Shown: positions 1-64,000, numbered from the stretch's first letter. The stretch is DNA of 64,000 nucleotides from a virus (IMGVR_UViG_3300027708_000013); one strand, 5' to 3'. A program made the numbers and translations. Notes: generated from the letters alone by a model not told the origin.

Positions 1-102
1 TTTAAAATAATTCAATGCTGTTATGATGCCAAAAGAAATTGTACCGCCCAACACCATTAGACCTGTTATTTGAACAGTGGCTCTAACTATATATTTGTTC
101 AT
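1..102 (-). CDS. small membrane protein, runs off window start
   Basis: ATG at 102 after AAGGAG and the promoter at 136-164; MNKYIVRATVQITGLMVLGG is hydrophobic. Confidence 0.6.
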   Translation of the reverse strand, partial: MNKYIVRATVQITGLMVLGGTISFGIITALNYFK

Positions 103-135
103 TTTTGACTCCTTTAAATTATTTAACATACTACT

Positions 136-164
136 ATTATACTGTGATAGTGTTTTCTGGTCAA
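136..164 (-). promoter_or_regulatory. sigma70-type early promoter (repeat family)
   Basis: TTGACC-17 nt-TATAAT. Confidence 0.85.
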
Positions 165-412
165 CCATTTTTCCTCAATCTATCAATAGCTCGCATCACC
201 ACACCATCGTCGGTTTCGTAAAACAGTCTCGATTCCAAGGCCACACCCATGGCACCTGCTTCATCATCTATGATTCTTCGCACAGCGGGAAAATGGTTTA
301 TCAAGGCCTGTCCCAATCTATAGTCGGGTGTTTGTAATTTTTGCCAAGTGTAGATTTGGAAAAACTCTTCCCATTCGGCTTCGGTGATGGTGCCGGGTAT
401 CCAAGTGCTCAT
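161..412 (-). CDS. hypothetical protein
   Basis: 83-aa ORF, stop/start overlap with the upstream gene. Confidence 0.7.
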   Translation of the reverse strand: MSTWIPGTITEAEWEEFFQIYTWQKLQTPDYRLGQALINHFPAVRRIIDDEAGAMGVALESRLFYETDDGVVMRAIDRLRKNG

Positions 413-672
413 TCAGTGTCCTGGTTCAAAATATGCGAATACTTCAGTAGAAAAAATGTATGCTGTGCTTCATCGTAAAAATCCAACATGATTGGGGTTT
501 CATAATATTGATGCAAATCTCGGTAATCTCGGTGCACACGAGTTGTAAATCCCAAATCTCTTCGCATGCAGGCACGTATCAACAACACACTGGGTGGATG
601 GTTCTCCGCTATATTCTGCCGGATTTTTTGCCACTGGCTGTGGGTTAGTTCTATGGGTAGACTCAACTCCAC
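409..672 (-). CDS. small FxL(R/K)W-family hypothetical protein
   Basis: C-terminal FYDEAQHTFFLLKYS resembles neighbouring paralogs. Confidence 0.7.
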   Translation of the reverse strand: MELSLPIELTHSQWQKIRQNIAENHPPSVLLIRACMRRDLGFTTRVHRDYRDLHQYYETPIMLDFYDEAQHTFFLLKYSHILNQDTE

Positions 673-890
673 CTCAGGGCAAATAATGTGGCTCGTTTTG
701 AACAGTCAAATTCCCACCGGGTGGAATATGTGATGTTACGCCAATGTGAACGATTGCCAAACTGTTTCCGACACCAATCAACAATTTCCTGGTGTTCGGC
801 AACTCTCTCGTTCCAAGTTTGACCCCGCCATGTATGTTCAACAACATAACGCACCTGTCTTCGATTCCGTCTGCGTTGATGACTGTTCAT
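663..890 (-). CDS. small FxLRW-family hypothetical protein
   Basis: Ends ATLFALRWS; likely ATG (MNSHQ) overlaps the upstream TGA. Confidence 0.75.
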   Translation of the reverse strand: MNSHQRRRNRRQVRYVVEHTWRGQTWNERVAEHQEIVDWCRKQFGNRSHWRNITYSTRWEFDCSKRATLFALRWS

Positions 891-1177
891 GATGACCACC
901 TCAATACGAACATGGTGTACAACTGTTCGTCTAGGATATAAACATGGTTATCAACGAAGTATCCTACTTGACGCCACGACCCCGGTGGGTGTTGTTCAAT
1001 CCACCGGGTAATTTCTTCATCTCGGTATCTCACTCTAACCGCACGGGATTCACCCCGATATGGTCCCAATACAAATCTAGGCCCTGTTTTCTCTAAGACT
1101 TTCTCTAAAACTTCCCGATCAATGTCATTTTTCATTTGTTTTGCCATTGCATTGATTATCGCATCTTCTGTAATCAT
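887..1177 (-). CDS. small FxLRW-family hypothetical protein
   Basis: Ends YTMFVLRWSS; ATGA overlap with the upstream gene. Confidence 0.75.
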   Translation of the reverse strand: MITEDAIINAMAKQMKNDIDREVLEKVLEKTGPRFVLGPYRGESRAVRVRYRDEEITRWIEQHPPGSWRQVGYFVDNHVYILDEQLYTMFVLRWSS

Positions 1178-1392
1178 AGCCACCTCAATCTAAATAGTGT
1201 TGCATCTTCGGCTCGAGCAAAACAGTAAAAAATAGCATAGGGATCATCCTCCAGCCATTCTCGTTTCCAACAACCTTTTGGATTATCCATAGGATCCCAC
1301 GGTTCTCCAAAAATTTCTCTGCACCAGTGCCTTGCCTGTACCCACAGACTGTGCCGGTTGGTTTCTAGTCTTATAGCATGTTGCATCGTCAT
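1174..1392 (-). CDS. small FxLRW-family hypothetical protein
   Basis: Ends EDATLFRLRWL; ATGA overlap with the upstream remnant. Confidence 0.75.
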   Translation of the reverse strand: MTMQHAIRLETNRHSLWVQARHWCREIFGEPWDPMDNPKGCWKREWLEDDPYAIFYCFARAEDATLFRLRWL

Positions 1393-1466
1393 AGCCACCT
1401 CAATCTAAACATGGTGGCATCTGTGTCTGACAACACTGTAACATACCATTCCGATAGTGGATTTTT
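1389..1466 (-). pseudogene. stranded 3' fragment of an FxLRW-family gene
   Basis: Reads KNPLSEWYVTVLSDTDATMFRLRWL* in frame after the TGA of 1467..2201; has no in-frame start. Confidence 0.6.
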
Positions 1467-2201
1467 TCATATTTTTATATTAATGTAATTATTATTAGTA
1501 TAGTTTAGTATCATTTCTTGCTTGCTCAACAACCAGTCTTTCATTTCCAATGAATCAAATTTTTCGTATACGAGAAACGGTGCGGGGTTTTCTTTTGTGA
1601 TTTCTAAAAAAGCCAGTTGCCAAATTCTAAAAAACTTTTGATTAACATTGATACTAAAATTAAATTTCAAGCAAGTACGTTTATAAGTTGCCAAGAGTTC
1701 TAAAAATCTTTCAAAAGTTATATAATTTTGTTTTTGATTATGCTCTAAGAAGTTACAAATAACTTGCCATGCTGTTTCAGGAGAATAAAATAAATCTTTC
1801 CAGTCAATTTGAAATTTGCCCGGACAATGATATCCCTGTATAAACCTAGACTGTATAAGCAACCACTGGAAGTCGTCCCAAGGATCCGTATACTTTTCGT
1901 ACGGGCATACTACTAATCTTTTTCCGTTGACTCTTTGATAACTCAACTCAAACAAAACTCTTTTATGTACATAAAGTTTCCAAAAATTATATTTGTAGTT
2001 GCCATTGCCGATCGATAATACAGAATCATCGGTATCAACATGATGAAAGGTTTCTATTAATGGCCTGTGCTGAGAGTAGGGGCGGTGAAAATTGGTGTTG
2101 TATTCTTTCCAGGTGGCATTTGGGACAATACAATATTCTAATAAATGACCTAACCATTCTCCGCCTGCTCCATGAGCATATGATACCTTGATCACAGCCA
2201 C
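1467..2201 (-). CDS. P-loop sulfotransferase-like protein
   Basis: N-terminal SYAHGAGGEWL resembles the PAPS-binding loop; AT-rich relative to its flanks. Confidence 0.4.
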   Translation of the reverse strand: MAVIKVSYAHGAGGEWLGHLLEYCIVPNATWKEYNTNFHRPYSQHRPLIETFHHVDTDDSVLSIGNGNYKYNFWKLYVHKRVLFELSYQRVNGKRLVVCPYEKYTDPWDDFQWLLIQSRFIQGYHCPGKFQIDWKDLFYSPETAWQVICNFLEHNQKQNYITFERFLELLATYKRTCLKFNFSINVNQKFFRIWQLAFLEITKENPAPFLVYEKFDSLEMKDWLLSKQEMILNYTNNNYINIKI

Positions 2202-2449
2202 CTCAATCTAAACATGGTTAACATGGTGGCATCTGTGTCCGATTCAAAATAAAACACCGCCACTCTATCGTAATTGTTTTCGACGAACATCCGTGGTTCC
2301 ATGATTTCGGCCCAGACCAAGCCCGAGCCCGAATCCCAACACCAAGTTTTCATTTCCCGCATGCTGGCCTTGGAATTTGTCAGAGTGACACAATGACAAC
2401 GATCCAGTACTGAATCCTTGGGGCGGAAATTATATGTGTTGTTGTGCAT
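2192..2449 (-). CDS. small FxLRW-family hypothetical protein
   Basis: Ends FESDTDATMLTMFRLRWL. Confidence 0.75.
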   Translation of the reverse strand: MHNNTYNFRPKDSVLDRCHCVTLTNSKASMREMKTWCWDSGSGLVWAEIMEPRMFVENNYDRVAVFYFESDTDATMLTMFRLRWL

Positions 2450-2693
2450 GTGTGCTGTATTTTAACCTATAGTAAGTCAGTGCTTCGCCTTCAAGTTCAG
2501 CGTAGATGCGTATGACAAACCCCATGGTCATGGCACTTGCATCGCAGTAAAATGTCAACTGTTCTGTACTGTGTGTTTTAACATAGTGGGCTTCCTCTGT
2601 GCGTTCCCATTCGGATATGGGACCTGCTGCATACAGGTAAGGATCTTCACAGTCACCCATGGCGATTTCTTTAACCAAGATGCCCCTACTCAT
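2430..2693 (-). CDS. small hypothetical protein (FxLKW-like end)
   Basis: MGDCEDPYLYAA N-terminus; ends YYRLKYS. Confidence 0.7.
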   Translation of the reverse strand: MSRGILVKEIAMGDCEDPYLYAAGPISEWERTEEAHYVKTHSTEQLTFYCDASAMTMGFVIRIYAELEGEALTYYRLKYSTHAQQHI

Positions 2694-2944
2694 CGATTGA
2701 TCAATCCACCAGCAAACGCCACAGTGACTTCCTCGTCTGTTAATCTACGCCCGGCAGTTTTGAGTTGAAACATGAGTGCATCCTGCTCGTCAGGAAAGTG
2801 GAAATTCATATAATTCTCTGTGGGAGTGTAGGCCCATTTATCACCGTTCAAGCCATAAGTTTCCAATGTCCAAGTCAACAACTCGTTCCAAGCTTCGCCG
2901 TGACCATAAGTATTATGCCAAGGCACTTGTATGGTTATAGCCAT
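2690..2944 (-). CDS. small FxLK-family hypothetical protein
   Basis: FHFPDEQDALMFQLK motif. Confidence 0.7.
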   Translation of the reverse strand: MAITIQVPWHNTYGHGEAWNELLTWTLETYGLNGDKWAYTPTENYMNFHFPDEQDALMFQLKTAGRRLTDEEVTVAFAGGLINR

Positions 2945-3131
2945 CTCAGTCCAAACATTATGGCTGCTGATTCAGTGGGCAAGGAAAAAGTGTATCGAGT
3001 ATTGGGCCATTGATTTTGCCATGCCCAATTGCTGTGATAATGAGTGTTGCACCATTCAATAATGGCATATATGTTTCTGTTTCGACAATCCAAGGTTATA
3101 TCGGTCATGTCTTATTATAATACAAAATCAA

Positions 3132-3503
3132 TTACCGGTCTGTTGTTTTTAGTATATTCCACATCTTGCGTTTTTCCAAAAACTCCTGTTCACGCTGTTG
3201 GTACAGTTTGCCCAATTCTTCAAGTTCCGCAAATTCTTGTTCCAATTGGGGATTTCGAGTCAAGCGTCCCGGAATCAACAGGGCCGATTCGATGGCTCGG
3301 ATAGACGCCGTGACACTGACATCATTGATTCGAACATCGGCCCGGGGTCCACGGAGATCCAAACGTCCTGATCCCTCCTGATTACTCAGCTCACAGTGGT
3401 CGTTGAGCTGGGTTGACCCCCAAGCGCCGGTGGTGATTGCAGTGGGATTGGACACAGTTATGTTTCCGTAGGTGTAAGTGGGATTGTTGAATGTCATTGC
3501 CAT
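3132..3503 (-). CDS. hypothetical protein
   Basis: ATG 6 nt below a TATACT box; coiled-coil-like C-terminus. Confidence 0.65.
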   Translation of the reverse strand: MAMTFNNPTYTYGNITVSNPTAITTGAWGSTQLNDHCELSNQEGSGRLDLRGPRADVRINDVSVTASIRAIESALLIPGRLTRNPQLEQEFAELEELGKLYQQREQEFLEKRKMWNILKTTDR

Positions 3504-3509
3504 AGCACA

Positions 3510-3539
3510 AGTATACACAACTGCTGTACACTATGTCAA
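3510..3539 (-). promoter_or_regulatory. sigma70-type promoter, probably leaderless
   Basis: TTGACA-18-TATACT-6-ATG. Confidence 0.65.
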
Positions 3540-3547
3540 TACTGATG

Positions 3548-3916
3548 TTACCAAGTGTAGAATCTCGGTGTGACCAGTAGCCAACCTATGTTGTCAAAAT
3601 CCGCAATGATTTCAGCTGTGACAAAACTTTCTTCTACAAATCCACAAAAATCCGTACCTTTGAATCCTGTGCCCGAACAGTACCAATTTATGTAACTGTT
3701 GTCATCGCGAATATCCGCCACCAGGTCCGCAGCATAACGCCAATTGCAATTCCAGGTGAGATTTTTAAGAATAGCCCACATGTCCTTGGGGGCAAAGTTG
3801 TTGTTACAAAGTGCAGCATACAAATTTTGAGCATAGATTTCTTGATCGCGTACCTTGTGTAACAACCACTCGGTACTGCGTATATCGCGTTCTAAGTTAA
3901 ACACTTGTCGAGGCAT
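3548..3916 (-). CDS. hypothetical protein
   Basis: 122-aa ORF; GTAAATA late-like box 4 nt above the ATG. Confidence 0.7.
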   Translation of the reverse strand: MPRQVFNLERDIRSTEWLLHKVRDQEIYAQNLYAALCNNNFAPKDMWAILKNLTWNCNWRYAADLVADIRDDNSYINWYCSGTGFKGTDFCGFVEESFVTAEIIADFDNIGWLLVTPRFYTW

Positions 3917-3987
3917 ACTGTATTTACTTTTATTTTTTAAAAGTCAAATTTGATAAATATTTATAATTACACACAATGGAGTTTTAA

Positions 3988-4413
3988 ATGACAAGTTTAA
4001 CTATAGCAATCACAAGAACTGCTAAACAAGCAGGAACATCAACACCTGATCAATTGATGCAGAACCCAACAGCAGAAATGTTAGCAACACTTCCCACATA
4101 CGGACATGATATCAACGCTGTATTAAGTCAATCTCAAATGGTACTTGCAAGACATGAATTTCTTGTTTCTAGTGTTTTTAAAATACCAGAAAATGGTACT
4201 ACTGAAACCACTGTAGATGGTGTCAAAGTTGTAACAACAACGTTTACAGTAGAAGACGTCAGCACTGTTCCTGGCTTGACTGCGGATAATGCTTATGACA
4301 TGTGTATCAGTACCCGACAAGCAGAAGCTGAATCACTTGGCCTTGGAGATTACTATGATTGGAGACAGAAATATTTTGATGATCATTTTATTACAACTCA
4401 CTCAACAACATAA
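3988..4413 (+). CDS. hypothetical protein, paralog of 4425..4847
   Basis: Shared DNAYDMCISTRQ and WRQKYFDD motifs; GGAG SD and ATAAATA box at 3953-3959. Confidence 0.8.
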   Translation: MTSLTIAITRTAKQAGTSTPDQLMQNPTAEMLATLPTYGHDINAVLSQSQMVLARHEFLVSSVFKIPENGTTETTVDGVKVVTTTFTVEDVSTVPGLTADNAYDMCISTRQAEAESLGLGDYYDWRQKYFDDHFITTHSTT

Positions 4414-4424
4414 AGGAGCTCTAA

Positions 4425-4847
4425 ATGACATCAATGAACATATTAGTTACAAGAACTGCTAAAGAAGTAGACCAGATTAACCCAAATCTTAGTTTGGATA
4501 ATGTCAATTTATCATCAATACCTTCATATGGATATGATCTTGCCAAAGTGATAGATCAACAAAAAATGTGGTCAGTGAGAGATCAGCTAAATTCTGCCAG
4601 TGTTTTTAAAGTGGCTGACTATGGTACTGATACCATTAATAATGAAGGAAAACATGTATTTACATTGACTTACGCCGTAAACGATATCTCAGCTGTGCCG
4701 GGTCTAACTGTGGATAACGCTTATGACATGTGTATCAGTACCAGACAAACCCAGGCCGAGGCATTAGGTGTAGGTGATTTCCAGGGATGGAGGCAAAAGT
4801 ATTTTGATGATCAGTTTACCACCACAGTGGTAGTAACTACCAATTGA
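4425..4847 (+). CDS. hypothetical protein, paralog of 3988..4413
   Basis: Same motifs; AAGGAG SD. Confidence 0.8.
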   Translation: MTSMNILVTRTAKEVDQINPNLSLDNVNLSSIPSYGYDLAKVIDQQKMWSVRDQLNSASVFKVADYGTDTINNEGKHVFTLTYAVNDISAVPGLTVDNAYDMCISTRQTQAEALGVGDFQGWRQKYFDDQFTTTVVVTTN

Positions 4848-4865
4848 TACATCAAGTTTCAAACA

Positions 4866-4889
4866 AAAAGCCCACCGAGGTGGGCTTTT
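4866..4889. terminator. bidirectional intrinsic terminator
   Basis: AAAAGCCCAC-CGAG-GTGGGCTTTT between convergent genes. Confidence 0.85.
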
Positions 4890-4909
4890 CAACAACGGTA
4901 AAATCTAGA

Positions 4910-5194
4910 TCAAACTAAACCTGCTGCCATGGCACGATATGCTGCGGCAACCATTTTACGGCTTGCTTCACCATAACGATACTCAGTTACATGAACACCG
5001 TTGCCAGCCACACGTGGGTTTGCATAGATAGCATAACCACGGTTACGAATAACTGAAATAGTAGCAGTTGGGTTTTTAATACCAAAACGCTTGGCAATAG
5101 CAGACTCGCTCAATGTTTCACGGTCAAGAACCAATGCTTTGAACAACTTACCCTGTTTTGTTTCTAGGTCAAATCTTTTTAAATTAACAGACAT
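4910..5194 (-). CDS. putative winged-helix DNA-binding protein
   Basis: LSESAIAKRFGIKNPTATISVIRNRG resembles an HTH; AGGAG SD. Confidence 0.5.
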   Translation of the reverse strand: MSVNLKRFDLETKQGKLFKALVLDRETLSESAIAKRFGIKNPTATISVIRNRGYAIYANPRVAGNGVHVTEYRYGEASRKMVAAAYRAMAAGLV

Positions 5195-5276
5195 TTATTT
5201 CTCCTTTTAAGTTTGCTTGATTTCTCAATGCATGATGTTATTATGCACTAACTTATGGTGGATTACAACCTTCAGT

Positions 5277-5588
5277 TTAACCAATTGTATTGTGTTTGCT
5301 CAAAATCTCAATATCAGTTACATTCATTACACGAAAACTGCGCCATTCGTTGTTGTCCAAACAGAACACACTTAGGGTTTCTGGTTTGTACAACCGTGTG
5401 GTTTGATGTTCTTCTGTGACCACACGTGCCGGCATGGCTTCTGTACGCAAAGTGCAAGGCATGGTTCTCACTGATCCATCTATCTTGGTAAAAGTCACTG
5501 CACAATCGTATTCGGTGAGTACTGAACGCAGGTATCTATTTCTGCCATCCACATCTAATAATGCTAAAAACGTTTCTGTTTCTGTCAT
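5277..5588 (-). CDS. WYL_2/DUF2693-like Sm-fold protein
   Basis: VTFTKIDGSVRTMPCTL and NEWRSFR motifs. Confidence 0.7.
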   Translation of the reverse strand: MTETETFLALLDVDGRNRYLRSVLTEYDCAVTFTKIDGSVRTMPCTLRTEAMPARVVTEEHQTTRLYKPETLSVFCLDNNEWRSFRVMNVTDIEILSKHNTIG

Positions 5589-5589
5589 G

Positions 5590-6198
5590 TCATTCCCTTA
5601 TCAATATTGTTCCGTAGTCAGGATTGGCCCGAGTTGTTAAGATTCGATATCCTGAATTTAATAAAAAAGGCACCACTGCCGCCGACTTTCCAAAGAACTG
5701 TGCCCAGCTGGGTTCGTACCAAGTGTCGTCACACACAACCATGCTGTATCTGGCCATTTTGGGCAAGGCCAACATGATCTGTGCCAGGTGTGCTCGTTGA
5801 CTGTTGACATTGGTCATTTCCAGTCCCAGAGCTTGATATCTTGCTTGTTGCTCAAGTACAAAATCCTCGGTACGGTCTGGATGCCAGTCCCAATCAAAAT
5901 TATCCAAGTATAAAAAACTTATTTGATCGTTGATGTTGGCGAAATCATTTGCCAAATACGCTTCTCCGGTTTTATTCACCACCTCAACATTTTCCAATCC
6001 CCAAGACTGTACCAAAGCACAATTGATGGGATCTATGTCCACTGTGGTCAACCCGCCGGTGGAGCTGTATCGGTGAGCCCATTCGGCGATGATCTTTGTA
6101 CTGCCATCATCGCCGTTGCGGCTGGTGCCTATTTCAATATAACGACCGGGTGTCAAAGAATACAGATGTTGTTCGGCCTCTAAGAACACTCTGCCCAT
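5590..6198 (-). CDS. class I SAM-dependent methyltransferase-like protein
   Basis: YIEIGT, TVDID, FLYLD and VVCDD motifs. Confidence 0.6.
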   Translation of the reverse strand: MGRVFLEAEQHLYSLTPGRYIEIGTSRNGDDGSTKIIAEWAHRYSSTGGLTTVDIDPINCALVQSWGLENVEVVNKTGEAYLANDFANINDQISFLYLDNFDWDWHPDRTEDFVLEQQARYQALGLEMTNVNSQRAHLAQIMLALPKMARYSMVVCDDTWYEPSWAQFFGKSAAVVPFLLNSGYRILTTRANPDYGTILIRE

Positions 6199-6366
6199 CA
6201 GTTGGAGCTCTCTTTTCTGTTGCCCTTGGTTCTGTTTCTGAGATTGGCGGACACTGCCTGTGCCAGGCTCTTGTAATGACTTCTCAACAAGGCTCGGTCA
6301 GTGACGCGACTCACTGTTAATTTATCTTCTTTGGTTAATAGCACTGCTCTTGGATCGTATGCCATG

Positions 6367-6552
6367 TTAATTTCCTTTTCTTTGTCTACATTGTTGTTGT
6401 ACTTCTACTGGTATGTCTGGATGCCACCCACCTATCAGCATGCCGCAATTGTATTGTACTGTAACTGTGTTAAGCTCTGCAAGGCGTATGAGCACAATAA
6501 AAACAATCATGATGCCTGCCACCAAAGCAGAAATAGATAACAATAGTTTCAT
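6367..6552 (-). CDS. small membrane protein
   Basis: N-terminal hydrophobic helix; ATGA overlap. Confidence 0.55.
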   Translation of the reverse strand: MKLLLSISALVAGIMIVFIVLIRLAELNTVTVQYNCGMLIGGWHPDIPVEVQQQCRQRKGN

Positions 6553-6995
6553 CGTGAGTTCTCTGCAAGTTGTTTATATCCACGTGCAGAGGGATGAACA
6601 CCATCAGCACTGACTTCGGGAATGGGTAGCACAGTGTCTCCATACTCCTGTGCAATTTTTCGCACTGTGGCCTGTACATCGGGCTTGATAGCTGGCAAGA
6701 TCCAATACACTCGTTCTGCTTTGGACATTACTCTAACAGTACGCAACTCTGCTTCTGTTTTAATGCCTGCATAGTCATTGCTACCAAGACTGATGATTAT
6801 CGTTCGGGCACGGTAAGGACTGCTGGTGATGTTGCGATTGACCCAGTCTCTACTGTTGATACCACTACGAGCAATCACACTACATTCCGGTCTTGCTTGC
6901 TGTGTGCCCACTGCTATACTATCACCTACAATTAAACATTCTAACATGTTATTGATCCTCATCTCCATTAATTCCATCACTGCCGTATGTAGCAA
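6549..6995 (-). CDS. SGNH/GDSL hydrolase
   Basis: GDS block I, GxND block III, DGVHP block V; real start may be internal. Confidence 0.85.
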   Translation of the reverse strand: MLHTAVMELMEMRINNMLECLIVGDSIAVGTQQARPECSVIARSGINSRDWVNRNITSSPYRARTIIISLGSNDYAGIKTEAELRTVRVMSKAERVYWILPAIKPDVQATVRKIAQEYGDTVLPIPEVSADGVHPSARGYKQLAENSR

Positions 6996-7055
6996 CTAGA
7001 TATAAAATTAATAGTGCTATGCCAATGATTGTGGCTATCACCTGTTGTTCAATAC

Positions 7056-8366
7056 TCATATCTTTTCTCCAATGTCAAATCCACGGAATCCTTTGAATCT
7101 CGGAAACCTCAAACTGAACGATCCGTCTTGATTTTGCGTAACAGCATCTGCACGTACTTCCACAATATTACCGATAAGGTTATCCCGACCGGCCCAATAA
7201 GCAATGCGATCAGCATCTGTAAGTCCGCTTCCGACATTTGTGCTAATAAGTCTACCATCATCTACTCCTTCTACAATTAATGCACCCAGTCGGCCTAGAT
7301 TCTTACCTGTGCCTTCTTCGGTACCCGTCACTGTTAATGATACTTCAATGTACGGCTTGAGTTTAAGCCAAGCCACTGTGCGTTTGCATTGATATCCTGC
7401 CGCAGGGTCTTTGATCATGATGCCTTCGTAACCGCCTGCCACTGCTGATCTATTGATTTCACGAAAGCGAAGTTGTCCTTGCTCGGTGTCTAAATCCACT
7501 AGTTCCTGTGCCAACGCTGTGACATTGGGCATGTGATCCGCAATGGGTTCAATCCACGCACGAAGTTGATTACTGCGTTGATGCTGAGTGCGAACACTGG
7601 CTCCTGACAGAAATTCTTTCAATGTCAGTATATCAAACAGATTCAATACTGCATCTGCACTTTCAATATTGCTTTTGCGATGTACTTGACGCATGAGGTC
7701 TTGGAAGCTCGAACTCATTACTTCACCATCCAACACCATAGGTTCACGAAATAACTTGGCGTGACGTGCAATTTGTTGGCAAATGTGTGGGAAGTTTACC
7801 AGTTCCTTGCCATTACGGCTATACTGATTAACAACCCCGTCTGGATAAACAATAGAGATAACTCTAACGCCGTCCAATTTAACTTCCACGAGCTTTTGGC
7901 CCGAAACCTTTGATTCGTGATTACTGCTATCATGAGCAAGTTGACAACTGAACACAGGGATAATATAATCGACATACGTTTTCTCCACAACAGAATTGAT
8001 TGTTTTTTCACTTACACCACAGCGTAAGTCCTTGATTAAAATTCTACGGTACCACTGATTCCACTCCTGTTCAGTGGCCTTGAGTCTCATGTGATTCACT
8101 GCTGTGATTGCGGCATTGCCAGTCAATCTACGTTGAGATAAATCTTGTGCTGTTTTCCAAAACACATCTGCATTGAGACCTGGACCTGAATCAGACTTGG
8201 TTTCTACCTTTCGAATACCATAAGTGATCATGCTGTCCAGTGCCGCACGGGCTCCACGAAAGAATTCTGTGTTGCCGGCTTTGGCTTCACGTGCCACAAC
8301 AGATTCTTTAAACAAGCGACTGTTATCGCTTTCTAATTCCCCAACAACTTCCCACGGTTTTAACAT
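7056..8366 (-). CDS. ATP-dependent DNA ligase
   Basis: EVKLDGVR adenylation motif, VLDGE, EGIMIK, WLKLK, LRFPRF; AGGAG SD before the ATG at 8366. Confidence 0.95.
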   Translation of the reverse strand: MLKPWEVVGELESDNSRLFKESVVAREAKAGNTEFFRGARAALDSMITYGIRKVETKSDSGPGLNADVFWKTAQDLSQRRLTGNAAITAVNHMRLKATEQEWNQWYRRILIKDLRCGVSEKTINSVVEKTYVDYIIPVFSCQLAHDSSNHESKVSGQKLVEVKLDGVRVISIVYPDGVVNQYSRNGKELVNFPHICQQIARHAKLFREPMVLDGEVMSSSFQDLMRQVHRKSNIESADAVLNLFDILTLKEFLSGASVRTQHQRSNQLRAWIEPIADHMPNVTALAQELVDLDTEQGQLRFREINRSAVAGGYEGIMIKDPAAGYQCKRTVAWLKLKPYIEVSLTVTGTEEGTGKNLGRLGALIVEGVDDGRLISTNVGSGLTDADRIAYWAGRDNLIGNIVEVRADAVTQNQDGSFSLRFPRFKGFRGFDIGEKI

Positions 8367-8395
8367 TTCGGCTCCTAACATTTCACTATACAACT

Positions 8396-8424
8396 ATTAT
8401 AGCATGACTTGAATTCTGGGTCAA
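8396..8424 (-). promoter_or_regulatory. sigma70-type early promoter (repeat family)
   Basis: TTGACC-17-TATAAT. Confidence 0.85.
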
Positions 8425-8612
8425 CTGTTATTGACCACTGCCTGCACCAGATTTTTAATGCGTAGTTCACGATACCGGCCAATGCGTTCTTCCAACTCCA
8501 TGGCATGACCACGATAGTGTGTCACCAGGTCTTCGGCTAAATCGTCCAGCTCTGACTCGGTTAAATCGGCTATGGTTTCTGCTAGGCCAATAATTTTTAT
8601 ATCATTGCACAT
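8421..8612 (-). CDS. hypothetical protein
   Basis: 63-aa ORF in operon context. Confidence 0.55.
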   Translation of the reverse strand: MCNDIKIIGLAETIADLTESELDDLAEDLVTHYRGHAMELEERIGRYRELRIKNLVQAVVNNS

Positions 8613-8635
8613 TGTCGTCCTTGCTGTATTTTATG

Positions 8636-8938
8636 TTAATTACCAAGTACTGCCCAGATTGCAGTCTGCTCTAAGTCTGTTTCAAACTCGGGATATATTC
8701 TATCCAATTCTGTTGTGGGTATCTCAGCGTATCCTTTCTTTTGCTTGGCTCTGATCGAATTGTTTATTTGATATGCTTCACCACTGAATGGTTTGGTTTG
8801 CAATTTCTTACCACGCCTGCCCCAAACAGTCGCATAGTTTCCAGCATCTGCCCCGTGCTTGGGTGTTCGCAAACAAATAACTGCCCAAATTTTGTCATGG
8901 TTATCTTCGCGACACCATCCAATCCATTTGTAATTCAT
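8636..8938 (-). CDS. WGR-domain-like protein
   Basis: DKIW...TVWGRRG...Q...K pattern. Confidence 0.6.
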   Translation of the reverse strand: MNYKWIGWCREDNHDKIWAVICLRTPKHGADAGNYATVWGRRGKKLQTKPFSGEAYQINNSIRAKQKKGYAEIPTTELDRIYPEFETDLEQTAIWAVLGN

Positions 8939-9471
8939 TCAGACTCCTGATAAGGTTTGTGTGGTTCAAGTCCCAATTCCTCAACTCCATCTTTGTACCA
9001 TACTGTGACATCATCTTCCAATTCGGCAATACCTGCACTGATGCCAAATTCCGTATCTAAATCCACAGGAATGGTGTTGGCCACTTCCGCGGCAGTCAAG
9101 TCGCCGATGTTGTAGCAGTCGTCTCCGGTTTCATCAAAGATACCACAAAATGCCATGTTGGGTTCGTAATACCGGGCCGTGACTCGAAAGCCCAGGTCCT
9201 GCAATCGTTCGTATGCGGCAATGGGTGGCGACCAGGCTGAATCAAACGCCAAGTCTAACTCAGTGGGCTTGCAGTTCATAATAAAATTACCGCCACCCAC
9301 GTCCCATTTGGTTCCCCAATTGTTTACACACCAATCATAATCCCACTCACCGTTGGGTAAAGGGATAAATTCTGCCAACAACTCACTGCGAGTGTAGGCC
9401 TTCTTTGCACGGTCAATCATGTCAGGATCACTATGTTGTAATTGTAAACTATTTTCACACCAATTTGGCAT
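8935..9471 (-). CDS. DUF1281/YubB ferredoxin-like family protein
   Basis: MPNWCEN, WCVNNWGTKWD and FDSAWSPP motifs. Confidence 0.8.
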   Translation of the reverse strand: MPNWCENSLQLQHSDPDMIDRAKKAYTRSELLAEFIPLPNGEWDYDWCVNNWGTKWDVGGGNFIMNCKPTELDLAFDSAWSPPIAAYERLQDLGFRVTARYYEPNMAFCGIFDETGDDCYNIGDLTAAEVANTIPVDLDTEFGISAGIAELEDDVTVWYKDGVEELGLEPHKPYQESE

Positions 9472-9472
9472 G

Positions 9473-9757
9473 TTATTCTCCTACTTGTAATTGTTTAATT
9501 AATGTATCTTTTTCAATCAATTGAAACTTGAGATCCTGATTCACCTGTGTCAAGACTGAATTTTTCTCTTGTAACAACTGTAGTTCTTCCTGCAACTCCA
9601 GATCCGGTTCAACAAACTGTATGGCCATGTCACAGGCACTGCTGAAACATGTGGGACAAAAACTCACTGGCAACATGCCAAAGTGTCCTTGTACTCCACC
9701 TTCATCGTCGGAATATTCGGTACTGCATATATTACATATCTGTTCCGGCACTATCAA
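9473..9757 (-). CDS. hypothetical Cys-rich coiled-coil protein
   Basis: CNIC and CPTC pairs. Confidence 0.55.
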   Translation of the reverse strand: MIVPEQICNICSTEYSDDEGGVQGHFGMLPVSFCPTCFSSACDMAIQFVEPDLELQEELQLLQEKNSVLTQVNQDLKFQLIEKDTLIKQLQVGE

Positions 9758-10100
9758 TCTCCTTTGTATGACGGCATTGACCTCTAAATGTGTAGCCGGG
9801 ACATGTACATGCTAACACACCGTCCACACGCTGTACAATATATTGACCGCCATTTGATCCTGCCACTGTCCACTGCTGGGTGGATTTGATCTCATTCAAA
9901 TCAATTTCGCCCAGCTCCGGAACTTCCTCAAATGTACGACCACGACTACTGAATTGGTATGGTTTCTTTATCACCACTGGCTCACTGGTGCCTGCTGGCA
10001 AGTAGCCATACATCTTGTCCCGAGACGTGTTCAACAGGTATATGTGATTGGGCACTGTGTAGTCTGTGTCCCAGGCAGTGGTTTCTCTATAAAATTTCAC
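9732..10100 (-). CDS. SWIM zinc-finger protein
   Basis: CTCPGYTFRGQCRH (CxCx7CxH). Confidence 0.75.
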   Translation of the reverse strand: MKFYRETTAWDTDYTVPNHIYLLNTSRDKMYGYLPAGTSEPVVIKKPYQFSSRGRTFEEVPELGEIDLNEIKSTQQWTVAGSNGGQYIVQRVDGVLACTCPGYTFRGQCRHTKEIDSAGTDM

Positions 10101-10223
10101 ATCTATCCTTGTTAAAAAATAAGTGCTGGTTTTTATTTCAAGTCTAAAACCAGCAAAAGCGACATGCGGGTTTCTGGAGTATCAAGGCTCTCCAAGGAAG
10201 GCATCTCCCCATTACAGCCTGGT

Positions 10224-10541
10224 TTAATCAGCTCGGGAACAAGCATAAGCACGTAAGCCGGCCTGCTGTAATACTCGAGCAAATGCATCGGCACCAGCTT
10301 CTTTGACGTCCATGCTCTGTCCATGATATGCACCTGCTGTCCACAGGCTTAGACATTTGGGTTTGTAACTTTTCTTAAAACCCGCGGCAATCAATTCTCG
10401 GGCTTGCTTGGAGTTGACTCGATCCACATAAACTTCAACCCAACCAAAACCACAGTATGCAGGCTCACCATGTTTAGCAAGAAAATCGTTTTCGGCTTGT
10501 ACTGCGGCTTGTTGTGCATTTTGAACAATTTCTTTTATCAT
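10224..10541 (-). CDS. hypothetical protein
   Basis: AGGAG SD below the promoter at 10572-10600. Confidence 0.75.
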   Translation of the reverse strand: MIKEIVQNAQQAAVQAENDFLAKHGEPAYCGFGWVEVYVDRVNSKQARELIAAGFKKSYKPKCLSLWTAGAYHGQSMDVKEAGADAFARVLQQAGLRAYACSRAD

Positions 10542-10571
10542 TTACAGCTCCTTTTGTTTAACTATACTACT

Positions 10572-10600
10572 ATTATACAATATTTGGAATTTTGGGTCAA
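10572..10600 (-). promoter_or_regulatory. sigma70-type early promoter (repeat family)
   Basis: TTGACC-17-TATAAT; leader nearly identical to that below the 54309 promoter. Confidence 0.85.
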
Positions 10601-10606
10601 CCAAAA

Positions 10607-10879
10607 TTACGCTAGAGTCACTTGTACTTGGAATCCACGCACTGTCATGCCCAGGCCTGTGGGCACATCGGCACCCAAGTGCTGAGCGAAACTGCGTTTG
10701 CGAGCCAACTGCTCCATGACATCCCAAACAGCAACTCTGGCATTTGTTGTGGCAAAATCTTCTGCCATTTGCCGAACAGTCAAGTAAAACCCAATGTCAT
10801 ATTCACTGCCACCTTGACCAAAAATCACACGGAATCTTTGGCTGTTTTTAAAACCTTCTATGATTGTTTTTTTACGCAT
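10607..10879 (-). CDS. hypothetical protein
   Basis: AGGAG SD; has its own promoter. Confidence 0.7.
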   Translation of the reverse strand: MRKKTIIEGFKNSQRFRVIFGQGGSEYDIGFYLTVRQMAEDFATTNARVAVWDVMEQLARKRSFAQHLGADVPTGLGMTVRGFQVQVTLA

Positions 10880-10910
10880 GTTCAGCTCCTTAAAATTTAA
10901 CTATACTAAT

Positions 10911-10939
10911 ATTATAACAAATGACCCATTATGGGTCAA
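10911..10939 (-). promoter_or_regulatory. sigma70-type early promoter (repeat family)
   Basis: TTGACC-17-TATAAT. Confidence 0.85.
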
Positions 10940-10944
10940 CCAAA

Positions 10945-11175
10945 TTAAAAGTGTGGATCCAAGTGGTTATGCACTCCCGGAATTAAGTAAACATATCTGC
11001 AACCAGTTTCAGTGTAGATTGTTCTACCATCGTACGACTGTTTTTTAGTGTACTTTTTACCAGTATCAGTGAAAATAAAACGCGGAGTAATACGTGTGAT
11101 TTTACCATCATAGTATCTATCACCGTTGATACCGTAACTTACATCATCGCCTACATTGTATTTTGCTTCTACCAT
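10945..11175 (-). CDS. hypothetical protein
   Basis: Start reassigned to MVEAKY after AGGAG. Confidence 0.7.
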   Translation of the reverse strand: MVEAKYNVGDDVSYGINGDRYYDGKITRITPRFIFTDTGKKYTKKQSYDGRTIYTETGCRYVYLIPGVHNHLDPHF

Positions 11176-11205
11176 TTCTAACTCCTTTTTATTAACTATA
11201 CATAT

Positions 11206-11234
11206 ATTATACGGGTTTTGGATTTCTGGTGCAA
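11206..11234 (-). promoter_or_regulatory. sigma70-type early promoter (variant)
   Basis: TTGCAC-17-TATAAT. Confidence 0.7.
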
Positions 11235-11245
11235 CCAAAATGTCC

Positions 11246-11273
11246 AAAAAAAAGCCCCTTGTAAACAGGGGCT
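11246..11273 (-). terminator. intrinsic terminator
   Basis: AGCCCC stem followed by a T8 run after the Bug gene. Confidence 0.8.
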
Positions 11274-11303
11274 CTCGGCTGTTGTTTTTCTGCAACACAT
11301 GGC

Positions 11304-12269
11304 TTATTCTATGTTTTTGCTCACGTTTTTAAGCAATTTTAAGGTCTGGGATTGGGTGTTTGCCAACTGCTCAAACGTACCGCCCGGGTTTATAATACCA
11401 ATTGCTTTTAATCTTTCAGCATACACTGGATTTTTAAGTTCTTGATTTATTAAATTGTTGATACGTGCTCTGGCCGAAAGAGGTGTATCTGCAGGTGCAT
11501 ACACGCCATACCAAATGTTTAAGCCCAGTTCTGGATGTAAATTGGACAACACTGGTACAGTTACGGCAGGATTCAATTCATGCACCAGTCTAGAACCTTC
11601 AGGTGTCAGCGCCGCAATGATTTTAATTTTACCCGACATCCAAGCCGGACGCATGGTGCTCAACACATCAAAGGCAAAGTCTACATTGCCGCCTATTAGG
11701 TCTGTCAGTTGTGGTGCACCACCTTTGTAATTGATAATCTGTGGCATAGGTAATTTTTCCAACTTGGCCCACAGTGTAAAGAGATTTGCAGTGTTTTTAT
11801 TCCAGTAGGCCACATTGAACCGTTGAGGATTTTTACGCACATAATCTTTTAGTTCTGCATAGGTGTTGACAGCACTGTTGGCTGGAACAGCCAACACCAT
11901 GGTACTGATGCCCAAGGGTACTACAGGATCAAAACTAGATTCTGTATATTCAATGCCGTCTGATCGAGTCTTGAATGCTATGTTGCTGTCCAAGAATCCA
12001 GTGCCGCCCATGAACAAGGTATGTCCATCAGGCTTGGCCCGTGCCACAAAGTTTGCGGCTATGACAGTGTCTGCCCCGGGTCGATTTACAACCACAGCTC
12101 GCCATCCGTTGTTGGCAAACATTTCCTCGACGATACGAGCAACACGATCACTGTTACCACCCGGCGGGTATGCCACCACAATCTCAATGGGTCGCTTGGT
12201 TGGGTCAAACTCAGCCACAGCTGACAGTGATGTCAATAATGCTATGGCGATGATAATTCTTTTAAACAT
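11304..12269 (-). CDS. Bug/TctC tripartite tricarboxylate transporter substrate-binding protein
   Basis: Signal peptide, YPPGGNSDRVAR, VVNRPGA, PDGHTL, YKGGAPQLTDLIGG, WYGVYAPADTP. Confidence 0.9.
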   Translation of the reverse strand: MFKRIIIAIALLTSLSAVAEFDPTKRPIEIVVAYPPGGNSDRVARIVEEMFANNGWRAVVVNRPGADTVIAANFVARAKPDGHTLFMGGTGFLDSNIAFKTRSDGIEYTESSFDPVVPLGISTMVLAVPANSAVNTYAELKDYVRKNPQRFNVAYWNKNTANLFTLWAKLEKLPMPQIINYKGGAPQLTDLIGGNVDFAFDVLSTMRPAWMSGKIKIIAALTPEGSRLVHELNPAVTVPVLSNLHPELGLNIWYGVYAPADTPLSARARINNLINQELKNPVYAERLKAIGIINPGGTFEQLANTQSQTLKLLKNVSKNIE

Positions 12270-12270
12270 G

Positions 12271-13404
12271 TTAATCTCCTAGGTAGTATTGTTTTGAATA
12301 AATTTCTTTTAACTTTAATAAAGTATTTTGTTCTTTGAGTGCGTTGCTATTTAGAAAATTAAAAAACTTTTCATCTGCTCGTATATTATACAATCCTTTG
12401 ACATAGTTTCTGGCAACTGAATTGCCCAATTTAAGTTGTGCAATCAACATGGGTTCTCCGTCGGCATCATATTCATTTATATCTGCACCTGGTGTAATTT
12501 TAGCGTTCCACATGGGACTCAGTAATCTCTTTTGAACCCAACTGGCACCAAATGTCAATTCAGGATGACGCCCCACTGCTCTTGCCCATGCAGTGTATTC
12601 TTGTGGACTATCTCTGACTTGAGAATGCGTACCTCTTTCTCTGACATGGTTGCGACTTTGCAATAATTTTAGTGCTTGTTTGGCCAAGTGACTTTGTTTC
12701 AGATTCACCATGGGATCCAAGTAAAAACATTCAATATTGTTATGTCCCATTGCAGTGCGAATAAATTTGTCAACTTGGCTTGCATAGTAGCAACCATTGT
12801 TGAATACTACATTTGGTTTTTCTAATCCCACCACCAGTCCCCAGCGATGCCCGCTGTGATTACGCTCGCAATGCTCTACTGTTAAATCAGAAACACTGGA
12901 CTGTCCTAAGCGTAACAAGTCGCCTTTGTTTTGAAAAATCCAATCCTCATCTTTAACAACATGACTACGCAATTCTAGATCGTATTCGCCCCAGGTTGTA
13001 ATTTTACTGGTTGGATCCCAGTGATGCTTCATCAACCAATCCACATGACTGTCTGGATAAGGATCGCCACCAGAAATTTGATTGGTGTGTTTAACAATGA
13101 ATTCGTCTACATGTATTCTGTTGCGTTTGAATATATTATAAATTGTATGGCTATCCGTGCCACCGGACCACATAAATATCAATCGCTCGTACTTGTTTCT
13201 TAGGTTGACAGCATGAGCTGACATTATGTCGTCAAATGTCGGTTCAGGCTCTTGAGTCCAATCCAAGGCATCGTACTCTCGGTCATGACAATACAACTCC
13301 ACTGTGTTGCCAGACGTCATTGATTCGTACTGTGCAAGATATATGTTATAAAATATTTTATTATTACAGATGTAATAAATTTCGGATGGTGTTGATGCGA
13401 TCAT
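12271..13404 (-). CDS. PP-loop (adenine nucleotide alpha-hydrolase-like) protein
   Basis: FMWSGGTDS (SGGxDS) motif. Confidence 0.6.
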   Translation of the reverse strand: MIASTPSEIYYICNNKIFYNIYLAQYESMTSGNTVELYCHDREYDALDWTQEPEPTFDDIMSAHAVNLRNKYERLIFMWSGGTDSHTIYNIFKRNRIHVDEFIVKHTNQISGGDPYPDSHVDWLMKHHWDPTSKITTWGEYDLELRSHVVKDEDWIFQNKGDLLRLGQSSVSDLTVEHCERNHSGHRWGLVVGLEKPNVVFNNGCYYASQVDKFIRTAMGHNNIECFYLDPMVNLKQSHLAKQALKLLQSRNHVRERGTHSQVRDSPQEYTAWARAVGRHPELTFGASWVQKRLLSPMWNAKITPGADINEYDADGEPMLIAQLKLGNSVARNYVKGLYNIRADEKFFNFLNSNALKEQNTLLKLKEIYSKQYYLGD

Positions 13405-13411
13405 TGAATAT

Positions 13412-14578
13412 TTAACGATTAAAAAGATTGTAATTACCGGTATCGTATTTTTTATTACATCTGTAAAAACTAAGCATGTGAGTGGAGTAGGTTATTGCAT
13501 CTCGAACTCGAAGCCATTGCGGCGTAGTATCGTCTACAAATTGATTCAACCCTATTTCTAAAGTAAAACGTATTAGATCCAATAGTACTTTTTTACTCAA
13601 CGCATAACCACTATCTTGTATTTGATACACACTGGTGGTTGGCATGACTGGATTAATATCATTGTGTTCTTTGACATTGTCGGAGGAAAGTTGATCTAAC
13701 CCTGATTCCCACATTATTTTTAAGGCAGATATTTCTAATAATATAGACTTTAATTTATACACCAACACAGGATCTTGAACCTCGGGACATTTTGATAATT
13801 CGTCATAGAGACCAATGATGACGCCCAAATGCACAGTGACCCAACATTGTCTTACAAAGTTTCCCCACGGATATGTGGGATCCGAGCGTGGATTTGTTTT
13901 TAATATATAGCAATCATCTGTACCCACTGGCAGTGGTTCATGTAGGGTTAAAATTCCTGGCGCTGCTCCTTTCATTCCCACAGCAGTTGGACTTTCTGTT
14001 CCATCGGTTCTCGAATGTTTGATTTTATTTAAATTTAAATAAACAACATATATTGAAACTTCTGCATTGTGTTGACTGTGTTTATGTGCATAACTGACTT
14101 GCGGAGCACCTGTTTTTGGTACTTCTATCACACAAATGTCAGCGGATTTTAAATTACTTACCCAACATTTTGTTCCAGGAAGTAACATGTTTGTGTCTGT
14201 ATCGTAACGTATAGTATCTGCGGCACGACTACTTGAATAGCAACAAATCGTTTCATGATATGCACAAGATTTCAACAGACGATCGCCGGCTCGGTCGGGT
14301 ACAAGGCTGACAGCTAATCTGGATTTATGATTGTGTTGAACACAGTGTGCCATGGATAAATCGCGTTGGGCAACATACATTAAATTGTAGTAGAAAATTT
14401 TCTTTTCCGCATTAGTTGCTGTTGCAAAATCAAAATCAAAAAACGGAGCTAAAATCTTAAGATTTTTTTGAAAGTCGCTGTTGTCTTGTAAAGATTCTAT
14501 GGGAAGGTTTAATTTTTCTAGAAGTTTGATATTTTTGAGCATGACAAGAAAGAGTATGTAAATGTATTTAGTTTGCAC
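13412..14578 (-). CDS. acyl-CoA dehydrogenase-like flavoprotein (divergent)
   Basis: GTKCWVSNLKSAD resembles GxKxWITN..AD; GMKGAAPG resembles GMRG; start may be the ATG at 14542. Confidence 0.45.
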   Translation of the reverse strand: MQTKYIYILFLVMLKNIKLLEKLNLPIESLQDNSDFQKNLKILAPFFDFDFATATNAEKKIFYYNLMYVAQRDLSMAHCVQHNHKSRLAVSLVPDRAGDRLLKSCAYHETICCYSSSRAADTIRYDTDTNMLLPGTKCWVSNLKSADICVIEVPKTGAPQVSYAHKHSQHNAEVSIYVVYLNLNKIKHSRTDGTESPTAVGMKGAAPGILTLHEPLPVGTDDCYILKTNPRSDPTYPWGNFVRQCWVTVHLGVIIGLYDELSKCPEVQDPVLVYKLKSILLEISALKIMWESGLDQLSSDNVKEHNDINPVMPTTSVYQIQDSGYALSKKVLLDLIRFTLEIGLNQFVDDTTPQWLRVRDAITYSTHMLSFYRCNKKYDTGNYNLFNR

Positions 14579-14590
14579 TGTGAGGGTAAC

Positions 14591-14612
14591 AAAAAACCCG
14601 CCGAAGCGGGTT
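14591..14612 (-). terminator. intrinsic terminator of the tmRNA
   Basis: AACCCGC-TTCG-GCGGGTT followed by a T-run. Confidence 0.85.
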
Positions 14613-14921
14613 CTGCTATTTTTGGTAATAAGGTATAACTACCCCAGAGATCATGCCGCTAGGGCGTAAACCTCATCATTAGATGCGTTTGCATTTATCG
14701 ATTTGCTTGATTTACAGTCATCGCCTACTGTGTTGCCGTCTCCATTACCTACCCCTGTCGAAACCATGGCTGGCCCATCAGAAGAAAACTCAGATCCTTT
14801 CACGGTTGGCTCCATTACTGGTTGGCCGCAGTATGCATCCTGCTGAATTTTCTTTTGGTGGACCAGGCGGGAGTCGAACCCGCGTCCAGAAGTCCTTCAC
14901 TTTGAAGGAATTACAACAATT
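14613..14921 (-). ncRNA. ssrA: two-piece (circularly permuted) tmRNA
   Basis: Acceptor piece with T-arm GCGGG-TTCGACT-CCCGC and CTGGTCC-A-CCA ending at 14856 comes first; 5' GGGCCAG starts at 14776 and gives a G3.U70 acceptor stem; tag at 14651-14692 encodes ANASNDEVYALAA*. Confidence 0.92.
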
Positions 14922-14924
14922 CTT

Positions 14925-15071
14925 TTAATTATAACCACGTATGACATTGTTGTCAATGGGTGGATTTGATCTTGCCAATTCTCGTTTAACAGCTTCTTGA
15001 TGTTGCTGTTCTTTTTTCTGCTTGTTCTGTTCAAACTTCTGAAGTATCACAACTTCTTCTTTGTGTGGCAT
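14925..15071 (-). CDS. small hypothetical protein
   Basis: 48 aa, MPHKEEVV...; CTAAATA box 8 nt above the ATG. Confidence 0.45.
   Translation of the reverse strand: MPHKEEVVILQKFEQNKQKKEQQHQEAVKRELARSNPPIDNNVIRGYN
14928..14956 (-). promoter_or_regulatory. consensus sigma70 promoter for the tmRNA
   Basis: TTGACA-17-TATAAT. Confidence 0.9.
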
Positions 15072-15108
15072 AGTATAACTATTTAGTATAGATAAATGCA
15101 GGAGTGTC

Positions 15109-15366
15109 GTATTTCGGAGTCTTCCGCTAAGAAGTCCTTAACCATTGACACGGTTATGTCAGGACTGTGTGATGGTCCACTCAGCCCGCCTAGTCAACAC
15201 GTCTGTCAACGATACCCGTAGTTTCCTCTCCTACACTTACCTATACTAGATAGGATCCCGGGGGGTTCGAGTCTCACCGGGGTCGACATGCAAGTTTTGT
15301 AGACGTTGTTTCAAGCGAGCGAATTTCTTCGCCTCTACCGGAAGGCATCTCCCTTTCGCTGATACC
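15109..15366 (-). ncRNA. unclassified structured RNA candidate
   Basis: At least 8 nested helices found by eye, including long-range CUUCCG/CGGAAG, UCGCUU/AGGCGG and ACGUCU/AGACGU; no ORF of note. Confidence 0.6.
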
Positions 15367-15369
15367 GGC

Positions 15370-15705
15370 TTATTCGCCCATTACTTCCTGTGCAATAGCA
15401 CGAGCCTTAATGGCTTCTAAACTTGGCTTGGCAATTTTGGTCTTGGTTGACTTGACCACTGCTGAACCGTTGTACTTTTCATCAGCGGCATCAATCGCGG
15501 CACGATAATCTGCATTGGCATACAACTCAGTACCTTTTAAGAAAGTTACCAACTCGCCTTTGGTCATTGCTGAAGGCAAATCCATAAGATTGATATCGCT
15601 ATCAGTTTTTGCCAAGATTTTAACACGAGTCATGTCATTCGCAAAACGAACTTTGTACTGACCTTGAGTCTTGCTAACACCACCTACTTTGAACTGTTTG
15701 TCCAT
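15370..15705 (-). CDS. hypothetical protein
   Basis: 111 aa; AGGAG SD; own promoter. Confidence 0.8.
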   Translation of the reverse strand: MDKQFKVGGVSKTQGQYKVRFANDMTRVKILAKTDSDINLMDLPSAMTKGELVTFLKGTELYANADYRAAIDAADEKYNGSAVVKSTKTKIAKPSLEAIKARAIAQEVMGE

Positions 15706-15764
15706 TTTTTACTACTCCTATTTAAAAGTTGAAAATACAATACCAACACACTTGGTATATTCTA

Positions 15765-15793
15765 ATTGTAGTTGATTTTGAATTATTGGTCAA
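15765..15793 (-). promoter_or_regulatory. sigma70-type promoter (repeat family)
   Basis: TTGACC-17-TACAAT. Confidence 0.75.
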
Positions 15794-16083
15794 CTCGAAT
15801 TGGAATTTGGTTTGTCCGAAATTATCTTAACCAAATATACAACGGACGGTCATCTTGTGATTCTACTGTAACTATTTCTACTTCTGGTTCCAGTTCCGGC
15901 AAATCTTCTTCATCCGCTTCACGCTGGTATTCGGGATCTTCGTAATTGTATGCAAATGTCATTTCGATGCCTCCTTGGCCACTGCCTGTACTTTGTTGAC
16001 ACCGTTGTCAAACATTCTAGCAATGCCAGAAAACCCCACTGTGCAGACCACAATGCCCACCACTACACCTAGTATAAATTTAC

Positions 16084-16533
16084 TCACCATGCCTCCTCTG
16101 TATGCAACTTCATTAAAAGTTCTTGTTCTATTGCTTCATGTAACGGTGTAAAATCCCCACCTTGACTCACATACCAAATACCTGCATCATACAGGTAAAA
16201 GTACTCGCAACCGCTGAATTTAGAGATCCAGTCCTGTTCGTTGGGGTGAGTGCAGAATGTGTTTGCTTCATCACCATCTCTATTATAAAAGGTACACTCA
16301 GTACTAAAACCATCACTATCATTACCTGGCTTAAAGGTGAAGTCATGTTGCTCACCTATTGCCACACCTAAACTTGAGACATCGCCCATGCTGATCAACT
16401 TGTTCACCTTGGGACTGGCTTGGTAGTGACGGTCCAACAGTCGCCCCACATAACCTATGTATCCATCCCAATGACAGTACACTGCCTTGATCACTGTGCC
16501 ATGTCGAATGGCAATCGAACTTCTTGTACTCAT
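16084..16533 (-). CDS. conserved phage hypothetical protein
   Basis: MSTRSSIAI...VYCHWDGY...EYFYLY pattern. Confidence 0.75.
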   Translation of the reverse strand: MSTRSSIAIRHGTVIKAVYCHWDGYIGYVGRLLDRHYQASPKVNKLISMGDVSSLGVAIGEQHDFTFKPGNDSDGFSTECTFYNRDGDEANTFCTHPNEQDWISKFSGCEYFYLYDAGIWYVSQGGDFTPLHEAIEQELLMKLHTEEAW

Positions 16534-16776
16534 TCTTCAATCCTTCCCATGGCCACCACAAGTATCAGCACCAAGGCCGCTATTACAAATCCAAATCCGT
16601 ATACTAAAATTTCACTCATTGCACTGACTCCTGTAATATTAATTCAGCAAATCGAATGTCGGCCCAATGATTGACTGAACCATGATAAGGTTGGCCAGCT
16701 GATTCCAGTTCCTCCAATTTTTCTTGAGCCCAGGCACAGGCCTGAGTCTTGAGATCCCATATTCTTTGATCAAACA

Positions 16777-16962
16777 TTATGCACACTCCTGGTCTATGTC
16801 GTGTTGCACTATTGACATTGCAATGTTTAACTCCCCAGATGCTTTGCCGAGAGTATGCCTCAACGCTGTGTTATAGTGCTGGGGATACTGTCTGGCCAGT
16901 TCCAACCGAAGTGTGTGGAGTTGCTCCTTGACAGCCTCTATCTTGTTGTACATTTCAATCAT
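16777..16962 (-). CDS. hypothetical protein
   Basis: ATGA overlap within operon. Confidence 0.55.
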   Translation of the reverse strand: MIEMYNKIEAVKEQLHTLRLELARQYPQHYNTALRHTLGKASGELNIAMSIVQHDIDQECA

Positions 16963-17234
16963 ACTGCCTCCAACATGTTGCCAGGTACACGGTACACGCC
17001 CATTGGTGTGCGAACGTTGATGTATTTCACTGCAACTTTTTCCACAGTGCCTTGATAAGTTCTGCCGTCTCGGTTGCTGGTAAATTTTACCAAGTCGCCC
17101 CTCATGAATGCACGAACATTTCTACGAGTGAGTTGAGTCCGTGCATATTTCAGTGCTTCAACTATCACATCCAGGTCAGCGTTTTCAAATTGTCCGCTGA
17201 GTAATGCCGATCTAATGTCTGATACTGTTGTCAT
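16959..17234 (-). CDS. hypothetical protein (SH3-like C-terminus)
   Basis: GDLVKF...YQGTVEKVAVKYI; AAGGAG SD. Confidence 0.7.
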   Translation of the reverse strand: MTTVSDIRSALLSGQFENADLDVIVEALKYARTQLTRRNVRAFMRGDLVKFTSNRDGRTYQGTVEKVAVKYINVRTPMGVYRVPGNMLEAV

Positions 17235-17243
17235 ATCTGCTCC

Positions 17244-17516
17244 TTAAGAATAAAAAGATTCATTAAAATTTAATGCTGAATAAACTGCTTCACGTACTGC
17301 TGTGTCTGTGGCTTCGTTGGCTGTTTTAGGATGAGCTTGAGCCAAAAGAATTAAATGACGTTGCACAGTGTTCCAATCCCAGGCTTGTTTTTCTGCCGCC
17401 TGCACCACACCATGTACCAATTGATTGCCACGATGCGAAAACATGGCATAGTCCGGAACAGGGTTGACGCCTAGTGGAGTCATGCCCGATAATGCTGATG
17501 TTTGTGGTGTTTTCAT
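17244..17516 (-). CDS. hypothetical protein
   Basis: 90-aa ORF; AAGGAG SD. Confidence 0.65.
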   Translation of the reverse strand: MKTPQTSALSGMTPLGVNPVPDYAMFSHRGNQLVHGVVQAAEKQAWDWNTVQRHLILLAQAHPKTANEATDTAVREAVYSALNFNESFYS

Positions 17517-17517
17517 A

Positions 17518-17685
17518 TTATAACTGCTCCTTGATGTTGGAAATCATGGCACGAATACGTTGATAGTCAGATTCTTCTCTACGTTTGCTGACCAATGCTT
17601 GGTTGGCTAAATCTTCACGCAAGGCCTCTAAAACCAATTCCGCTTGACGCGGGGTTAAATCTAATACAACTCTTTTTGCTATCAT
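17518..17685 (-). CDS. small hypothetical protein (not in the supplied track)
   Basis: 55 aa, MIAKRVVLDLTPRQAEL...; AAGGA SD below a promoter. Confidence 0.55.
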   Translation of the reverse strand: MIAKRVVLDLTPRQAELVLEALREDLANQALVSKRREESDYQRIRAMISNIKEQL

Positions 17686-17714
17686 TTCAATTCCTTTTTA
17701 TTAACAATACAACT

Positions 17715-17743
17715 AGTATAAACTATAGTGAATTCTGGGTCAA
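17715..17743 (-). promoter_or_regulatory. sigma70-type promoter (repeat family)
   Basis: TTGACC-17-TATACT. Confidence 0.8.
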
Positions 17744-17761
17744 CCAAAAATTGTTGCGTAT

Positions 17762-17989
17762 TTACAACAGTTTTATCAGTAATCCCACGGTGTAAATCAT
17801 CAATAATCCAGCATTTACTGTGATCATTGCTCTATCACGTATTAAAATGCTCCAGATCAAGAATAAAAAACTGCCCAAATTCAGCACAAGGGCCGAGGCA
17901 GGATAAATGTTTAGACTGGCCAACACAGCACCTGTTAAGGTAACTGCTGTGGCAGTCCATTTGATAGTTGTTGCAATGTTTGATTTCAT
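17762..17989 (-). CDS. small multi-pass membrane protein
   Basis: About three hydrophobic segments. Confidence 0.7.
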   Translation of the reverse strand: MKSNIATTIKWTATAVTLTGAVLASLNIYPASALVLNLGSFLFLIWSILIRDRAMITVNAGLLMIYTVGLLIKLL

Positions 17990-17995
17990 ACTGCT

Positions 17996-18024
17996 ATTAT
18001 AGCAGTTGGGGAATTATGGGTCAA
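17996..18024 (-). promoter_or_regulatory. sigma70-type promoter, probably leaderless
   Basis: TTGACC-17-TATAAT-6-ATG. Confidence 0.85.
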
Positions 18025-18031
18025 CCAAAAT

Positions 18032-20170
18032 TTACATTGTAAACAAGGGTCCGGACAGCACACGGGCACTGTCTTCCACACGTAAGTGACGGTTCAAGTT
18101 TTCAATGAACTTGTCTGTCATGTCTCGATTTCTATAGTATCTTGGGAATATGTGTACTTCAACAGCATCATCGCCTTCCAACTGCAACACCGCTGTCATT
18201 CTATTTCTTCCTTCATGCTGACTCACCTGTGCAGGTTCTGAGAAATCGCCCTGACTCCATGCATCGGGAATGTCCACTGTTAAAAATGGCGAAGCAATGG
18301 CTCCACCGTCGGCAATGTATCGCATGATGGTGGATCGATGGAAATCATTCAAGGGAGCTGCTAACTTCAAGAACACACTGGGTCGCATTTTGACACGCAG
18401 GCCAAAATAGTCCACCTCCATGTTGTGTGGTACAACACCGGCGCCACTGTTGTTGTCAATAACAACTTCGTTGACTGTATTGCTTTGTGATATACGAAAT
18501 ATCGAATACAATATGGGATAGTCATCACTGCCTGTTATGCCTTGTTTGATAGGCTGACCACCGTTTTCTCTAGCAACAAAATCGGCAAACACCTGTTGGA
18601 AAACTTTTTCTGGATCTTCTTGGTAATCACTGCTGGTTTGACAGTCATCTGTAAATCCTTCAAAATGCACACGATATTCACCAAATTCTTCAACTCCAAC
18701 GTCATCGGGAGTAAGCTCGCCAATGAACTCTTCAATTTCCTTCCAATCCATGGTGGATTCTGTTATTTCCTCATCTCCATCAACATCTTCTCTACCTGTG
18801 ACATGTATGTCTCTAGCATGGAATGGAATCCAATCTCCCAGTCTGGGATCATGGATGCTGTCGTAGCCTTGTTCGATCAGACTTGCATATTTTTGCAACA
18901 TATCGTTTGGCTCATCTTTGCCCTTGACAATCACATAGGGATTTTTACATGTCAATGTGGCACTGTATACATAACCATCAGCACCACCTTGTGTGGCATA
19001 GTACTCAGCAGTGTCTCGATCTTCGGTCCACCACATGGGTGTGATTAATTCTCTATGTATGCCACCTTGGTTGCCGTGATACACTGTGACCGGGGCAACT
19101 GCTTGTTCGTTCAACTGCATCTGTTTGGCCACCGCAGTAGCCCGTTCCACGTCCTGCATGTCAAAGGGCTTGAGTTCACCACGCCATATCAGTCGTTTGA
19201 TTTCAGCCCAGTCCATGTCAACAAATTGTGTATCTTCCACACCAACCTCATTGGGGCCCACTAGTTGTTGTTCTGAATCAAATCTTCCTCGACAATCGTA
19301 AGCGGCACCATCGGGAGCCACTGCATACACATGGTCAACTCTATAGTCGTCATCGTCTTCGGCATCTTCATCCCAACCTATGTGGGCACGTAGTTGCCAG
19401 TCTGGGTGTATTCTTTTCAATGCCAGAGCCATCACATGGCAGTGACCCCTCATGTAGTCTTGTTTAGATTCCTTCAGGCTCAATGCTGAATCCTGTTGAT
19501 TTAAATAGGCTTGGTTGAGCTGATCTAAATAACCTTGATTGCGTAGTATTTTAAATGCTAGATTCTCAACACCAAATTCTCCTTCACGGTCCAGGCCCGA
19601 TCTACGCATGATGCGAAGTCGATCTCTAATACGTTTTAAATCCGCAGGATCATCTGCTGTGGCAATGGCCACTGTGATTTGTTTGATGAGATCGGTCACT
19701 TTGGCATTCACTGCTGTGTTGTTGATTGTAGGTGGATTGTATTCAGGTTCTTTGATCCAAGCATCGTTGAGTAAACTGTATACTCCGCCCGACACCGGTG
19801 GGGTGGCTGTATCTTCTATGTACAATTCCACTTCATGTCCACGTATGGAGATGTCGTGTTGATTGTTCCAGATATCTTTTTTGGCACGGTATAATGCTTC
19901 TGCAACATCGTCACATTGCAAGTCATTATAGTTGGTGACCACATGCAGGTCAAAGTCCGAATATTGTGTATAGTTGTAGTTGGCCATACTGCCGGTCAAC
20001 ACTATGTCCTGCACTTCAAAGTTGGGTATTTCTAAATAATGTTCAAATATTTCTGCAATCTTCAACAGGTGTTCACGCACTTCGGGTCTTAGATCATTGC
20101 CACGCCAGGCCACTGGGTTCAACTGTTGATGATAGGCTATGTTGCGTTTGACGAAATCTCGAGCTCGCAT
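18032..20170 (-). CDS. multidomain protein: nucleotidyltransferase, Cys-peptidase-like, ART-like, acidic and ParB-like domains
   Basis: LTGS..YSDFDLH (Pol-beta NTase); GHCHVMALAL/HVY/YD; VYHG...AEYYA...NPY; HEGRNR. Confidence 0.6.
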   Translation of the reverse strand: MRARDFVKRNIAYHQQLNPVAWRGNDLRPEVREHLLKIAEIFEHYLEIPNFEVQDIVLTGSMANYNYTQYSDFDLHVVTNYNDLQCDDVAEALYRAKKDIWNNQHDISIRGHEVELYIEDTATPPVSGGVYSLLNDAWIKEPEYNPPTINNTAVNAKVTDLIKQITVAIATADDPADLKRIRDRLRIMRRSGLDREGEFGVENLAFKILRNQGYLDQLNQAYLNQQDSALSLKESKQDYMRGHCHVMALALKRIHPDWQLRAHIGWDEDAEDDDDYRVDHVYAVAPDGAAYDCRGRFDSEQQLVGPNEVGVEDTQFVDMDWAEIKRLIWRGELKPFDMQDVERATAVAKQMQLNEQAVAPVTVYHGNQGGIHRELITPMWWTEDRDTAEYYATQGGADGYVYSATLTCKNPYVIVKGKDEPNDMLQKYASLIEQGYDSIHDPRLGDWIPFHARDIHVTGREDVDGDEEITESTMDWKEIEEFIGELTPDDVGVEEFGEYRVHFEGFTDDCQTSSDYQEDPEKVFQQVFADFVARENGGQPIKQGITGSDDYPILYSIFRISQSNTVNEVVIDNNSGAGVVPHNMEVDYFGLRVKMRPSVFLKLAAPLNDFHRSTIMRYIADGGAIASPFLTVDIPDAWSQGDFSEPAQVSQHEGRNRMTAVLQLEGDDAVEVHIFPRYYRNRDMTDKFIENLNRHLRVEDSARVLSGPLFTM

Positions 20171-20889
20171 TATTGACCTAAATTAAATCGCATGCCAGTG
20201 GCTTGTTCCACTGCAGACACAGGTACTTGATAATTGGGCCAACTGGTTGCTGGAACAATCGGTGCATTTGGCATCAGGTATGCTTGTACCTGGCCGCTGT
20301 TCTTTTCAATGATGATCTTATACAAACGTGTGGGAATTCCTAAGCCATTGCCCACCGTAGGATGATCTTGATCAAATACACCACCGGAGATGATGTAGAA
20401 ATCTGTGCCCGGAGTCATGGCCCATTGGCGTTCAGCTGTTTCCAGCAAGCGCCATCCACCTCTGTTGTTGTTTGCATTTTGAGCCACCATGTTTGATAAG
20501 TTAAAACTCTCTGACATGATGGCATCGTTTTGTGTGTTGTTACCAGCCGGCGCCATGTGTCCTCTATCATGTGTCTTGCCAACCACAGCATAGTCGGCCA
20601 GGCTGGCACTGCATTCCGGAGTCACTGCGGCATCGGGGTGGAAGTTATCTCGACGTTTTGCTGGACCGGTCATTGCGGCTATGGTTAAATGCTCAAACAC
20701 TGCTATGGGGGCCTTGACACTACAACGATGGATCACAGCATAGTTCATGTGGCAAATTTCTTGATCTCCGGGCTGTGCTCGATATTGCGGAGTTCCGTTC
20801 ACAGTGAACTGCGGGCATTGGGCATTGATCTGTGCTTGCGCCAGTCCTGTTGCAACTAGTAAAACAAGTGCTAATAAAAACTTTTTCAT
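20170..20889 (-). CDS. DNA/RNA non-specific endonuclease (NucA-like) with signal peptide
   Basis: DRGHMAP, SNMVAQ, NRGGWRLLE, IPTRLYKI. Confidence 0.9.
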   Translation of the reverse strand: MKKFLLALVLLVATGLAQAQINAQCPQFTVNGTPQYRAQPGDQEICHMNYAVIHRCSVKAPIAVFEHLTIAAMTGPAKRRDNFHPDAAVTPECSASLADYAVVGKTHDRGHMAPAGNNTQNDAIMSESFNLSNMVAQNANNNRGGWRLLETAERQWAMTPGTDFYIISGGVFDQDHPTVGNGLGIPTRLYKIIIEKNSGQVQAYLMPNAPIVPATSWPNYQVPVSAVEQATGMRFNLGQ

Positions 20890-20898
20890 TGACGGTCC

Positions 20899-22044
20899 TT
20901 AGTGAAACATTAAAAAACTATTGACGACATCTCGGCGATTTGCAGCTCTGTCACCGTGGCCTGACGGATATATCACCACGTTCCACCGAGGTGTATCTCC
21001 GGGCGGGATCTGTAGCATTTGATCGTAACTGATAATGGTGTCAGCATCAACATGATAGGTGGTGGCCAAGCGTTGTTTTAATGTCGCCCAACCACCGGGT
21101 TTAAACTGTGTACGACCTTCAGCATCTTTAATAGCCTTGCCCTTGGGGTCAACAACAATTAAATCTCTAAACAAGTCTCTACTAATTGTAGGTGCGTTCT
21201 TTACTGTATTGCCGGCGGCCTTGTGAAACTCCACACGTTTTTCTTCACCGCGTTTGGCTCCGCCTGAGAAGTTGATGATGAAATTGTTGGGTTTATCTCC
21301 AGTGGCCACCGAAGCAATTTTAGTATAGGCATAGAACTTGACTTCAGGATTGCTTCGTGCTACACCGTAGGCCAATTCCAAATATTTTTTACTGAAGAAG
21401 TCGCCGGCATCATGCCAACGTATTACTAGTTGTATGCCAAGCCGGTCAGTTTTGGCTTTGATTGTTTTGATTTCACCGTTGAGCATGTCAGTATAGCCCT
21501 TGGCGTCGTTCACTAGGAAGTTCAAGGCCTGTGCTGCACTCATGCTGGAAGCTGGGAACATGGTGTACCCGCCCTTGCGAGCATAGCAGAACAGCTGACA
21601 AGCACCGGCTCCGGGACAGGTGTTGATTTCTACAAAGTCTCCAGTCTCCTCGTTCACTACAATACCGCTTAGTGCCGGTAGTGTGAGATCATAAACAATC
21701 TCGCCTTCGGTGGCGGATTTTTTCATTTTGTAATTGGTGCCCAGGATGGCTTTGGGCCTACGTGTGATCTGTTGTGCTAGATCATCCAAGTCCCATTCAG
21801 TACCAGCTTCGTCTTTGGTAATAGCCTTGATGTTGCTGGCATGAATAGTGGGTTTGAATTTGTCTTGTTTGGTTTTAGTACCTGTTTTAATTCTGTCAGC
21901 GTAGCCTTGTAGCTCACTGCGTGGTATCACCTTGTGTGGAGCATCAAGCCCTATGGCTTCATCAACTTCGTTGTCAACATGCACTACCCGAACTGGAAAT
22001 CCACCCAGTGTGGTGGATTCAGTAACAAATTCATATAATCTCAT
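20899..22044 (-). CDS. Gp88-like Cys-cluster protein
   Basis: TCPGAGACQLFCYARKG, IRWHDAGDF and FYAYTK motifs. Confidence 0.65.
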   Translation of the reverse strand: MRLYEFVTESTTLGGFPVRVVHVDNEVDEAIGLDAPHKVIPRSELQGYADRIKTGTKTKQDKFKPTIHASNIKAITKDEAGTEWDLDDLAQQITRRPKAILGTNYKMKKSATEGEIVYDLTLPALSGIVVNEETGDFVEINTCPGAGACQLFCYARKGGYTMFPASSMSAAQALNFLVNDAKGYTDMLNGEIKTIKAKTDRLGIQLVIRWHDAGDFFSKKYLELAYGVARSNPEVKFYAYTKIASVATGDKPNNFIINFSGGAKRGEEKRVEFHKAAGNTVKNAPTISRDLFRDLIVVDPKGKAIKDAEGRTQFKPGGWATLKQRLATTYHVDADTIISYDQMLQIPPGDTPRWNVVIYPSGHGDRAANRRDVVNSFLMFH

Positions 22045-22102
22045 TGCAATCGTTCCTAAATATATTAGTATTTAGTTGATTGCACACAACTGAGGATTGA
22101 TA

Positions 22103-22177
22103 TTACCGTCGGAATTGGCCCGGATAGTTTAGACGTTGCCACTCTTCATCAGTGACAGGCCACCAGTTATTTGACAC
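22103..22177 (-). CDS. possible micropeptide
   Basis: GTG start, MSNNWWPVTDEEWQRLNYPGQFRR*. Confidence 0.3.
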   Translation of the reverse strand: MSNNWWPVTDEEWQRLNYPGQFRR

Positions 22178-22255
22178 GATATTTTTTTGTAAGTTCATAG
22201 TCGACTCTTGCACGGCGAGCTTCTCTAATAGCAGAGAATAAAATAGTTAAAAATT

Positions 22256-22414
22256 TCATAATTTTAATCCTCCTGAACGATTTTCGTATTCACGTGTCCA
22301 ACGTTCAATGTCGGCGGTTGAGTTGGGGTTTTTGCTGATTATAAATGTTTCTAATGCTGATTTAGATTGGCCCGTGCTTAACAAGCGATCTAACCATTTC
22401 AATAATTGTGTCAT
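22256..22414 (-). CDS. small hypothetical protein
   Basis: MTQLLKWL start after AAGGA; ATAAATA box upstream. Confidence 0.6.
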   Translation of the reverse strand: MTQLLKWLDRLLSTGQSKSALETFIISKNPNSTADIERWTREYENRSGGLKL

Positions 22415-22475
22415 TGCTTTTCCTTTGTTGGTAGTTGTATTTATCTCAGTAGAAACCATGAGATATATTACACGT

Positions 22476-22970
22476 TTAACATTTGGAAAAGTCTTGATGT
22501 CGAAACCAACGTTTTTGTCCAAAGCTGGTTTTCAGAGTGAGACCGTAGTGTGCAAACTGCTCACGCCAGGCAAAAAAGCTGGGTCCATGTCCGCCTGACA
22601 GTTGATACATCTCTCTACCATGCGAGTCTAAATGTTCCCATCGATATACGTCCCACTGATATTGGTGCACCATTTCGTGTGCCAGAGTATTCATGAACCA
22701 CTGCTGGCAAAACCATTTGTCACTGATTTCTATCTTGCAATAACTACCCGACGGCTGTTGGTCCAGCCACTCGCAACAGCCCCAGATTTTTTTAACTCTG
22801 TGTTGTATTATCTCGGGTCTAGTCAATTGATTGTCAAAGCAGTATCTGTTGAGTATTCTATAGGCATACAACACGTCTTCATCTGTGGGACGAAAACTTT
22901 TACGCCGTTGGTAGGTGATACCAGGAAGTGGTTGTTCCATTATACGTCGTATGGGATTGGGTCTTGCCAT
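22476..22970 (-). CDS. SprT-like zinc metallopeptidase
   Basis: NTLAHEMVHQ (HExxH) and a downstream HGPSF. Confidence 0.8.
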   Translation of the reverse strand: MARPNPIRRIMEQPLPGITYQRRKSFRPTDEDVLYAYRILNRYCFDNQLTRPEIIQHRVKKIWGCCEWLDQQPSGSYCKIEISDKWFCQQWFMNTLAHEMVHQYQWDVYRWEHLDSHGREMYQLSGGHGPSFFAWREQFAHYGLTLKTSFGQKRWFRHQDFSKC

Positions 22971-23038
22971 AGAAATGCCCCTAACAAAGTATTTATTCTA
23001 CACTTTATTAAAGGCAAATTACAGCACAAGCGGCACAA

Positions 23039-23605
23039 TTACTGCTTGTTTTTATCCATTTCTTGGAATTCTGCATCAAATCTAGCAGCAGTTTCTCGAA
23101 CCATTCGAATCTGATCACGGGCTCTGGCACGGTTGTTGGCATCACCCAAGGGCAGTGCTACCAGTACATATTGGTTAAATCTTGCACCGTTGGGTATAGT
23201 TTCAGATTCTACCACTTCTGCACCGGTTATATCCAAACTGGGGCAACGAGTTCTCGTGGCCTTGGTGCTTTGACTGTTGGAATCACCGTTGCGATCAATG
23301 GTGTAGTTTTTGAACTGACTTTCAGTCTGGGCACCGGCTCCCATGCATAGTTGACTGTAGGCTTCGTTTTCTGCAATGCTCATGGCCATCATCATGTTGT
23401 TGCTGGTGGCAAATCCCACGCCATACACCACATCTGCGTTGTTTTTGGGACGTTTAGTGAACCAGCTGGGTGCCTGTCGAATAGTGGTTTTGACTGTTTG
23501 AGCCTGGCGCTCACGCTCTTGGTTGGCACGTTGTTGATATGGATCTACAGAACTGCATGCCGACAACAATAAGGCTATACTGGTTGCTAATACTAATTTT
23601 TTCAT
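23039..23605 (-). CDS. lipoprotein (LPP20-like)
   Basis: MKKLVL...LLSACSS lipobox. Confidence 0.65.
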   Translation of the reverse strand: MKKLVLATSIALLLSACSSVDPYQQRANQERERQAQTVKTTIRQAPSWFTKRPKNNADVVYGVGFATSNNMMMAMSIAENEAYSQLCMGAGAQTESQFKNYTIDRNGDSNSQSTKATRTRCPSLDITGAEVVESETIPNGARFNQYVLVALPLGDANNRARARDQIRMVRETAARFDAEFQEMDKNKQ

Positions 23606-23650
23606 ACTATACCTTTCGGTTTGGTTAAAGTTAAAAACAGTGTAACACAA

Positions 23651-24025
23651 TTATCGTTGTTTGTCAAATTCTAATTCCCAACGATTGATATACTGACCGG
23701 GTCTTGTTCCATCATTGCAAACTCGTGCTTGGCTGGCAGTGCCATTGAAGTTTTCCTGCACCACTACACAATCTGCAGGCTTGATGTCTCGCTTGGGGTC
23801 ACAACTGCCACGCAACATCAATAAATCGTTGTGTAATATAGCACGTTTTGGCCTATCCCAAAAAGGAACATTGGCCAACTGTTGGCGGATCGTAGCCTCT
23901 TGTCTGCATCCGGTGCTCATGTAGTTTAAGTCATTAAAATCCATTGTGGTGCTTTTGGGACTGGTTAATCCACAGGCCGTGAGCAACACTGTGGAGGATA
24001 GGATCACAAGTAGTTTCATTGGCAA
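23651..24025 (-). CDS. putative lipoprotein
   Basis: LLTACG lipobox. Confidence 0.55.
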   Translation of the reverse strand: MPMKLLVILSSTVLLTACGLTSPKSTTMDFNDLNYMSTGCRQEATIRQQLANVPFWDRPKRAILHNDLLMLRGSCDPKRDIKPADCVVVQENFNGTASQARVCNDGTRPGQYINRWELEFDKQR

Positions 24026-24273
24026 TAGTACCTTAATCTTTGTATGTACTGGTCAATGGTGCGATCATACAATTCAAGATCATCACCGGGTTGAACAGGG
24101 TGTTTTTTAAGTTCTGTAAGATATCTCATGTGCATGATTCGGTTGGCACAGTCCGGGTTGGGTCCATATATAGTTCCAAATGTTTCTTCATATGCAGGCC
24201 TGGGTGTAGGCAAAAATTCCGGCAATTGGCAAATCAACGGACTCATTAACATAGCGAGTATTCCGCAGATCAT
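24016..24273 (-). CDS. hypothetical protein
   Basis: 85-aa ORF in operon. Confidence 0.5.
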   Translation of the reverse strand: MICGILAMLMSPLICQLPEFLPTPRPAYEETFGTIYGPNPDCANRIMHMRYLTELKKHPVQPGDDLELYDRTIDQYIQRLRYYCQ

Positions 24274-24460
24274 GACTGCTTATGAAATGTCACAGTTTGA
24301 CGGATCACCTGACGAGCTGTGGGCTCATCTACTCCTGCATTACGTTGCACATATCGCACCGCATCTCTTGTGTTGAACTGCAACTGAAATACTGCTTCAT
24401 TGGCCATGCGTTCCGCTCTACTCATTTTACCGCTCCTTTGGTTCAACTACATTAAAAAAA

Positions 24461-24841
24461 TTATTGTGGTGCTCGTTCTAACCTACGAGCAAGATGTCTT
24501 TGCCAACTGGCATCTAGATCCGGCCTACGCAACATACCGCCTATCGCTCGTTCAGCCGACCCTGTACTTTCCATGGTGTCCGGCAGTTCATAAAAATTGT
24601 ATCGCACACTCCATCTGGGTGCATTGGTTCTAACAGCATCAATTTCATGTAGTACAGGCAGTCGTTGCCATTGAGTCGTCAACTGCTCTAGCACTGTGTC
24701 CCAAAATGTTTGACTCCAAACAGTCTTGGCTCGGCTTCTAGCGGATCTGGCCAAATCTAGTCTATGTCCCAGAGTGTCTAATTCTTGTTCTAAATATCTG
24801 TAGTCTTTGAGATCATGATGCACAATTGTGATAGGAGTCAT
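24461..24841 (-). CDS. hypothetical protein
   Basis: 126-aa ORF. Confidence 0.65.
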   Translation of the reverse strand: MTPITIVHHDLKDYRYLEQELDTLGHRLDLARSARSRAKTVWSQTFWDTVLEQLTTQWQRLPVLHEIDAVRTNAPRWSVRYNFYELPDTMESTGSAERAIGGMLRRPDLDASWQRHLARRLERAPQ

Positions 24842-24858
24842 ATTACAATTCTAGTAGG

Positions 24859-25119
24859 TTAGTTAACGGGATTATCATTTATAAATTGGGCCTGGGCAAG
24901 GAAATGGTTAATTTCGTGTTGCACCAGCCATACATGCTTTTTCAGTGCTTCTTCCACTGTGGCCCACCGTCCTAGGATTTCTCCTTCGCCGGATTCTGTC
25001 CTAAACACACCGGTTTCGTAGGGCAATCCTGTGTGGAAACTGCCAAGATGTACTGTACTGATCTTGAGTTCACCTATGACTGTAACTGCTACTGGTTTGG
25101 GTAAGGAGTATTCTGACAT
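24859..25119 (-). CDS. hypothetical protein
   Basis: STV...PYETGVF pattern; AAGGA SD. Confidence 0.65.
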   Translation of the reverse strand: MSEYSLPKPVAVTVIGELKISTVHLGSFHTGLPYETGVFRTESGEGEILGRWATVEEALKKHVWLVQHEINHFLAQAQFINDNPVN

Positions 25120-25198
25120 ATTATTTCCTTATCGTTTCAAAAAGAGAATGGCTAATACAACACCCAATATTATTTGTAACATTAATTCGTTTGACATA

Positions 25199-25426
25199 TT
25201 AACCCCACGCTTTCTTGGCACCGTGTTTTTCATTCCAGTAATAACCAGAAGTATATGCATAGATTTCTTCTGCTGTCATATCGGCTGCTTCTATCCTATC
25301 GCTAACACCAGTACCTGCGGTGTAATAATGAGGGTCAATGCCACGTCCGTAGTAACTGTCTGCTGAACCACGGTCCCAAGGTCCACCGTGTCTTGTATCA
25401 AATTCTTTAACATCATATCTATACAT
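25199..25426 (-). CDS. conserved phage hypothetical protein
   Basis: HGGPWDRGSADSYYGR motif; GGGAG SD. Confidence 0.75.
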   Translation of the reverse strand: MYRYDVKEFDTRHGGPWDRGSADSYYGRGIDPHYYTAGTGVSDRIEAADMTAEEIYAYTSGYYWNEKHGAKKAWG

Positions 25427-25455
25427 ATTTGCTCCCGAAGTTTAACTATACTACT

Positions 25456-25484
25456 ATTATAACCAAAATGTCATTTTGAGTCAA
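25456..25484 (-). promoter_or_regulatory. sigma70-type early promoter (repeat family)
   Basis: TTGACT-17-TATAAT. Confidence 0.8.
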
Positions 25485-25503
25485 CCATTTTCCATTGCCA
25501 GGT

Positions 25504-25746
25504 TCATTTTGTGCCCTTGTTCTTTTCTGGCCTATGATCAGCACCTTTGGCCTGACATTGTTTAATAAATTTGGCATCAAGTTTAACACCTGTTCCTGCC
25601 AAGTTAAATTTGTTCAACGCATAGCCCAACTGAGTTGAGTTGGATAAAACCGAACTCACCAGTGATTCAATTTTGCTTTCTGCAATACCCGACTCTAGCA
25701 ATTCTGGTAAATTCTCTAGGATAAACTGCTTGATGATTGGGTTCAT
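25504..25746 (-). CDS. hypothetical protein
   Basis: 80-aa ORF. Confidence 0.6.
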   Translation of the reverse strand: MNPIIKQFILENLPELLESGIAESKIESLVSSVLSNSTQLGYALNKFNLAGTGVKLDAKFIKQCQAKGADHRPEKNKGTK

Positions 25747-25755
25747 GCTGTGTCC

Positions 25756-25986
25756 TTAGGCTGTTTGTTTGGCGTCCATAATTTCGCAAAGTATGAACTT
25801 GGCAATGTTGATCTGTTTGCGTACAGCATCTTTACTGGCACCACCCGCCAACATTTCTTGTGCATCGCTTAAAACCGACATCACTACCATATCTAAACCG
25901 CTGAGTCTAGCAGTGATACCGTTCATGTATTCTTCACGGATTTGTGATGCATCAATACCATAACAGTTCTTTTCAAATTCAGTCAT
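25756..25986 (-). CDS. hypothetical protein
   Basis: AGGAG SD below a promoter. Confidence 0.7.
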   Translation of the reverse strand: MTEFEKNCYGIDASQIREEYMNGITARLSGLDMVVMSVLSDAQEMLAGGASKDAVRKQINIAKFILCEIMDAKQTA

Positions 25987-26015
25987 TTCAGCTCCTAATT
26001 AATTACTATACTAAT

Positions 26016-26044
26016 ATTATAGCAAATGGGGAATTATGGGTCAA
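26016..26044 (-). promoter_or_regulatory. sigma70-type early promoter (repeat family)
   Basis: TTGACC-17-TATAAT. Confidence 0.85.
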
Positions 26045-26053
26045 CCAAAATGC

Positions 26054-26080
26054 AAAAACCCCGCGAACGGGGTTTTTTTT
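26054..26080. terminator. intrinsic terminator (bidirectional-looking)
   Basis: AAAAACCCCG-CGAA-CGGGGTTTTTTTT. Confidence 0.85.
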
Positions 26081-26103
26081 GGGTGTTGCTGATTTACAAC
26101 AGT

Positions 26104-26343
26104 TTATTTGGATTTTTTTGGTGCAAACATCTTGGCAAAATCCCACTGTGCCAAGTCGGTTTTAACGCCTTCCACTGCGGCATCTGCAACCTGTTTACCA
26201 GTGTTGTAAAATGTCTTGGTGAATTCGGCCTGTGCGTCTACCACTGCTTCTAAATCTGCACGAAGTTTATCGTGCTCAACGTATGATAAAAATTGCTTGG
26301 TATTTTTTACTGCTGTGTTAACCACTGTATCGATGCTAAACAT
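26104..26343 (-). CDS. phasin-like small helical protein
   Basis: Amphipathic helices with VVDAQAEFTKT; the resemblance is by pattern only. Confidence 0.4.
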   Translation of the reverse strand: MFSIDTVVNTAVKNTKQFLSYVEHDKLRADLEAVVDAQAEFTKTFYNTGKQVADAAVEGVKTDLAQWDFAKMFAPKKSK

Positions 26344-26471
26344 AGTTTTCTCCTTGATTGTTTAATTACTATTGTAACATATATTTATGTGCGAACGCAC
26401 ATTTTTAATTTATTTTTTAACCATATGTTCCCCGCTAAATAATATTATCTATTCGAATAGGAGATATCAAA

Positions 26472-26792
26472 ATGGAAATCATCATTGCACTAGCAGTAGT
26501 TGTTGGATTTGTAGCCTGGTATTACAACCGTAAACCTGCTGTTAAAACTGCAGAAGCAACATTGGAGGAAACACCACCGGTAGCTGTTGAACCGGCACCT
26601 TTTCCAATGGCCAAGGAAACAACACCTGTAGAAGTCAAGGTTGAAGAAGTTGCCGAAGTAGCAAAGCCAGCAAAAGCAAAAAAGCCAGCAGTACAAAAAG
26701 CCACATCCAAGCCAGCAGTTAAAAAAGCTCCGGCTAAAAATGTCACTGCTAAACGTGCAGCAACCAAAGCAAAAAAGACCACAGCAAAATAA
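26472..26792 (+). CDS. membrane-anchored Lys/Ala/Pro-rich protein
   Basis: N-terminal TM helix, KPAKAKKPA and KKAPAK repeats; AGGAG SD. Confidence 0.7.
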   Translation: MEIIIALAVVVGFVAWYYNRKPAVKTAEATLEETPPVAVEPAPFPMAKETTPVEVKVEEVAEVAKPAKAKKPAVQKATSKPAVKKAPAKNVTAKRAATKAKKTTAK

Positions 26793-26803
26793 TTTTCAGT
26801 TAA

Positions 26804-27913
26804 ATGAACGTTAGCATCTACACACCTGAGTCCTCGGCTCAGGTGTTTCATTATCATCTCAATCGTTGTGTAGGCATTGCGGCTGGCACTTGGAATTACT
26901 GTCACAACATTGATATTTTTTTATCCCAACCCGGGCCACGCATGGCCTGTTTTCAAATACCTTATCCATACGACAGCACTGTGGAACAACAAATAGATCA
27001 AATATATGATCACGTGGATCAAATCTTAATCTTGGGCGCCGAGCTACATCCTAGAACTGTGGATTTTATTCACCGTTACGATAGATCCAAGATCAGCTGG
27101 TTCATTTGTGGAATGTTGGATCGTCCCCTGCAACACAGTAGAACATATCCATTTTTAGATTGGTTTATATCCACTGTACACTTTTACAAAAATGTCAGAC
27201 CCAGTACACTGTACTCTTTAAATTTTAATTGCTCCAAACCGTTGCAGTTTGATGCCTTGCTGGGACGCAAAAAACCACATAGAGATATTGCCTATCAATA
27301 TTTAATTGATCATGACATGATGGATCAAGGTGTGGTAACGTATCTCAATGATGTTTCGGATCAGTTCAACGGCCGTGACCCCGCACGATGGCAGTGGGAA
27401 TCCAAGGGCCTGGCCGGTCATGCAGGTGTACAATGGACAGTGGAACGAGTTGAGTACTACGGGCATAGGATCAGCCTAAGTCAAATTATTCCCATTGATA
27501 TATACAATCAAACTGCCTACAGCCTGGTATGCGAAACTAATTTTGACAATCACTTTGTATTTTACACAGAAAAAACTGTCAAGCCCATTATAGCTCGACG
27601 CCTGTTCGTCATGCTGGGCAATCGATCAGCTTTGGCCAGATTGAGAGATCTGGGATTCCAAACCTTTGACGGCATCATTGATGAAAGTTATGATGATATG
27701 GAATTAACCACTGAGCGACACACAGCCGCAATGCAACAACTTGAATGGTTGTGCCAACAGCCTCAGGCAGAAATCTTAGCAAAAATACAATCTCGCTTGG
27801 ACCACAATTTTAACTTGATGATGTCTCGAGATTGGTATCAACAATTTGCTGAGCCATTTGCAAGAACATTTGTTGAGATTGATCGTACAGTTGGCCGGAA
27901 CCTAAATTCTTAG
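26804..27913 (+). CDS. TEKxxKPI-family protein, glycosyltransferase-like
   Basis: LVCET...YTEKTVKPI...LGFQTFDGIIDESYD; paralog of 35239..36426. Confidence 0.55.
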   Translation: MNVSIYTPESSAQVFHYHLNRCVGIAAGTWNYCHNIDIFLSQPGPRMACFQIPYPYDSTVEQQIDQIYDHVDQILILGAELHPRTVDFIHRYDRSKISWFICGMLDRPLQHSRTYPFLDWFISTVHFYKNVRPSTLYSLNFNCSKPLQFDALLGRKKPHRDIAYQYLIDHDMMDQGVVTYLNDVSDQFNGRDPARWQWESKGLAGHAGVQWTVERVEYYGHRISLSQIIPIDIYNQTAYSLVCETNFDNHFVFYTEKTVKPIIARRLFVMLGNRSALARLRDLGFQTFDGIIDESYDDMELTTERHTAAMQQLEWLCQQPQAEILAKIQSRLDHNFNLMMSRDWYQQFAEPFARTFVEIDRTVGRNLNS

Positions 27914-28892
27914 ACTTACACTCGCACATGATGTCGGCCCACTGCCAATGAGACAGTGCATATTGATTTGCGGCTTGATTCCACATAAAGTCTGAATGGG
28001 CACGTAGTTTTTGTTTTTTATACCCCGATGTCAGTAAGGTATCGAACTCAGGCAAGACTGCGGGATCATGCCCCACCAAGTAATCTTCTCTGCTTTGACT
28101 GTAGTGTACCACAGGACGAACCCCACGCCACGAATCAATTATACGAGCAATTCTATCGTCGGTGGCTTGAATGTAACTTCCACTATGGAGCCAGTGATGG
28201 TGTACATCAAGCACAAGGGCACAATCGTTGGCAAGCTCAAGGCTTGAATCGATTCCCCAGGTGTTTTCGTCGTTTTCGATTGTGATGCAGTTTCTTGCTT
28301 CGGGTGTGAGTCTTTGTAATGTTGATTTAATGCCGGCGGGGCCGCGCCGGCCAGAGATGTGTACGTTGATCTTAAAGTCTTGGAATTGTAAACCGTAGCC
28401 CATCCATCTCGCCATACTTGCATGATATTCAAACTCCTGTATACTTCTATTTACTATTTCATCGCTTTCACTTGCCAACACACAAAACTGTCCCGGGTGG
28501 AAGCTGAGTCGCACATCTAGACGCCTGGCTGTTTCACCAATGGGTGCAAAAATTCGTTCAAGGTGTCGTTGCACATCTGCCTGTTGCCACCAGCCGATCC
28601 AGTCTGCTTCGGTATAACCCTGTAGCATTTCTGATCCCAGTCGCACCATTCTACGTTCAGCGGGCAATGTAGCCACCCGTTCAATCATTTTAACCGCGGC
28701 CGTGGTATTGTGATTCATGATGTCCCACTGGCGCTGTTCAGCTTCAGCAGGATGTTCACGCAACCAACGCATGGTGGTGCTACGTCCGTTTAATTCTCGG
28801 TTGAGGGCATTCACCTTCATGCCTTTTACTTCGGAGGGGTCATCTAGCCATTTGCAGGCAAATCCTAAACGTGGGGTAGTAAATGTAGTCAT
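27810..28892 (-). CDS. uvsE: UV-damage endonuclease
   Basis: RLGFACK, RLSFHPGQFCVL, INVHISG, ITIENDE, LVLDVHH, HYSQ, HSD, MCECKSK. Confidence 0.9.
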   Translation of the reverse strand: MTTFTTPRLGFACKWLDDPSEVKGMKVNALNRELNGRSTTMRWLREHPAEAEQRQWDIMNHNTTAAVKMIERVATLPAERRMVRLGSEMLQGYTEADWIGWWQQADVQRHLERIFAPIGETARRLDVRLSFHPGQFCVLASESDEIVNRSIQEFEYHASMARWMGYGLQFQDFKINVHISGRRGPAGIKSTLQRLTPEARNCITIENDENTWGIDSSLELANDCALVLDVHHHWLHSGSYIQATDDRIARIIDSWRGVRPVVHYSQSREDYLVGHDPAVLPEFDTLLTSGYKKQKLRAHSDFMWNQAANQYALSHWQWADIMCECKSKNLGSGQLYDQSQQMFLQMAQQIVDTNLETSSS

Positions 28893-28898
28893 ACCGCT

Positions 28899-28927
28899 AG
28901 TATAGCAGTATATGAATTTCTGGTCAA
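28899..28927 (-). promoter_or_regulatory. sigma70-type promoter, probably leaderless
   Basis: TTGACC-17-TATACT-6-ATG. Confidence 0.8.
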
Positions 28928-29319
28928 GCAATAAACCCTTGTCCAGTTATCTCATGATACCAAGGGTAAAATGGACCGGGCATAACAAAATACCACAGCC
29001 CCGGTTGGTCAATCCAAGTGGTAGGGGTGCTGGCAAGATGCAAATAACGTGGTAGTACTTCCAATCCATTTACACTAAATTCAACAATTTCCAATGCACC
29101 ACGACATGGTGCCACTATTTCTACGCCAATGCTGACGGGCTCTAACAGATCAAATTTGAAATCAAATAGATTTTCTCCTGCGCCAGTGTACAGATCCATG
29201 GCGTTAATTCTACAATGACTATAAGGTTTGCCGTGACCGACAATGCGTAAGCGTACCAGCAATTGGTCAGCAGTGTCAATAGCCGTAATGTCTGAGAAAT
29301 TGTTCATATCTAGGAGCAT
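28924..29319 (-). CDS. hypothetical protein
   Basis: 131-aa ORF. Confidence 0.6.
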   Translation of the reverse strand: MLLDMNNFSDITAIDTADQLLVRLRIVGHGKPYSHCRINAMDLYTGAGENLFDFKFDLLEPVSIGVEIVAPCRGALEIVEFSVNGLEVLPRYLHLASTPTTWIDQPGLWYFVMPGPFYPWYHEITGQGFIA

Positions 29320-30583
29320 AATCTAAAATGCTGTTTTGTCTGTTGGTTTCAAAAGTCTTTAAGAATCCGACCAATTGTGTTCGTAATGCATCTACATCAC
29401 TGGGTGTAGAATAAGTGGTTAAAAATTGATAGTAATCCAATACTACATTGGCAATAACATCTGGAATAATATCAGACCTACGTATATTGACCTGTTGTGT
29501 TTTTCTTAGATCATATGTTGCAATTAATTGATCAAGTTTGGCCACTATTTCTTGTCGAATGTCGTTGGGTAATAATTCTATACGCAACACCGCAGGTTCG
29601 AATAATATATTACAACTTTCGGCTATGACACGTTTTTCAATCATGTATTCAAACATTTGATCTATTTCATTAACAGTAAAAATGTTTGGTGTTATTCTAA
29701 GGCTAACGTATAATTGAGAATTGTCTCGCAATGCTAAAAATCGATCAATGTTACCAAGTATATTATCAATCTTACCGGGATAGCGTATATAATCATTCAA
29801 CGGAGTAACAGTTTCAATGCTTATGCCTAAATGAAACTCTTTGAATTCCGTGATTAATCGCTCTACTCTGGCATCGTATACCGTGCCATTGGTAGTAGTT
29901 CCTACAATAATGTTTTTGGCCAACCCAGTCTCTATCAGACGTTCGCATATTGTATAAAATGCTGGATCATACAGTGTTTCGCCACCTAAGAAATGTATGT
30001 ATTTCAAATCGGGTATAGTAATCAGTTCTTTAACAAATCTATCCACAGTGGCAGGGTTTCTAGTCCAAGACTGATATGCCACAGGATTGGCAAATTGTAC
30101 AGAATTAAGTTTGTGTAATTTTTTATACTCGGTATGCAGTTGACTACTGGCAACAGGATCGCACATTATGCAGGCACTGTTGCAGGTATTGCCTAAATCA
30201 ATTTGCAAGTCTGTGGGATAGTAATTGCTGTGTCCTTGATTTTGATAACTGTATACAAATCTTTCGTAGTGTGGGCTACTGCGAGCTGTGAGTGCAAAGT
30301 TGTTTGCTTGTATTCCGCTTTTAAGTAATTGTCTTGTGCGTCCATTTAATTTACCAAATGAATCTTCGTAGTAACAAGTCGCACATCCTGAGGGTTTTTT
30401 GCCAGCTAACAAGTCTTGACGTAGCGATTTCATTCTGTCACTGTTGTAAAATTCCATTATACTGGTGTCAGCTAAGTTTACATCATGAGTTTTTGTTTTG
30501 TACCATCTGCATTCTTCAAAACCGCCATCATAGGAGAGGCGCAGGTGGAACCAGGGACTGGAACAAAAAGAATCTTTTAACAT
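29276..30583 (-). CDS. radical SAM enzyme with an extra N-terminal Cys cluster
   Basis: LGNTCNSACIMC (CxxxCxxC), FLGGET, TTNGT; N-terminal C-PW...CR...CATC. Confidence 0.9.
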   Translation of the reverse strand: MLKDSFCSSPWFHLRLSYDGGFEECRWYKTKTHDVNLADTSIMEFYNSDRMKSLRQDLLAGKKPSGCATCYYEDSFGKLNGRTRQLLKSGIQANNFALTARSSPHYERFVYSYQNQGHSNYYPTDLQIDLGNTCNSACIMCDPVASSQLHTEYKKLHKLNSVQFANPVAYQSWTRNPATVDRFVKELITIPDLKYIHFLGGETLYDPAFYTICERLIETGLAKNIIVGTTTNGTVYDARVERLITEFKEFHLGISIETVTPLNDYIRYPGKIDNILGNIDRFLALRDNSQLYVSLRITPNIFTVNEIDQMFEYMIEKRVIAESCNILFEPAVLRIELLPNDIRQEIVAKLDQLIATYDLRKTQQVNIRRSDIIPDVIANVVLDYYQFLTTYSTPSDVDALRTQLVGFLKTFETNRQNSILDYAPRYEQFLRHYGY

Positions 30584-30587
30584 TGAA

Positions 30588-31820
30588 TTAATCTATAATG
30601 CCAAAGTTAGCCCATTTAGCGTCACCCAGTGATACCCAACCTAGAGGACCACCCAGGCTGGGGTTTTCGTTGAACACCACTGTGCCTTTGGGCAGATTGT
30701 CTGTGGGCGGAGAAGGTCTAGTCAAGAATTGCATATTACCCAGCTTCAATTGAGTTACTTCAGTTGTACCATCGGATTTCAATGTAACGTTGTTTTTACC
30801 GTTGCTGCTTAAAATCAAGTCATGGTCTCTTCTGGTACCAAATTGTGCAGTGTTTAAACTGATCTTGCCCAGGCCCAACTCGATCTCTTCATCCCAAACA
30901 CTGAGTGCTGTTGAAGGATCCATGGTGTTGATACCCACACGTCGATTGGTGGTGTACAAGGTTTCACTCAACAGTGTTTCTCCTGCTGTTTGTAAATCTC
31001 TCAGCACTCCCACTGACTGTAGCCTACTGTTGAGCACTGCTGTGGTCAAAGTGTTGCCTTCGATTACCACTCGGTTATCAATGGTGAGTTGAGCAATGTC
31101 TAGAGTTTGTGTTTGTAAATAGTTTAGTATACGATCCTGTGTGGCCGACGATATGGAATTGACATCTTCCAGTATGTTCTGATAAGTTTGACTATTCCTG
31201 GGAATGGAACCTTTGATAATCAAATCGCCATCTATCACAGCATTGCCTCGCACTTCAATTTGTGCGGCATACAGGGTATTTTCAAACACTGTGCCGGCAT
31301 CCATAATGGTAAGTTGGCACTGTGTGGCTCTGTCGTCAATGCCGGTACTGGCAAAGTTGGCCACAACACCACCAGAGATGTTATCCCCGGAGATGCGTAA
31401 TGAATTTAAGTCTATGGCAGATGCTGGTATGCAGGACGGGGCTAGACTAAGGTGTTGACCTTGAGTGTTGAGTACATCAGTGATGGCAGTTTTAACCATG
31501 GGTTCCAAGTCTATTCTGCTGATTTTTTGATCAACCACTGTGCCAACACGAGCTGTGTAATCTGCGTCAATGCGTTCTATGATGGTATTACCAGCGTCAA
31601 TTATGCGAGCATCCAGGCCTGATAAATCTGGTTGAAAGCGGGCCACTTGCTGGTGTACTTCGGTGGTGATGATGGAGTTGATGCGATCTTCGGTGACCAA
31701 TTCCGCGATGCGTTGAGCAACAGTGTCAGCGATAGACACACGTACCTGTTCCTGTACCTGCTGTAATACCTGCTGAGTGATGTCGTTTACTAGGTTTCCA
31801 AAACTGTCATTGAGTGCCAT
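30588..31820 (-). CDS. probable virion tail-associated protein
   Basis: Coiled N-terminus, beta-rich middle (RRVGINT), C-terminal KGTVVFN..P..GGPLGWV..W..FG. Confidence 0.45.
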   Translation of the reverse strand: MALNDSFGNLVNDITQQVLQQVQEQVRVSIADTVAQRIAELVTEDRINSIITTEVHQQVARFQPDLSGLDARIIDAGNTIIERIDADYTARVGTVVDQKISRIDLEPMVKTAITDVLNTQGQHLSLAPSCIPASAIDLNSLRISGDNISGGVVANFASTGIDDRATQCQLTIMDAGTVFENTLYAAQIEVRGNAVIDGDLIIKGSIPRNSQTYQNILEDVNSISSATQDRILNYLQTQTLDIAQLTIDNRVVIEGNTLTTAVLNSRLQSVGVLRDLQTAGETLLSETLYTTNRRVGINTMDPSTALSVWDEEIELGLGKISLNTAQFGTRRDHDLILSSNGKNNVTLKSDGTTEVTQLKLGNMQFLTRPSPPTDNLPKGTVVFNENPSLGGPLGWVSLGDAKWANFGIID

Positions 31821-31832
31821 TGATTTCCATTT

Positions 31833-32576
31833 TTAATCGAATTTAATAGTAATTACGTGCTGGTATCCTTTTGATGTCAATCCCTTGTACATGAGATTTT
31901 TATGAACTAAAAAGCTACCGGCTCCAGCATCAGTGCTGAATTTTGCTAACTGTTTAAAATACATTGTTCTACGAGCAAATTCACCAAAACTCTTTAACGA
32001 ATTAGTGTTTTGCCCTATTGCATAAATCATTGTGGTCCACGCAGCTCTATCTACGCTGTCCCATGAATGATTTTCTAAAAATATCGTTGCGGTGTTACTG
32101 GTTCTTGCTACGGCGGGCTGACTAAATTCACGATCTCGATAATCTTGATTTTTATAGTCCCGTAATGTAGTTATCACGCAACTGTCGGCCAGGTTACAAA
32201 TTTTTGCTATTGATTCTCTTTGACTTTGTTCACAATCACTGTAAGTAAAATACTCATCAACTGCTATCACCAATTGGAATTTCTTGTGATATTTTGACAA
32301 TTCAGTTTCAGGTATATACATAAACTCAATGCCGGACCGGGTCAAATACTCTCTAGCCTCTGAGCTGATGGCAGTTACTGAAACAGGTCGGGCATAATCA
32401 ACAAATAAAAAACTACTGAACCCCACACACAATACAGTGGTGGGAATTAAATTGTGAAATTGTGCAATGTCACTTAGTATATCTTGTTTTTTTGCAACTA
32501 TATCAGCGTGGCGAACATTGTCGCGAATGGCCAATAAATTAGCGTCGCCCACCTTGATAAAATCTTGCATCAACAA
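31833..32576 (-). CDS. methyltransferase-like protein
   Basis: VLCVG motif I-like, FQLVIAVDEYF; TATAAATA box at 32592-32599. Confidence 0.4.
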   Translation of the reverse strand: MLMQDFIKVGDANLLAIRDNVRHADIVAKKQDILSDIAQFHNLIPTTVLCVGFSSFLFVDYARPVSVTAISSEAREYLTRSGIEFMYIPETELSKYHKKFQLVIAVDEYFTYSDCEQSQRESIAKICNLADSCVITTLRDYKNQDYRDREFSQPAVARTSNTATIFLENHSWDSVDRAAWTTMIYAIGQNTNSLKSFGEFARRTMYFKQLAKFSTDAGAGSFLVHKNLMYKGLTSKGYQHVITIKFD

Positions 32577-32591
32577 TCCTTGTTATGCAAA

Positions 32592-32599
32592 TATTTATA
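32592..32599 (-). promoter_or_regulatory. T4-type late promoter box
   Basis: Exact TATAAATA. Confidence 0.6.
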
Positions 32600-33512
32600 A
32601 AACACCACGTGCAAGATCTAACGTAACACAATGAAATCCACCACCCAAGGTACGGCTGTGTCTCAAGGTTCTGGGCACCACTGTAAAATTCTTTTTTAAT
32701 AATGTTTCGATTAACTTGTGTTGTGCCGCATCCACAATCACTGTTTCAGGATCAACCACCAGCATGTTCATGGCTATCCATTTTGATGCGTAGGGATATT
32801 GATAAAAATTCTGTGCCACAACATCATCAATGTATATACATTCCCAATCACGGAATACTCGGGGACAATTGTCCCGATTCACTCGAGATGCATTTAGCAA
32901 TACCAAGCCTTCACGTACAGGAACAATGGTACTGTCAATATGTACACCTGCATAAAAATTACATAGTTCTATTGTAACATCAGGAAACTGTTCACACAAC
33001 CATTCGTATGCTGATCTATTACCAGATGCTGATTCTAAAAATAACCAAGTTGAGCCCAGTCTGCATATATTGGCTGCATCAAGTACCAAACCCTGATCTC
33101 TGGGCATGGTCAACACACGGCCTGCCAACATGGTGACATGTGCCAGTGCTTCTCTCTCCATGTCTCTACAAGGATACATCATGGCACAATCCACCACAGT
33201 GTCTCCCCATACTAAGAATCTATCTCTGGGGCAATAGTTATACATACCTCCAAACTCTTGGAAATTCATCTCTGCCGGGCGCCAAACTTCTACACCATGT
33301 TGTTCCAGTGTGGTGCATAATATGTCAAGATCTTCATTGGCTTCGTCAATGATATGTGGGGCAACTGGCCCAGCTGGCACAGCAGTTTCACGCCACGTGG
33401 TTTTTAAACTTTCTTGAGCAAATACTGGATCTGAGCTGGGCCAATTGGCATGATCTGCTGTGCCCACCACCACACGTTTTAATGAGTCCCATTCATTGAC
33501 TGTATTGATCAT
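32595..33512 (-). CDS. amidinotransferase (glycine/inosamine-phosphate type)
   Basis: NEWDSLKRVVVG, YCPRD, HIDST, GGGFHCVT (catalytic Asp/His/Cys). Confidence 0.92.
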   Translation of the reverse strand: MINTVNEWDSLKRVVVGTADHANWPSSDPVFAQESLKTTWRETAVPAGPVAPHIIDEANEDLDILCTTLEQHGVEVWRPAEMNFQEFGGMYNYCPRDRFLVWGDTVVDCAMMYPCRDMEREALAHVTMLAGRVLTMPRDQGLVLDAANICRLGSTWLFLESASGNRSAYEWLCEQFPDVTIELCNFYAGVHIDSTIVPVREGLVLLNASRVNRDNCPRVFRDWECIYIDDVVAQNFYQYPYASKWIAMNMLVVDPETVIVDAAQHKLIETLLKKNFTVVPRTLRHSRTLGGGFHCVTLDLARGVL

Positions 33513-34031
33513 CTAGACATGACCTGTGATCTGTACTGTATATCTTGGTTCTGTTCCTGTATTGCCGGCCATGTGTGGTGTTGCCCATGGCCACTCTATC
33601 ACTGTGCCCGCAGACCAAGGAGCTATATCCTCACCAGCACATTCGCTCGAGTGTCCTGGTTTCCATGCTTCTAAAAACACTATGGCACGTCTTATGGTGT
33701 GTTCACGACCCGCCAAGTTGAATAAATCAATGTATCGCACATACCGATCTTGATGTGTGGGCAATACAGTACCCGGCATCATTCTGTAGTAACTGGTGCC
33801 GATATCTTGCCATCCGTAACGTGTGAACAGGTCGATGAATCTTTGATTCCATCTTGGCTGTGGCTTACGCATGTCACACATGTCTCCGGTGACATTGGTA
33901 TATCCCTGACACCGCCACGAGGCCAGTTGTTCAGGGTCGTTGAACAGTTCTTGTGTATATTCTAGATCTCGGTATTCCCCGTTGGTCCAAAACGGAGTTA
34001 TCGAATATCTATTGTAATCTTGTATTGCCAT
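33513..34031 (-). CDS. 2OG-Fe(II) oxygenase-like protein
   Basis: HQD...H...R facial-triad pattern. Confidence 0.75.
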   Translation of the reverse strand: MAIQDYNRYSITPFWTNGEYRDLEYTQELFNDPEQLASWRCQGYTNVTGDMCDMRKPQPRWNQRFIDLFTRYGWQDIGTSYYRMMPGTVLPTHQDRYVRYIDLFNLAGREHTIRRAIVFLEAWKPGHSSECAGEDIAPWSAGTVIEWPWATPHMAGNTGTEPRYTVQITGHV

Positions 34032-35235
34032 AGTGTACCACTGTTATTCCTGTGTTGGGTGTTGTGTAGGTTCTCCAAGGGTCAATAATCACGCTGGGAG
34101 GTTCTATCGCACAATATAATTTTTGTTCTTCCGTAACCCCACTGTAGCCATAGGTCACTTGCTGATTATGAGCCAATAACACTATACCTCGTATGCTGTT
34201 GGGAGTTGAAGGTTCTGTCAATGGATCAATATATGTCGGAGTAATACCAAATTCTTGTAGATAATGTCCCACTAATAAACTGTAACTGCCTTCTGTGTAT
34301 GACACTCCTGGTTTATATGCCCGACCGTGTATGTACACCGGTGCTGGGTCAGCATTGTAATACTGACAAACAAAGTTGGCCATGTTGCGAGCCTGCTGTT
34401 CTCTTGCTGTCATGATGGTGTCAAAAATATCGTAGCCAAGATCCAAGCGTTCTGCAAGATAACGCAAGGCAATGTTATCTCTTGGATGACATGGCCCTGC
34501 ATCTCCCATTCCTGCTGTCATGTATTTGGGGCCCATGATACGCATGGTACTTTTAGCCAAGGCATCGGTTACTACATCAACGTTGATATTGCCTTGACGC
34601 ACAGCAACATCCTGTATCATGTTTACCAAACCAATCTTTGCGGAGATGAAGGTATTATAAAACACCTTGATACATTCAGCTTCGTCCCACGTGCCCACTA
34701 CGTAACGTGGATTGTTTTCCATTAATGTATTATAGAAATCGGTTAACAAGCGAGCATCACCAGTCTCACTTCCGTCTTCTGTACCAATTATAACCATCTC
34801 GGGGTTAACCATGTCCCATTCTACTGAACCCATGGCGATTAAATATGGGTTATAAATGAAACGTGCATTGGTAATGTTCTTCTTCAGTTCTCTCCGTGTA
34901 GTGCCGGGTAGAACTGTGGAGATAAGTACCACTAGTTGGTCCTGTGTTGCAAATTCATTTACTTGTTTGAGTACTGCATTTACTATTGTATAGTCAAAGT
35001 CTCTATTTGCCAAATGAGCAATGGGTCGCTCTCCGCCATACGCAACATCATGTGGAGTTGGCACTGCAATAAAGATTAGTTCTTTCCCCTCTACTGCTTG
35101 TTGCAGTGTAGCGGCAATTTTTATACGACTACTGGTGACTGGATAAATATCGTAGCCGGTTACTGTGTGTTTGCTTGCCATTGTTTCGGCACAGGCCAGC
35201 CCTAATTTTCCAATTCCTATAAAGCCTACGTTCAT
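34009..35235 (-). CDS. UDP-glucose/GDP-mannose dehydrogenase family protein
   Basis: GFIGIGKLG, IAVPTP, ISTVLPGT, KVFYNTF, GDAGPCHPRD. Confidence 0.92.
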   Translation of the reverse strand: MNVGFIGIGKLGLACAETMASKHTVTGYDIYPVTSSRIKIAATLQQAVEGKELIFIAVPTPHDVAYGGERPIAHLANRDFDYTIVNAVLKQVNEFATQDQLVVLISTVLPGTTRRELKKNITNARFIYNPYLIAMGSVEWDMVNPEMVIIGTEDGSETGDARLLTDFYNTLMENNPRYVVGTWDEAECIKVFYNTFISAKIGLVNMIQDVAVRQGNINVDVVTDALAKSTMRIMGPKYMTAGMGDAGPCHPRDNIALRYLAERLDLGYDIFDTIMTAREQQARNMANFVCQYYNADPAPVYIHGRAYKPGVSYTEGSYSLLVGHYLQEFGITPTYIDPLTEPSTPNSIRGIVLLAHNQQVTYGYSGVTEEQKLYCAIEPPSVIIDPWRTYTTPNTGITVVHYGNTRLQ

Positions 35236-35238
35236 TTA

Positions 35239-36426
35239 ATGTTTTCCTTAGACAAATTTTACCACATACTACACGATAACCTAATATCACATTTACCACA
35301 CAGTGAATCATTTTGGTGCTATCCTTTTGGCACTTATGATGGTTATGAATCAATTACACAACCAAACCCTCATCAACCAAAAACAAATTTTCAATTTTAT
35401 TTTTATGATCAAGAACCATATTATGACTTTAGTTTAGATATAATTAAAAATTATATTGAAAACTCGCATAGACGAATGAATCGTTTTTGCATACTGGCCA
35501 ATAGTGAACATTCAGAATTAAAAACTCAATTCATCAACTACAATGAATATTACGATTGGTATTATTTTTTTCACGGTTTTGTGGCACTAGATTGGTATCG
35601 AGATTTTCAATATATGAATCCAAATTCATTTAATCAGTTTGATAAAGTATTTATATGTTACAATCACCTGACTAGTAAATTTCGATCTTATCGTTTACAT
35701 CTTGTGTCTAATTTGATACTGCAGGATTTAATACCATATGGTAGAGTAAGTTTATTCCTTGACGATAGCACAGGTACATGGCAACAAGCAATACAAGATC
35801 CTGAAAGTCTTTTAGACTCTCGAGCTAAAATTAAAATATACACGGCGCTTAAAGATCGCACTGAACCGTTGACCATAGACACTGCTACTCCAGTGGGCAA
35901 TTTAAGTGCCACGGTTAATTTTAAAGATTTAACCAGTGCGTTATGGCATATAGTTACTGAAACTGTGTACTTTGACAGTAAACTACATCTAACAGAAAAA
36001 ATATTTAAACCCATTGTTGCTCGGCGTCCGTTCATACTTGTAGCAGCTCCGGGTAATCTTGCCTATTTAAAAAGTTATGGCTTTCGCACATTTGATCGTT
36101 GGATAGACGAAAGTTACGACCAAGAAACTGATCATTACTTAAGAATAGAAAAAATAACAGAGGAAATAGCAAAATTGTGTGCCCGTGAACCCAGTGATTT
36201 GATCATGATGCATGAAGAGATGCAAGAGGTATTGGAATATAATTTCAATCACTTTTATATAACATTTAAAGATCTTATAGTAGACGAACTAGTAGATAAC
36301 TTTGAACAAGTGATTGATCAAATAAATTGTACACCAACTCCAATGGTACATGTTGTTCAACCACACCAACATATTGATTTTCCAGAAAACTATTTGGCAG
36401 AAGTTAAAAAACGTCTTAAGCAATAA
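35239..36426 (+). CDS. TEKxxKPI-family protein, glycosyltransferase-like
   Basis: HIVTET...LTEKIFKPI...GFRTFDRWIDESYD. Confidence 0.55.
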   Translation: MFSLDKFYHILHDNLISHLPHSESFWCYPFGTYDGYESITQPNPHQPKTNFQFYFYDQEPYYDFSLDIIKNYIENSHRRMNRFCILANSEHSELKTQFINYNEYYDWYYFFHGFVALDWYRDFQYMNPNSFNQFDKVFICYNHLTSKFRSYRLHLVSNLILQDLIPYGRVSLFLDDSTGTWQQAIQDPESLLDSRAKIKIYTALKDRTEPLTIDTATPVGNLSATVNFKDLTSALWHIVTETVYFDSKLHLTEKIFKPIVARRPFILVAAPGNLAYLKSYGFRTFDRWIDESYDQETDHYLRIEKITEEIAKLCAREPSDLIMMHEEMQEVLEYNFNHFYITFKDLIVDELVDNFEQVIDQINCTPTPMVHVVQPHQHIDFPENYLAEVKKRLKQ

Positions 36427-36470
36427 ATACTTGAAATAGAACAGTTGAAACTGTCAAACAAGGATCTGGA

Positions 36471-36752
36471 ATGGGTGATATATTTAAGGTCATAGGCGAT
36501 CTAGGAATGCCAGTGGTTGCAGCATTGGCGGGAGGATACTTTGTGTATCTCACATTGAAATTGTTATTGGCTGGAGTACTCAGCAACATCAAAAGCATGG
36601 CCGGTATCATTACAGCCCTGGACAATAGAGTTAAAACAATGAATCATGATGTCATAAGAATTGACACTGTGGTGTCAAATGCACTAGGATTAAAACCAGA
36701 TGTAGAACGCATTAGTCGTGCAGATGGTAAGTCAGATGCGAGACGCGACTAA
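36471..36752 (+). CDS. small membrane protein, paralog of 36931..37242
   Basis: TM helix plus LDNRVKTMNHDVIRI. Confidence 0.7.
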   Translation: MGDIFKVIGDLGMPVVAALAGGYFVYLTLKLLLAGVLSNIKSMAGIITALDNRVKTMNHDVIRIDTVVSNALGLKPDVERISRADGKSDARRD

Positions 36753-36931
36753 TGAAACACTGGGACTACGAGTGGGACATTTACCCTAACTATCTACTAA
36801 TAGATCGCGAGTTAAATTTAGATTGCTTGGGATGGAAAGCAGGAGATCTATTTAGACTTGAAAATTATAATGGTCAGCCCATGCTTAAAAAAGTTGACCC
36901 TGTGGAAAAATTTGTAAGAGGATACGAGTAA
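36752..36931 (+). CDS. small hypothetical protein (not in the supplied track)
   Basis: 59 aa, MKHWDYEWD...; TAATG overlaps at both ends. Confidence 0.6.
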   Translation: MKHWDYEWDIYPNYLLIDRELNLDCLGWKAGDLFRLENYNGQPMLKKVDPVEKFVRGYE

Positions 36932-37242
36932 TGGACATTGTAGAACTGGTAAACAAATATGGATTCCCTGTTGTAATGATGGTGGGCCTGGGCTATATTA
37001 TAAAATATGTATGGGAATGGGCAACAAAAGAAGTTAAACCTGTTATCTCAGATGCCAACACTGTGCTTATTGCACTGATTGACCGTATTCGTATGTTGGA
37101 CAACGATCTTATCAGATTGAATCAAAAGGTCAATACTGTGTTACACTTACGTGGCAAAAGCATCGAGCATGAACGTGTAGCAGCTGAACGAGAAATTAAC
37201 AAAACTGTTGATGATCGAGAAGCCTCGGGCGGTAACGGTTAA
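36931..37242 (+). CDS. small membrane protein, paralog of 36471..36752
   Basis: TM helix plus LIDRIRMLDNDLIRL. Confidence 0.7.
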   Translation: MDIVELVNKYGFPVVMMVGLGYIIKYVWEWATKEVKPVISDANTVLIALIDRIRMLDNDLIRLNQKVNTVLHLRGKSIEHERVAAEREINKTVDDREASGGNG

Positions 37243-39252
37243 TTACTTGCTGGTGGCACGGTAGGTGCCTGACCAGTCTTTAGGCACACCTTCTGCCAAT
37301 CTCAAGCTCATGCTTTTGTAGTACTCAGTTAACTCTGGCGATTGATTCGTACAATACTCTACCATTTGTAGTGCCTTCTTCCAGTTGCCAGCATAGTAGT
37401 GTCTTAAAAACTCTTGATGACCCAATTTAGTTTCAGCCAGTGTATAAATTTTTACACCTTGAGTTTTACCTTTTACAGCAATACAATCTAGTTCGGCTAC
37501 GGGATATGTATCTTTTACCAATTCCGCAGTGCGTTGACCAAGTACAATTTTGACACCGTACGGCTTGCTTTGTCCTTCCAGTCTACTCGCCAAATTGACG
37601 CCATCGCCCAAGCAAGTATAGTCAAAGCGTTGATCAGATCCCATGTTACCCACCACAACACTTGCACTGTTGATGCCAAGCCCCATGCCAAAAGCCGGCA
37701 CACCTTCTGCTGTAATTTCTCTATTAAATTCATCCAAACTCTCCATCATTTCCAACGCTGTGCGTACTGCGTCTACCGCATGTTGTGGGTTATCTAACGG
37801 TGCGTTCCAAAATGCCATCTGTGCATCACCAATGTATTTGTCCAGTGTGCCTTTGTTCTCAAGTATACGTTTGGTCATTGCTGTCATGTAACGATTCATG
37901 ATCTTTGTAAGACCCTGTACATCTGCTCCGTAATGTTCACTAATGGTGGTGAATCCACGCACATCGGTAAACATGATGGACAGTTCACGTTCCTCACCAC
38001 CCAAGGTCAACAGTTCTGGTTGACGCTGTAACTGTGCCACTAGGTCCGGACTTAGATAAGTTCCAAACTGCCGTTTAATCTGTTGTTTTTGTAGGAACTC
38101 GCTTACAAATTTAACACCATAGGCATGAAGCATAACCAGTACAAGGCCAGCGACCAAACCAGTAACATCAATAAGCCAATGGTACTGCGAGTAAGCCAAC
38201 TGGCTAGCAAAAACAACCCCCACAACAACCCCCACACTAGATATGATTCCCACATACATCCACCTCGTTAAAAATAGTAGTACTACTGCCAACACAGCCA
38301 ATCCCGCAAGTTCTGCACCATCTGCCCAAGCGGGTCTTTGTATATTTACACCACGAGCCACAGTTGCTATTACTGCAGCCTGTACGTCTTGTGGCCACAC
38401 AGCACCCACAGCAGTGGGCACTGGATTTGCTATGCCCGCGGCCGTAACCCCCACTATCACTATAGAATTATCGAACGTGTTGGGCAAATCTGTCATACTG
38501 ACCGCACGACTGCGTTGACTCCAGTCAATCCAAATTCTTCCTGACCTGTCAGTGTCAAGTATGCCTATACCACCGGGTCCACGCATCTTTTCAATACCCA
38601 ACTCACTCATTTTGATTTGAAAGTTAGTGTTGCCCTCTGCTGTCATCAGTGTGGCTAAACTGGCAGATGGATACAAGTTGCCATCAATTGCTACTACCAA
38701 GGGCATGCGACGAACAACACCATCAATTTCTGGCAGTGTGTTAACTATGCCCGAGCTTGCCGCAGCAAACTCTAAAGCAGGAATGTTTGCTATCATGCCG
38801 GGATAAGTGACTATGAGTTCGCCGTGATTGCTTCCAATAACGCTGGAGCCGGGTGGGCGTGGTGTGTTTTTATTTTGACCTGCAGGAATGTTGCTGAGTA
38901 CTACCGGATACTTCTTCAATACTTGAATCAGTGCGGCATCACCACCGGATCTATCCCGTTCACTCATTACAATGTTAAACACCACTAAGCCGGCACCTCT
39001 TTTGTAAAGGTCTCGGATCAAGTCAGCATACACACGCCGATCAAAAGGATACTGCCCATGCTGTGCTAGTGCGGCTTCGTCTATATTAATTGTGTAAATG
39101 TTGTTTAGTGTGGGTGCTTTGGCAGTGATTACAGTGTCAAAATATCTTAGTCTTACACTTTCAACAAATGTAGGATCTGCAATTCTAACGGCCAACACTA
39201 GTGCCAGTGTAAGCAAGGCTGTCCAAGGTGAGGTTAATATTTTTTTCATCAT
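37243..39252 (-). CDS. CHASE2-domain class III adenylate/guanylate cyclase
   Basis: INIDEAAL...PFDR (CHASE2), three TM helices, MFTDVRGFT, DKYIGDA, YTCLGDGVNLASRLE. Confidence 0.93.
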   Translation of the reverse strand: MMKKILTSPWTALLTLALVLAVRIADPTFVESVRLRYFDTVITAKAPTLNNIYTINIDEAALAQHGQYPFDRRVYADLIRDLYKRGAGLVVFNIVMSERDRSGGDAALIQVLKKYPVVLSNIPAGQNKNTPRPPGSSVIGSNHGELIVTYPGMIANIPALEFAAASSGIVNTLPEIDGVVRRMPLVVAIDGNLYPSASLATLMTAEGNTNFQIKMSELGIEKMRGPGGIGILDTDRSGRIWIDWSQRSRAVSMTDLPNTFDNSIVIVGVTAAGIANPVPTAVGAVWPQDVQAAVIATVARGVNIQRPAWADGAELAGLAVLAVVLLFLTRWMYVGIISSVGVVVGVVFASQLAYSQYHWLIDVTGLVAGLVLVMLHAYGVKFVSEFLQKQQIKRQFGTYLSPDLVAQLQRQPELLTLGGEERELSIMFTDVRGFTTISEHYGADVQGLTKIMNRYMTAMTKRILENKGTLDKYIGDAQMAFWNAPLDNPQHAVDAVRTALEMMESLDEFNREITAEGVPAFGMGLGINSASVVVGNMGSDQRFDYTCLGDGVNLASRLEGQSKPYGVKIVLGQRTAELVKDTYPVAELDCIAVKGKTQGVKIYTLAETKLGHQEFLRHYYAGNWKKALQMVEYCTNQSPELTEYYKSMSLRLAEGVPKDWSGTYRATSK

Positions 39253-40133
39253 TGTATTTTAAACTTTACGTATTCTGTAATTAAATCAGCCACATCTACA
39301 CCACAATAGGTTTCAAATCCCAAAAATCCTGGATTACTGTTGGCCTCGCATACTCTAAAACCTCTGGTGTCGAACAGGAGGTCTATGCCGGCTATGTCCA
39401 AGTTCAGTGCCTTGGCAGTTTCTCTGGCTAAAAAATCTATTTCTTCTGTAACTTCAAAGTTTGAACCAGTGCCACCATTGGTGATGTTGGCACGAAAATC
39501 GCCTTCGGGTGCTGTGCGTTTCATTGCACCTATTACTTTGCCACCTATCACCAGCACACGTAGATCTTCGCCCACACGTTCACCGAGATATTCTTGTACT
39601 ATCAATGTTTTTTTATTGCCTAGATTTTTAATAAACTCCATGAGCTTTTTAAAATCTCTACTGCGTTCGCAGAGATAAACCCCTTCGCCGTACGATCCTG
39701 TAACAACCTTGACCACACAGGGAAATCCTATGTTTTCTTTAACCAAAGTCTCGTCTATGGGGAAACGCACCATCATGGTGTTGGGAATGGGTATACCGTG
39801 GCGGCTTAGAATCTGGCTGGTACGCAGTTTGTCTTTTACAGTTTCTATAGCAGTGGCGCCATTTACACAGGGTACACCGGCTTGTTCAAAATGACGCACC
39901 ACAGCCAACTGAAATGGTAGTATGCCGGCGCCCAATCGTACTAGGACTAGTTTGGGCATTTCAATGGTTTCACCTCGCAGTTTGATGCCTTGACGTATGT
40001 TACGATCCACAATGATGTCAAAATCATCAGGGTGTGCCATCACAGCATCAATGTTCTTTTTAGCAAAACTCTCCATTAATCGCTCGCACTCGTATTCGTT
40101 GCGATCTAATTTAGTTAATATCAACACTGTCAT
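39249..40133 (-). CDS. RimK-family ATP-grasp ligase
   Basis: KDKLRT, PCVVKVVTGSYGEGV, IVQEY, DFRANI, EANSNPG. Confidence 0.9.
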   Translation of the reverse strand: MTVLILTKLDRNEYECERLMESFAKKNIDAVMAHPDDFDIIVDRNIRQGIKLRGETIEMPKLVLVRLGAGILPFQLAVVRHFEQAGVPCVNGATAIETVKDKLRTSQILSRHGIPIPNTMMVRFPIDETLVKENIGFPCVVKVVTGSYGEGVYLCERSRDFKKLMEFIKNLGNKKTLIVQEYLGERVGEDLRVLVIGGKVIGAMKRTAPEGDFRANITNGGTGSNFEVTEEIDFLARETAKALNLDIAGIDLLFDTRGFRVCEANSNPGFLGFETYCGVDVADLITEYVKFKIQ

Positions 40134-40885
40134 TGAATTTCATTCCAAGTTACTATTTCCCAACTGCCGTCCCAATTTTCCACAAGAGCCGAGCAACTTT
40201 CTACCCAGTCCCCATCGTTCATGTACACAATGCCTTCTATGTCACGTATTTCTGCTGTGTGTATGTGTCCACATATTATACCATCGTAACCCTTGCTTCT
40301 ACAATAGTTGGCCAATAATCGTTCAAAATTTAATATATACGCCACTGCCTGTTTGGTATTGTGTTTGATCCATTTGCTCATGCTCCAGTAGGGCAAGCCT
40401 AACCAACTGCGAACCACAGCATGATAATCATTGAGTTTGATAATAATGTCGTATAACTTGTCACCAATGTGCATGAGCCAACGTCCCGAACTGGCATGCA
40501 TCAAACTGTCAAACATGTCTCCGTGTACTATTAGATATCTATTGCCATCTAATCCTACATGTTCATAGCGATTCACCACAGTTAAATTGCCCAGTACCGG
40601 AATAAAATGCAACCATTTTCTTAAAACTTCGTCATGGTTGCCTACGACATAAACAACCTGTGTGCCTTTTTTAGCAATTTTTAATATTTTACGTATGATG
40701 TCGGAATGACTTTCGGGCCAATACCACGATTGACTCAATCGCCAACCATCAACAATGTCGCCTACCAAGTAAAGATGGTCTGCTGTGTTGTGTTTGAGAA
40801 AATTCTTTAACAGCTCGGCCTTGCAACCTCTACTGCCTAAATGTACATCGCTGATTGATATGGTTCTATACTTGTTTTTTGACAT
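40130..40885 (-). CDS. UDP-2,3-diacylglucosamine hydrolase-like metallophosphoesterase
   Basis: DVHLG, GDIVD, GNHD, HGD, GHIH, NDGDW. Confidence 0.85.
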   Translation of the reverse strand: MSKNKYRTISISDVHLGSRGCKAELLKNFLKHNTADHLYLVGDIVDGWRLSQSWYWPESHSDIIRKILKIAKKGTQVVYVVGNHDEVLRKWLHFIPVLGNLTVVNRYEHVGLDGNRYLIVHGDMFDSLMHASSGRWLMHIGDKLYDIIIKLNDYHAVVRSWLGLPYWSMSKWIKHNTKQAVAYILNFERLLANYCRSKGYDGIICGHIHTAEIRDIEGIVYMNDGDWVESCSALVENWDGSWEIVTWNEIQ

Positions 40886-40903
40886 GATGTTTGATAAAAA
40901 CAG

Positions 40904-41188
40904 TTACAGAGATTTGCCGAGTTTTTTTACACCAAAAGCCAACCCACAAGCATATTCTCCTTGCAATTCTACCAAGGTCCAAGTGCCAGTAGTTTCATTA
41001 CGAAACATTACAACCATACTTTTTTTATCGTTCTGCAGATTATAGTCCGTAAATGTCGGAACTTCTCCGTATCGTTTCAGCTCCTTAATAGCCAGTTCAA
41101 CTGGCGCACAAGTAACAGGTTTAAATGTTTCAATGTTTTGTGCCGATACAACAACAGGGAACATAAGTGCGAGCAAGAGTTTTTGCAT
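40904..41188 (-). CDS. secreted hypothetical protein
   Basis: MQKLLLAL signal peptide. Confidence 0.6.
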   Translation of the reverse strand: MQKLLLALMFPVVVSAQNIETFKPVTCAPVELAIKELKRYGEVPTFTDYNLQNDKKSMVVMFRNETTGTWTLVELQGEYACGLAFGVKKLGKSL

Positions 41189-41251
41189 AGTGGATCCAAT
41201 CAATTTACAGTATTTATTGAGCGTTAACACCCTGTTGTAAAAACGTATGGT

Positions 41252-41821
41252 TTAATTGCGTATATAACTATAATTGCCGCAACCGGAACTGCATTGTATC
41301 GACATACTGCCTTGATTGGCCTGTGTGGGACTAGTCTGTTGTACAGTGACCGTGGCACCCAAGGCACCATTTAAGTTTAAATCAAACGTTTTATTAGCAC
41401 CTACACCACCGCTTTGTGTAACATCTACTGTGTTGTTGTTGTTTGTTGTTCCGGTTGCATTGGTTATAGTTAAATTATGTGCACCGGCACCGGTTTGACT
41501 GATATTGAAGTTGTTAGCAGATCCTGAGAGATTTTGTATAGCGGCTGTGTGATTACCACTGCCATCTTGAAATAGTACAACTCCATTGTTAATGCCCGAA
41601 ACAATTTCAACGCCGACTGTTTTGGCGCCTGTGCCCTGTTGCGTGATTGAAATATTGGTATAGTCCACTGATGAAGTGTTGCCTAGATTAACTGTGGTAC
41701 TGTGGTTGTTGCCATCTTGAATTATTGTGGTAGTGTTATTATTACCAATTTGATCAATGTTGATAGTGTTGTCTGCGGCCCAGGCAACATTAAGCATCAA
41801 TAATAATAATAATTTTTTCAT
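41252..41821 (-). CDS. curlin-repeat-like secreted protein
   Basis: Signal peptide plus repeated x-Q-x-G-x-N/H units (IDQIGNNN, IIQDGNNH, ISQTGAGAH). Confidence 0.7.
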   Translation of the reverse strand: MKKLLLLLMLNVAWAADNTINIDQIGNNNTTTIIQDGNNHSTTVNLGNTSSVDYTNISITQQGTGAKTVGVEIVSGINNGVVLFQDGSGNHTAAIQNLSGSANNFNISQTGAGAHNLTITNATGTTNNNNTVDVTQSGGVGANKTFDLNLNGALGATVTVQQTSPTQANQGSMSIQCSSGCGNYSYIRN

Positions 41822-42942
41822 TTTTGTATCACTGTAATCACAGTACTGTTGCCTGAATTCACACGATTTTTAAAATCCAATACACCTTGTGTCATGTAGA
41901 TAGTAGTGTTTTGTGTAGCAGGTACAGTTACACTCATTACATTGCTACCATCGTCACGTGCTAAAGTTATCTTGGGCTCTTGTATATCAACAGTAATGCC
42001 ACTGATAGCATTGTAGTCGGGCAATAATTTATTACTAGTTGTGTTTAATAAATTTAATTGTGCTTTCATTTGAGCATCCACAATGTCAAGAATATTAGCA
42101 AGGAAATTTTGATCAAGAAAGTTACGGGCAAGTTTGTCCTGGAATACTTCTCGAGCCTGTGCGTCTAAAGCATTGGCTAGTCCTTGCTCTTTGAGAAAAT
42201 CCATATCCAATGCAGATTTCATTTCCATTCGAGTAGTAGTTCGATCTTCTTTATTAAGTTCCTTGGGAGGTGATACAATTAACATATTATTAATGGCATC
42301 TTCACTAAGTCGAAGGATAACTGGTTTTGGCGGAGGATTATTACGTGACTCTACCTTGATTGCTTGAAATGCTATATTAAGTGTAACAATGCCGGCATCA
42401 GTAGTAACATCGATGGCACCTGTTACACATTCGTCTATACTTTGATATCCAAGACGACAGCTGGGCAATAAAATAATTGTACTGGTCCCTAACTCGTCAA
42501 CTGTGGCAGTAAAATCAGTTCCGCGAACAGCAATGGTTGCTGTGGGCGTGTTAATAGATACTTTATTAGCCGGATTATGTGCTATAACGCCTGAAGCATA
42601 TCTCACTGTGCCTGCGGCCATGTTGAGTGCTAATTTTCCAGCACTGGGTTTTTTAGGATCGTAAACAAAATCATCAATGATCAAACGACTATTTTCATTT
42701 ACTTGTACTCGAGTGTCATCTGCAAATGTAATGCCAACTTTACCCTGGGCTGTCCGTACGGTGTCGTTCATCTCCATCCCAGTGCCCTTGTTCGCTGTCA
42801 GTGTCGTTGTTGAGCGTTGTATTGAACCCGGACTGTTTATTTGTTCTGTCACTGTTCCTATTGCCGCTATGCAATTCAGTGATGTACTCATCAAGAGTAC
42901 GCATAATACGTCCGTCCATATTAGTCTCCTGGTCTGAATCAT
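41818..42942 (-). CDS. FecR-domain periplasmic protein
   Basis: DTVRT...ITFADDTRVQVNENS, INTPTATIAVRGTDF. Confidence 0.85.
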   Translation of the reverse strand: MIQTRRLIWTDVLCVLLMSTSLNCIAAIGTVTEQINSPGSIQRSTTTLTANKGTGMEMNDTVRTAQGKVGITFADDTRVQVNENSRLIIDDFVYDPKKPSAGKLALNMAAGTVRYASGVIAHNPANKVSINTPTATIAVRGTDFTATVDELGTSTIILLPSCRLGYQSIDECVTGAIDVTTDAGIVTLNIAFQAIKVESRNNPPPKPVILRLSEDAINNMLIVSPPKELNKEDRTTTRMEMKSALDMDFLKEQGLANALDAQAREVFQDKLARNFLDQNFLANILDIVDAQMKAQLNLLNTTSNKLLPDYNAISGITVDIQEPKITLARDDGSNVMSVTVPATQNTTIYMTQGVLDFKNRVNSGNSTVITVIQK

Positions 42943-42943
42943 G

Positions 42944-43858
42944 TTATCTAATAGCTGGCAATGTAACCGGTGCTGTTAATAAGGGCACACCAGAACCTTG
43001 ACTGATATTAACTGTGTTGCTGTTACCGCTAATTTTTACGTTGGCATCATTGGTGGAGCCACCGCCAGCACCTTGATTAATACCAACCCAGTTACTACTA
43101 CCAGTTAAGCCAATGTTGGCCGAGTTGTTGCTACCGTTTTGTACTACAGTAACAGCATTGTCGTTACCAACCAAGGCATCACCACTGGCATAACCTGCTA
43201 TAGATGTGGTATTACCGGCGCCGTTTTGTTTAATGTCAAACGAGTTAGCAATCCCATCAGCGTTGATACCAATTGTGTTGGTGCCGCCGGCTTGATCAGT
43301 GACAACTGTATTTTGTCCGCCAGTTGATAATGATACATTAACGGAGGTAGAGTTATCTCTGATCTTGGTTTGTACATTATCGCCTTGGCCCTCTGTAGTT
43401 ACACTAACAGTATTACCTGAACCTTGTACATCAGCTTTAAAGTTTGCACCGCCTCCGGTTTGAGTGACATCAATTTGAATATTAGATGCTGTGCCTTGAC
43501 CACTGGCATTGACGTCAATTAATGCTGTGTTGTTATTGCCGCCTGACACACTGTAGTTAATGTTGGCCGATACACCGTTAGTAGTTGTTGCAGTAACCCC
43601 AAGTGATAATGTGTTGCCTGCTCCGACTTGGTTTACATTAATTTGTGAATTACTTCCGTTGAGAGTTGCGGCATCTTGCCCTTTGACCCCTGGTGCTCCA
43701 TTGACAATACCTTTGACAGTGTTGCCTGTTCCATCTTGTGTTATATTGATTACGGCATTGTCGCCTGCTTGATCAATATAGATGCTGTTGTCCACAGCAA
43801 TCACATGTGCCGATATCATCATGGCCATTATTGTTGTTATTATTCTAGCTTTTTTCAT
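42944..43858 (-). CDS. curlin-repeat-like secreted protein
   Basis: Signal peptide, NSIYIDQAGDN, TQDGTGN, NQVGAGN, KQNGAGN, VQNGSNN repeats. Confidence 0.75.
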   Translation of the reverse strand: MKKARIITTIMAMMISAHVIAVDNSIYIDQAGDNAVINITQDGTGNTVKGIVNGAPGVKGQDAATLNGSNSQINVNQVGAGNTLSLGVTATTTNGVSANINYSVSGGNNNTALIDVNASGQGTASNIQIDVTQTGGGANFKADVQGSGNTVSVTTEGQGDNVQTKIRDNSTSVNVSLSTGGQNTVVTDQAGGTNTIGINADGIANSFDIKQNGAGNTTSIAGYASGDALVGNDNAVTVVQNGSNNSANIGLTGSSNWVGINQGAGGGSTNDANVKISGNSNTVNISQGSGVPLLTAPVTLPAIR

Positions 43859-43887
43859 TTTTAATTCTCCTTGGCTCTTATTGGCCA

Positions 43888-44688
43888 TTATTCTGAACCC
43901 TTGGGTTCTTGAAAATCCCACACCGCCTTTCGTTGACCTTCTTTAATTAATTCCACCACGGCCGCTTCAATTGTTGCTTTGACGGCCAACGTACCGGGTT
44001 CATTGATTGTTAGTCCGGTTTCAAATTCAAATGCCTGTGTACCATTATCTAAAAATTTCAGCACTGCTACACTGTCGGCAGTGCTGTACACTAATTTTGT
44101 CACAGTGACTGCTGCCAATATCTTGCCGGTGTTGACTGATACAGCACGTAGGCTCACTGTGACAATATCTTTACTGTACTGGGTTTGTGTACCAATACCT
44201 AAAAATCTATGTGCCGCTCCTCCAGATTCCATGCCGGTGTCGTAACCAATGATACCACCTTCCATGATGATGCCGGCAAACTGCAAGGGCATGAGTGGTT
44301 TGGCATCTTTGCCTTCGTAGGCTTCACGCATTTGTTTCACTATCATGCGTTCTTTGGTAAGTGCGTCAATGTTTACTCGTTCCACTACTTCAAACCAAGC
44401 ACCATGTCCTACATCTTGTAGTGCTTTGATTAAGAATACTTCACCGCCCTGTGTCACCGCTGTTGACAAACTGGCAATGCCGGGAGTGGGTCTACGTTGA
44501 CCTGTTTTGTCGGCAAACTGATACACAGCCACACTTAATCGTTTACCACCACTTGGAGGAGGTACTGCGTCAAATTCTTTTTGCATGACATTGGCAGCTA
44601 CTCGAGGCTCAAATCGAAATCCTGCCTTTTGAGTCACAGCACATCCACTGAGCAAAGCCACTATTAATAAAGATAAGATCAGTTTCAT
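43888..44688 (-). CDS. csgG: curli secretion channel lipoprotein CsgG-like
   Basis: LSGC lipobox, VAVYQFADKTGQ, STAVTQG, WFEVVER, EGGIIGYD. Confidence 0.9.
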   Translation of the reverse strand: MKLILSLLIVALLSGCAVTQKAGFRFEPRVAANVMQKEFDAVPPPSGGKRLSVAVYQFADKTGQRRPTPGIASLSTAVTQGGEVFLIKALQDVGHGAWFEVVERVNIDALTKERMIVKQMREAYEGKDAKPLMPLQFAGIIMEGGIIGYDTGMESGGAAHRFLGIGTQTQYSKDIVTVSLRAVSVNTGKILAAVTVTKLVYSTADSVAVLKFLDNGTQAFEFETGLTINEPGTLAVKATIEAAVVELIKEGQRKAVWDFQEPKGSE

Positions 44689-44689
44689 A

Positions 44690-45154
44690 TCAATTTCCAA
44701 ATTGGAACGAACCCAAGGGTACAGTTACCTGTGTTTGATTGCCCACGGAGTCTGTCACAGTCATGTAAATATTACCACTGTCCCGACTCCAAAATATAGT
44801 ATTACCTTCAAAATTCATTGTGCCCGACGTACTACCACCTGACGCAAACATGGCAGTGGCTAAATTTTGACTGATCTGTGCATAGATACGACTTTCCAAG
44901 TTGTTCATAAACTTGCTGATATTGGTATTGGCTGCTTCTGCTCGGGCTTTATCCAATGCGGACTGTATGTCTTTGGCCACTTGCTGTCTACGAGTGTATT
45001 CTTGATTTTCAATCGTGAGAATATGACTGCTATAGCCGGACCCGTTAAAACTGGGACTTTTAAATGAATAGTCTGCTATAGGAGTGGCAAAGGCAAAAGG
45101 TGCCCATACTATGGCACCAAATGCTAGATAAAACTTATTATAATTTTTATACAT
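44690..45154 (-). CDS. csgF: curli assembly protein CsgF-like
   Basis: Signal peptide, FKSPSFNG, FMNNLESRIYAQIS, TVTDSVGNQTQVTVP; adjacent to csgG. Confidence 0.75.
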   Translation of the reverse strand: MYKNYNKFYLAFGAIVWAPFAFATPIADYSFKSPSFNGSGYSSHILTIENQEYTRRQQVAKDIQSALDKARAEAANTNISKFMNNLESRIYAQISQNLATAMFASGGSTSGTMNFEGNTIFWSRDSGNIYMTVTDSVGNQTQVTVPLGSFQFGN

Positions 45155-45212
45155 ACTCTAGCTCCTAGTGTATTTACTAAGATTTTGAGTATGTTAATAA
45201 CGCATTAGAACG

Positions 45213-45749
45213 TTAAGTACGTTTAATGCCTAGTTGATGGTAGACATGTTGTACTGCCTGTGCTTGACTTATGCAATCTTCCAAGGCGTTGTGAAGTCCT
45301 GCTTTGTTCCGTTCACGTGGGTCACCGTGTACACCAAACAATGTTCTGCTGTCGCGAATCTGCCAATAGTTCCAAGGTATGGGGCAATCCATTTGACGAT
45401 AGAGGTTTTCCAAAATAGCAATGTCAAACACAGGACCTTGACACCAGATGTTGTCAACTCCCACCAGAAATCGGTTCAACTGTTGATACATTTCTCTCAA
45501 GGAAACTCTGTTGTGTTCGCCAAATGCTTCTTCGTATACATCTGCACTTTGCCTACTCCACCATTCCAGTGTGTCATCCTGTACTGTTCTGCCCAGGGCA
45601 GTTTGCTCATCCACATTGATTCTAAAGTAGAGACCGTTGTCACCACGGATAGTGTCACTGAATGGGTCAAACTTCACAGCACCAAGAGTCAATACCACAC
45701 AATCTGGACGTGTGCCTAGGGTTTCTAAATCAAGCATGCAAGCAGTCAT
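45213..45749 (-). CDS. DEDD 3'-5' exonuclease (Rv2179c-like)
   Basis: MLDLETLG, FDIAIL, RDSRT, HNALED. Confidence 0.85.
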   Translation of the reverse strand: MTACMLDLETLGTRPDCVVLTLGAVKFDPFSDTIRGDNGLYFRINVDEQTALGRTVQDDTLEWWSRQSADVYEEAFGEHNRVSLREMYQQLNRFLVGVDNIWCQGPVFDIAILENLYRQMDCPIPWNYWQIRDSRTLFGVHGDPRERNKAGLHNALEDCISQAQAVQHVYHQLGIKRT

Positions 45750-45755
45750 AGTGTT

Positions 45756-45784
45756 ATTATACTGGGTTATTTGGCGGTTGTCAA
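45756..45784 (-). promoter_or_regulatory. consensus sigma70 promoter, probably leaderless
   Basis: TTGACA-17-TATAAT-6-ATG. Confidence 0.85.
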
Positions 45785-46246
45785 GAGTTTTGATGATTCG
45801 GCTGCCACCACTCGTTTGCGTAGACTACTGCTACTAAACGAATGATCTCTTCCGTTGAATATGCATCGAATGTTTCTTTGAGCACAGGCTTGATCACCAC
45901 TGAAGGGTTTGCCTTCGTATTCCACACCCAACACACGTACATCAATTGGCAGAATCAACAATAGATCAATGAGATCTTGTTCGGTCTGATACACCACCAC
46001 TTCATCCACATATCTACAAGCGGCCAATTGTATCTGTCGTTCCACTACACTTTGTATGGGCGAATTTTTAGTGTCGGGTCTATCTATAGTGGGATCTGTT
46101 TGTAATCCACAAATTAAATAGTCGCAGTGATTTCTGGCTTCGGCCAACATGGCTATGTGGCCAGCATGCAACATGTCAAAGGCACTGAATGTGATGCCAA
46201 TGATTTTACCCTGTTCTTTCAGTGTTCTAACTTTATTGAATATCAT
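45767..46246 (-). CDS. cytidylyltransferase (TagD-like)
   Basis: FDMLHAGH (HxGH), CRYVDEV, RDHSFSSSSLR. Confidence 0.9.
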   Translation of the reverse strand: MIFNKVRTLKEQGKIIGITFSAFDMLHAGHIAMLAEARNHCDYLICGLQTDPTIDRPDTKNSPIQSVVERQIQLAACRYVDEVVVYQTEQDLIDLLLILPIDVRVLGVEYEGKPFSGDQACAQRNIRCIFNGRDHSFSSSSLRKRVVAAESSKLLTTAK

Positions 46247-46249
46247 TTA

Positions 46250-47671
46250 TTATTTTCCTTGAATATTATTTTGATCTTTGAGAAATGCGTATAACAATAT
46301 CTGACCACTGGGTTTTATTCCTGTAAGAACAGCTGGCAAATTAAAATATTTTACACTCTCAACACAATGTTCCGGGGATACATTTTTAGCAATTGACTCA
46401 TTGAGTACAGCAAGATCGGTATTCAATGTCGAATCAAACAATGCCAAATAGATTTTGTTATTAGTAAAATCTGGAACCAATTGAAAATTAGTTGGATGGT
46501 AACAAGTACGTAGGTAATTTTCTAACTCTTGTATATAAACAGTCTTATTGTCTATAGTAAATGAATATGTACGACCTTGATAGAACAACTTATCATCATC
46601 CTCTACAAACCCATCAGCAAGTGTGTGCCATTCGTACCCAGTTCTCCGAGCATGAACAAGATTTTTTTCTAGTATAAATTCCAGACCAGGTGCACGTTCA
46701 GTAAACAAGTTATTTACATAATTCCTATAATTACTTTTTGTCACTCTCGAAATAAACATGGTACCTATTTCGCTACAACCAAATTGATTTATAATTTCTT
46801 TGGGATTAATATTTTCAAAAATCCAACTGCAAATATTTGCATCATATCCACGCAAAGTACGAATTGATAACTGGCCTCCCATATCTATAGGAGTTGTTTG
46901 ATCAAAATAATTAACCCATTCGTAGGGAATAATAATAGTAGTTAGTTTGTACTTTTGAATATAAGGCAGTACTAAATTTAGATAATTTTTTGCATTATAA
47001 TTTTCTCCAGTAGTAGCAGATGTCATGGTCCTGATAAAATAGTGTTCTGTTGCAACACTTAATAGGGGTAACGCATAGTCGATAAAAAGTGCCCCATGAT
47101 GGAAAGTTTTAAAATGAAAAGGACGATCTTTATCATTGTACCCGTGAAATGACGCTATTTCTCTTGTGCGATCAATTAAGTGCCGATGTGTAAAATCAAC
47201 TATTTTTGGCCTACCTGTTGTGCCGCTTGTGTGCGTTTTTATAGCCACAGTTGACGTAGATATCTCTATGCAGTCGCTATCTTCGTATTGATTAGCATTA
47301 TTGTAATTGCGTAAATTAATTGATGGCGTATCAAATGAGTTGACTGATCTCGAGGTTGCGGGGTGTGGTATTGATAAATCGATAAAATTATAAAAATCTT
47401 TGAATTCTGGTATTTGAGTAAAACCAACATTGAGATCGTGTACAAATAAATTACCGCCTAACTCCCATACAGCCAGTATTATAGGCACTACCCAATCAAA
47501 ATCATTGATGCCTACATAAATTGTTTTACTGTATGTATTGTCATTTAGTTCTTGACGTATTTGTTTTTTAAGAAAACATTTACGGTTTTGTATCTCTGAG
47601 GGGTTGATTTTTTGGCCAAAAAAATCAACCAATGAACAATCGTCCCTAATTAACTCTGATGCATTATTCAT
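46250..47671 (-). CDS. divergent adenylate-forming (ANL/acyl-CoA ligase-like) enzyme
   Basis: HTSGTTGRPK (A3), FGCSEIG (A5), D..YQGR (A7/A8); AT-rich. Confidence 0.7.
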   Translation of the reverse strand: MNNASELIRDDCSLVDFFGQKINPSEIQNRKCFLKKQIRQELNDNTYSKTIYVGINDFDWVVPIILAVWELGGNLFVHDLNVGFTQIPEFKDFYNFIDLSIPHPATSRSVNSFDTPSINLRNYNNANQYEDSDCIEISTSTVAIKTHTSGTTGRPKIVDFTHRHLIDRTREIASFHGYNDKDRPFHFKTFHHGALFIDYALPLLSVATEHYFIRTMTSATTGENYNAKNYLNLVLPYIQKYKLTTIIIPYEWVNYFDQTTPIDMGGQLSIRTLRGYDANICSWIFENINPKEIINQFGCSEIGTMFISRVTKSNYRNYVNNLFTERAPGLEFILEKNLVHARRTGYEWHTLADGFVEDDDKLFYQGRTYSFTIDNKTVYIQELENYLRTCYHPTNFQLVPDFTNNKIYLALFDSTLNTDLAVLNESIAKNVSPEHCVESVKYFNLPAVLTGIKPSGQILLYAFLKDQNNIQGK

Positions 47672-48597
47672 TGGTTGACCTGAATACCTTGTTGTTCGAT
47701 AAATTTCCGGTTATCATTGATTGTTTTTATAATAAAACGATTAAATTCGTTTGCATTTCTGGTCCAAATTTTACCATGTACTATTTCGACTATTTCTTTT
47801 ACTTCCGGAGTTTGTAAAGCCTGCATAATATCAATTTGTATTTGTTTGGCTTTATCTTTTGCTATTGATTTATTAATAAAAAATGCAATTTGTCCGTTAC
47901 TTATATTAAATTTATCACCAAAAAATTCTTGTGCAGTGGGCACATCAGGAAACGCAGGATCCTGTTTTTCAGCTGTTGTTGCTAACCAATTTAATTTACC
48001 ACTGTTACGATATTGTTTAGTAGATCCAATGCTTCCGCATGAAAATGCCAGTTCGCCGCCGGCTACATCGGCGAACCATTGGCTGTATTCTTTATACGGC
48101 ACGTGAGTAACTGATAGGCCTAACATTTTTGCCACTTCGATGCCGCAAAAATGTCCGGCAGAGCCAACCCCCCATGACCCGTAAAAAGGCCTGTCTTTAA
48201 TGATTGTACGTAAATCGTCTAGCGTTCGAATTTTGTTGTTGGTAAATATCACCCAATCATTACTATAAAATGGTGCCAATACTTGTAACTTTGCAAATTG
48301 TTCTTCTTTGTTATACAGTATAGGCATGGTACTCCAGGCACCATGATCAAGCATTAATATAGTGTGATTACTTGCAGGTTCGTTAACGTAATAGTTCAGT
48401 GCTACCACCCCTGCAGCACCGGGTCGATTTTCAATTAATACTGGGGTATTCCATTTAATAGTGAGTACTTCTGCTAACTTTCGTGCCACTGTGTCTGGTG
48501 CAGAACCCGTTGGTAGATTTAAAACTATTCTAACAGGTTCTGCGTGTGCAGACGCAACCAATAGTAAAGTTATTAAAAATTTTAATATACTTTTCAT
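47668..48597 (-). CDS. Bug/TctC substrate-binding protein
   Basis: Signal peptide, PTGSAPDTVAR, IENRPGAAG, YGSWGVGSAGH, HVPYK, PDVPT. Confidence 0.9.
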   Translation of the reverse strand: MKSILKFLITLLLVASAHAEPVRIVLNLPTGSAPDTVARKLAEVLTIKWNTPVLIENRPGAAGVVALNYYVNEPASNHTILMLDHGAWSTMPILYNKEEQFAKLQVLAPFYSNDWVIFTNNKIRTLDDLRTIIKDRPFYGSWGVGSAGHFCGIEVAKMLGLSVTHVPYKEYSQWFADVAGGELAFSCGSIGSTKQYRNSGKLNWLATTAEKQDPAFPDVPTAQEFFGDKFNISNGQIAFFINKSIAKDKAKQIQIDIMQALQTPEVKEIVEIVHGKIWTRNANEFNRFIIKTINDNRKFIEQQGIQVNQ

Positions 48598-48603
48598 TGA
48601 ATA

Positions 48604-48918
48604 TTATTCTGATTGAATTTTAACTTGTAGCGGAAAGCCCGAACTTCTGGCCAACAGTGTCACTTCAATGCCTTTTTGTTCCGCTAGTTCATAAGGCAAG
48701 GTTGCCACCACTGCGGAGCCTTCTTCATGCACACGTAGAGTCAATGTTTCTGCACTTTCTCTGGCATAGTTAAACACTGATGTCAGTGTTTCTATAACAA
48801 ATTCTTGTGTGGTAACATCGTCGTTTACGTAAATTACATTGTAGTCGTTGGGTGTTTCTACTTGTTCCCGCGGAGCAATTCTAGGTCTTACAGAGGTTTT
48901 GGTTTTAATGTCTGGCAT
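48604..48918 (-). CDS. clpS: Clp protease adaptor ClpS
   Basis: YNVIYVNDDVTTQEFV, VHEEGSAVV, FPLQVKI. Confidence 0.9.
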   Translation of the reverse strand: MPDIKTKTSVRPRIAPREQVETPNDYNVIYVNDDVTTQEFVIETLTSVFNYARESAETLTLRVHEEGSAVVATLPYELAEQKGIEVTLLARSSGFPLQVKIQSE

Positions 48919-48934
48919 AATTGTACTATATTTA

Positions 48935-48958
48935 CAAGGGCGGGTGATTCCGCCCTTG
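48935..48958. other. perfect 9-bp hairpin between hsp20 and clpS
   Basis: CAAGGGCGG-GTGATT-CCGCCCTTG, no U-tract, immediately followed by a TAAATA box on the minus strand. Confidence 0.55.
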
Positions 48959-48964
48959 AACTGC

Positions 48965-49420
48965 TTACTTGGTAAAAGTAATGTTGATTTTCTTAGGTTG
49001 CTTTTCTTCTGGAACAATATGTTCCAATGCAACAGCCAAGATACCGTGTTGCACAGTGGCACCACGTACTTCTACATCATCGGCCAAGGTAAATGTACGA
49101 ACAAAGTTTCTAGTTGAAATACCTTTGTGCTGATACTCAATCTCTACTTCGGGCTTGGTTTGCTCGCCCTTGACTGTTAGTACACCATCCTTTAATTCTA
49201 CATCTAATTCGCTTTCTTTGAATCCAGCCACAGCAATTTCCACCACATAGTGTGTATCGTCCAATCGGGCGATGTTGTATGGAGGATAATTACCATCTTG
49301 TTTGCTGTTGGCAAAAGTGCGATTCAAGTCATCAAACATACGATCAACCCCAATGGCGTGACGATGTAGTTGTGCGTGAAATGCAGGTAAATCTAGGGTG
49401 TGAAGTGTGAAATTTGTCAT
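48965..49420 (-). CDS. small heat-shock protein (Hsp20/IbpA-like)
   Basis: YPPYNI, EIAVAGF, HKGISTRNFVRTFTLA, GILAV. Confidence 0.93.
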   Translation of the reverse strand: MTNFTLHTLDLPAFHAQLHRHAIGVDRMFDDLNRTFANSKQDGNYPPYNIARLDDTHYVVEIAVAGFKESELDVELKDGVLTVKGEQTKPEVEIEYQHKGISTRNFVRTFTLADDVEVRGATVQHGILAVALEHIVPEEKQPKKINITFTK

Positions 49421-49427
49421 TTTATAT

Positions 49428-49482
49428 CTCCTTTTAAGCAAGTTTATGACTGTTAATGTGTAGCCCCACTATGGGCACTACA
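49428..49482 (-). promoter_or_regulatory. ROSE-like RNA thermometer candidate
   Basis: CUUGCU-UAAA-AGGAG hairpin with a bulged G over the SD, plus an upstream hairpin at 49459-49482. Confidence 0.55.
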
Positions 49483-49486
49483 AGTA

Positions 49487-49494
49487 TATTTATA
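49487..49494 (-). promoter_or_regulatory. T4-type late promoter box
   Basis: Exact TATAAATA. Confidence 0.65.
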
Positions 49495-49508
49495 CAGGAA
49501 ATTTACAA

Positions 49509-49754
49509 CTAATACAACTTTTTTGGTAAACTTTCACCGGCTAATTTTTTACGCCAGCGGTTTTTAGCAGCGGCCTTGGCCTGTTTGCGACGAGTAGTGG
49601 GTTTCACGTAGGTTTCACGTTCTTTTAATTCTCTCAGTAACCCGGATTCCAACACTTTTTTCTTGAATTTTCGTAGAGCTTTTTCAGCGTTGCCATCGTG
49701 TACCACAACAGTGCAACCAGTGAATTTATTGTATTTTGATTTTTCGTATGCCAT
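49509..49754 (-). CDS. rpsU: 30S ribosomal protein bS21
   Basis: EKALRKFKKK...LRELKERETYVKPTTRRK. Confidence 0.9.
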   Translation of the reverse strand: MAYEKSKYNKFTGCTVVVHDGNAEKALRKFKKKVLESGLLRELKERETYVKPTTRRKQAKAAAKNRWRKKLAGESLPKKLY

Positions 49755-49759
49755 AGTGT

Positions 49760-51460
49760 TTATTTACCCATTACTGTGTTGACTTGTTGAATTTCCACGT
49801 CCGACAAATCATCAACACTGTATTCTCCAGTGCTAATCTTTTCAGCCAGGTATTGAATATACGCATCGTTGTAGTTGTAGATGTCTGTGGATCGTTTGTT
49901 GATTTCTATCCATTTGACATCGTTCCATTTAAACAGTCTTGAAGGTTTAAAATCGGTTCTTAAAAACATATCACCACGACCAGGAGCATCAGGAAAACCG
50001 ACCCCAAAATCTGCTGAGGGCTGACGTGCAGGCAATGTTTGTATTATTTCTTCTACTATTTCTTCAGGTGTCAAAGACATAGAATCTTCAGGAAAAACTA
50101 CAGGATCGTCCTCTTCTGTAACCGGTACAGCAGGCATTGACGCTATGATATCCAGTTCCTGTGCCAATTCATCGGCACGAGTCATTTCGTAACTGTGTGC
50201 AGAAAACAATTGATCACGTTCTTGTTGTAATATTTCTAATCTTTGCGTAAGTGTGTCAACATGCCGAGTAAGATCTTGTTCACGTCCCAGGGTGCGTAGG
50301 CACTGGTCAGTTATCGAGTTGTGATCCTCTGTTAATTCTTGTAATGCCCGTTGTGTTAGTTCCAGTTCGCGAGTTCTTTCGTTTAATGCTTGTTCTTGAT
50401 TTTGTACAAATTCCACTAGTAATTCAGCATCACGTTGTGCCTGTTGTAGATCCTGTTCAAGACTTGACACACGTGGATCGTCCGTTGCAACAGCGGCAAC
50501 CACTGTGTGTTCTGCTGTTTCATCATCAGCATCATCTAGTACGGTGTATTTGATTTCTCGTTCCACTTCTGCGTCGGCCAATTGATGGTTGACGGTATCG
50601 AAGTCAACCACAGGTGGAGGCGGGGGCTGTACAGGTTCAAGTTGAATTTCGGGGTGTGTGTTTTTTGGTGTAATTTCATTAACTAATTCTTTTAATACAG
50701 GAGTCTTTTTATCCCACTCCAGCTGTTTTAATCCGGCAATGATCAACATCAATGCCAAGGGATCAAACACCAACACAATCAACACAATCACCCAGCGTAC
50801 TGCACGTTCTAGGCTTTCAGCACTGGTATTGTCACTGCTGATCATTGCGGCTACATATTTTAACGGTCCGACTTCAGCTTCCACTTTCCTAACTTCTGCG
50901 GCAATCGGCGCTCGCTCCTGGTTGAGAGCGGTGATCCTTTGTTGAGCCGCTGTAATGTCCTGAGAGATGCGACTACGTTCTTTCTGCTGGCTCTTTCGAA
51001 CACTACTGGATCTACTCGCCCCTTCTTCCGTAGTTGAGCGTGCCATAACTTGGTCCACAGCCTCATCCATCTGTTTGAGTTGTTTGCGATTGGCATCTAT
51101 GTTCTCCCGTTCGGTTTTGATCTTTTCATCAATGATTTCAACTTGTGCTTGTATGTTGCCTGTGGGAATAGCCTGATCTAAATGTGCTTTGGAAAGGAAT
51201 CCAAAAACACCAATGGATGTCAGCAACATTAAAAATATCAGGGCCGGAACTAGATACAGTTTGTATTGTACTCCAGCTCGTTGCCAGTTCTGATGTAACC
51301 AAACCGCTGCCATAATTTTACCAGCTTCCAAGGTTATGCCCATGACAATGATGGGAACAGTGGCGGCAGCAAATATAGCAGTCAATCCCAGTACAGAGTA
51401 ATAAGCCGAAACAGCCGAAATGGCCATGGCAATTAAGAGAGTTGTTATTCCAAGTATCAT
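49760..51460 (-). CDS. membrane protein with long coiled coils
   Basis: About four TM segments (SAYYSVLGL, VFDPLA) and an acidic coiled-coil tail. Confidence 0.75.
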   Translation of the reverse strand: MILGITTLLIAMAISAVSAYYSVLGLTAIFAAATVPIIVMGITLEAGKIMAAVWLHQNWQRAGVQYKLYLVPALIFLMLLTSIGVFGFLSKAHLDQAIPTGNIQAQVEIIDEKIKTERENIDANRKQLKQMDEAVDQVMARSTTEEGASRSSSVRKSQQKERSRISQDITAAQQRITALNQERAPIAAEVRKVEAEVGPLKYVAAMISSDNTSAESLERAVRWVIVLIVLVFDPLALMLIIAGLKQLEWDKKTPVLKELVNEITPKNTHPEIQLEPVQPPPPPVVDFDTVNHQLADAEVEREIKYTVLDDADDETAEHTVVAAVATDDPRVSSLEQDLQQAQRDAELLVEFVQNQEQALNERTRELELTQRALQELTEDHNSITDQCLRTLGREQDLTRHVDTLTQRLEILQQERDQLFSAHSYEMTRADELAQELDIIASMPAVPVTEEDDPVVFPEDSMSLTPEEIVEEIIQTLPARQPSADFGVGFPDAPGRGDMFLRTDFKPSRLFKWNDVKWIEINKRSTDIYNYNDAYIQYLAEKISTGEYSVDDLSDVEIQQVNTVMGK

Positions 51461-51491
51461 AGTTTAATATTCGTTGAGTTTTTACTCAGTA

Positions 51492-51520
51492 AGTATACTT
51501 GGAATTTTAGGTGAGGTCAA
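51492..51520 (-). promoter_or_regulatory. sigma70-type promoter (repeat family)
   Basis: TTGACC-17-TATACT. Confidence 0.7.
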
Positions 51521-51529
51521 TACGTTTGG

Positions 51530-52642
51530 TTAGTTAACTTTGATCACTGCAAAATTGATTACCAAAGTATCACTTGCATTGGCGCCGGATCCAGTACTGT
51601 CGGCATTATTGATACTAATATCAAAACTTCCACTGGAACTTATATTGTTAACCGAAACACTGTAAGAAACCGTCGCTCCATTGGCAACACTGACCATAAC
51701 TATATCCTTGGCACTGGTAATGTAACTGTTGTTCACTGTAAACTTGACACTGGCACCTTTTGCTATTTGTGTGCTACTTGTAGTAATTTGTCCTGTGCGA
51801 CCATTGCATGTAACTGCTGTGGTCTTGTTTGTCAGCTGTGTTGCTGTGGCATTGTTCTGTGTTTGATCGTAGCGAATGTTACCAGTTACTGTAAGTCCTG
51901 TGTTGTCAATTGATGCCACTTGTGTAATTGTATTTGATCCAATTGGTGTGGTCCATAATGCAATATTACTGCCTTGGTTGGTACTGGTTTGTACTTCTGT
52001 AGCGTACATCTCAATTCGAGTTGTTGACACAGTGGGCCAGCCGCTGGCATTATAAGGAGTAGATCCATATCGTGTTACTAATGTATTTGATTGTACAGCA
52101 GTTGGCGCACCAGCAGTACCATTGTATCGTCGTCCGCCAAAGAAAGCATAGGCATTAGCACCGTCATTATATAATCTCGATGGTGTTGATGGTTGCCCGG
52201 TTATGTGTAACATGACACCAACGTTTTGAGGAGAAACAACAGCTTTGTTGGGTGTGCCAATAATATCAATCCCGCTATCGGTTGCATTTTGAACCGGTAC
52301 GTAGAAATTTATAGTACCGTTGGTCAAACTGTCAATTAATGGGGTTCCGTCAGTTTGTGTAACAAACAATTCACCAATGATCTTGACATTACCTGTACCA
52401 TTGGTAATTAAGTTAATATCTTCATTGGCATTCAATGAAGATATATTTCCGCCTGTTACATATAAATTACCAATGTTGGCACTCAATGTTGTAAATAAAA
52501 TAGATGTGCCGCCTGGGGTGCGGCCGTCGCTTACACGTAGACTTTTTATAGTCTCGTCGTAAAATATACGACCTTTTTCTCCGACGTAAGTGGATCCAGT
52601 TGTTTTTTTTACTCTGCTAGTAAAAAACTTTTGTATTGTCAC
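51530..52642 (-). CDS. probable virion structural/tail fibre protein
   Basis: YVGEKGRIFYD...LRVSDGRTPGG N-terminus; Thr/Gly/Asn-rich beta composition. Confidence 0.55.
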   Translation of the reverse strand: MTIQKFFTSRVKKTTGSTYVGEKGRIFYDETIKSLRVSDGRTPGGTSILFTTLSANIGNLYVTGGNISSLNANEDINLITNGTGNVKIIGELFVTQTDGTPLIDSLTNGTINFYVPVQNATDSGIDIIGTPNKAVVSPQNVGVMLHITGQPSTPSRLYNDGANAYAFFGGRRYNGTAGAPTAVQSNTLVTRYGSTPYNASGWPTVSTTRIEMYATEVQTSTNQGSNIALWTTPIGSNTITQVASIDNTGLTVTGNIRYDQTQNNATATQLTNKTTAVTCNGRTGQITTSSTQIAKGASVKFTVNNSYITSAKDIVMVSVANGATVSYSVSVNNISSSGSFDISINNADSTGSGANASDTLVINFAVIKVN

Positions 52643-52647
52643 CGAAT

Positions 52648-53028
52648 TTACCCTTCAAAAGGTTCGTCTTCGTCTGCAGCCACGATGGTAAATGTGGGAA
52701 TACCAGCGTTCTGTTTAATTATGTCAAGTTCATCAGGTTGGCCAGATACTTCGCCGTTGGGTTCGCAACCACAAGGATCACAGCCACAACTTGTACAAGC
52801 ACCTTCAACACCGGCTAACTTTTTCATCAAGTCCAGTTTTTGTTGCAGTGGTGCCACCATTGAACGTGTATTGATTACTTCCTTGTTTTCACCATTACCA
52901 GGTTCAACAGTGTGTAATTGTGCCGACTGGTCCTGATGTGGAACTTGCTGTGCAATGTCTTGAGGGCTGTCGGATTCAGCTCCGTCTACTACATCGGCTA
53001 GTCGGCGTAAAATTTCTGCTATGTTCAT
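52648..53028 (-). CDS. hypothetical protein
   Basis: 126 aa; CTSCGCDPCGC motif. Confidence 0.65.
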   Translation of the reverse strand: MNIAEILRRLADVVDGAESDSPQDIAQQVPHQDQSAQLHTVEPGNGENKEVINTRSMVAPLQQKLDLMKKLAGVEGACTSCGCDPCGCEPNGEVSGQPDELDIIKQNAGIPTFTIVAADEDEPFEG

Positions 53029-53037
53029 TGTTGTCCT

Positions 53038-53352
53038 TTAAACTGCGATGTACCGTTGACCATCACCTACAAATCCTCTAGAGTTGACAGTGCCGATTTG
53101 TGTAACTGTGATTGCTGTTGCCACACCGCCTACAGGGGCAACAGATAAAAATCCACCAATGTTACCATTGGTGATCATGTTGATATCAGTTGGACGATTT
53201 GCGGCTATCATTGGACCAACGTTGGCAGTGGTGCTGGCCAAAGCACTGATGGCATAATAACAAGCATTATTGGCCACCACTTTGACACGAGTGCTGGTAA
53301 TGACCGCGGTATTTGCCACAGTTGTTGTTTGAAATGTATATGATGTTGCCAT
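53038..53352 (-). CDS. probable structural protein
   Basis: TATAAATA box at 53377-53384 and AAGGA SD. Confidence 0.6.
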   Translation of the reverse strand: MATSYTFQTTTVANTAVITSTRVKVVANNACYYAISALASTTANVGPMIAANRPTDINMITNGNIGGFLSVAPVGGVATAITVTQIGTVNSRGFVGDGQRYIAV

Positions 53353-53392
53353 GCTAAAATTCCTTAATTATAGTGTTATTTATACAAAAAAG

Positions 53393-53418
53393 AAAAACCC
53401 ACTTGAGGAAAGTGGGTT
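53393..53418 (-). terminator. intrinsic terminator
   Basis: AACCCACTT stem followed by a T-run. Confidence 0.75.
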
Positions 53419-53437
53419 CCTGATGGCACACCCGGGG

Positions 53438-53620
53438 TTATTTCAGCTTCATTACATGTTCAAGTATGGCCCGCACATCGGGAAAACCTTGAGTTTCTTT
53501 CGTGGCCACCACAGATTCAATCATGTCCTCTTGTATTTCGTGCAGTCCTGCCACAAACGCACCAATTTGATCTCGGGTCAGTGTCATACGCAATACATTG
53601 TATCGTTTATTTTCTTCCAT
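53438..53620 (-). CDS. hypothetical protein
   Basis: 60-aa ORF in operon. Confidence 0.55.
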   Translation of the reverse strand: MEENKRYNVLRMTLTRDQIGAFVAGLHEIQEDMIESVVATKETQGFPDVRAILEHVMKLK

Positions 53621-53964
53621 TATACTATTACCCTTTGCTCTTGTCCCAGTCTGTTGCTGTAAATTTTAATACCGCGGTGTCGAACCAGCTCGGCCGAGCC
53701 CTGCGGGTCGTTATGAAACATTTCTTTAACATCTTCTTCAGTAATACCCGATTCCACATCTAAGAAGTAGATTTCGTAATTGCGGTGTTCATTGGCACGA
53801 GCCCGTGCCATCAAGCCCCACATTATTCTTTGAACTGAGTGGCCGGGAGTTTTATCTTGCAATATGCCCCATATGCTTTCTTGTTCAACATGAGTGACAT
53901 TGAGCACTGACTCGATGCCCATGCAGTCCCAACTCAGTATGAATCGATTGGCACCGTCGCTCAT
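53620..53964 (-). CDS. hypothetical protein
   Basis: ILSWDCMGIE and RARANEHRNYEIY; ATGA overlap. Confidence 0.7.
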   Translation of the reverse strand: MSDGANRFILSWDCMGIESVLNVTHVEQESIWGILQDKTPGHSVQRIMWGLMARARANEHRNYEIYFLDVESGITEEDVKEMFHNDPQGSAELVRHRGIKIYSNRLGQEQRVIV

Positions 53965-54281
53965 ACTGTATATTCTTCACCAGTTAAAACATCCACCACT
54001 CGGGCTCCGGCTCCAAAAGCCGCCCGCATTTCAAATAATTCTTCTGCACTTGGTGCTCGACGATTTTTGCGATACTGTTCAATTGCAATACGGTCTTCCT
54101 CTACACGTTGTTCAACACTGTTGCGTAGTTCTTGAGCAGTGATCCAACCAGCATCCACAAAATTCTGCAACATGTCTTCAAACGGGATTCTATCGTTACT
54201 GTTCCAGCGAATCACTGCACCTGTTGCTGAATTGGTTTCGTCAATGTAAAATTGTGATTTGTATTTTGCATCTATCATCAT
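53961..54281 (-). CDS. hypothetical protein
   Basis: Start reassigned after AGGAG; ELFEMRAAFG...VVDVLTG. Confidence 0.7.
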   Translation of the reverse strand: MMIDAKYKSQFYIDETNSATGAVIRWNSNDRIPFEDMLQNFVDAGWITAQELRNSVEQRVEEDRIAIEQYRKNRRAPSAEELFEMRAAFGAGARVVDVLTGEEYTV

Positions 54282-54308
54282 CAGCTCCTTTTGTTTAACT
54301 ATACAACT

Positions 54309-54337
54309 ATTATAAACGATACGGAATTCTGGGTCAA
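54309..54337 (-). promoter_or_regulatory. sigma70-type early promoter (repeat family)
   Basis: TTGACC-17-TATAAT. Confidence 0.85.
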
Positions 54338-54345
54338 CCAAACTG

Positions 54346-54570
54346 TCAATTGCGATCCACAGGCAAACACTGGTAATCACGCTGATATTTTAGTTGAATA
54401 TCAACTACTTGCGTCAATTGTGGCGTTGTTGCAACACCCGGAGGGATGGTTTTTGCTGTGTAAATTGCTCGAACAGCAGATTCACAGGCAGATTTTGTGG
54501 GATATGTGCCCAGCAGGGCTGGATTACTGCCTACTGTCACTGCGATAAAGATCAATGCGTACATTAACAA
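54346..54570 (-). CDS. small secreted hypothetical protein
   Basis: Hydrophobic N-terminus; GGAGG SD. Confidence 0.6.
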   Translation of the reverse strand: MLMYALIFIAVTVGSNPALLGTYPTKSACESAVRAIYTAKTIPPGVATTPQLTQVVDIQLKYQRDYQCLPVDRN

Positions 54571-54770
54571 CCTCCTGTGATACGGTCAAAAATTTGTTGT
54601 TGTAAAACAGCAACATCTTCATTGCTGACATAAAAATCGGTAGTGGGGTCGTAATACTCGCCAGCTTTGGGGTCGTAGTATAGCACAGCACCACTGGGAT
54701 AATGAAACGGACCTTCTAAATCTTTGCGTGGTTGCCATTTGGCATCGTGTTGGAAAACAGTATAGGCCAT
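54564..54770 (-). CDS. conserved phage hypothetical protein
   Basis: LEGPFHY...YYDPKAGEYYDP motif. Confidence 0.7.
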   Translation of the reverse strand: MAYTVFQHDAKWQPRKDLEGPFHYPSGAVLYYDPKAGEYYDPTTDFYVSNEDVAVLQQQIFDRITGGC

Positions 54771-54771
54771 G

Positions 54772-54987
54772 TTATTCCTCCGCATCAACTACTAATTCCA
54801 TGTCAACTACTAATTCCACGACATCGTACCAGCAACACCCGCCGTCGTCTTTGTTCAAAGCCTCAAGAACTTTTAATTCATTCTTGGCCTTGAATTCGCT
54901 AGCAAATGCTTTGACTACTTCGTAACGAGAAGTGTATTCTGTTTCGTCACCTTCTACCACGCACCATAATATCATATCAACTCCCAA
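54772..54987 (-). CDS. hypothetical protein
   Basis: Acidic 71-aa ORF below a promoter. Confidence 0.55.
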   Translation of the reverse strand: MGVDMILWCVVEGDETEYTSRYEVVKAFASEFKAKNELKVLEALNKDDGGCCWYDVVELVVDMELVVDAEE

Positions 54988-55004
54988 ATTGTTACAATAC
55001 TAGT

Positions 55005-55033
55005 ATTATAACAAATGGGCAATTATGGGTCAA
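55005..55033 (-). promoter_or_regulatory. sigma70-type early promoter (repeat family)
   Basis: TTGACC-17-TATAAT. Confidence 0.85.
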
Positions 55034-55039
55034 CCGCAA

Positions 55040-55261
55040 TTAATGTAGAGTTTGATCGTTGTAAACATTGCTGATGTCAGTGATACCAAATACTTTTAAA
55101 ATTCTAGCAATGTTTTTTGGAGTTTTGAAAGGTACGCTTTCTGGTAAGAATACAGACTTTAGTTCACCGTCGGGTCCTAGTATAAAACCGTAGTCGTCGT
55201 CTGAAATTTCGGTGTCGTATACATCATCTTGATTGACGTCCTGCTGTGCTGTTTTGCTCAT
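55040..55261 (-). CDS. hypothetical protein
   Basis: DDYGFILGPDGELKSVF. Confidence 0.6.
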   Translation of the reverse strand: MSKTAQQDVNQDDVYDTEISDDDYGFILGPDGELKSVFLPESVPFKTPKNIARILKVFGITDISNVYNDQTLH

Positions 55262-55898
55262 TGTATTGACCCTCGAGTATCTTATAATATTTAACACTTT
55301 GTTTTTTTAATTTACTTACTATAGAATGATGTGTACCGAATGCATCACAGTAATTAGTATACATAACAGTGGAGTCTAATGCAAGACTTTTTCCTGATCT
55401 TAACACATGGGCTTGTTCGGCTGCTATGGTAAATGCGTAGGCATCAACTTCGTCTCCGTGTCCGAGATACTCTTGTAGATCCCGGGCATCACTGTCTTGA
55501 CAGGTACTGCGAAAACTTTTACCAGGACGAAAATCTCTGTCGCGGTGTTGATGCAGGTGTACATACTCGTGTCCCAGTACCGAGGCCACATCAAAGCACA
55601 ATTGATTCCATCGAGTGCGAGTCAAGGACCCGCCCATGACAAAATGTTTTTTCTTTTTAAAATAGGCCAACTCAATTTCTATCGGACGGTATCCCCATTG
55701 GTCATCGCCGTAGTCGTACAAGCCCGACACTGTGATGGAATTCAAGGCACAGTTGATGGTTAGGTTTGTTAAAAAAACAACGTCCCGGTAAGGGACGTTT
55801 CGTTCGATCAATCGTGTTATGGCCGCTGGAGTGAACTCGCGGCCTTTGTTTGTATCATACAGTGCTTCCAGTCGATCCAACAGTTGAAAATAGTTCAT
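55224..55898 (-). CDS. hypothetical zincin-like protein
   Basis: LGHEYVH (HExxH) and EVDAYA. Confidence 0.55.
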   Translation of the reverse strand: MNYFQLLDRLEALYDTNKGREFTPAAITRLIERNVPYRDVVFLTNLTINCALNSITVSGLYDYGDDQWGYRPIEIELAYFKKKKHFVMGGSLTRTRWNQLCFDVASVLGHEYVHLHQHRDRDFRPGKSFRSTCQDSDARDLQEYLGHGDEVDAYAFTIAAEQAHVLRSGKSLALDSTVMYTNYCDAFGTHHSIVSKLKKQSVKYYKILEGQYNEQNSTAGRQSR

Positions 55899-56578
55899 TA
55901 GTGTCTATCAGTGTAAAATGTGTGTCCACCAATTCTAGCAATCCATGTCATGGTGTTGCTCCATACCGGTCTTAACCCATTGCTGTGAAAGTACAGTGCA
56001 TTGTTATATTTAAGTCTATAATCTTCGTAACCGTTATTTAACAACTCTCGGGCCACACGGCGGCTTTCTTCCCAGGCTGGATTTGTTGCACGTGGTACTC
56101 GTACAAATGCACACACCCACGAAAACTGGCACACCGGTACATGGTTGATCACTGTGTGAGTTTTTGTAATCGATTCAGGTCTGCCAAACCATCCCACATG
56201 TACTATTTCTGTTTCTTTAATCACTGTGCTGCGAACTGTTACTGTGCGTTGTTTTACCACTGCACAGATTGTTTTACCAAATCTGCCATCGTGTACACGA
56301 TTGATAGTAACTATGCCCACTGCCACTTTGCCTTCTTCACTTTCAGCGCCGGCTTCAAAATAAATGTTTCTAGTTAAACATTCTTCATCTTGTGCGGTTA
56401 TTGGAAATGTGACCCAGGGCTGGGTCAATGTGCGGACTAGAGATTCAATTTGATCGCGTCCTTGATTGATGAAACTGCTTGCCACTGTTATTTCTTTTGC
56501 TTCTATTTCTTCTGCATGACCGAGTGCCATTACGGTCAGGGCTAATACTGCAACGATGATATTTGCTATCGTTCTCAT
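55898..56578 (-). CDS. SleB-like cell wall hydrolase (Hydrolase_2)
   Basis: CLTRNIYFEA, AVGIVTINRV, CQFSW, ALYFH, IGGHTFY; signal peptide. Confidence 0.9.
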   Translation of the reverse strand: MRTIANIIVAVLALTVMALGHAEEIEAKEITVASSFINQGRDQIESLVRTLTQPWVTFPITAQDEECLTRNIYFEAGAESEEGKVAVGIVTINRVHDGRFGKTICAVVKQRTVTVRSTVIKETEIVHVGWFGRPESITKTHTVINHVPVCQFSWVCAFVRVPRATNPAWEESRRVARELLNNGYEDYRLKYNNALYFHSNGLRPVWSNTMTWIARIGGHTFYTDRH

Positions 56579-56718
56579 AAAGTCCTCCTTTGGTTGTCGC
56601 CTTTTAAAGGGCGTATGTTTATATAACTTTTTAAAATCAGAGTAATAGACTACTATAACTGATTATAACAGTATATTATACGTGGTTTTTTGGGTTCGAG
56701 CAAGGTAATATGGAGATA

Positions 56719-58632
56719 TTACGCCAACGAATCACCTATGGCACGGCGGGCATCTGCCAGGGCCTGTTGTGCAGACGTCAAGTTGGTGACAGCAGTTTGA
56801 ATGGCTGTGGCATCGCCCCGCTGTGTGGCTTGGTCCACTGCGGCCTGTGCTGATGCTGTTGCGGCCTGCAAAACAGGTAGCTGGCTGGTGTTGGCATCTG
56901 CCAGGGCCTGTGTGGCATTGGCTTGACTTGCCACTGGTTTACCAACCTTGGAACTTCTGGCAATGTTACGACCTTCCATCAAGCTGGCCTGTATGGCGTC
57001 ACCAGTGAGACTGGCAGTGGCTGTGCCGGCCAATAGTTTATTGTAGCCCACTTGTAAGGTGTCAACTCCCATTGAGCCTAGACTGGTACCAAAACTTAAA
57101 AATGGCATTACACTGTTGCCAAGATTGACTACTGATGTTGACAGTGTCTTACCGGCCAATGACAAGTTGCTGACTTCAGTTGACAGTTTACTCAAGGCTC
57201 CTGCTGTGGCTTGGTTACCCACATCATATGCCGACTGTAAGGCTGTGTTTACCAAGGCCTGACTGTTGAGTGAGGCTATGGCAGTGTCAAGGTTGGCCCG
57301 GGCTGTGGCCACTGCTGGATCAGTACCAGGACTGCCACTGGCGGCAATGGCTGCATTTAACAACACAGTTTTGGCCTGTACATCTTGCCCATAGGAACTG
57401 TTTTGCACTGCAGCCACACTGGCGTTGATATTTTTAAATGCATCCGTGTGTGTGATGCCGGCCACAGATCCAATCATGTCGCCCAGGGTGGGATTGCCAA
57501 ATGGTCCCGAACCCGTGCCCAAGAATGGGGCCAGGGCTGTGTTGACGCTGGTGGGAATCAATGCTGTAAGACTTTCAAGATACTGTAGACTTTTGGTTTC
57601 AATACCGGCAATGAAATCGCCCATTTTAAAATTGTCGGCCTGTACTCCAAGATTAATCAACGTGTTGCCCAATTGTCCCAGTCCGGCAATACCAGCATTG
57701 GCTATGCCCATGGCGGCCAAGGCCTGTGGTGGTAGGAATTTTTCTACTTGCAACAGCTGGCTTAAATTTTGCACCGACTGTACCAGTTTTACTCCTGTGG
57801 CTTCTTGTATTTTTTTAAGATCGTCGCCTTGCACCAGAGCCAACGATGCTGTCAACACAGATTCAGGAACGGAAGTTAAATCCATGGGATCATATCCCTG
57901 TGCTGAAATTGCGTCATTGATGCCGTAACGATCTGCCAGTCCTTTCTCCTGCAGGCTGGCCACTAGACTACGACTGCTGGCTATTTTACCTAGATTTTTA
58001 AAATCAAACAAGGTGCCAAAATTTTGCAGGCCACTGCCCACACTTTTAAGACCGTCACCAACAAAACTACTAGCAGCCGCAGATGGATTCACAGCGGCCA
58101 ATGCAGTGGCTGGACTGATTGTACCCAAAGTGCTGTTTTTGGCCGCTGCGGCCACTCCTGAGATTCCAGTTTGCAGTGAAGGCATAATGGCTCCAACTCC
58201 GCTGGTCAACATGCCAGTGTAATTGTTGATGCCAATGCCAAGGTCTCCAAAACTTTTACCGCTGAACTCTTGCAGTGCCGCTGAATATTCGGCTGCGGCC
58301 GATCCAAACACACTGGCACTGCCAAATGTGTCAAGGAAATTTTTGTTGCCCATGAGTGTTCCGGCGCCGGGCAGTATACCTTGTGCCTGTGTCAGCACAC
58401 TGGCGCCGGTGGTGCTGGAGTTGCCCAGGAACGAGGGAAGACTGGCCAGTGTGGCACTGAGTCCCGGAACAGTATTGGCCCCTGAAGTGTAAGGAGTCAA
58501 TGCTGAAAATCCTGAAATCATGGGATTACTGTTTAATCCAGAGATAGCCGAGGTCATGTCTGTATTGATACCAAAACCATCTCCCGACATGATGCCGGTT
58601 ACTGCAATTAAATTTGTTGGGGTCAGTGCCAT
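56719..58632 (-). CDS. probable virion protein, Ala/Gly/Ser-rich
   Basis: 637 aa; late-like TAAATA box upstream; next to the PAAR-like gene. Confidence 0.55.
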   Translation of the reverse strand: MALTPTNLIAVTGIMSGDGFGINTDMTSAISGLNSNPMISGFSALTPYTSGANTVPGLSATLASLPSFLGNSSTTGASVLTQAQGILPGAGTLMGNKNFLDTFGSASVFGSAAAEYSAALQEFSGKSFGDLGIGINNYTGMLTSGVGAIMPSLQTGISGVAAAAKNSTLGTISPATALAAVNPSAAASSFVGDGLKSVGSGLQNFGTLFDFKNLGKIASSRSLVASLQEKGLADRYGINDAISAQGYDPMDLTSVPESVLTASLALVQGDDLKKIQEATGVKLVQSVQNLSQLLQVEKFLPPQALAAMGIANAGIAGLGQLGNTLINLGVQADNFKMGDFIAGIETKSLQYLESLTALIPTSVNTALAPFLGTGSGPFGNPTLGDMIGSVAGITHTDAFKNINASVAAVQNSSYGQDVQAKTVLLNAAIAASGSPGTDPAVATARANLDTAIASLNSQALVNTALQSAYDVGNQATAGALSKLSTEVSNLSLAGKTLSTSVVNLGNSVMPFLSFGTSLGSMGVDTLQVGYNKLLAGTATASLTGDAIQASLMEGRNIARSSKVGKPVASQANATQALADANTSQLPVLQAATASAQAAVDQATQRGDATAIQTAVTNLTSAQQALADARRAIGDSLA

Positions 58633-58684
58633 AGAAATATACCTTTATGTGTATATTTAATCTTTTTGATTAACTGCTGTTATT

Positions 58685-58942
58685 TTAATTGATAGTGACA
58701 CCACTGCTAGACATCACAGTGATGGTGGTGTTTTTATCTGTTTTACTGCCTTTGAGAGCAACGGGTTTACCGTTGATGGTTACCCCTTCGCTGAGCTCGC
58801 TTTGTATGATTTTGCCATCTTCCAGCCGACTGCCCTTGAGTGCAACGGGTTTACCGTTGATGGTCACGCCAGCACTGACTTGATCAACGATGGCTTTGTT
58901 TTTGTCATCCTTGTCGTCTTTGAGTGCTGGTTGTTTACTCAT
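58685..58942 (-). CDS. PAAR-like spike-tip protein
   Basis: GVTINGKPVALKGS twice plus a terminal GVTIN. Confidence 0.6.
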   Translation of the reverse strand: MSKQPALKDDKDDKNKAIVDQVSAGVTINGKPVALKGSRLEDGKIIQSELSEGVTINGKPVALKGSKTDKNTTITVMSSSGVTIN

Positions 58943-59265
58943 TAGATTACGATCCCACCACGTGTGACTGGTTCAATCCCGGTTGTGGCTTTGATGTAGT
59001 GATTTTCCATTTGATCCACTGTGGGAGCCAGTATCATAACGTGCTGACGGCTTATTTCTATGTTAGACTCCGGGTCAATGCTGAACATAGACGCCATGTG
59101 CATGGGCACCAACATGACACCTTGCTGACTGGGCACCACTACGCAAGGTTTACTTACTACATAAACACTGTCGGTGATTTCCCTAATTCGAGCAACTACT
59201 TCCTCGCCATTGGTCAACTTGAGACTTGCAATATCAATAGAGATAGTATTTCTTGAAATTAACAT
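58942..59265 (-). CDS. Sm-like phage hypothetical protein
   Basis: LKLTNGEEVVA...SKPC...Y..ATTGI pattern. Confidence 0.65.
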   Translation of the reverse strand: MLISRNTISIDIASLKLTNGEEVVARIREITDSVYVVSKPCVVVPSQQGVMLVPMHMASMFSIDPESNIEISRQHVMILAPTVDQMENHYIKATTGIEPVTRGGIVI

Positions 59266-59266
59266 G

Positions 59267-59512
59267 TTATCCTTTTAATGATTGAAAAAATTCTGGTGAT
59301 TGCGATTGTAGTCCCTGTAATCCACCGGGTATCAGTAATTGTCCATCCTGGTAAATTTGTGGAACACTTCTGTGTCCTTCGCTCAGCATGAATTCTCTGG
59401 CCGCAGGTTCCTCGTCACACTTGACTTCGGTATAGGTGATGTTGTGTGCATCCAATAATTGTTTTGCTTGCTGACACTGTGGACAGTGGTTTTTTGAGTA
59501 AATTGTTATCAT
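59267..59512 (-). CDS. glutaredoxin (NrdC/NrdH-like)
   Basis: CPQC and RSVPQIY; next to nrdAB. Confidence 0.9.
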   Translation of the reverse strand: MITIYSKNHCPQCQQAKQLLDAHNITYTEVKCDEEPAAREFMLSEGHRSVPQIYQDGQLLIPGGLQGLQSQSPEFFQSLKG

Positions 59513-59519
59513 AGTTTTC

Positions 59520-60278
59520 CTATTGGTTTAGTAAATTTTTATTTTTTATATGTGCCAGTAACATATCGGCCCACACCGCATGAGTATCAAATCCCGGATG
59601 GAATCCATCACCTTCTAGATCATTTCGGGCACAGGCCAGTTCGTAAATACCATCTTGACGACTGTTGGTAAATACCCACGAATCAAAGTCAATTTGATCC
59701 ACTAGATATTTTAAATCTGTAAATTGTCCAATTCCAAAATCCAATTGTGCCACTTGTTTTTCTTGGGTCCAGTAGTTTACATAACTACTCATGATGTAAG
59801 GTATATTCTTTTGTTTTAAATAATTTTGTAAACTAAGAATAGATAGCAACGTATCTTGAGCCATGCTACGTTCGTTGCTGTACTTGTACAAAGGATCAAA
59901 TATTTCTCTAGTGGCTGGATGATGTTGCCAACTGCCGTTGACGCCTCCACTGAGTATATAACTGGTTTGATGTCCGGACCAACGTATGAATCCATAACCA
60001 TCCAATGCCGACATAACAGTTTGATCTTCGTGATCCACCGACACATCCTTGCGGGTCAACCCCGACCACATGATGATGGCCAACGACGGTGACGTCCGCA
60101 TGTAACTGTCTAAAATTAATTTGTTGCCAATGTAACCATTACCGGCACCGGGCATGCCGTTGTTTTGTAACTTTACTTCTTGCCCAAAGTCGTCCTGCAT
60201 ACTGTTGGCCAACAGGTGTGGCCAACCACGCTGTTGAGCATAGGTAAAACTGCAACCCACTGTGTATAAATTTATCAT
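59520..60278 (-). CDS. SGNH-like hypothetical protein
   Basis: VGCSFT, GAGN, IMWSG, DGFHP; TTGACT-18-TATAAT-5-ATG promoter. Confidence 0.6.
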   Translation of the reverse strand: MINLYTVGCSFTYAQQRGWPHLLANSMQDDFGQEVKLQNNGMPGAGNGYIGNKLILDSYMRTSPSLAIIMWSGLTRKDVSVDHEDQTVMSALDGYGFIRWSGHQTSYILSGGVNGSWQHHPATREIFDPLYKYSNERSMAQDTLLSILSLQNYLKQKNIPYIMSSYVNYWTQEKQVAQLDFGIGQFTDLKYLVDQIDFDSWVFTNSRQDGIYELACARNDLEGDGFHPGFDTHAVWADMLLAHIKNKNLLNQ

Positions 60279-60284
60279 AGTGTA

Positions 60285-61385
60285 TTATAAATTAGGCAAT
60301 TCTGCATAGTCAATAGAATCGGACATGATGCCGATTACATAGTTTGTTGATTCAGACTCCTGCAGTGCTGTTTGTTTTTTACTGGTGTCTGTGTGCTTGT
60401 TAAACCATGGAATTGGAGTCGATTTGGGTGCGACCTGCTGGTATTTGATGCCGATATCCTTCAATGCTGCCGCAGCAGTGTAATCCACAAAATCCTTAAG
60501 TATATTGGCATTGAGTCCAATCACAGGACCCTTTTTAAACAGATATTCGGCCCAGGCCTTTTCTTCACGTATCACATCGGCATACATGGCATATACTTCT
60601 GCTTCACAGGCGGCCTTGGCTTCTGCAAAACGAGAGTCTTCTTTTGTCACTTGATTGATTAAATAGGCTGTCCAGCCCTTGTGCAACAGTTCGTCCTGTA
60701 GTATCAAGCTGATGATGTTGCCATTGCCAATAAAGATTTTATTTTCCACCATGGCCAAACTGGTGGCAAATGAAACCATAAAGCGTAGGGCTTCCAGTGC
60801 GTAACTGGCATTCAGTGCCAACCAAACGGCACGAATGTGTTGTTGTTCATCCACTGCTGTTCCAGATTCTTTTAGGCAATTTAGTTTATGCAGTTCATCG
60901 TAGTAGTTGCCAACGGTTGCGGCCATGTCAATGATTTCTTCAGTGTCGTGTATGGTATTAAACACATCCTTGGGTACATTGTAGATGTTGCGTATGATGT
61001 GACTGTAACTTTTTGAATGAATATTGGTTTCAAAAAATCCCCAGTTGTACATCAAGGCTTCAACTTCAGGTAGGCTACACACCGGAGTAAACACCTGTGT
61101 TGGGCCGCGACCCTGTAGGCTGTCTAGTGCTGTCTGTCTCAACAAGTTGCTGGTAAAAATATGCTTGACTGCATCACTGGCATCTTTAAAGTCATTGCTA
61201 TCTTTAGTTAGGCTAATTTCTTCTGGTTGCCAAAAGAATCCTCTGGCAGTGGCTTCAAAGTCAGCAATCTTAGGATAGCGTACTTCTTCAAATCTCTGTA
61301 TGGTCACAGGACCAGCTGGGTCAAGAAACATCTTGCGACTGGTGTAGTTGGTTGGTGTTCGTAAATTGTATTGTTCTTTGCTCAT
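60285..61385 (-). CDS. nrdB: class Ia ribonucleotide reductase beta subunit
   Basis: FWQPEEISL, ETNIHSKSY (radical Tyr), EALRFMVSF, DELLH. Confidence 0.95.
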   Translation of the reverse strand: MSKEQYNLRTPTNYTSRKMFLDPAGPVTIQRFEEVRYPKIADFEATARGFFWQPEEISLTKDSNDFKDASDAVKHIFTSNLLRQTALDSLQGRGPTQVFTPVCSLPEVEALMYNWGFFETNIHSKSYSHIIRNIYNVPKDVFNTIHDTEEIIDMAATVGNYYDELHKLNCLKESGTAVDEQQHIRAVWLALNASYALEALRFMVSFATSLAMVENKIFIGNGNIISLILQDELLHKGWTAYLINQVTKEDSRFAEAKAACEAEVYAMYADVIREEKAWAEYLFKKGPVIGLNANILKDFVDYTAAAALKDIGIKYQQVAPKSTPIPWFNKHTDTSKKQTALQESESTNYVIGIMSDSIDYAELPNL

Positions 61386-61630
61386 TGTATTCTCTTGTTA
61401 ATAAGTTTAATCCCGCCGTATGTAACTAGAACGAGTGTTAGTACCTTTGCAATCAATTGCCATTCTACGTTATTATCGGCTTCTATGTCGATTTTTGCAA
61501 TCGGAGTATCTACGTTTACCTTTAATTCTATGGGAGCAGGTCGTGCGGCTTTTTCTTGACCGTATAAAAACATTACTGTTGCCACGCCAATCATTAAACT
61601 GATCCAAATTGATATTATTAATTTTTTCAT
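61382..61630 (-). CDS. small two-TM membrane protein between nrdA and nrdB
   Basis: ATGA overlaps at both ends; two hydrophobic segments. Confidence 0.6.
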   Translation of the reverse strand: MKKLIISIWISLMIGVATVMFLYGQEKAARPAPIELKVNVDTPIAKIDIEADNNVEWQLIAKVLTLVLVTYGGIKLINKRIQ

Positions 61631-63948
61631 AATTTACAGGCCTCGCAGGATTCTTCACCATCAAAGTCAATCGGTTCTAGCATTGGGGGTGTTTCTTCTG
61701 CTTCTGCTTTACTACCTGCTTTATTCACGAGGCTATAATAAAAAGTTTTTAGGCCCCAGGCGTGTGCCTGCATGAGATTTTTGGCAATCAGTGTGGTTGG
61801 TACTTTACGATCTGCAAAATGTGCAGGATTATAAAAAGTATTTGTACTGATACTTTGATCCACATAGGCTGCAATCACTGCCGCTGTTTTTAAATAACCA
61901 TCACAGTCTTTCTGTTCCCACATGAGCTGATACCGGTTCTTTAACTTGTGATATTCAGGGACTACTTGTACGAACGATCCTGCTTTGCTTTCCTTGACTG
62001 AGATTAAACTCATGGGCATTTCAATACCGTTGGTACTATTGATTACAACACTGCTTGATTCTACAGGTGCCACTGCCATTAGGGTGGCATTACGCACACC
62101 CCACTGGCGCATGTTGGTTCTCAGTGTTTCCCAATCCAGTTCAGGGGCAAAGTCTGCCAGGTCATTTACACCTCGGGCTCTTAATTCCCACGGAAATACA
62201 CCTTGACCATAACGAGTGTGTTCACTGTGCAGGCAAGCACCACGTTCTCTAGCCAGTTCCACAGTGGCTTCTGTTAGATAAAATGCTTGGTGTTCCATCC
62301 ATGTTTTAACATCTTGTAGGGCATCCTGCTCGCCGTATCGGTAACTGCGTTTGGCATGCCAGTAAGCCAAGTTGGTGACGCCAATGCCCAAGGGCGATAT
62401 TTCGTCATTGCTGAGTCGGCTTTGTATACTTAAAAAGTCTTGATAGTCAAGTATGTTGCATAGGCTACGTTGTAGGATACGACAAGCACGGCGCATGTCT
62501 TCGGGATTACGGAACGCACCCCAGTTGATTGAACCCAGAGTACACAAGGCAATTCTGCCGGTGTCGTCATCTAATCTCTTAAAAGGTTTGGTGGGCAATA
62601 GAATTTCGCAACACAAGTTACTTTGATAGATTGTATGATACTCAGGATCAAATGGACCTTGATTCATGACATTGTCAATGAACACAAGATAGATACGTCC
62701 GGTATCTGTGCGTTCTTTCAGTATGCCTGACTTGAATACTTCTTCGGCACTCATGGTCTTGGTACGCAGGTCTTGACGCTTTTCGTACTTGACATACAGT
62801 TTTTCAAACTGTTCTGTGTTTTTATAAAAAGCTTCGTACAAGTCAGGCACTTCATTGGGATCAAAGAATGTAATGTCTTCTTTGTTTTTAAAACGTCTCC
62901 AAAAGAAAGCACTCAACACAACACCATAATCCATGTGTCGGACTCGAGTTTCTTCTGTGCCTTGATTGTTTTTTAATACAATTAAATCATCAAACTGATG
63001 ATGCCATATGGGATAGAACACTGTGGCACTTGCATTGCGAATACCACCTTGACTGCAACTACGCAGGTCGCCAAACCACTTTTTCAAAAAAGGTATCATA
63101 CCTGTGTGCATGATTTCTCCACCACGTATGGGCGAACCCAAGGGACGCAAGCGACCAATTTCCAAACCAATGCCGGCACGTTTACTGGCATACTTGGCCA
63201 TCATTTCGCCCGATGCAAATATGCTGTCAAGATCATCGTCGGCCTTGATCAACACACATGAACTAAATTGTTTTGTAGGAGTACCCAAGCCGGCCAGCAC
63301 TGGAGTGGCTAGAGTAAATAAACCATCACTGGCACAGTTGTAATATTCTTTGATATAACGCATACGTGCCGAGTTGGGTTCTTCTCTATGGAACACTGTG
63401 GCTGCAGCAATCATGTATCTAATCTGCGGAGTTTCGTATGTTTGTCGTGTTGTACGATTTTTAACAAGATACTTCTCAATCAACTGCTCAATAGCCGCAT
63501 AGCTGTACTGTTCATCTCGATCGTGATCCAGCATGTCGTTCATTCTATTCCAGTCGTCTTCGGTGTACCATTCCAGCAGTTCACTGGTGTATAAACCTGT
63601 GGCAACATTTGTTTTTACAATTTCATATAAATGAGGCACTGCATAACTGCCATATACATCTTTACGTAGCATGCTGAGTCGCTGTTTGCCTGCCACGTAT
63701 TGATAGTTGACATGTCCGACATCTGGGTTTGATTCTACATCAATCAGATCCACTATGGCTCGTAATGTAATTCCGTCAATTTCTTGTGTTGTAATGCCAT
63801 CATAAAAGTGCGGTTGACTTTTAATTTCTATCATACTCTGACTGACATCAGCAATGCCAGTGCATATTTTAGTAATTTGTGCTTGCCACTTTTCTACTGC
63901 CAACGGTTCTCGTGCGCCGCTTCTTTTTGTGACTTGAATTTGTGTCAT
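61627..63948 (-). CDS. nrdA: class Ia ribonucleotide reductase alpha subunit
   Basis: ATP cone (VTKRSG), FSSCVL, SNLCCEI, ALCTLG, APVESSS, C-terminal CEAC. Confidence 0.97.
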   Translation of the reverse strand: MTQIQVTKRSGAREPLAVEKWQAQITKICTGIADVSQSMIEIKSQPHFYDGITTQEIDGITLRAIVDLIDVESNPDVGHVNYQYVAGKQRLSMLRKDVYGSYAVPHLYEIVKTNVATGLYTSELLEWYTEDDWNRMNDMLDHDRDEQYSYAAIEQLIEKYLVKNRTTRQTYETPQIRYMIAAATVFHREEPNSARMRYIKEYYNCASDGLFTLATPVLAGLGTPTKQFSSCVLIKADDDLDSIFASGEMMAKYASKRAGIGLEIGRLRPLGSPIRGGEIMHTGMIPFLKKWFGDLRSCSQGGIRNASATVFYPIWHHQFDDLIVLKNNQGTEETRVRHMDYGVVLSAFFWRRFKNKEDITFFDPNEVPDLYEAFYKNTEQFEKLYVKYEKRQDLRTKTMSAEEVFKSGILKERTDTGRIYLVFIDNVMNQGPFDPEYHTIYQSNLCCEILLPTKPFKRLDDDTGRIALCTLGSINWGAFRNPEDMRRACRILQRSLCNILDYQDFLSIQSRLSNDEISPLGIGVTNLAYWHAKRSYRYGEQDALQDVKTWMEHQAFYLTEATVELARERGACLHSEHTRYGQGVFPWELRARGVNDLADFAPELDWETLRTNMRQWGVRNATLMAVAPVESSSVVINSTNGIEMPMSLISVKESKAGSFVQVVPEYHKLKNRYQLMWEQKDCDGYLKTAAVIAAYVDQSISTNTFYNPAHFADRKVPTTLIAKNLMQAHAWGLKTFYYSLVNKAGSKAEAEETPPMLEPIDFDGEESCEACKL

Positions 63949-64000
63949 TGAATCCTCTAATATTCTTGTAATTTTAAATCCGTACTGCTGTAAGTTTTAA

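Follow-up and report, generated by a model that had tools for sequence, protein, structure and literature searches.

A viral curli-type secretion module with linked FecR-domain and adenylate cyclase genes from a separate clade of large uncultured phages

The viral DNA analyzed here (the window; 64,000 nucleotides, IMGVR_UViG_3300027708_000013) carries five open reading frames on its minus strand between 41252 and 45154, which correspond to csgF, csgG, a curlin-repeat gene (cur1), a gene for a FecR-domain protein (fecR), and a second curlin-repeat gene (cur2). The start codons of two of the five, csgG and cur1, were revised. The features of the locus are as follows:

45756–45784, minus strand: sigma-70 consensus (TTGACA, 17 nt, TATAAT), 12 of 12 consensus matches, upstream of an exoribonuclease gene
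45171–45176, minus strand: TAAATA box (GTAAATAC), 22 nt 5' of the csgF ATG, with an AGGAG ribosome-binding site downstream of the box
44690–45154, minus strand: csgF, 154 aa, signal peptide ending in AFA (PF10614, E 7e-13; phrog_35372, E 9e-63)
43888–44688, minus strand: csgG, 266-aa outer-membrane lipoprotein channel (PF03783, E 4e-45; phrog_20175, E 6e-99)
42944–43858, minus strand: cur1, 304 aa from the ATG at 43858 (ORF 42944–43921; PF07012 Curlin_rpt, E 5e-6, 26.8 bits)
41818–42942, minus strand: fecR, 374 aa, signal peptide, periplasmic, FecR domain at residues 60–154 (PF04773, E 2e-11; phrog_37870, E 3e-131)
41252–41821, minus strand: cur2, 189 aa, secreted (PF07012 Curlin_rpt, E 2e-8, two stretches, 34.6 bits)
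40904–41230, minus strand: small secreted ORF, 94 aa from the ATG at 41188
40130–40885, minus strand: LpxH-like metallophosphoesterase, cytoplasmic, between cur2 and the cyclase gene (Pfam Metallophos, E 8e-15)
39249–40133, minus strand: RimK-family ATP-grasp glutamate ligase, cytoplasmic (Pfam RimK, E 9e-47; TIGR00768, E 4e-68, above cut-off)
37243–39252, minus strand: CHASE2 class III adenylate cyclase, 669 aa (CHASE2, E 7e-40; Guanylate_cyc, E 2e-20; phrog_35576, E 2e-238)

The module is tightly packed, with 1-nt gaps at the csgF–csgG and cur1–fecR junctions, while fecR and cur2 overlap by 4 nt (ATGA). Sequence reading and a hydropathy scan revealed an N-terminal hydrophobic segment of the Sec-signal type in all five proteins, while the same scan found no such segment in the exoribonuclease, the metallophosphoesterase, or RimK, which are neighbors of cytoplasmic type. 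All five proteins score above the Pfam gathering cut-off, which is 20.7 bits for PF07012. Coordinates, Pfam matches, and hydropathy thus agree with an earlier sequence-only reading, which had described a five-gene run with export signals. Its further description of the operon as apparently complete holds in that the channel, the adaptor, and two candidate fiber subunits are all encoded, as sequence, conservation, and fold prediction support, but the unit extends past 41252 to the cyclase gene. Searches of the genes from 37243 to 48597 with Pfam, NCBIfam, and PHROG found no CsgE (gate), CsgC/CsgH (periplasmic amyloid inhibitor), or CsgD (regulator).

PHROG matches of neighboring ORFs to ribonucleotide reductase (RNR), DNA ligase, and nucleases indicate a phage genome. 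The minus-strand gene run is almost continuous, and the surroundings of the module consist of replication and auxiliary genes rather than structural genes; no lysogeny genes were found among the roughly 40 window ORFs scanned. Upstream of csgF lie genes for a Rv2179c-like exoribonuclease, a cytidylyltransferase-like protein, an AMP-binding enzyme, and a TctC-family receptor, with no histidine kinase detected among these upstream genes by domain searches. Two small transmembrane proteins of phrog_18771 flank the module, and a homologue of this type lies immediately upstream of csgF in four related loci (L003, L030, L039, and L042).

The channel protein most likely begins at the ATG at 44688 rather than at the ORF edge at 44700, a call that was the same on two metagenome contigs, and this start places the lipobox L-S-G-C at residues 13–16. 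Over residues 8–265 it matches the E. coli CsgG chain 3x2r (phmmer E 7e-42), and its NCBIfam scores are 154.6 bits for CsgG versus 26.6 bits for HfaB. Alignment shows that the constriction loop is present, with conserved flanks (D-K-T-G-Q-R and S-T-A-V-T-Q); in the window, T, S, and L stand in place of the E. coli constriction residues Y51, N55, and F56, and in relatives the Phe position is occupied by L or F. The mature N-terminus of the window CsgF reads F-K-S-P-S-F-N-G-S-G-Y, compared with F-R-N-P-N-F-G-G-N-P-N in E. coli, and fits the pattern F-x-F-[RK]-[NS]-P-x-F-[GN]-G of the peptide that binds the barrel in E. coli. This motif, putatively the CsgG-binding peptide, is held with occasional substitutions in the viral homologues inspected (12 aligned; about 50 N-termini listed).

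Both curlin-repeat proteins bear Q-x-G-x-x-N repeats and have an N/G/T/S/Q-rich composition resembling that of CsgA. In Cur1, a conserved mature N-terminus (D-N-S-I-Y-I-D-Q) precedes a hypervariable middle, and NCBIfam returned weak CsgB/CsgA matches. The central repeats of Cur2 have a Q-x-G period of about 24–27 residues, and alignment revealed an invariant pair of C-terminal Cys residues inside a conserved tail (...YSYIRN in the window). The AF2 models of Cur1 (pLDDT 82, pTM 0.81) and Cur2 (pLDDT 77, pTM 0.75) are confident and all-beta with strand-turn-strand architecture. The AlphaFold check proposed in the earlier reading gave beta-solenoid models for both proteins, with CsgA fibrils among the top matches, although not uniquely best. 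VIA-align matched Cur2 to the CsgA fibril 8c50 (Z 12.6, 19% identity) and to CsgA 8enq (Z 11.2, 110 of 111 residues aligned). Of the top-ranked structures matched by Cur2, CsgA fibril subunits are the closest in sequence identity, but they do not outscore generic beta-helices (SufD-like, Z 13.5), and the rmsd is about 9 Å. Foldseek searches with the curlin models gave no significant match; their non-significant top matches include tail spikes. The Cur1 gene is swapped between lineages. The pattern of conservation makes Cur1 a candidate for the major, exposed fiber subunit and Cur2 a candidate nucleator or anchor subunit.

The C-terminal half of the FecR-domain protein matched no known family in the Pfam search. 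The cyclase consists of an N-terminal transmembrane segment, a periplasmic CHASE2 domain, a transmembrane cluster at residues 308–384, and a cytoplasmic cyclase domain, in which the catalytic-motif residues D430, K472, D476, and R557 are invariant in 23 homologues. Its gene is the last of the minus-strand run, and plus-strand ORFs converge at 37242. The cyclase, separated from cur2 by three genes, is a conserved partner of the curli module; in some relatives it is inverted or farther off. Among the three intervening genes, the small ORF has no Pfam, NCBIfam, or PHROG match and no tblastn match in 73 viral loci, and it probably lies outside the module because it is not conserved in related loci. 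The metallophosphoesterase matches NCBIfam UDP-2,3-diacylglucosamine diphosphatase under the cut-off (E 4e-12) and is found close to the module in 18 of 73 related loci.

A late-like TAAATA box upstream of the run, noted in the earlier reading, is indeed present. Taken alone it matches the T4 late consensus at 6 of 8 positions, and 28 of 34 distinct related loci have TAAATA in the 70 nt that precede csgF, compared with 3.9% of background 70-nt windows, a retention beyond that expected by chance. The box is therefore a candidate T4-type late promoter core. The perfect sigma-70 match some 600 nt upstream also bears on the timing of expression and is a counterpoint to the late-type box; it is possibly an early promoter or one used by the host RNA polymerase, with read-through into csgF.

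Conservation of the locus was assessed in 73 IMG/VR viral loci and 80 fetched bacterial CsgG loci. The order CsgF-CsgG-Cur1-FecR is found in 65 of the 73 viral loci, the other 8 ending at contig edges, and at least 47 of the 73 have the cyclase gene inside the flanking sequence that was fetched. Two secreted curlin-repeat genes accompany the channel in almost all viral loci, and CsgF, CsgG, the FecR protein, and the cyclase each have a dedicated PHROG family. FecR and cyclase genes were linked to curli genes in a single bacterial locus out of 80 (L095), and this locus, like L075, is on a metagenome-assembled genome (MAG) contig that branches within viral clades. In a quick maximum likelihood tree of 92 CsgG sequences, the window falls in a clade of 36 distinct sequences (SH-aLRT 99), with the HTVC008M/Melnitz group as its sister (SH-aLRT 83); the split between viral and bacterial CsgG is weakly supported (SH-aLRT 65). 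The window clade comprises about 47 IMG/VR contigs, some of them 230–357 kb in length, with CsgG proteins 64–80% identical, while the nearest cellular CsgG proteins, from Alphaproteobacteria, share 41–49% identity. The host of the window phage is probably betaproteobacterial and not SAR11.

These observations are consistent with a system for exporting fibers, an account that we consider probable, if only just. Points against it are the T, S, and L at the three CsgG constriction positions, the missing CsgE, CsgC, and CsgD, and the failure of the CsgA structural matches to outscore other beta-helices. In this model, the infected cell would produce the five envelope proteins, probably under the control of the conserved TAAATA late-type promoter, and Sec would carry them through the inner membrane. 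CsgG would be lipidated and form the outer-membrane channel, and homology and motif conservation suggest that CsgF places its N-terminal peptide inside the CsgG barrel while the remainder of the protein lies at the surface. Cur1 and Cur2 would traverse the channel unfolded and assemble into stacked beta-solenoid fibers on the cell surface, with Cur2, carrying its invariant Cys tail, serving as nucleator or anchor and the variable, laterally exchanged Cur1 as the bulk exposed subunit. The amyloid coat on infected cells suggested in the earlier reading would be a product of this step. The periplasmic FecR protein and the CHASE2 cyclase, whose linkage to the module is observed, may constitute a co-inherited envelope-sensing branch leading to cAMP. 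Candidate benefits to the phage are host-cell aggregation, shielding against other phages or grazers, and reprogramming through cAMP. A more speculative extension, which we regard as doubtful, is that Cur1 forms the exposed face of a phage amyloid coat and undergoes recombination-driven diversifying exchange among co-circulating giant phages, as do tail fibers and receptor-binding proteins, with FecR and the cyclase reporting to the host cAMP regulon late in infection. If so, the coat would serve an interaction to which others counter-adapt, for instance the blocking of rival phages or grazers, and the module would represent a phage-encoded, self-monitoring system of surface remodeling.

Other roles for the same genes have to be weighed against fiber export. 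CsgG, with or without CsgF, might act only as a pore for lysis timing, permeabilization, or cofactor import, with the curlins as accessory envelope proteins. Such functions have been proposed before: a pinholin- or secretin-like role for Melnitz (PMC9004378), uptake for pelagimyophages (PMC7029224), and cofactor import (discussed in PMC9599517). The absence of the CsgE gate and the flanking phrog_18771 proteins, including those just 5' of csgF in relatives, are in keeping with a pore, as is the report by Buchholz et al. that Melnitz-infected cells did not clump (PMC9004378), which also counts against fiber export. A pore alone, however, accounts neither for the retention of two secreted curlin-repeat genes beside the channel nor for the conservation of the channel-narrowing CsgF peptide, and a pore-only role appears rather unlikely. 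The proposal that the curlin-repeat proteins are virion components, forming fibers on the capsid or tail, draws on the frequency of beta-helical repeats in phage tail spikes and on the tail spikes among the non-significant Foldseek matches. Both curlins nevertheless have cleavable Sec signals and share an operon with an outer-membrane secretion channel, and the module lies away from structural genes. Since virion assembly takes place in the cytoplasm and every component of the module has an export signal, decoration of virions, which the earlier reading had offered as an option, is highly improbable.

The output of the locus might instead be cAMP, with CsgG/CsgF and the curlins providing an outer-membrane input that is passed via FecR to the CHASE2 cyclase, a relay modeled on FecA to FecR in which fibers would be secondary. 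The invariant catalytic residues favor such signaling, as does the linkage of FecR and cyclase genes to viral but scarcely to bacterial curli loci, and bacterial FecR-domain genes accompany CHASE2 sensors elsewhere (PMC5192318; see PMC5498481). Against it, three unrelated genes part the cyclase from the module in the window, its position and orientation vary among relatives, and the strong variation in Cur1 fits more readily with a structural protein that is exposed. Signaling as the primary function is thus considered unlikely, and fiber export remains the preferred account.

Cellular curli systems share only part of this organization. The csgBAC/csgDEFG system of E. coli K-12 has in common with the window full-length CsgG homology, the CsgF barrel-binding motif, and Q-x-G-x-x-N repeats of about 22–24 residues. 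However, the E. coli genes form two divergent operons while the window has one, without CsgE, CsgC, or CsgD, and its subunits are longer, their repeats irregular, and the two subunit genes separated by fecR. NCBIfam scores in this comparison are far under the equivalog cut-offs. Alphaproteobacterial curli operons (Dueholm et al. 2012, cited in PMC9599517) also lack CsgC, CsgD, and CsgE, according to PMC9599517. For the FecR-cyclase pair, the closest parallels considered are in Burkholderia and Sinorhizobium meliloti, where, as in the window, a secreted FecR-domain protein is associated with a CHASE2 transmembrane sensor. The S. meliloti genes for the FecR-domain protein SMc02177 and the cyclase CyaD1 are presumably neighbors. 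This CHASE2 cyclase drives the cAMP/Clr regulon, of which SMc02177 is a member (PMC5498481), and in the Burkholderia “BiofilmReg” operon a FecR-domain protein is encoded beside a CHASE2 sensor (PMC5192318). The Burkholderia output is a histidine kinase and its FecR protein contains LysM, whereas in the window a class III cyclase provides the output and the pair lies within a curli secretion operon.

The locus is almost certainly one more instance of the type VIII (curli-type) secretion module that pelagiphages and methylophages are known to carry (Zaragoza-Solas 2020, PMC7029224; Buchholz 2022, PMC9004378). GenBank annotations of Pelagibacter phage HTVC008M (KC465899, 2013) and Methylophilales phage Melnitz (MZ577097, 2021) already show the order CsgF-CsgG-curlin-FecR-curlin-cyclase, and Wittmers et al. 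(2022) described CsgA/B-like, FecR, and adenylate cyclase genes in myo- and podo-pelagiphages as a viral T8SS, discussing aggregation (“sibling capture”) and superinfection protection (PMC9599517). These precedents remove the novelty of the phage curli cassette and of the aggregation and superinfection ideas raised in the sequence-only reading. The window shares with HTVC008M and Melnitz the gene order, cyclase included, and the PHROG families, and like the published modules it is without CsgC, CsgD, and CsgE. Nevertheless, the HTVC008M and Melnitz CsgG proteins are only 44–50% identical to that of the window, and their Cur2 counterparts are 338 and 441 aa in length compared with 189 aa, the Cys-containing tail of the window protein being clade-specific. 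The small ORF, LpxH-like phosphoesterase, and RimK genes that precede the cyclase are additional relative to both phages, and podovirus modules have a histidine kinase directly upstream of csgF (Wittmers et al., 2022), which the window does not. Its carriers are large uncultured phages that form a clade of their own; the clade is new, while the cassette was already known from marine phages (2013–2022). Added to the known viral module here are this separate clade, the conserved TAAATA box, the exchange of Cur1, and the three-gene insertion before the cyclase.

The five-gene run proposed in the sequence-only reading (csgF, csgG, a curlin-repeat gene, a FecR-domain gene and a second curlin-repeat gene) was confirmed as five tightly packed open reading frames on the minus strand at 41252-45154. 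Their spacing is operon-like, with 1, 29 and 1 nt between successive genes from csgF onward and then a 4-nt overlap into cur2.

Genes of the module and the associated cyclase, with E-values for Pfam matches, each above the gathering threshold
44690-45154, minus strand: CsgF (E 7e-13)
43888-44688, minus strand: CsgG (E 4e-45)
42944-43858, minus strand: Cur1, curlin-repeat protein (E 5e-6)
41818-42942, minus strand: FecR-domain protein (E 2e-11)
41252-41821, minus strand: Cur2, second curlin-repeat protein (E 2e-8)
37243-39252, minus strand: CHASE2 class III adenylate cyclase, 669 aa

The export signals attributed to these proteins were also borne out, as all five begin with a basic and then hydrophobic stretch typical of Sec signals, a pattern absent from the neighboring exoribonuclease, metallophosphoesterase and RimK proteins. 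The most likely start of csgG is the ATG at 44688, which would place an L-S-G-C lipobox after the signal sequence; the resulting 266-aa product is also called on two metagenome contigs. The start that yields the 304-aa form of Cur1 lies at 43858.

CsgG of the window aligned along almost its full length with the solved E. coli protein (phmmer, E 7e-42); by NCBIfam it lies far closer to CsgG than to HfaB, the holdfast protein. The form of the constriction loop is conserved, with T, S and L replacing Y51, N55 and F56 of the E. coli protein. The relationship of CsgF is shown by its Pfam profile and a motif only, no CsgF chain being among its PDB matches (phmmer); the mature N-terminus contains the same barrel-binding motif as E. 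coli CsgF, and this motif is kept in the viral homologues inspected.

Both curlin-repeat proteins are rich in N, G, T, S and Q and contain Q-x-G-x-x-N motifs, spaced by ~24 residues in central Cur2. AlphaFold2 modeling, which the sequence-only reading had suggested as a check, was carried out from alignments of 18 and 26 homologues and gave confident all-β models, with Cur2 placed among β-solenoids by VIA-align. The Cur2 model (pLDDT 77, pTM 0.75) contains 15 short strands, while that of Cur1 (pLDDT 82, pTM 0.81) contains a single long hairpin at residues 139-177. Foldseek searches of the PDB with both models returned no match at E <= 0.001 and generic β-helices only. The top seven VIA-align matches to Cur2 included two CsgA fibril subunits, 8c50 (Z 12.6, 19% identity) and 8enq (Z 11.2), and SufD-like helices scored as high. 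The predicted folds are consistent with curlin and not diagnostic of it. Cur2 is short (189 aa), and its two C-terminal cysteines, invariant in 18 homologues, sit in a conserved tail that ends in Y-I-R-N in most of them.

The minus-strand run continues past cur2 through a small secreted open reading frame, an LpxH-like metallophosphoesterase, a RimK-family ligase and the cyclase, immediately beyond which plus-strand reading frames converge; no convincing terminator was found within the run. The cyclase consists of an N-terminal transmembrane segment, a periplasmic CHASE2 domain, a transmembrane cluster at residues 308-384 and a cytoplasmic catalytic domain. Residues D430, D476, K472 and R557 are invariant in 23 homologues, and we take them to be the metal-binding aspartates (D430 and D476), the substrate lysine and the transition-state arginine of the class III motifs. 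Complex prediction between the mature FecR protein and the CHASE2 periplasmic domain gave a median score of 0.00, with one run reaching 0.34, and thus speaks neither for nor against contact. Bacteria repeatedly encode a FecR-domain protein beside a CHASE2 sensor (PMC5192318), and the cAMP regulon under the CHASE2 cyclase CyaD1 has been linked to a FecR-domain gene (PMC5498481).

The last ~35 residues of the FecR protein (41821-41930, minus strand) resemble by eye a curlin-like strand-turn-strand, N-T-T-I-Y-M-T-Q-G ... T-V-I-T-V-I-Q, in a pattern conserved in the clade. A role for this C-terminus as a fibre-capping or nucleating curlin repeat is not supported: hhalign gave a probability of 4% against Cur2 and nothing against Cur1, and Pfam placed no Curlin_rpt on the C-terminal half of the protein at E <= 1. 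The small secreted protein (108 aa), considered as a substitute for CsgE, CsgC or CsgH, was rejected as part of the module, as it matches no family and lacks homologues in the related loci. The metallophosphoesterase and the RimK-family glutamate ligase (39249-40885, minus strand) are insertions that separate cur2 from the cyclase. The phosphoesterase lies near the module in 18 of 73 related loci and RimK in only four; the recurrence of the former makes a connection with envelope (lipid A) chemistry conceivable. Past the cyclase, on the opposite strand, are two paralogous small proteins (36471-36752 and 36931-37242, plus strand) that match phrog_18771 (E 6e-31 and 2e-28) and exhibit an N-terminal transmembrane segment followed by a likely coiled coil. 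In four related loci (L003, L030, L039 and L042) a homologue immediately precedes csgF and is encoded on its strand, suggesting that this small protein tracks the borders of the module.

The TAAATA box noted upstream of csgF is present 22 nt from the gene (45171-45176, minus strand). Of 34 distinct upstream regions from related loci, 28 contain the box as well, mostly at a distance of 21-41 nt from the ATG; its frequency in background 70-nt windows is 3.9%. The sequence around it, and even the upstream gene, differs between related loci. Recurrence over background despite such different surroundings supports its prediction as a real T4-late-type promoter. A σ70 consensus with 12 of 12 matches (TTGACA, 17 nt, TATAAT) is located at 45756-45784 on the minus strand, before the Rv2179c-like exoribonuclease gene upstream of the module, from which earlier read-through into the module is possible.

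Scanning IMG/VR with CsgG, with confirmation by tblastn, identified 73 related viral loci, some on contigs of 230-357 kb. The order CsgF-CsgG-(Cur1)-FecR is kept in 65 of these, the remaining eight being truncated by contig ends, and the cyclase lies within the fetched flank in at least 47. Of 80 bacterial CsgG loci (41-49% identity, almost all from Alphaproteobacteria), FecR and the cyclase occur alongside in one, L095, a 39-kb Rhodobacterales MAG contig that is the single bacterial locus with the full viral order. In a quick maximum-likelihood tree of 92 CsgG sequences, the clade of the window, with 36 distinct sequences, is recovered as monophyletic (SH-aLRT 99), and the group of the cultured Pelagibacter phage HTVC008M (KC465899) and Methylophilales phage Melnitz (MZ577097) is its sister (SH-aLRT 83); the split between viral and cellular CsgG is weakly supported (65). 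CsgG identity is 64-80% inside the clade and 44-50% to the cultured phages. CsgG of L095 and of L075, a 6.9-kb Pirellulales MAG contig, branches inside viral clades, so that both may represent phage sequence that was binned into bacterial genomes.

Within the clade, Cur1 varies most. Nucleotide identity to the closest relative, L002, is 81-88% in the flanks and 68% across FecR-Cur2, with no detectable DNA similarity in cur1 past the first 91 nt. Conversely, cur1 shares 75% DNA identity (79% in protein) with that of L040, a locus at only 68% CsgG identity to the window. These mosaic identities indicate that Cur1 is the most variable, laterally exchanged gene of the module. Its C-terminal tail occurs as two alternative types within the clade.

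Nearly all genes of the window lie on one strand, and among its other reading frames are PHROG matches to ribonucleotide reductase, ATP-dependent DNA ligase and nuclease families; a dedicated PHROG family is matched by each of CsgF, CsgG, the FecR protein and the cyclase (E 9e-63 to 2e-238). At the nucleotide level, 40000-46500 matched none of 50,697 phage records, so the window does not come from a sequenced cultured phage. A tmRNA at 14591-14970 (minus strand) belongs to the Betaproteobacteria family RF01850 (157.8 bits; gathering score 84), with the tag peptide ANASNDEVYALAA predicted by ARAGORN, and hints at a betaproteobacterial host. The window also encodes a secreted TctC/Bug-family periplasmic solute receptor (47668-48597, minus strand; PF03401, E 2e-30). 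This family is greatly expanded in Burkholderiales, providing a second hint. The host of this phage clade is thus probably betaproteobacterial.

The homology of the parts, export signals, CsgF peptide, cyclase catalytic residues, gene linkage and conservation of the promoter box are best accommodated by a putative phage-made curli-type export machine with a co-inherited FecR/CHASE2-cyclase branch. Cur1 and Cur2 would be secreted through CsgG, may form fibres or amyloid and could serve separate roles; FecR might contact CHASE2, and the phage may benefit. If phage-made curli fibres do form, infection would alter the sticking, sinking and grazing of planktonic bacteria and the access of other phages to them. 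The phage-curli question dates from 2013 and concerns some of the ocean's most abundant phages. With the cassette widespread in another sizeable clade, one of big uncultured phages, the question applies more broadly, and the window offers experimental handles in its shorter, simpler subunits (the 189-aa Cur2) and its conserved predicted promoter.

The module and the hypotheses about it are already published. The HTVC008M record lists in a row CsgF, CsgG, a "curlin-associated protein (curlin minor subunit CsgB)," two hypothetical proteins, the first of which is matched by the FecR protein of the window (tblastn), and adenylate cyclase. The Melnitz record lists CsgF, CsgG, a curlin repeat protein, a FecR domain protein, a curlin repeat protein and adenylate cyclase. 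The csgA/B genes were still called missing by Zaragoza-Solas 2020 (PMC7029224) and Buchholz 2022 (PMC9004378). In myo- and podo-pelagiphages, Wittmers 2022 (PMC9599517) recognized genes resembling csgA/B together with FecR and the cyclase, found CsgC/D/E absent, inferred that the module arose in Alphaproteobacteria and passed between viral families, and considered protection from superinfection, aggregation by "sibling capture" and import of cofactors. The proposal of the sequence-only reading that infected cells may be coated in amyloid therefore repeats published ideas; the gene set that it described is confirmed, and its interpretation is partly supported. Podo-pelagiphage modules carry a histidine kinase upstream, whereas none lies upstream of csgF in the window, and here three genes are inserted before the cyclase. 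The tmRNA recalls the ssrA of Melnitz. The window leaves what is known of the mechanism unchanged and adds the conserved late-type promoter, predicted from sequence, Cur1 mosaicism and a new phage clade, additions that are useful and incremental.
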